Positions 1-21,477 of a stretch of DNA of 21,477 bases are shown here, piece by piece. Every line of letters starts with the position of its first letter. Within the stretch, counting starts at the first letter, position 1. The DNA lies in assembly GCA_041640035.1 (NCBI GenBank), contig JBEQBC010000011.1:1-21477 (forward strand), given 5' to 3'. The DNA is from Candidatus Nanohaloarchaea archaeon. Lineage in GTDB: Archaea > Nanohalarchaeota > Nanosalinia > Nanosalinales > Nanosalinaceae. Made by a program: the position numbers and the translations under genes. The notes beneath the pieces were generated by a model. That model was not told the DNA's origin and made no database searches. It was given only the letters and a program-made list of their open reading frames with translations.

Positions 1-90
1 TACTCAGCTATTCGCCCCGAACGAATCGGTGGACTAGCATGGCTAAATCGGACTCCGATAGCAGTAACCTCCGGCAGGATCAACCGGAAT
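1..90 (-). rRNA. rrs: 16S rRNA, 5' end (gene continues off the left edge of the window)
   Basis: Minus strand reads ATTCCGGTTGATCCTGCCGGAGGTTACTGCTATCGGAGTCCGATTTAGCCATGCTAGTC..., the conserved archaeal 16S 5' terminus. Confidence 0.98.
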
Positions 91-410
91 TGCTCCAAAT
101 GACTTGGAGGGTTCTTGACGGGTATTTCTAAAATGTGATGAAACGGAAAGATTCCAAATCTTTCCAGTCAAGTAAACTGCATACAGAAATCTGTATGCGG
201 CTACATAGTTGAAACACGAGATATGTGTTTCGTGGTCCGTCTCTCCTACATCACGTAATATTATTTTACTACGCTCATCATCGTCCTCTCGGACTATCCC
301 CCGAGTACTCTCGTGCCGGGTAACAACACTGTCTAAGTTAAACCTTATAAATGGTCAAGACTTAGACAGCAAGTCGCAGACAGAGTCATCATGTGTCGTC
401 TGTCCGCATG
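91..410 (-). ncRNA. pre-rRNA 5' external transcribed spacer (structured leader); upstream boundary approximate
   Basis: Lies between a TATA box (430-437) and the 16S 5' end and has no credible ORF. It contains several perfect or near-perfect hairpins (93-109, 145-165, 179-198, 211-231, 329-338 with 360-369) and two ATGATGA motifs on the minus strand (275-281, 386-392). Confidence 0.8.
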
Positions 411-429
411 CATGAACATAGTTCAAAAC

Positions 430-444
430 TTTATATAGGGTTCG
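430..444 (-). promoter_or_regulatory. rRNA promoter (BRE + TATA box)
   Basis: Minus strand CGAACCC-TATATAAA immediately after the stop codon of the upstream gene and ahead of the rRNA leader. Confidence 0.7.
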
Positions 445-447
445 ATT

Positions 448-1104
448 CTATGAAATTGAGTTCCACTTTCTGAGTGCGTCTTCCTGGTGCTCAGGCATCA
501 CTTCGAGGGTTATTTTTCCGTCGAATTTTTGCTTCACAACTTTGATCAGTTTCTCCATATCGATATCTCCTTCTTCAAAGCCTAGTCCGTCCTTTCTCAT
601 GGTTGAGTCGCACAGATGGATTACTGAGATCTGCTCTATGTAGTTATCTAGCAGGTAATTCAGGTTCTCCAAGAAATCCTGGTCCGAAGTCATGTACAGG
701 TGAGCAGTATCCAGAACCATTCTGTGACCCTGATCTAGAATGAACTCCTCAAGATGTGGAATGCTGATACCAGGATTGTTCTCGTAGCCGTAACTTGAAC
801 TGAAACCAATCTCCTCAAAACCAGGGATATCATTATGGTGACCATACATCGTGTGGATAACCAGTTCTGCATCAAGCTCTGAAGCCAGTTCATCGCTCAG
901 TTCAAAATACCGGGTTCTGTCCGGCTTCACATGTGGTGTATGGATGGAACTGATGTTTAGGCTTGATTCCTGACAGTTCTGAAGAGATTCCTCAAAGTTA
1001 TCCAGATGTTTCTTCTCCAAGTACAGTTCGGTGTTGCTAAATCCCTTTTTCTCTGTATTTTCCAGTTCTTCTTTTTCTGGAGGACATTTTCCGGCTACTT
1101 TCAT
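448..1104 (-). CDS. Xylose isomerase-like TIM barrel protein (sugar phosphate isomerase/epimerase or AP endonuclease 2 family)
   Basis: 218 aa, acidic. Metal-ligand pattern YEN...LDTAHLY...IHLCD...GEGDID-like...TLEV is typical of this superfamily. Substrate cannot be inferred. Confidence 0.7.
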   Translation of the reverse strand: MKVAGKCPPEKEELENTEKKGFSNTELYLEKKHLDNFEESLQNCQESSLNISSIHTPHVKPDRTRYFELSDELASELDAELVIHTMYGHHNDIPGFEEIGFSSSYGYENNPGISIPHLEEFILDQGHRMVLDTAHLYMTSDQDFLENLNYLLDNYIEQISVIHLCDSTMRKDGLGFEEGDIDMEKLIKVVKQKFDGKITLEVMPEHQEDALRKWNSIS

Positions 1105-1130
1105 AATCTAAAGATGGAAGGTGAGAGGTT

Positions 1131-2351
1131 TTATCCTCTGTGTTCCATCGTTTCAACTATCTTCTTTGCTCCCATGATGTATGCGGCATCCCTACCGTAT
1201 AGATCTTCATCTTCCCGTAATTCTTGGAACTGTCTGTAGGCGTTCTGGATGTTCTCTCTCAGCTTTTCGAGTACCTTTTCCTTCTCCCAGTAGTCTCCGC
1301 TCCGGTTCTGCACCCATTCATAGTAGGATACGGTTACTCCGCCAGAGTTAGCAAGGATATCAGGGATCATCTCCACACCATTCTGCTCAAGCACCTTATC
1401 AGCCTCCAAGGTGGTCGGCCCGTTCGCTATCTCTACAACGAAATCAGCTTCTACATCATCCGCGTTATCCTCTGTGATGACATTTTCCAAGGCGGCTGGA
1501 AGCAGGAAGTCGACATCCAAGCCTAGAAGCTCTTCATTACTGATGTTTTCACCCATCTTACATACGGTCCCGTGATCTCTCTTGCATTCCTTGAGCTCGT
1601 TGAAACTGAAACCTTCCTCATTGTAGGTTGCTCCTCCTGAATCAGAGACAGCAACTACATCTACACCCATCTCTTCCAGTTTCTCCACTGCAGGTGCAGC
1701 TGCGTTTCCGAATCCCTGAACTGCTGCAGTGAGGCTTTCTGGATCCATTCCTCTGTCTTCGATTATTTTCTCTATTATGTATGCTGCACCGTAGCCTGTT
1801 GCTTCTGCTCGGCCTTTGCTTCCGAATGCTTCGACAGGTTTGCCGGTAATGACTCCCGGAACCAGTTCGCTCCGGTTCTGGCTGTACTCATCCATCATCC
1901 ATGCCATATGCTTGCCTCCTGTGTTCATATCGGGAGCAGGTACATCTTTGTTCTCCCCAACTATCTCGGAGATAGAGTTAATGTACTCTCTGGAAAGTCT
2001 TTCCTCTTCTTTTTCTGAAAGTTCTCTGGTGTCTACTTTTACCCCTCCTTTTGCTCCTCCGAACGGTATATCAGCTACAGCGGTCTTCAGACTCATCCAG
2101 AGGCTTAATGCCTTGACTTCGTCCTCGTTTACCTCTTCTGAGAATCTTATACCTCCTTTTCCAGGACCTCTGGTATCAGAGTGCTGGCTTCTGTAACCTG
2201 TGAAAGACCTCTTCTCTTCATCATCCATCTCTACCGTGAAGCTGGTCTCCACGAATCTGTCAGGGCGGGAAAGCTGCTTGTAGTATTCTTCTTTACCAAG
2301 ATGTTGAAGCGCGTTCTTCAGGTTCTGTTTTGCATCATCGAGTTCAGACAT
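1131..2351 (-). CDS. gdhA: Glutamate dehydrogenase (Glu/Leu/Phe/Val dehydrogenase family)
   Basis: Motifs GPGKGGIRF, PFGGAKGG, DVPAPDMNT, TGKP...GSKGR.EATG, QGFGNA, EIANGP, PDILANSGGVTVSYYEWVQN. Confidence 0.96.
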   Translation of the reverse strand: MSELDDAKQNLKNALQHLGKEEYYKQLSRPDRFVETSFTVEMDDEEKRSFTGYRSQHSDTRGPGKGGIRFSEEVNEDEVKALSLWMSLKTAVADIPFGGAKGGVKVDTRELSEKEEERLSREYINSISEIVGENKDVPAPDMNTGGKHMAWMMDEYSQNRSELVPGVITGKPVEAFGSKGRAEATGYGAAYIIEKIIEDRGMDPESLTAAVQGFGNAAAPAVEKLEEMGVDVVAVSDSGGATYNEEGFSFNELKECKRDHGTVCKMGENISNEELLGLDVDFLLPAALENVITEDNADDVEADFVVEIANGPTTLEADKVLEQNGVEMIPDILANSGGVTVSYYEWVQNRSGDYWEKEKVLEKLRENIQNAYRQFQELREDEDLYGRDAAYIMGAKKIVETMEHRG

Positions 2352-2419
2352 AACAGAAAAGTAGTTAGTTAAGGTGTCTTTAGTAAGGATCAGTTACCCA
2401 GAGAATAGTTACCTAGAAG

Positions 2420-4459
2420 TCAGCTGCAATCGGTGTAGCTACCGCTTATACCGCTTCCTTCCTGAGCTGTGTCGGTGACTTCTTGACACAAGTATTCGCC
2501 GCTGCTGTAACTGGCCTGGAACCGGATTGTGTAATCTGATCCGTGTTCACCGCTTTGAGTGTATGTGTCGGAACCTGAGATACCCTCCCAGTTACCTCCG
2601 GGAATATTTCCGTTGAATGTTACATTAGCAGTATCCAGGTTGTTATTAGGGTCCGAAGCACTCCAGTCAACCTGGTAAGATGCTTCATTCTGTCCATTAC
2701 AGCTGTTTCCGCCTGTACATCTGCTTTCATCTGTGACTGTGAAATCTGTTATCGAAGGCTGTGAGCCACCTCCGCTTCCAGGATCTTCGCCGTTCGCAGT
2801 TACTTCTGTGGTTTGTGAGTCAACTACGATTCCATCTGTACTGTATACATCTATGGTTATGTTGTATGTGTCTCCCCCAGTCCATCTATCGTAAGTGAAG
2901 CTGTCGGATGTCTGTGTGCTTGAGAAAGTTTCGTCCGACCAGTCGTTCTCTAGGTTGTTGAATGTTACCTGAGTCTGATCATAGTTCTCTGTATTGTTTA
3001 CTGTGTAGCTTACATCGAACTGGGTGCTGCCGGTATCCGAGGTTGAATCTACTATATCATAACTTTCTAGGTTTGGAGTATTCGGACCGGTTCCTAGGTC
3101 TGATGGATAGAATGTATTCTGCCCATCTGCTTCATCATTCAGAGTTACTGAGTCGGAGGTATCTCCGTTATCATCTATCAGGTCTACTGTTATGTTGTAT
3201 ACCTGATTATCTCCAGGGAACTGATCATAGTTCACAGTTCCAACAGGCGACTGTGTGCTTGTCTTTGTCTGATCTGCCCACTCGTTACTTCCGCCTAAAT
3301 TGTCGAACTCTATGCTAGCCTCTTGGAAGTTGGCTGTATTACCGACCTCATACTCAACATCATAAACGACATCTCCGCCCTCAGTACTGTCTTGAACTAT
3401 TACACGCTCTATTACAGGTTCTTCTACCAGTGTGATTGTTTGAGTCAGGGTTTCTCCTTCAAATAGAACTGATACTTCGTGATCTCCGGAGGAGTATCCT
3501 GCCAGGCTTACATCTGTAAAGCTGATCCGCTGTGTTTCACCGTCGTTTACTGTTATCTCTTGTGTTTCCTCTGTGTTCCCATCTATCTGTAGTTCGGCGG
3601 TCGAGGTAGTGCTTCCTTGAGAGCTAACTGCTTCTGCTGATACATCGATTACGCCTCCTACCGCTGCTTCGCTTGGAGCGTTCAGGTTTTGAAGGCTAAT
3701 CTCTGCAGCGGGTTCTGGTATGTTTATAGTTCCTGTTTCGCTTCCGTTACTGCTTGAAAGCTGTAAATTGTATTCTTGGCTGTCTGTGAATGTCTGGCTG
3801 TATGTCCGTGTTACGGTTTCATATGAGGATAGTGTCAGTGTTTCTGAGTTTACTTCTGTGCCGTCTACTGTCAGGCTTATGTCCTGTGTTCCTTCTCCAC
3901 CTGTGTTCTCGATCTGGTAGTATATCGTGCTTTCTTCTCCTGCTGGTGCTGTATCCACGCTTGTGATATCTGTCTGGAAGTTTGGACCTATCTCTGTGCT
4001 TTCAACTATTTCTGCGGAAGCTGTGATGCTACCCCGCGCTTTCTGGTTGGGAAGAACATCTCCTCTGTCGTACACAAGGGTTACATCCATCGTGTTACAT
4101 GCATCTGAGCTTTCTACGCCTGAGACTTCCACTACCTGTGACTGTCCTGGTTGAAGGGTTCTGTCCAGTGAAAGCGTTCTCTGACTGGTTTCCTCATCTC
4201 GGTCCTGTAGAACAACTCTGGTAAGGTTCTGTGTGTACCCCTGCGGATCGTTGTTCTGGATATCCAGTTGTAATGTAGGTCGGTCAGCTGTCAATCCAAA
4301 ATCCTGTACCTGTGCACTGTAAAGAGAGAAACCGGATACCTGGCTGTTGCAGAAGCTTGCGCCGGTTGAGCTGTAGATTACTCCTGATACCATGGCGACT
4401 GCTGCGAGCATCCATCCATATGTTGCAAGATATTCTATAGCCGCCTGTCCTTTTCGCAT
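2420..4459 (-). CDS. Large surface protein with class III (type IV pilin-like) signal peptide, CARDB/Ig-like domains and three C-terminal ~100-aa repeats
   Basis: N-terminus MRKG|QAAIEYLATYGW followed by a hydrophobic helix (Q+1/E+5 pilin cleavage pattern). IENTGG...ISLTVDG CARDB-like motif. Body is Thr/Ser/Asp-rich with a beta-strand pattern. TATA-like TTTAAA at 4489-4494. Confidence 0.8.
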   Translation of the reverse strand: MRKGQAAIEYLATYGWMLAAVAMVSGVIYSSTGASFCNSQVSGFSLYSAQVQDFGLTADRPTLQLDIQNNDPQGYTQNLTRVVLQDRDEETSQRTLSLDRTLQPGQSQVVEVSGVESSDACNTMDVTLVYDRGDVLPNQKARGSITASAEIVESTEIGPNFQTDITSVDTAPAGEESTIYYQIENTGGEGTQDISLTVDGTEVNSETLTLSSYETVTRTYSQTFTDSQEYNLQLSSSNGSETGTINIPEPAAEISLQNLNAPSEAAVGGVIDVSAEAVSSQGSTTSTAELQIDGNTEETQEITVNDGETQRISFTDVSLAGYSSGDHEVSVLFEGETLTQTITLVEEPVIERVIVQDSTEGGDVVYDVEYEVGNTANFQEASIEFDNLGGSNEWADQTKTSTQSPVGTVNYDQFPGDNQVYNITVDLIDDNGDTSDSVTLNDEADGQNTFYPSDLGTGPNTPNLESYDIVDSTSDTGSTQFDVSYTVNNTENYDQTQVTFNNLENDWSDETFSSTQTSDSFTYDRWTGGDTYNITIDVYSTDGIVVDSQTTEVTANGEDPGSGGGSQPSITDFTVTDESRCTGGNSCNGQNEASYQVDWSASDPNNNLDTANVTFNGNIPGGNWEGISGSDTYTQSGEHGSDYTIRFQASYSSGEYLCQEVTDTAQEGSGISGSYTDCS

Positions 4460-4515
4460 CAGTTAGTCTTGTCTTTGATATGCTTGGGTTTAAATCTATC
4501 ATAATGGCCTATAGG

Positions 4516-5271
4516 TCAGAATATCAGTAAGTATAGTCCTGCTGGTATCAGGAACAGGCTTACCAGTATCTTCAGTTTCTTTGCTTCGGTGTTCTGTGCG
4601 ATATACCAGCCGATCAGCTGTGAAACAACATACGGAATACCTATCATAACTGTAAATTCTGGTGAGTAGTCTCCTGAGGTTGCGTAGTTGATGGCTGAGG
4701 AGGATGTTACAAGTACGCCCTGTACGAGTCCCGCACCGATCGCTTCCAGTACTGGTATGCCAAGCGCTATCAGCAACGGTATGGTTATTGCGGGTCCTCC
4801 GATACCGGTAAGTCCGCCTATAACTCCTACTCCGAAACCTAATGCTGCTAGTATTATTTTTCCTCTGTTATTTTCGGTCTGAATCTCGATGACTGGTTTG
4901 ATGTCGTTTGTTTCTCTGTAGACAAGTATGGATCCGAGTATAACTGTAAGGAGGCCGATTATGTTGCCTAGGATCCCTTTGTTGAGGAATTGGTTAAGAT
5001 ATACTCCTGTAGGTGTTCCGAAAATGGTCGGAACGGCCATGTAGTAGATGAGGTCTTTTCTTATGTCGCCCGAGTATGCGTAAAGTGCTGTAGCTGTGAT
5101 GGTTGCTGCTGTGAAAATAGTGCTGGTAGTACCTGCCTGAATGGCCGCGTTCAGATCAGTTAGGCTCTGTAATCCCAAAATTACCGGAAATCCTCCCGGA
5201 CCTCCCAGACCGGCTATAACGCCTCCAAAAACTGCTAGTAAAACAAAAATCAGTATCGTACCGGTCAACAT
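4516..5271 (-). CDS. Sulfite exporter TauE/SafE (DUF81) family membrane protein
   Basis: About 8 hydrophobic helices in two repeats, each with a Gly-rich motif (GVIAGLGGPGG; GVIGGLTGIGGPAITIP) followed by A.GT/A.GA. Confidence 0.85.
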   Translation of the reverse strand: MLTGTILIFVLLAVFGGVIAGLGGPGGFPVILGLQSLTDLNAAIQAGTTSTIFTAATITATALYAYSGDIRKDLIYYMAVPTIFGTPTGVYLNQFLNKGILGNIIGLLTVILGSILVYRETNDIKPVIEIQTENNRGKIILAALGFGVGVIGGLTGIGGPAITIPLLIALGIPVLEAIGAGLVQGVLVTSSSAINYATSGDYSPEFTVMIGIPYVVSQLIGWYIAQNTEAKKLKILVSLFLIPAGLYLLIF

Positions 5272-5318
5272 AAACAGTTCTTGGTTATTCCGGAATTAAA
5301 TTATGATTTGATGGTTAG

Positions 5319-5393
5319 GGCGGAGGGCGGGATTCGAACCCGCGTCCCGACCGCCACAAGGTCGGAGTATAGACCAGCTAACCTACCTCCACC
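5319..5393 (-). tRNA. tRNA-His(GTG) with genomically encoded G-1; full CCA not encoded
   Basis: Cloverleaf: acceptor GTGGAGG/CCTCCGC, anticodon stem CGACC/GGTCG with loop TT-GTG-GC, T arm GCGGG-TTCGAAT-CCCGC, discriminator C73, extra 5' G at 5393. No intron. Confidence 0.97.
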
Positions 5394-5431
5394 ACAAAAA
5401 TATGATGTGGTCTTAAATGTACTCTGCTCCT

Positions 5432-5605
5432 TTATCCGAGTTGGATCAGGAGTGTGACGATTATGGCTGCGCTCAGTGTCATTGCGGCCGCGCCTGTGTA
5501 AAGGTAGTGTTCGCGGCCTTCGGTATCCTGGTTGTTTCTGTATAGCGGTAGACCGATCAATGCGAGGCCTACTGCGGCCAGGAATGTGGCGCCTGTTAGT
5601 ACCAT
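5432..5605 (-). CDS. Small two-helix membrane protein (57 aa), absent from the ORF track
   Basis: Manual translation: MVLTGATFLAAVGLALIGLPLYRNNQDTEGREHYLYTGAAAMTLSAAIIVTLLIQLG*. Two hydrophobic segments flank a polar loop, an SD-like GTGAT lies just upstream of the ATG, and the ORF fills the gap between sRNA and tRNA. Confidence 0.7.
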   Translation of the reverse strand: MVLTGATFLAAVGLALIGLPLYRNNQDTEGREHYLYTGAAAMTLSAAIIVTLLIQLG

Positions 5606-5634
5606 TGTTTGTGTATCACATCGTTGGAAGTTGT

Positions 5635-5713
5635 TTGGTCAGCGGGTGTTCTCGTCATCATCTCCTCTTGAGGTTTCGAGGTCAGTCGATGTCAGTCCGC
5701 TTTCATCATCCAA
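5635..5713 (-). ncRNA. Box C/D 2'-O-methylation guide sRNA (double guide)
   Basis: Minus strand: TTGG-[C ATGATGA 5709-5703]-AAGCGGACTGACATCGA-[D' CTGA 5685-5682]-CCTC..GAGG hairpin-AG-[C' ATGATGA 5661-5655]-CGAGAACACCCG-[D CTGA 5642-5639]-CCAA. All four boxes are consensus, there is a 4-bp terminal stem, and the D guide is 12 nt. Confidence 0.88.
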
Positions 5714-5734
5714 TAAGTCAAATGTGGGGCGTTA

Positions 5735-5750
5735 CTTAGAAAAACCCTTC
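5735..5750 (-). promoter_or_regulatory. Putative promoter of the C/D sRNA
   Basis: Minus strand GAAGGG-TTTTTCTAAG (purine-rich BRE-like plus TATA-like) about 30 nt upstream of the sRNA 5' stem. Confidence 0.45.
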
Positions 5751-5754
5751 CCTT

Positions 5755-7698
5755 TTACCCGAGATCCACTCTTTTCAGTAGCTGGGCGTTGAAAGCCACG
5801 ATAATCGTGGAAAGCGACATTATCAATGCGCCAATAGCTGGCTGTAATGTGAATCCGATAGGTGCTGCGACTCCTGCGGCTAGCGGTATTGCGAACGCGT
5901 TGTATCCTGTTGCCCAGAACAGGTTCTGTTTCATCTTTGAGTAGGTTGCCTCACTGATCTTCATGATTTTCACGACGCCTAGTGGACTGTCGTTCACCAA
6001 GACGATGTCTGCGGATTCAACTGCTACATCGGTTCCGCTTCCGATGGCAACCCCGATATCTGCGCGTGTCAGTGCTACTGCATCGTTCACTCCATCGCCT
6101 ACCATCATCACTTCTCCGTTTTCCTGTAGCTCCTGGATCTTCTCATCCTTTTCATCTGGTAGTACTTCAGCAAACCAGTTGTCGATTCCGAGTTCTTCTG
6201 CTACGGCTGAAGCAACATCTTCGGAGTCGCCAGTTATCATCGCTACATCGATACCCCTGCTGTGTAGTTCTTCGACCGTTTCACGGCTTTCATCCCTGAT
6301 ATGGTCGCCGAGAGAGACAGCACCAAGGACTTCATCTTTCACAAGGTATACTACTGTTCTTCCTTTCTCACCTTCCCTTTCTTTGAACTCTTCGTACTTT
6401 TTTTCGACTTCCAGCTGTTCTAGCAGCTTTGGTCCACCGGCGTAGTAGGTCTCGCCGTTGACATCTGCTTTGACTCCTTTTCCTTTGATAGCTTCGAAGT
6501 TCTCGGTTTCAAGAGTCTCCAGATCTTTATCTTCAGCTTTCTCTACGATTGCTTTGCCGATTACATGTTCTGAGTTCTTCTCGATTGAGGCAAGCTTCTC
6601 AAGGTTTTTGTCGCTGATTTCTTTGTTCTCTACTTTCTGTTTTCCTTCTGTCAGTGTTCCTGTCTTATCGAAGGCTACTGTGTCGATCTCTCTTGCCTGT
6701 TCCATGGCTGTCCGTTTGCGGACTACTACTCCGTTCTTTGCGGATAAGGCGGTACTGATTGATACTACTAAGGGTATTGCTAGGCCGAGTGCGTGTGGAC
6801 ATGCGATTACAAGTACGGTTACGACTCTTTCTAGGGTTGTGAGTCCGAGTCCTGTTGCGAGCGTCCATGCTACTCCTGTAACCAATGCTGATCCGAGTGC
6901 GATGTAGAAGAGCCATCCGGCGGCTTTGTCGGCGAGAAGCTGTGTCTCGGTCTTGTCTTCCTGTGCTTCGTCAACCAGCTTCATGATTCCGGATAATGCT
7001 GTTTCGTCGCCGGTTGCGGTGATCTTTACCCGGAGCGCTCCTTCCTGGTTGACGGTTCCGCCGATCACTTCGTCCCCTTCTGATTTGGAGACGGGTTCGG
7101 ATTCTCCTGTAATCATCGATTCATCGACTGAGGAGTCTCCTTCAACTACTTCTCCGTCAGCTGGTATCGAGCTTCCCGGCCGTACAAGCACTTTGTCACC
7201 TTCTTCCAGTTCTGAAACTTCTACTTCTTCTGTTTCATCTTCTCCTACTATTTTTTCTGCTGTGTTCGGTACAAGGTCTTTGAGTTCGTCGAGGGCTGAA
7301 GATGCCTGGCGTACTGATCTCATTTCGATCCAGTGGCCGAGCAGCATGATGTCGATCAGTGTTACTAGTTCCCAGAAGAATGAGGAGCTGCCTGGTATTA
7401 CCAGTGAGGCCATGCTGTAGGTGAATGCTACGATTATGGCGAGTGAGATCAAGGCCATCATGCCTGGTTCTCTGTCTTCCAGCTCTCCTTTCGCCATCTT
7501 CAGGAATGGCAGTCCTCCGTAAAGGAAGATCACTATGGAAAATACTGGTACGATCAGGTTACTGCCTGTGAATTGTAGGGAGGTGTATCCGAGTAGTCCT
7601 GATACGAAGGTACTGAAGTAGAGTACGGGTATTGATAGTAGTGTGGAGATGAAGAACTTCTTCTTGAACATTTTTTCGTGGTGTTTGTGGCCGTCCAT
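5755..7698 (-). CDS. copB: Copper-translocating P1B-type ATPase (CopB / P1B-3 type)
   Basis: TGES, CPH in the transmembrane site ([10 protein letters not shown]), DKTGTLT, SEH, TGD, GDGVND, YN and MSLST in the final helices. The His-containing N-terminus is very short. Confidence 0.92.
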
Positions 7699-7728
7699 AG
7701 ACCCGGTTTTTGGCCTGGAAAATTAAAA

Positions 7729-7749
7729 ATGTATCACTATATGATACAT
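7729..7749. promoter_or_regulatory. Perfect inverted repeat ATGTATCA-N5-TGATACAT; candidate operator in the divergent copB/regulator promoter
   Basis: 8-5-8 palindrome in the 53-bp gap between the copB ATG (7698) and the regulator ATG (7752). ATGT...ACAT ends resemble PadR-family operators. Confidence 0.7.
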
Positions 7750-7751
7750 GT

Positions 7752-8156
7752 ATGACTGAGTTAAACCTGTCGAATGTCAACAAGATCTACACCTTGCTTC
7801 TGCTTAAATCCGAGCCAAGACACGGCTACGGCCTGATAAGCAGCATAGAGGATATAACCGGTAAGAAGCCGACCACCTCCCACATCTACCCGTTCCTGGA
7901 CAAACTGAAGGAGGAAGGAGTTATTGAGGTAGTTGATGAAGGTGATAGAGGTAAGAAGATCTATGGATTAACGGAAGAAGGAGAAAGAACTGTTGAAGAA
8001 CAGCTTGATTCCTTTAGTGAGATAATGTATGCAGCTATAGAGGATAGGATCGATGAATGCAGCCACTGCGGATGTAAAATATATGATGGTGGTTATGAGA
8101 AGGATGGAAAAGTTTTCTGCTGTACTCACTGCGCTGAATCAGTTAATAGAAGTTAA
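7752..8156 (+). CDS. PadR-family transcriptional regulator with C-terminal Cys-rich metal-binding (TRASH/metallothionein-like) domain
   Basis: PRHGYGL...IYPFL..L.EEG.I...KKIY.LTEEG winged-helix signature and a C-terminal CSHCGC-x14-CCTHC. Start moved from TTG 7710 to ATG 7752 so that the divergent promoter and operator are intergenic. Confidence 0.85.
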   Translation: MTELNLSNVNKIYTLLLLKSEPRHGYGLISSIEDITGKKPTTSHIYPFLDKLKEEGVIEVVDEGDRGKKIYGLTEEGERTVEEQLDSFSEIMYAAIEDRIDECSHCGCKIYDGGYEKDGKVFCCTHCAESVNRS

Positions 8157-8197
8157 CAGGGGAAAAAGAAGGAACTGGTTGAAGTAAAGAGTACTTT

Positions 8198-8812
8198 TTA
8201 TGCCAGTGTGATTTCTACGCGGTCTCCGTCTCTTGGTATGTAGTCAAGGTGGTTCTCGACTTCTTCTCCGTTGATATTGACTGTCAGGTTGGCTGGTTCT
8301 CCGTTACACTGTGTCTGCCCCATTACTGAGTTTTCTTCTAGTTCTCCTCCTAGCTGGTCGATTATCCAGTCTAGGGTTGCTTCTTCTCGGCTTGTACGAA
8401 TTCCTTCCATGTGTAACTTGCTTGTGCCGTGTGTATGTGCTTCTAGAGGTCCGCCCTGCAGTATTTGGTTTTCTCCACAGACACTGAGATCATAGTCTGC
8501 ATGCCAGTGGACGGTTTCTCCTACTCCTATACTTGAATTTGTCGTTGGGGGTTCCATGAGGTCGGTGTTCTGGTATACGGCGAATGCTCCGCCTCCGAGA
8601 AGGACTAGTGCTACTACGCTTATACCTGCGTATTTCAGTTTCTTTTTCTTGTTATGTTTAGCTGTCTGTTTTTTCTGTTCCAGTTTGTTTAGCTCTGATT
8701 TCTTGTCGCTTTTCTCGTGACCGGTCATCTCATCCTTGTGCTCGTCCAGTTCGTGCTCCAGACGATCTTTTTTGTTTGAGAATTCTTCGTCACAGTAATC
8801 GCAGTCAGTCAT
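8198..8812 (-). CDS. Membrane protein with N-terminal C2H2 zinc finger, one TM helix and an external His-motif domain (HWH, HTH, LHME)
   Basis: C-x2-C-x12-H-x4-H (CDYC...EHELDEH), Lys-rich linker, hydrophobic helix, then VHWHADY..SVCG...AHTHG...LHMEG...INGE...PRDGDRVEI. TATA-like TTTATAC at 8837-8843. Confidence 0.75.
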   Translation of the reverse strand: MTDCDYCDEEFSNKKDRLEHELDEHKDEMTGHEKSDKKSELNKLEQKKQTAKHNKKKKLKYAGISVVALVLLGGGAFAVYQNTDLMEPPTTNSSIGVGETVHWHADYDLSVCGENQILQGGPLEAHTHGTSKLHMEGIRTSREEATLDWIIDQLGGELEENSVMGQTQCNGEPANLTVNINGEEVENHLDYIPRDGDRVEITLA

Positions 8813-8992
8813 AGTACAATTTTCAAAATCGAAAATGTATAAACCTTCCTGATTTAGGAATCTGTTCTTCCGATATTCTCAGAAGTCATGGTTCTGAATT
8901 TACATAGATTATTTACTCTTTGTTAGGCTTGAATAACGAATAAGGTCATCGAAACATTAATTAATGCCTCCTGGGGCCGTGCATTCAATCAG

Positions 8993-9000
8993 TTTATATA
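8993..9000 (+). promoter_or_regulatory. TATA box of the mrp operon
   Basis: TTTATATA begins 35 nt upstream of ATG 9028, the same spacing as other genes in the window. Confidence 0.55.
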
Positions 9001-9027
9001 ATTTACAGTTGTTCGTCAATAAGTGCG

Positions 9028-11412
9028 ATGAGAAAAACGCCATATCTAGTGACGGCGCTGCTACTACTGCTACATGGAGCGGCAGCAAGTAAGAACATTA
9101 TGAATGGTTCAGAGCTGTCAATCTATCTTTTTGCTGCTATTCTGGCGCCATTTGCCGCTTCTATTATTATCGCCGTATTATATCCCTACCTGAAAGATCT
9201 ATCCGCATATCTCGGTGCTTTTTCAGCGATCATATCGTTGATATCTGTATATCATCTATATGGAAGCAACTTCGGTATATCAATAGAATGGCTGCCGTCG
9301 ATAGGAGTCAATCTAGGATTCTACGCTGACGGATTATCTCTACTGATGGCTACACTGGCCAGCGGCATAGGGATACTGGTTTTCATCTACTCAAAGCACT
9401 ACATGGAGCATTCGGGAAGGAAAAGAAAGTATTACACTGTTTTGACAGCATTTATGGGCTCGATGATCGGATTAGTCTTCTCATCAAATCTCTTTGTCCT
9501 GTTCGTGTTCTGGGAGCTCACAAGCATCTGCTCATTCCTTCTCATAAGCCACAATCAGAGAACATCTGAAGCCATCTACGCCTCCAGAAAATCTCTTCTA
9601 ATCACTGTAGGATCAGGAATGATGCTTCTAGTAGGTTTTCTGATACTCGGAGAAACTACAGGTACATACAGCCTGGTTCAGATGCTTCAAAACGGAGACG
9701 CATACACCTTACTTTCACAAAACGGCCTGCTCATTCCCGCTATAACCTTCCTATTTGTCGGTGCGGCAGCTAAATCAGCTCAGTTCCCGCTTCACATCTG
9801 GCTTCCGGACGCCATGGAAGCACCTACACCGGTATCCGCATTCCTGCATTCTGCTACCATGGTAAAAGCAGGGATATTCCTTCTCGCAAGGATAAGACCA
9901 TTATTCGTAGACACACAGCTCTGGACATCACTACTAACCTCAACAGGGTTTATCACTATGACAGCAGCTGCCGTCCTCGCAGTAAAATCTACGAAACTCA
10001 AAGAACTACTGGCTTACTCTACCGCCAGCCACCTAGGACTGATAGTAGCAGGTCTTGGATTCTCCAGCACGTTAGGAGCTGAGACAGGCCTATTCCACAT
10101 ACTCAACCACGCATTCTTCAAAGCCGCACTCTTCATGACCGCAGGGATAATACTTCACGAAGCCGGAACTCAGAAATTTACCGAGCTTTCAGGACTAAGA
10201 AAGAACTGGCCTCTACTGACCGGAATCGCTTCCATAGCCTCTCTAAGCATGGCAGGTATACCTCCTTTCAACGGATTCTACTCCAAAGAACTGCTCTTCG
10301 AAGCTTCCTACCACTTTGCCACCCATTCAGATAGTATAATCGCATGGTCTGTGCCTGCGGTGGCAGTCTGCGGAAGTATATTCACATTAATGTACTCTCT
10401 CAAGTTCCTATCAGTATTCTTCGGCGAAAAAGAAACTGAATTTGGCTCTATATCGCCAGGAATTATATTTGCACCTGCCTTGCTAGCGTTCACAGCTCTA
10501 TGTATAGGAATCAGACCGAACCTATTCATAGATATTCTTGTCGAACCTGCACTCGCAAGTACGGCTGTAGAAGCCCACGGAATGAGTGTTCATCTACCGA
10601 CCTCTCTAAAGCCTGCCTTCATCATGACGCTGATCACAATCTCTGTAGGTCTGATAGGTTTCAGAAACCTGTCAACTATAGAGAAATACTTGGATAGAGT
10701 AGGAGAAAGAAGCTTTTTGACAGCTAACTCTGTCTATCATAGCTTTCTTGAAATTGCTGATACTACAAGCGATCTGCTGGTTGAATACACCGAATCCAGA
10801 CTGCTCAGAACCTACATCGTCTGGACTCTACTATCGTCAATAGTGCTTGGTCTCACAGGTTTCGTGATCTCCAACACAGTTCCGATACCATCGTTCACGC
10901 TTCCACCTTCGATCATGATAGTGCTTTCAACAGCAGTGATAAGCGTATACGCCGTGATAAGAGCTGATAAATACATCGCAGCAGTACTAACCCTGTCTAT
11001 ACTCGGTTTCATGGTTTCCATATACTATCTTTTGATGGATGCACCTGACCTAGTGATGACCCAGCTCGTGGTCGAAACACTATCTCTAATCATCTTCCTC
11101 CTAGTACTGGACAAACTTCCGGAGATGAAGAAACATGTATCCCTCACAAGAAAAGCAAAGGATATCCTGATAGCTGCAGCAGCCGGTTTCACAGTATTTA
11201 CAGCTGTTCTGTATTCAAAGATGGTTGAAACACCGGGAGAACTATCCAGATACTATGTTGAGAACGCGGTCCCAGGATCAGGAGGTACAAATGTAGTCAA
11301 TGTGATACTGGTCGACTTCAGAGGAATAGATACAATGGGAGAAATCTCAGTCATCGCGATGGCAGGAATAGCTATAATGATGCTGTTCAAGATGAGAGGT
11401 GAAAAACAGTGA
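9028..11412 (+). CDS. mrpA: Multisubunit Na+/H+ antiporter subunit A
   Basis: FWELTS, KSAQFPLHIWLPDAMEAPTPVSAFLHSATMVKAG, YSTASHLG, NHAFFKAALF and the C-terminal GGTNVVNVILVDFRGIDTMGE. Confidence 0.95.
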   Translation: MRKTPYLVTALLLLLHGAAASKNIMNGSELSIYLFAAILAPFAASIIIAVLYPYLKDLSAYLGAFSAIISLISVYHLYGSNFGISIEWLPSIGVNLGFYADGLSLLMATLASGIGILVFIYSKHYMEHSGRKRKYYTVLTAFMGSMIGLVFSSNLFVLFVFWELTSICSFLLISHNQRTSEAIYASRKSLLITVGSGMMLLVGFLILGETTGTYSLVQMLQNGDAYTLLSQNGLLIPAITFLFVGAAAKSAQFPLHIWLPDAMEAPTPVSAFLHSATMVKAGIFLLARIRPLFVDTQLWTSLLTSTGFITMTAAAVLAVKSTKLKELLAYSTASHLGLIVAGLGFSSTLGAETGLFHILNHAFFKAALFMTAGIILHEAGTQKFTELSGLRKNWPLLTGIASIASLSMAGIPPFNGFYSKELLFEASYHFATHSDSIIAWSVPAVAVCGSIFTLMYSLKFLSVFFGEKETEFGSISPGIIFAPALLAFTALCIGIRPNLFIDILVEPALASTAVEAHGMSVHLPTSLKPAFIMTLITISVGLIGFRNLSTIEKYLDRVGERSFLTANSVYHSFLEIADTTSDLLVEYTESRLLRTYIVWTLLSSIVLGLTGFVISNTVPIPSFTLPPSIMIVLSTAVISVYAVIRADKYIAAVLTLSILGFMVSIYYLLMDAPDLVMTQLVVETLSLIIFLLVLDKLPEMKKHVSLTRKAKDILIAAAAGFTVFTAVLYSKMVETPGELSRYYVENAVPGSGGTNVVNVILVDFRGIDTMGEISVIAMAGIAIMMLFKMRGEKQ

Positions 11413-11852
11413 GCACAGTGATCGCAAGACAGACAACCAAAGTCGTAGTACCTTTAATGCTTCTACTATCGCTAAACTTCTTCATACAGGGCCATAACAG
11501 GCCGGGCGGAGGCTTCATCGCAGGAGTACTCACAGCAGCAGCAATAGCACTTCTATACATCGTATTCAACTTTGAAGGAGTCCAGAAACTGCTTGGGGAT
11601 AACGAAAGAGTACATTACAGACTTGTAAGAAAATACACCGAAATGAGCGAAGTAGGACTTGTCTTCGCAGCGGGAACAGGGCTGATAGCAATCGAACTAG
11701 GTTTAAGATTCCTAAACCACCGTAAAGGGCTTCTACACCTGCCGTTGTTCGGCAAGATACACTGGACCACTGCCTTACTGTTTGATCTAGGAGTTTATCT
11801 GGTGGTAGTCGGAACAGCTTTAACCATAGTGGAGGTGCTCGGAGAGGAATGA
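11409..11852 (+). CDS. mrpB: Na+/H+ antiporter subunit B
   Basis: GHNRPGGGFIAG and LFDLGVYLVVVG. GTGA overlap with mrpA. Confidence 0.93.
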   Translation: MSTVIARQTTKVVVPLMLLLSLNFFIQGHNRPGGGFIAGVLTAAAIALLYIVFNFEGVQKLLGDNERVHYRLVRKYTEMSEVGLVFAAGTGLIAIELGLRFLNHRKGLLHLPLFGKIHWTTALLFDLGVYLVVVGTALTIVEVLGEE

Positions 11853-12193
11853 GCCTTTTCACAGCAGTAGCGCTCGGACTAATTTTCTCAGCAGGAACAT
11901 ACCTGATCCTGCGCCGTGACGCGGTAAGAGTCGTAATAGGTTCACTGATCATCAGTCAGACCGCAAACATGTATCTCCTGGCGATGGCAGGTACCGAAGG
12001 AACTGCGCCGATACTGCCGCATCACTCGGAAGAGTTCCACATGAATGCAGCGGACCCGGTGCCACAGGCACTTGTACTTACGGCGATCGTCATAGGATTT
12101 GCCACTACAGCATTCCTGCTCAGCCTGACTTACCGTTTCTACGAGGAGAATCAGGAAGTTGATCTCCAGAACCTTAGAGGTGACGACATGTGA
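11849..12193 (+). CDS. mrpC: Na+/H+ antiporter subunit C
   Basis: DPVPQALVLTAIVIG. ATGA overlap with mrpB. Confidence 0.94.
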   Translation: MSLFTAVALGLIFSAGTYLILRRDAVRVVIGSLIISQTANMYLLAMAGTEGTAPILPHHSEEFHMNAADPVPQALVLTAIVIGFATTAFLLSLTYRFYEENQEVDLQNLRGDDM

Positions 12194-13722
12194 CACAGCT
12201 CACTATACTACCGATCATACTGCCGTTGATAACTGCAGTACTATCTATAATTGCGCGAGAAAACCGTTTCAGAGACTTTATCAGTATATCAGGGTCCATA
12301 GCATACTTCATACTGATAATCTCAATAGCCTCGAAAGTACTGGCACAGGGAACCGTAACTTATCAAGCAGGAGGCTGGCCAGCACCTTTCGGAGTCACAT
12401 TCATAGTAGACTCACTATCACTTTTCATGCTGCTAATCACAGCAACGGTCTCTCTGGCAGCCAACCTTTACTCTGTAAGCCATATCGACAGCGTAGGTAA
12501 AGCAAGCGGATTCTACGCATTCTTCCACTTCATGGTGATGGGTATGAGCGGCGCATTCATCACTGGAGACATCTTCAACCTGTTCGTCATGCTTGAAATC
12601 ACCTTGATGAGCAGCTACGCCATGGTAGCATACACAGGAACCAAGGAGTCACTTTTCACTTCCCTCAAATATGTTGTACTCAACCTTCTTGGAAGCTCAA
12701 TCATGCTGATTGCTATCGGCGGCCTCTATTCGGTGACAGGTACATTAAACATGGCTGATCTGGCGCTCACACTTTCAAAACCTCAGGCAGCAACAGTACC
12801 TGCCATAGGCCTGATTTCACTGCTTTTCTCGGTGTTCGCCCTGAAGTCGGGATTGGTTCCGTTCCATTTCTGGGCTCCTGCCGTCTACAGTAACTCTCCG
12901 CCTCCAGCAGCTGCCATGATGGCAGGTGTCAGCAAGAAAGTAGGTATATACGCAGTTATACGCCTGTACATCACTGTTTTCTCTGAAGCCTCGACGCCGG
13001 AAAATGCCTTGATACTACCTAGTGAACCTGTTACATTATTCATAGGATTTACCGCGCTTTTACTTGGAGCTGCAACCGTTCTTCTAGGAGGAATAAGTGC
13101 GGTAAACAGGAATAAACTTGAAGAGATGCTTTCATACTCGAGTATTGGCCAGGTCGGCTTTATTTTCATACCTCTGGCCTTTGCCCTAATCTACAGCTCT
13201 CAAGCCGCTCTGGTAGCCGCTCTAATCTATATTCTAAGCCACAGTCTGGCTAAGCCAGCACTTTTCATGATATCCGGTACCATAGAAGAGGTTACAGGAA
13301 CTACAGAACTTGAAGAACTTGGCGGTCTCAGTGAGAGATCTTTCGCTTTGGCTGCTGCTTTCTTCATCTCAGCTTTCTCATTGGTCGGTATACCACCTCT
13401 TCTCGGTTTCTTCGGCAAGATGCTAGTTTTCCAGACTGCGGTGGCACAGCAGAACTTCATCATTCTGACGGTCTTGCTGATAGGAGCTATCTCCTCTCTC
13501 ATATACTTCGGGAAAGCCTGGCTCTCGGTCTTCTTCGGCGAACCTGTAGAGCTCGTTGAGGAGATGCCGTGGCTTCAGGTGTTCGCCGTCACATTTTTGG
13601 CTGCGTTGATCCTGACGCTGGGGGCTGGTTTTGAACCGGTTTATGATCTGGCTTTGGACGCGGCTGAAGCTGCTTTCGACACTGAGGTTTACATCGACAC
13701 TGTCTTAGGTGATACAAAATGA
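12190..13722 (+). CDS. mrpD: Na+/H+ antiporter subunit D
   Basis: GGWPAPFG, TGDIFNLFVMLEI, TGTLNMADL, LKSGLVPFHFW, GIPPLLGFFGK. GTGA overlap. Confidence 0.94.
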   Translation: MTQLTILPIILPLITAVLSIIARENRFRDFISISGSIAYFILIISIASKVLAQGTVTYQAGGWPAPFGVTFIVDSLSLFMLLITATVSLAANLYSVSHIDSVGKASGFYAFFHFMVMGMSGAFITGDIFNLFVMLEITLMSSYAMVAYTGTKESLFTSLKYVVLNLLGSSIMLIAIGGLYSVTGTLNMADLALTLSKPQAATVPAIGLISLLFSVFALKSGLVPFHFWAPAVYSNSPPPAAAMMAGVSKKVGIYAVIRLYITVFSEASTPENALILPSEPVTLFIGFTALLLGAATVLLGGISAVNRNKLEEMLSYSSIGQVGFIFIPLAFALIYSSQAALVAALIYILSHSLAKPALFMISGTIEEVTGTTELEELGGLSERSFALAAAFFISAFSLVGIPPLLGFFGKMLVFQTAVAQQNFIILTVLLIGAISSLIYFGKAWLSVFFGEPVELVEEMPWLQVFAVTFLAALILTLGAGFEPVYDLALDAAEAAFDTEVYIDTVLGDTK

Positions 13723-14207
13723 AGAAATACTACTTTTACGGCGCTTTAATGGCGTTCATGTGGTTGTTCGTATCCGGAAGCTTCCAAATCGCAACAGCAA
13801 TAACAGGTCTATTGATAGGTATACCGACAGCTTACCTGTTCAGACGGTTCTACACCGGCTACATACATATACACCTGTCCAACATGTACTATGCATCAGT
13901 ATTCCTGACCAGCTTCACCAGAGACCTAGTAGTGTCTAACATAGATGTAGCTTACCGCGTACTCAACCCTAAGATGCCGATCAATGGAGGGATGATAGAG
14001 TACAAAACCGGACTGAGAAGTCCTACAGCCATGACAATCCTCGCTAACTCCATCACCTTGACACCTGGAACACTGGTCGTCGAATGCCGTGAAAGCGATG
14101 GCAAGATGCTGATACACTGCCTCAACATGAAAGACGAGGAAAAGACGATCAAAGGGATAAGGAGATGGGAGAAGCTTCTCGCCAAGGTAGCAGGTGAGGC
14201 AAGATGA
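13719..14207 (+). CDS. mrpE: Na+/H+ antiporter subunit E
   Basis: SNIDVAYRVL and LANSITLTPGT. ATGA overlap. Confidence 0.93.
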   Translation: MKKYYFYGALMAFMWLFVSGSFQIATAITGLLIGIPTAYLFRRFYTGYIHIHLSNMYYASVFLTSFTRDLVVSNIDVAYRVLNPKMPINGGMIEYKTGLRSPTAMTILANSITLTPGTLVVECRESDGKMLIHCLNMKDEEKTIKGIRRWEKLLAKVAGEAR

Positions 14208-14464
14208 TAGTCCAGACTGGTATAATACTGTCAGCGCTCCTCACCTTCCTCTGCAGCTATCGAGTGATCAAAGGACCTGAACCAGCTGATAGAGCCGTAG
14301 CACTAGACACGATAGGAACAAATGTGGTCTCAATCGCTGTTCTATATGCGATCTTAACCGGAAAACAGTTCTTCATCAATATCAGCCTTCTGCTTGCGAT
14401 AACAGGTTTTATAGCCACAGTCTCAGTTTCCATGTATGTCAGAGAAGGTGATATCATCAAGTGA
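14204..14464 (+). CDS. mrpF: Na+/H+ antiporter subunit F
   Basis: RVIKGP..ADRAVALD, three TM helices. ATGA overlap. Confidence 0.92.
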   Translation: MIVQTGIILSALLTFLCSYRVIKGPEPADRAVALDTIGTNVVSIAVLYAILTGKQFFINISLLLAITGFIATVSVSMYVREGDIIK

Positions 14465-14763
14465 TAGAGCTCATCATAGTTCTCGGGCTTTTCTTCCTGT
14501 CTGTAGGCACATTCGGTCTTATCAGGCTGCCAGGAACCTACAACCGGATGCATGCAACCTCCAAAGCAACTACAATGGGTACAGGTCTGATACTACTTGC
14601 CGGAGCGGTGAACTTTTATCCGGAGAAAGCAGCTTTTCAGGCCGTTATAGCGATCCTCTTCCTTTTCATAACAGCTCCAACAGGCGCACATCTCATCGCC
14701 AGAGCCACCTACCACCAGCAGGGAGCAGATACTGGTAGCTCTAAAAAAGATGACCTATCCTAA
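14461..14763 (+). CDS. mrpG: Na+/H+ antiporter subunit G
   Basis: GLIRLP..YNRMHATSKATT and TAPTGAHLIARA. GTGA overlap. Confidence 0.93.
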   Translation: MIELIIVLGLFFLSVGTFGLIRLPGTYNRMHATSKATTMGTGLILLAGAVNFYPEKAAFQAVIAILFLFITAPTGAHLIARATYHQQGADTGSSKKDDLS

Positions 14764-14772
14764 ACATAGTAT

Positions 14773-15234
14773 ATGAAACTGACAAGCCCGGAGTTCGAAG
14801 ACGGAGATATCATGCCGGAGAAATTCGGCTACATGGGAGATAATGTAAACCCGGAACTAGCTATAGAGGAAGTACCTGAGGAGGCAGAGGCACTGGCTTT
14901 ACTGCTTGAAGATCCTGATGCTCAGGACGCAGCAGGAAAGGTATGGCTTCACTGGCTTGTCTGGAACATACCTGTCGACCAAGAAACAGTAGAAGAAGAT
15001 AGTTCTCCAGGAGTAGAGGGAGAAACCGATTTCAGAGAGAAAGAGTACAACGGTCCGAACCCGCCTGATGGTGAACACGAACTGGTTTTCAGGCTGTACG
15101 CTCTTTCAGAAGAACTTGAACTTGGTAGAGGAGAAGATGAAGAAAGCTTCAAGAACGCTGTAGAGGACAAAGTCATAGAATCAACAGAGCTGAAGGCACG
15201 GTATCCTCACGACCACATCACGATGGATCAGTAA
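14773..15234 (+). CDS. YbhB/YbcL family (PEBP / Raf kinase inhibitor-like) protein
   Basis: MKLTSPEF.DG, NVNPEL, EDPDA, WLHWLVWNIP, YNGPNPP.GEH...FRLYAL. Confidence 0.92.
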   Translation: MKLTSPEFEDGDIMPEKFGYMGDNVNPELAIEEVPEEAEALALLLEDPDAQDAAGKVWLHWLVWNIPVDQETVEEDSSPGVEGETDFREKEYNGPNPPDGEHELVFRLYALSEELELGRGEDEESFKNAVEDKVIESTELKARYPHDHITMDQ

Positions 15235-15273
15235 AGTTAGATTTATCACACTCCTTTCTTCTATAATTTAATT

Positions 15274-16467
15274 ATGGGCGCTCTAAGCAGAGAAGAGTAC
15301 ATTAACAGACTGGAAAAAGTAAGACAGAAAATCGAAGACGAAGGAAGGGACGGCTATGCCCTTTTCTCCAACAGAAGCATCAAGTACCTAACAGGCTACA
15401 GCTTCATACCGACAGAAAGACCTGCCGCAATCCTCATAACGCAGGAAAACATCGATGCAACCGTTCCCATGCTGGAAAAAGACGCAGCAGAATCAGAGGA
15501 ACTGATTGACGAGGTATATGTATACTACGACTACCCTGGAAACAACAACGGCGAATACCATCATCAGAGCTCGAAGACTCCGGAAGAAAAAATCGGAGAA
15601 ATGATCGAAAACCGCGGCCTGGAGAATGTAGGCGCGGATATGAACGGCGCACCAGGCATCATGGGATACGAAGGACCATCACTAGAAGAAATAACAGGAA
15701 AAGATGTACAGGTAGAGGGCTGGACCGAAGAAATGCGTATCCAGAAATCCAGTGAAGAAATCAAGACACTGAGGAAAAGCTCGGAGTACGCTGACCAAGC
15801 ATTCCAGAAAATCAGAAAGATGGTAGAACCGGGAAAGAATGAGGTATCCATGAACATGGAGATGCAGCAGAAAACAGCTGAAATGGTGATAAACGATCAG
15901 GGAAGCATAAATGTAGGCGCCGGAGAACTCTCATACTACCGAATTCTTTCCGGACCAAACACATACAACCCACACGGACAGGTAGAGAACCGCGAACTAC
16001 AGGAAAACGACATCCTACTGCCAGGAATGGCGCTCGCATACAAAGGCTACAACGCAGAGCTGGAGAGGACCATGTTTCTCGGTGAACCAACTGAAGAGCA
16101 GAAAAACTACTTCCAGATAATGCTGGAAGCGCAGAAAACCGCTGCCGAAGCAGTAGCCGCAGGCGTCAAACTATCAACAGTAGACCAAGAAGTACACGAC
16201 TACTACAAGGAACAAGGCGTCCTAGAGCATACTCGACACCATACGGGTCACGGACTAGGTCTTCAGGGTCATGAAAAACCGTTTATCGACCGTGGAAACG
16301 ACAAAGAACTGAAGGAAAACATGGTTATCTCCCTGGAACCAGGAATCTATGTTGAAGGAGCCGGAGGCTTCAGACACTCAGATACATTCCTCGTGAAAGA
16401 AAACGGTATCGAAAGACTGACACAGGATCCTAGAGATCTGGAGTCAAATATTATTGGAAGAAACTAG
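15274..16467 (+). CDS. M24-fold enzyme (Xaa-Pro peptidase/creatinase family) with non-canonical metal ligands
   Basis: Creatinase-like N-domain (IKYLTGY), R.QKS.EEI, HHTGHGLGLQGHE and SLEPGIY. It has AELERT and FRHSDT where canonical members have SD.TRT and RIED. Confidence 0.85.
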   Translation: MGALSREEYINRLEKVRQKIEDEGRDGYALFSNRSIKYLTGYSFIPTERPAAILITQENIDATVPMLEKDAAESEELIDEVYVYYDYPGNNNGEYHHQSSKTPEEKIGEMIENRGLENVGADMNGAPGIMGYEGPSLEEITGKDVQVEGWTEEMRIQKSSEEIKTLRKSSEYADQAFQKIRKMVEPGKNEVSMNMEMQQKTAEMVINDQGSINVGAGELSYYRILSGPNTYNPHGQVENRELQENDILLPGMALAYKGYNAELERTMFLGEPTEEQKNYFQIMLEAQKTAAEAVAAGVKLSTVDQEVHDYYKEQGVLEHTRHHTGHGLGLQGHEKPFIDRGNDKELKENMVISLEPGIYVEGAGGFRHSDTFLVKENGIERLTQDPRDLESNIIGRN

Positions 16468-16841
16468 ATTTCATTTTCTATTTTTCTTTTAATCCGATTT
16501 CTTAGCGTGTCTTCATGCTGAGGAGGGTGGTTGTAGAAATAAATCGTGACCGCTGCTATGAATGCTGGTACCGCGACAGCAAATACCACATCTTCTATCG
16601 GCGATATTATGATCATCTTTCCTAGGATGTACTCCTGTCCGAACTTGTATGCATCCATAGCGATTGAAAAATGAGACATGGGAACTCCCTGTATGAGACC
16701 GATTGCTGCTATGAATGCGAATATACGCCATTCCTCTCTCAGTGTATGTTTATGGAATAGCTCAACTCCCAGTATGATAAGGGCGCTGATAGCGATTGTA
16801 GTCACTAGGTAGGTCCATTGACCTAGTATTTCTCCAATCAC
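16464..16841 (-). CDS. Lycopene cyclase domain protein (second subunit of heterodimeric CrtYc/CrtYd-type cyclase)
   Basis: Three TM helices, YKFG..YILG....SPIEDVVF (PxE(E/D) cyclase motif). GTGA-coupled to its upstream paralog. Confidence 0.72.
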   Translation of the reverse strand: MIGEILGQWTYLVTTIAISALIILGVELFHKHTLREEWRIFAFIAAIGLIQGVPMSHFSIAMDAYKFGQEYILGKMIIISPIEDVVFAVAVPAFIAAVTIYFYNHPPQHEDTLRNRIKRKIENEI

Positions 16842-17158
16842 TTTTCATCACCCCATCTATCCAGAGCTATTAAAGTCAGTATGATGTAGAAGATCGAGGT
16901 TGAAACGATAAACAGATGTTCCTCTATAGGAAGGCCTAGTATCCAGATATTTACAATCTGGTGAGGCTCATAGTACCACCATCCTTCATGTACCGCATAA
17001 GCATCCCAGATATAACCGATAATCATCAGCACTATCAGAGATCGGGAGATCACATCGCAGTTCTCTGTAATAATCTTAGGTCGATAGTAGAGAACTCCTC
17101 CTGTCAACAAGACAAGAGGGATCAACATGAAGATAGCCCACCAGATCAGATAATTCAT
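16838..17158 (-). CDS. Lycopene cyclase domain protein (first subunit of heterodimeric CrtYc/CrtYd-type cyclase)
   Basis: IWDAYAV..GWWYY....V.IWILGLPIEEHLF is the membrane lycopene cyclase signature. Start is ATG 17158 (or TTG 17161), with TTTTATAG at 17186-17193 upstream. Confidence 0.82.
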   Translation of the reverse strand: MNYLIWWAIFMLIPLVLLTGGVLYYRPKIITENCDVISRSLIVLMIIGYIWDAYAVHEGWWYYEPHQIVNIWILGLPIEEHLFIVSTSIFYIILTLIALDRWGDEK

Positions 17159-17227
17159 CAATACGAACGATTAACTGAAATCAAACTATAAAACTTTTCT
17201 ACAGAACGGAATAAAGCTATACAGAAA

Positions 17228-17310
17228 TGCGAGGGCGAGGATTCGAACCCCGGAACCTCTACAGGACAGCGCCCTCAACGCTGCGCCTTTGACCGCTTGG
17301 CTACCCTCGC
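17228..17310 (-). tRNA. tRNA-Leu(GAG); CCA not encoded
   Basis: Acceptor GCGAGGG/CCCTCGC with A73, anticodon stem CAGCG/CGCTG with loop TT-GAG-GG, long variable arm, T arm CGGGG-TTCGAAT-CCTCG. Confidence 0.97.
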
Positions 17311-17439
17311 GTAAAAAGGTCTGTAGATGTATTCTGTAGGCCTATTTTTTTAACTGGATGGTCCTTGTCGGTACTTTCTTAACAGGTAAACTACCAAGTT
17401 TTTGATACCGAATTTCGGGGGGTTGAAGATTTTCTAATT

Positions 17440-18009
17440 ATGGGAGCGAAAACAGTTACACCACAGGAATTTTTACCGTTTACAGAAAACTCTGATGAAT
17501 CAGATACTTCTGCAAAGTACTCTTCGCTGAAAGTTACAGCTGCATTAACTACTGCTGGTGTTGCTGGCAGAGTAGCTCTCCAGCATGTACCGAATGTCTC
17601 CCCGATCGTGGCTGTAGCGGTTGCTACAGGATTCTACTTTGGCGTCCGTGAAGGAGCAGTTGCAGGAGCTTCAGCATATTATCTTTCAAACTTCCTGGTT
17701 TACGGAGGTCAAGGGCCCTGGACTGCCTTCCAGGTCATGGGAGCAGCATCCGCAGGAATAATAGGAGGATTAATCGGCAAGAAGATGAAGGGAAGCCCGG
17801 CTTTTATGCTATCAGCACTTTTAGGCGTTCTAAGCTTTCAGGCCGTAATGAATATCGGTTCGCTTAGCTTTGCGTCCTTTACAGGTATAGGACTGGCTTA
17901 TCTTGCGGCCTCTATACCTTTTGTCGTAACACATGTAGCAAGTACTCTTGGTTTTGGGTTGATGCTTTATGGATCTAGAAGAAAGATTGGACTCTATCGA
18001 CAGAAATGA
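17440..18009 (+). CDS. ECF transporter substrate-binding (S) component, CbrT-like (probable cobalamin specificity)
   Basis: Several TM helices with GR......PNVSP......GFYFG, LSNFL..GQGPWT.FQ and a late H (VTHVAS). Adjacent to a DUF4430 gene. Confidence 0.72.
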   Translation: MGAKTVTPQEFLPFTENSDESDTSAKYSSLKVTAALTTAGVAGRVALQHVPNVSPIVAVAVATGFYFGVREGAVAGASAYYLSNFLVYGGQGPWTAFQVMGAASAGIIGGLIGKKMKGSPAFMLSALLGVLSFQAVMNIGSLSFASFTGIGLAYLAASIPFVVTHVASTLGFGLMLYGSRRKIGLYRQK

Positions 18010-18391
18010 ATTGCTTTATGTTGCTGCAGGAGTTGTTCTGATAGCTGTAGCAGCGGCAGGAATCCAGTACCAGAACAGTGCTCCGGAAACCGGTGAAGAA
18101 GGAACTCAGGTGTCTCTGGAGCTTGAAAAACCAGGTGAAACAGTCGGAGGACAGATAAATGTACCTGTTAACTCGACTGTTTTCGATGCAGTGAATCAGA
18201 CCTACAGTGTCGAGTACACAGAGTATGATTTCGGTTACTTCGTAACCTCCATCGACGGTCTGGCACAGAACGAAACGCACAGCTGGCTTTACTATGTGAA
18301 CAACGAGTCAGCGACTAAAGCTGTCAACAACTATGTATTGGATTCGGGAGACAATGTAACATTCCGTTACACTGCTCAGCAACCTCAATAA
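17969..18391 (+). CDS. Membrane-anchored DUF4430 (transcobalamin-like beta-grasp) protein
   Basis: N-terminal TM helix, then TVFDA...Y.FGYFVTSIDG.......WLYYVN......AV.NYVL..GD.VTFRY. Confidence 0.8.
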   Translation: MDLEERLDSIDRNELLYVAAGVVLIAVAAAGIQYQNSAPETGEEGTQVSLELEKPGETVGGQINVPVNSTVFDAVNQTYSVEYTEYDFGYFVTSIDGLAQNETHSWLYYVNNESATKAVNNYVLDSGDNVTFRYTAQQPQ

Positions 18392-18411
18392 CATCTTTTT
18401 CATCCATTTTT

Positions 18412-19149
18412 TTATTCTTCAGGTCTTGTCAGGAAACACACATCCCGTTCACGGGCACCTTCCATCTCAAGAAGCTCTTCAGCCTTCCTACCCGGCTCAT
18501 CCGTAAACCTGTCCAAGAACTCGGTTGATGTAAGCTCGTCGGCATGAAACTCGTCTAGAACCTTTCTGTAGAAATCCTGGTCTCCCATGGTATCCCGGGA
18601 TTTTTCCATGGCTTCCTGATGGCTCTGAATCTCTTCAGCTGATAAACCGTCCTGATACATGATATCGTAGACATCAGGTACTTCTTCCGCCCAGTACGCT
18701 CTGAGGACAGCTGATTCATCTCCGAATATCTGTGAGGCACCTACTATCTGGTCTCCTCCGAAGTATAGATCTCTTTCACCGCTCTGAAAACTGTAGTCGT
18801 TTCTGTCGTCGATGAAACCGTGTAGTTCATCGGTGAGTGTCTGCGCCTTTTTCTGATCAACCGGCTTTAAAGGTACTCCGAAGTTCAAAGCATATTTAGA
18901 ATCGTCCGTGTAAACCGTGTTGCCGCCGTCCGGTCTCCTAAAAGCATTTTCTCCTGCTTCAAGTTCTCCGAACTCTTCGTACCTACCTCTCATAGCATGA
19001 CGGCCTTCATAACCTTCCTGATGGTCAAGCCCTATCAGGACCGGTGTGTACTGACCGAGTTGCTGTGTTGCTTCGACCAGGTCCGGTATATGCCGTGGAT
19101 CCTCTACTTCCACATCGTATGCTACAAGGTTTTCAGGTGCGATACTCAT
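18412..19149 (-). CDS. Divergent lipoate-protein ligase (BPL/LplA/LipB fold) family protein lacking the conserved Lys
   Basis: RRPDGGNTVY matches RRxxGGGxVY. RDLYFGGDQIVGASQ aligns with NDxxxxGxKIxGxAQ. ATGA-coupled to the upstream lplA-like gene. Confidence 0.62.
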   Translation of the reverse strand: MSIAPENLVAYDVEVEDPRHIPDLVEATQQLGQYTPVLIGLDHQEGYEGRHAMRGRYEEFGELEAGENAFRRPDGGNTVYTDDSKYALNFGVPLKPVDQKKAQTLTDELHGFIDDRNDYSFQSGERDLYFGGDQIVGASQIFGDESAVLRAYWAEEVPDVYDIMYQDGLSAEEIQSHQEAMEKSRDTMGDQDFYRKVLDEFHADELTSTEFLDRFTDEPGRKAEELLEMEGARERDVCFLTRPEE

Positions 19150-19889
19150 TCTCTGTACAACCAGTCTTCACTTGAATATTTATCAGCTAACTCCTCAGCC
19201 CGACTTCTCTCAGAATCCTTCAGCTCATCGATCTCGAAACTCCGGTTTTTGGTCAGTCCTTTCTTCAATGCGTTTACTGATTCTTCGAAACTGGCATCTG
19301 ATTCTCTTTTCACTGAAGTAACCCGTTCCCTGAACTCTCTGATCTTTTTGTCCTCCATTTTGTCCTCGTCAGGTGTGAGAAGTGAGAACATCTCCTCTGC
19401 GTTCACTTCGTACAGTAGTGTTCCTCCGATGTATGTGACGCCGTCCTTTCTCTTCATCGTAGCGCCTGAGATCTTGCATTCCTCAGTTACTACATCGTTG
19501 ATTGGTTCATGTTTGGCCTCTATACCGATTAAGCTTAATCCTTCTGCTATCTCACCACATATCTTTCTGTAAAGCTTGTTCACATCTTCAGGTACTTCTT
19601 CGTTTGGTGCTACCAGCCCCCAGGTGATCTCACCGTCCTCTGTCAGATAGGTTGCTCCACCTCCGCCCTGTCTTCTTACAAGTACTACATCATCCCGTTT
19701 TTCGAACTCTTCCTGGTTGACCTCTTCCTCGAAGCTCTGGCTGTATCCCAGGTTCACGGCGTTTGGTTTCCATCCGGATAGAAAGATTACTGGCTTGGAG
19801 GTTTCACGGACTGATTCCATCAGTGCCTGGTTCAAGCCGGTTTTGAAGTATGGGTTGTAGTGCTGGAACGGGATGAATCTGTATTTCAT
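19146..19889 (-). CDS. lplA: Lipoate-protein ligase A family, catalytic domain only (247 aa)
   Basis: VNLGYSQ...EEVN, VRRQGGGGATY, INDV....KISG, ERVTS, L..KY.S.DW. The likely start is ATG 19889, overlapping the ATPase stop (TGATG). The ORF-track extension to 20081 lies inside the ATPase. Confidence 0.85.
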   Translation of the reverse strand: MKYRFIPFQHYNPYFKTGLNQALMESVRETSKPVIFLSGWKPNAVNLGYSQSFEEEVNQEEFEKRDDVVLVRRQGGGGATYLTEDGEITWGLVAPNEEVPEDVNKLYRKICGEIAEGLSLIGIEAKHEPINDVVTEECKISGATMKRKDGVTYIGGTLLYEVNAEEMFSLLTPDEDKMEDKKIREFRERVTSVKRESDASFEESVNALKKGLTKNRSFEIDELKDSERSRAEELADKYSSEDWLYRE

Positions 19890-21477
19890 CAGTCCTTGTT
19901 CATCTCCTTCTGTATCTTGACAGCGATGTATGCTGCTGTTACGAAGAACATTCCTGATGCTGCTATCTTGCTCCAGCCAGGTATTCCCATTGCTACTGTT
20001 CCGAAGTACTCTCTTACTACCGGTACATAGATCAGGATCATCTGAAGCAGCATGGATGCTGATAGTGCTCCGATCACCCATTTGTTGGAAAGGAAGGAGT
20101 GGTTGTACCGTTCTCTGATGACCTGTATCCTCACCATCTCGATCAGTACGATGAATGTGAAAAGTACTGTCTGTGCTGTCATCAAGCCTGCGTTGAGCGA
20201 TGTGAAGAATACTGGTAGACCTGTCAGGGCCATCAGTCCTCCTATCCAGGCGATGGAGTACATTACATCATCGTTGATCAGGGAGCTGTGCATGTACTTC
20301 TCTGTTTCCTCCATGATTCCTTCTTTCGGCGGGTCTGTGCTTAATGCGAGTGCTGGGAAGCCGTCGGTTACGAAGTTTATCCATAGAAGCATCATAGGTG
20401 TCAGGATCAGTGCTTCGCTGTGTGTCTGGAATATATCTTTGAAGAACAGGCTTCCGATTAGGACTCCGAGGAATACTGTCATGACTTCTCCCATGTTTCC
20501 TGAGAGAAGGTAGTTCACTGATTTCCTGATGTTGTCAGTTATTCCTCTTCCTTCCTCTATAGCATCTCTTATGGTTACGAAGTTGTCGTCCTGGACGATC
20601 ATGTCGCTGCTCTGCTGGGCTACATCTGTTCCGCGGTCTCCCATGCTGATACCAATGTCAGCGTTCTTCAGGGCTGGTGCATCGTTTACACCGTTCCCTG
20701 TCATCGCGACATTCCTGTCCTGATCCTGGTAAGCTTTCAGTATATTTACCTTGTCCTCAGGTGATACACGCGCAAATATCTCGTTGTTATTAACTACTTT
20801 ACGGAGCTCGTCATCGCTTAAGCCTTTCAGGTCCTCGCTAGAGATTGCTCTTTCAGAGTTGAATCCTACCTGTTCTCCTACAGCTTTCGCAGTATTGATT
20901 TCGTCACCTGTCGCCATGATAACATCTATTCCCGCGTTTCTACAGTCTTCAACTGCTTCAGGTACTTCTTCTCTTGGTGGATCTATCATTGCCTGAAGTC
21001 CCAGGAAGATCATCCCGTTCTCTATATTATCGGCGTCTGCTTCTGGATCTGATTCGTCTTTCTTGGCGAATCCGAGTACTCTCAGTGCCTGGCCTGCGAA
21101 TTCCTGGCTCTTATCGATTATCTCCTGTCTTTTCTCTTCTGTTAGTTCCTTGACTCCGTCTTCGGTCATTATCTGGCCGCATCTTTCTGCCACTATTTCC
21201 GGTCCGCCTTTCATGTACGCTGTTCCGTCTTCTGTTACTACGGTCATTCGTTTTCTTTCGGAACTGAAGGTGATTTCTCTCTGTCTCTCTTTTCTTTCCG
21301 TTACTCCTGCTTTTTCTGCTGAGACCAGTAGTGCTACTTCGGTTGGGTCTCCGTAGAAGTCTTCTTCCTCTTCTTCAGGTGCTCTTTCCGCGTTGTTGCA
21401 CTGAAGTCCGCATTCCATCAGTTCTCTGAGATGTTCCGGATCTGTTTCGTGTCCATGTCTTTGGAATCCTCCTTCTG
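19889..21477 (-). CDS. P2A-type (SERCA-like) cation/Ca2+-transporting ATPase, 5' part outside the window
   Basis: GDPTE, FSSERKRM, KGGPE, DPPR, TGD, FARVSPEDK, TGNGVNDAPALK, SGNMGEV, WINFVTDGFPALAL. The frame stays open to the window edge. Confidence 0.93.
   Translation of the reverse strand, partial: EGGFQRHGHETDPEHLRELMECGLQCNNAERAPEEEEEDFYGDPTEVALLVSAEKAGVTERKERQREITFSSERKRMTVVTEDGTAYMKGGPEIVAERCGQIMTEDGVKELTEEKRQEIIDKSQEFAGQALRVLGFAKKDESDPEADADNIENGMIFLGLQAMIDPPREEVPEAVEDCRNAGIDVIMATGDEINTAKAVGEQVGFNSERAISSEDLKGLSDDELRKVVNNNEIFARVSPEDKVNILKAYQDQDRNVAMTGNGVNDAPALKNADIGISMGDRGTDVAQQSSDMIVQDDNFVTIRDAIEEGRGITDNIRKSVNYLLSGNMGEVMTVFLGVLIGSLFFKDIFQTHSEALILTPMMLLWINFVTDGFPALALSTDPPKEGIMEETEKYMHSSLINDDVMYSIAWIGGLMALTGLPVFFTSLNAGLMTAQTVLFTFIVLIEMVRIQVIRERYNHSFLSNKWVIGALSASMLLQMILIYVPVVREYFGTVAMGIPGWSKIAASGMFFVTAAYIAVKIQKEMNKD

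Follow-up and report, generated by a model that had tools for sequence, protein, structure and literature searches.

A probable double-guide box C/D sRNA gene for the 23S peptidyl-transferase centre, conserved in Nanohaloarchaea

Introduction

The question raised by this locus is whether a short, unannotated stretch of a very small archaeal genome encodes a box C/D sRNA and, if so, which nucleotides of the ribosome that sRNA addresses. The locus lies in a window of 21,477 nucleotides (the whole stretch of DNA analysed), and a preliminary description had read it as a double guide for the 23S peptidyl-transferase centre, with U2552 and U2504 (E. coli numbering) as the predicted sites.

Guidance of U2552 methylation by box C/D RNAs has been predicted in five of seven archaea (PMC4644070), and sR25 of Pyrococcus abyssi is a predicted C/D guide for the same nucleotide (PMC2584109). 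In Haloferax volcanii, Um2587 (2552) was assigned to a predicted RlmE homolog, HVO_0180, and the authors' searches for a guide for U2587/G2588 in halobacteria are described as having failed (PMC2584109). In the reading favoured here, with a probability of about 0.8, the locus is a gene for a double-guide C/D sRNA that works as a C/D RNP, the D guide being directed at U2552 and the D' guide at U2504.

Structure and genomic context of the sRNA gene

The four boxes, the TTGG/CCAA terminal stem and the hairpin between D' and C' were all present on the minus strand, as had been described (Table 1). The order of the boxes (C - D' - C' - D), together with the terminal helix, is the layout of an archaeal box C/D sRNA. 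The spacer between C' and D was 12 nt and that between C and D' was 17 nt; in the homologs, D spacers were mostly 12-13 nt (up to 15) and D' spacers 10-18 nt. For methylation in archaea, both spacers (C to D' and C' to D) are optimal at about 12 nt. The loop between D' and C' typically has 3-9 nt in archaeal C/D sRNAs and forms a k-loop. Here, the D'-C' spacer was 20 nt with a hairpin, i.e. not a short k-loop, and ranged from 13 to 20 nt in the homologs of the family; in G025, a relative outside the window's family, the D'-C' loop was only 3 nt. The long D'-C' hairpin is a variant of the internal motif and is compatible with the C/D class; it sits where the canonical stem of an internal C'/D' kink-turn would be expected.

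Table 1. Coordinates of the sRNA gene and its parts (positions in the window), of the second sRNA, and the guide types of the family
Feature	Position	Strand	Remarks
Whole sRNA gene, four-box C/D, about 79 nt	5713-5635	minus	Unannotated
Terminal stem, 5' half, TTGG	5713-5710	minus	4 bp with CCAA at 5638-5635
Box C, ATGATGA	5709-5703	minus	Invariant TGATGA block in 41-sequence alignment
D' guide, 17-nt spacer	5702-5686	minus	Last 10 nt pair with 2500-2509 of relatives' 23S
Box D', CTGA	5685-5682	minus	Invariant in 41-sequence alignment
D'-C' spacer, 20 nt, CCUC/GAGG hairpin	5681-5662	minus	4-bp hairpin in minimum-energy fold
Box C', ATGATGA	5661-5655	minus	Invariant in 41-sequence alignment
D guide, 12 nt	5654-5643	minus	Positions 2-9 pair with 2549-2556 of relatives' 23S
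Box D, CTGA	5642-5639	minus	Near the 3' end
Terminal stem, 3' half, CCAA	5638-5635	minus	Pairs with TTGG
TATA-like A/T-rich element, putative promoter	5747-5735	minus	About 26-38 nt 5' of box C
Second sRNA	G000:C4:45214-45291	plus	D guide in the G2553 register
Guide type AACACCC-N, before box D or D'			N+5 at U2552
Guide type GAACACC-N			N+5 at G2553
Guide type GACAUCG-N			N+5 at U2504

Searched with generous spacer ranges, the four-box pattern had a single match in the genome (978,572 bp) and none in any of 20 block shuffles, which argues that the element is real and no chance constellation. No Rfam family was matched at the gathering threshold (best, sR3, 14.1 bits against a cut-off of 41), and relaxed thresholds returned generic archaeal C/D-box families only (sR3, sR17, sR45 etc.), far under their cut-offs.

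The flanking genes are likewise on the minus strand. A P-type ATPase gene (5755-7698) lies 42 nt upstream of the sRNA, and a 57-aa ORF, followed by tRNA-His, lies 30 nt downstream of it. The contig edge, at window position 1, carries the 5' end of a 16S rRNA gene. Of eight genomes with both genes on one contig, five had the sRNA gene at most 5.5 kb from the 16S gene; in one it was 8.1 kb from the 23S gene and in two it was far off. Where linkage can be judged, the gene mostly goes with the rRNA operon. Compared with the same-genus genome G002, the stretch with the sRNA was 98% identical over 125 nt, and the adjacent ATPase gene 88%.

Among the homologs with upstream sequence (n = 42), A/T-rich hexamers peaked at -34 to -30 from box C, 13 of them starting at -31, and a run of at least four T followed within 25 nt of box D in 26. 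The upstream peak and the T-runs suggest that the homologs are separate transcription units. The window's sRNA has the A/T-rich element and no T-run, so that it may be read through towards the 57-aa ORF and tRNA-His. Contigs from RNA libraries (four runs, X15-X18) covered only tRNA-His (5317-5394) within 5300-6000; being contigs, they are uninformative for the sRNA.

Conservation within the phylum

A half-pattern consisting of a C' box, AACACC and a D box occurred in 37 of the phylum's 70 genomes, and the reversed control gave one match. An alignment of 41 full-length sRNAs from 35 genomes was the basis of a covariance model (R1), which yielded 76 matches in 53 of the 70 genomes. Within the window's family, 47 of 50 genomes had a match; outside it, six of 20 did, with low scores and with degenerate D boxes in five of the six. 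The search for homologs in other Nanohaloarchaeota that the preliminary description had proposed was thus positive, with guide cores that were invariant or nearly so.

All 76 matches carried at least one of the three guide types (Table 1). The combinations were U2504 with G2553 (24), U2504 with U2552 (22), U2552 only (13), G2553 only (10), G2553 with U2552 (5), U2552 with G2553 in swapped order (1) and U2504 only (1); since the set was seeded with AACACC, its counts of A-loop guides are partly circular. With the D' core absent from the seeding pattern, its recurrence owes little to the manner in which the set was put together. Both A-loop guides were found within one sRNA in six genomes, once in swapped order, and the three guide types appear to be combined modularly.

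In each guide class, positions 2-8 were invariant or nearly so, and positions 1 and 9-12 varied. In the U2504 class, the core GACAUCG (guide positions 2-8) was invariant in all 46 guides. In the U2552 class (n = 37), positions 3-7 were invariant, position 2 was C in 34 and position 8 was A in 36. Conserved positions 2-8 between variable flanks point to a constraint on a 7-nt seed centred on N+5. The U2552 and G2553 guides differ by a shift of 1 nt along one and the same complement, and each extends in the direction predicted by GGGUGUUC of the rRNA; without helix 92 as the target, this would be difficult to account for.

The D'-C' hairpin was paired in 88.1% of cells across the 41 homologs, against 54.8% in shuffles and 31.7-65.0% in slid controls. 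Its covariation score was 0.91 against 0.26, none of 500 shuffles being as high, with 52 double changes against 14.6. A terminal helix of at least 3 bp was found in 23 of the 41 homologs (mean 2.98 bp, against 2.26 +/- 0.14 bp for mismatched flank pairs); terminal helices across the homologs were short and variable, yet longer than the mismatched controls.

In a search of one genome per species (185,579 species), the double-guide pattern was matched 40 times. Records titled Nanohaloarchaea, Nanosalina, Nanohalobium or Nanohalarchaeota accounted for 33 of these, in agreement with the taxon supposed in the preliminary description, and records titled uncultured archaeon or euryarchaeote for three. 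The remaining four were bacterial and without box C and box D, and their number fits chance. The same-genus genome G001 (96% complete) had a G2553-type sRNA only, and no U2552-type sRNA was found in its region syntenic to the window's locus. BLAST with a 161-nt region gave many short matches in relatives, several of which were coding-sequence look-alikes (GGAGATGATGACGAG) and were discarded on inspection.

Pairing with 23S rRNA

No 23S rRNA gene was found in the assembly of this genome, and the guide targets were therefore judged on the 23S genes of relatives (12 full or partial genes from the same order, one of them from the same genus). In all 12, the A-loop of helix 92 read [A/G]GGGUGUUCACC[U/C] and the central loop of the peptidyl-transferase centre read ACUUCGAUGUCGGCUC. 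Alignment with E. coli rrlH (NC_000913) confirmed the numbering of U2504, U2552 and G2553, and with it the numbering of the preliminary description: U2504 is the U of CGA-U-GUC, and U2552 is the first U of UGUUC, followed by G2553.

The D guide formed eight contiguous Watson-Crick pairs (positions 2-9 with 2549-2556, A-loop of helix 92); an A-A mismatch follows at 2557, and position 11 adds an isolated pair, so that its pairing string on the relatives' 23S has positions 1, 10 and 12 open. The nucleotide at D+5 formed an A:U Watson-Crick pair with U2552. The A-loop target with D+5 at U2552 thus stood as first proposed; the 12-bp duplex proposed along with it was reduced to the eight contiguous pairs and the isolated one, and the closing pair G2551-U2557 expected for it occurred in none of the 12 relatives, residue 2557 being A.

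Positions 1-10 of the D' guide paired contiguously with 2500-2509 (eight Watson-Crick pairs, one G-U and one further Watson-Crick pair), and a C-A mismatch came next; over the last 12 guide nucleotides, the pairing string on the relatives' 23S ends in a second G-U symbol after this mismatch. The nucleotide at D'+5 formed an A:U Watson-Crick pair with U2504, as had been claimed; the extent claimed for the duplex, about 13 nt with two G-U pairs, came down to 10 contiguous pairs with one G-U. The rRNA sequences of the preliminary description were partly wrong, the D' target reading UCGAUGUCGGCUC and not ...GGUUC.

Across the same-genus 23S and 16S loci, the A-loop was the best site of the D guide and the 2504 site was among the two best of the D' guide; chance matches to a 7-mer are not uncommon in about 4.5 kb of rRNA, and such single-genome rankings are noisy. 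Among tRNAs, the best match of the D guide was 6 bp. The two sites, U2504 and U2552, are 48 nt apart (targets 51 nt apart, start to start), a spacing that fits the usual layout of archaeal double guides, whose targets mostly lie within 100 nt of each other according to PMC4644070. The guide criterion given in that paper is at least 9 bp, with a Watson-Crick pair at N+5, relaxed for double guides so as to allow G-U or one mismatch; judged on the relatives' 23S, the D' guide would fall within it and the D guide within the relaxed form only. In 15 of the 37 homologous U2552 guides the contiguous run was only 7, under the 9 bp of that criterion.

Guides for all three sites (U2504, U2552 and G2553) are present in this genome and in 21 others of the set. 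The guide for G2553 is carried by the second sRNA (Table 1). The earlier idea that one RNA serves both sides of the A-site therefore stood as to the guides for U2552 and U2504 and was incomplete, the second sRNA covering G2553. A search of this genome with model R1 (E <=5) for further C/D sRNAs gave five candidates, none with four boxes. Half-motif matches numbered 12, against 1-6 in shuffles; apart from the sRNAs, they were inside coding sequence.

Protein components and RlmE

Fibrillarin (PF01269, 229.8 bits), Nop5 (PF01798, 166.3 bits) and L7Ae (PF01248, 94.2 bits), the proteins for which a check had been suggested along with one for rlmE, were all encoded in this genome, and the fibrillarin and Nop5 genes were adjacent and intact. 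Searches for RlmE were negative in all 70 genomes of the phylum, this one included: TIGR00438 was over its cut-off in none (best 35.6 bits; own genome 89% complete), and the best match to the FtsJ-type model PF01728 was 37.8 bits. Haloferax volcanii, the control for both searches, scored positive. The PF01728 match of the own genome (20.5 bits) was rejected as RlmE, being an RsmB/NSUN m5C methyltransferase (PF01189, 173.9 bits).

Nop5 of this genome has 250 aa (253 aa stop-to-stop) and aligned only to residues 127-375 of a solved Nop5 of 388 aa. In 45 of 46 matched relatives of the window's family, its length was 247-284 aa (stop-to-stop frames); in the other families of the phylum, Nop5 had 75-100 extra N-terminal residues. 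By these alignments and lengths, Nop5 in the window's family lacks its N-terminal domain. A separate gene for that domain was found neither by HMM (best E 0.13) nor by tblastn (best E 0.038); the model PF08156 was uninformative for the domain, no archaeal control being over its cut-off. In solved C/D RNPs, the N-terminal domain of Nop5 tethers fibrillarin.

Weighing of the alternatives

That short motifs came together by chance in an intergenic spacer or a 3' UTR, without any function at the RNA level, would agree with the shortness of the boxes and with the lack of an Rfam match over threshold. This reading is scarcely credible against a pattern that is unique in the genome with none in 20 shuffles, homologs with a covarying hairpin and with cores invariant or nearly so in 53 of the phylum's 70 genomes, and a stretch more conserved than the adjoining coding gene; the comparative data already contradict it. 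The locus is almost certainly a genuine, conserved, unannotated box C/D sRNA. The same cores, which match both rRNA segments across these 53 genomes, support the main reading of the preliminary description, a double guide for the 23S peptidyl-transferase centre, and the D guide very probably addresses U2552.

For the D' guide, it is conceivable, if rather unlikely, that only the D guide of a functional C/D sRNA methylates (U2552), and that the D' guide is a tether or chaperone on 2501-2507, with no Um2504; such a guide would raise the local concentration or help to fold helices 90-92. D' spacers of 10-18 nt, against D spacers of mostly 12-13 nt, speak for this, and a D' spacer that is longer than 12 nt and variable would allow a role as tether or chaperone instead of, or besides, that of a methylation guide. 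Many genomes have the same D' guide in both sRNAs, once with the U2552 and once with the G2553 guide, which fits an accessory anchoring role. In addition, Table 2 of PMC2584109 has no methylation at the 2504 equivalent of Haloarcula marismortui 23S rRNA, and a chaperone role is proposed for double guides in PMC4644070. Against a mere tether stands the D' core, invariant at exactly positions 2-8 and with a Watson-Crick A:U pair at N+5 in 46 of 46 guides; this is the geometry of a methylation guide, and an anchor would need no such register relative to box D'. It is also improbable that the D' guide targets another RNA, namely UUGAUGUCGGAC in 16S rRNA, which lies about 43 nt to the 3' side of the GGAUUAGAUACCC motif, or the 5' end of tRNA-Gly(GCC). 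The 16S site offers 10 contiguous pairs, including two G-U, with the window's D' guide and was found in four of four 16S genes examined, and the tRNA offers 11 contiguous pairs, including three G-U. Both would need a G-U within the invariant 7-nt core, where the 23S site has seven of seven Watson-Crick pairs, and only the 23S site adjoins the target of the partner guide. In the 16S site, UGAUGUC could pair with the D' core through a G-U at guide position 2; all 46 guides have G at this position and none has A, though A would fit the U of the 16S better. The match with tRNA-Gly(GCC) hangs on guide positions 9-12, which vary between genomes, and this target was rejected for that reason. That the D' guide actually methylates U2504 is slightly favoured on the pairing and conservation described above.

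Proposed function and comparison with known systems

In the double-guide reading that is preferred here, transcription, RNP assembly and the methylations themselves are the inferred parts. By analogy with known C/D RNPs, L7Ae would bind the terminal C/D kink-turn and the internal C'/D' kink-turn, with the covarying hairpin as the canonical stem of the latter, and Nop5 and fibrillarin would complete the RNP. During assembly of the 50S subunit, the D guide would pair in helix 92 (5' strand and loop), where U2552 would be 2'-O-methylated by fibrillarin. The sRNA would thereby assume the part played in bacteria by RlmE, a part predicted also for the RlmE homolog in Haloferax. Farther upstream by 48 nt, the D' guide would engage the peptidyl-transferase centre by pairing with 2500-2509 of its central loop, U2504 being the predicted site of methylation. 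Holding both rRNA segments is predicted to help in folding helices 90-92, and the sister sRNA elsewhere in the genome would handle G2553.

The sRNA shares with the archaeal Um2552 guides (sR25 etc.), as far as these are described in the sources cited above, the class of RNP, the N+5 logic, the nucleotide in helix 92, and a double-guide layout with the second target within 100 nt. It differs from them in belonging to no Rfam family, in a covarying D'-C' hairpin of 13-20 nt instead of a short loop, in conserved complementarity of only a 7-nt core, and in a partner guide that aims at U2504. RlmE/FtsJ (RrmJ) modifies the same nucleotide, presumably with the same role in the A-loop, as a stand-alone protein enzyme, whereas the modification would be RNA-guided here. 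In yeast, snR52 (Um2921) and Spb1 (Gm2922) likewise provide adjacent Um and Gm in the A-loop, the Um being C/D-guided (PMC2584109); in contrast, both adjacent positions appear to be RNA-guided here, by two paralogous guides in shifted register. Haloferax volcanii is, like the source of this genome, a halophile with a very small C/D repertoire and with fibrillarin, Nop5 and L7Ae. Its guides, given in PMC2584109 as the tRNA-Trp intron, a tRNA-Met guide and a Gm1950 guide, differ in their targets, and none of those given there addresses the A-loop or U2504.

Going by these papers, neither the kind of RNA nor its main target is new, C/D-guided Um2552 being known already in other archaea. What appears to be new is the occurrence of the sRNA in Nanohaloarchaea, together with the U2504 guide and the paired guide for G2553. 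U2504 was not found mentioned as a guide site in PMC4644070 outside its supplementary tables, and no report of Um2504 (Um2539) was found among the papers searched, although the supplementary tables of PMC4644070 and PMC2584109 could list such a guide. No description of C/D guides in Nanohaloarchaea was found in the same papers, in which 'C/D' itself is not searchable as a term.

With this family, the very small genomes of Nanohaloarchaea gain a conserved RNA gene that had gone unannotated, and their retention of fibrillarin, Nop5 and L7Ae is accounted for. RNA guidance appears to provide the near-universal Um2552 here, whereas in Haloferax a RlmE homolog is predicted to make it, a case of non-orthologous replacement. 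Three modifications become testable (Um2552, Gm2553 and the predicted Um2504 in the A-site cleft), and the invariant or nearly invariant 7-nt seeds centred on N+5 are a natural data set on the minimal guide length under selection. Judged from sequence, the features that would set this system apart are the hairpin-type internal kink-turn, the 7-nt seeds, the U2504 target, the apparent absence of RlmE and a Nop5 without N-terminal domain; the hairpin-type C'/D' motif and the shortened Nop5 together point to a variant RNP. A wider reading, possible though doubtful, is a stripped-down C/D system of about two sRNAs for the peptidyl-transferase centre in the window's family, which would replace RlmE for Um2552, supply Gm2553 and install Um2504, with guides requiring no more than a 7-nt seed and a Nop5 that has lost the fibrillarin-tethering N-terminal domain. 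If true, the RNP architecture would be unlike the solved ones.

D' guides of other specificities

The D' guide of the second sRNA had no clear target in a scan against the rRNA of relatives. The same scan gave no convincing conserved target for the D' guides of the 10 homologs with other specificities, the second sRNA included. An exception among these orphan D' guides was that of G045, for which there was a possible site in 23S rRNA.

Guide combinations of box C/D sRNAs

The genome holding the window (G000) encoded a second box C/D sRNA, whose boxes and guides were read in the sequence (features in the table below). Its elements were ordered as box C, a D' guide of 13 nt, box D', a hairpin, box C', a D guide of 15 nt and box D. 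The end of its D guide, GAACACCU, abutted box D and placed the predicted methylated nucleotide (N+5) at G2553; a clear rRNA target was not found for the 13-nt D' guide. The A-loop guides for U2552 and G2553 were united in a single sRNA in six relatives, with their positions (D' and D) exchanged in G046. These two-guide sRNAs and the exchange in G046 show that guide cassettes are shuffled as modules. In one sRNA of another relative, G045 (L085), the D' guide was complementary to GCAAGAAGCCC (11 pairs, including two G-U), a site approximately 730 nt into the 23S that was found in all four 23S genes checked, and which may be a further guide target in that lineage.

In families of the phylum other than the window's, the A-loop guide GUGAACACCC was retained in five loci (L148 in G037, L149 in G026, L151 in G029, L152 in G031 and L153 in G032). 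All five had a degenerate box D (CCGA or UUUA), a box C reading UGAAGA or UGAGGA, and weak scores (27.8 to 34 bits) with the covariance model of the sRNA.

Features of the window, its genome and relatives
Feature	Location	Strand	Remarks
57-aa ORF	window 5432-5605	-	starts 30 nt past the sRNA
Second box C/D sRNA	G000:C4:45214-45291 (L096:1515-1592)	+
Nop5 gene	G000:C5:1539-2291 (L002:1474-2226)	-	250 aa
16S rRNA gene, 5' end	window 1-90	-	at contig edge
sRNAs with U2552 and G2553 guides	L048 (G046); L051 (G050); L052 (G013); L055 (G052); L056 (G010); L064 (G016)

Nop5

Nop5 of G000 could be aligned only to residues 127 to 375 of a solved Nop5 of 388 aa, and therefore its N-terminal domain is absent. 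The short form was common to the window's family (frames of 247 to 284 aa in 45 of the 46 relatives matched; 253 aa in G000), and frames in the other families of the phylum were 297 to 362 aa (full-length matches). Neither HMM nor tblastn searches found a separate gene for the N-terminal domain.

Neighborhood of the sRNA and linkage to 16S rRNA

The window's sRNA had no T-run downstream, and the 57-aa ORF, for which a Pfam match was not found, could be co-transcribed with it. In G002, of the same genus, about 1.45 kb of additional DNA separated the ATPase gene from the sRNA (L157 and L026, G002:C57); identity between the window and G002 was 98% over 125 nt in the sRNA stretch versus 88% in the ATPase gene. 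Contigs of four public runs (two recorded as RNA libraries, two with RNA status guessed) matched only tRNA-His (window 5317-5394), with dissimilar sequence on both flanks, and derive from other organisms sharing that tRNA.

As the 16S 5' end lay at the contig edge, the rRNA operon was unassembled in G000. The sRNA was 5.5 kb upstream of the 16S gene on the same strand, and comparable linkage occurred in G020 (1.7 kb), G021 (0.56 kb), G003 (3.6 kb, with the two genes on opposite strands) and G008 (approximately 5.1 kb, measured across the start of the record).
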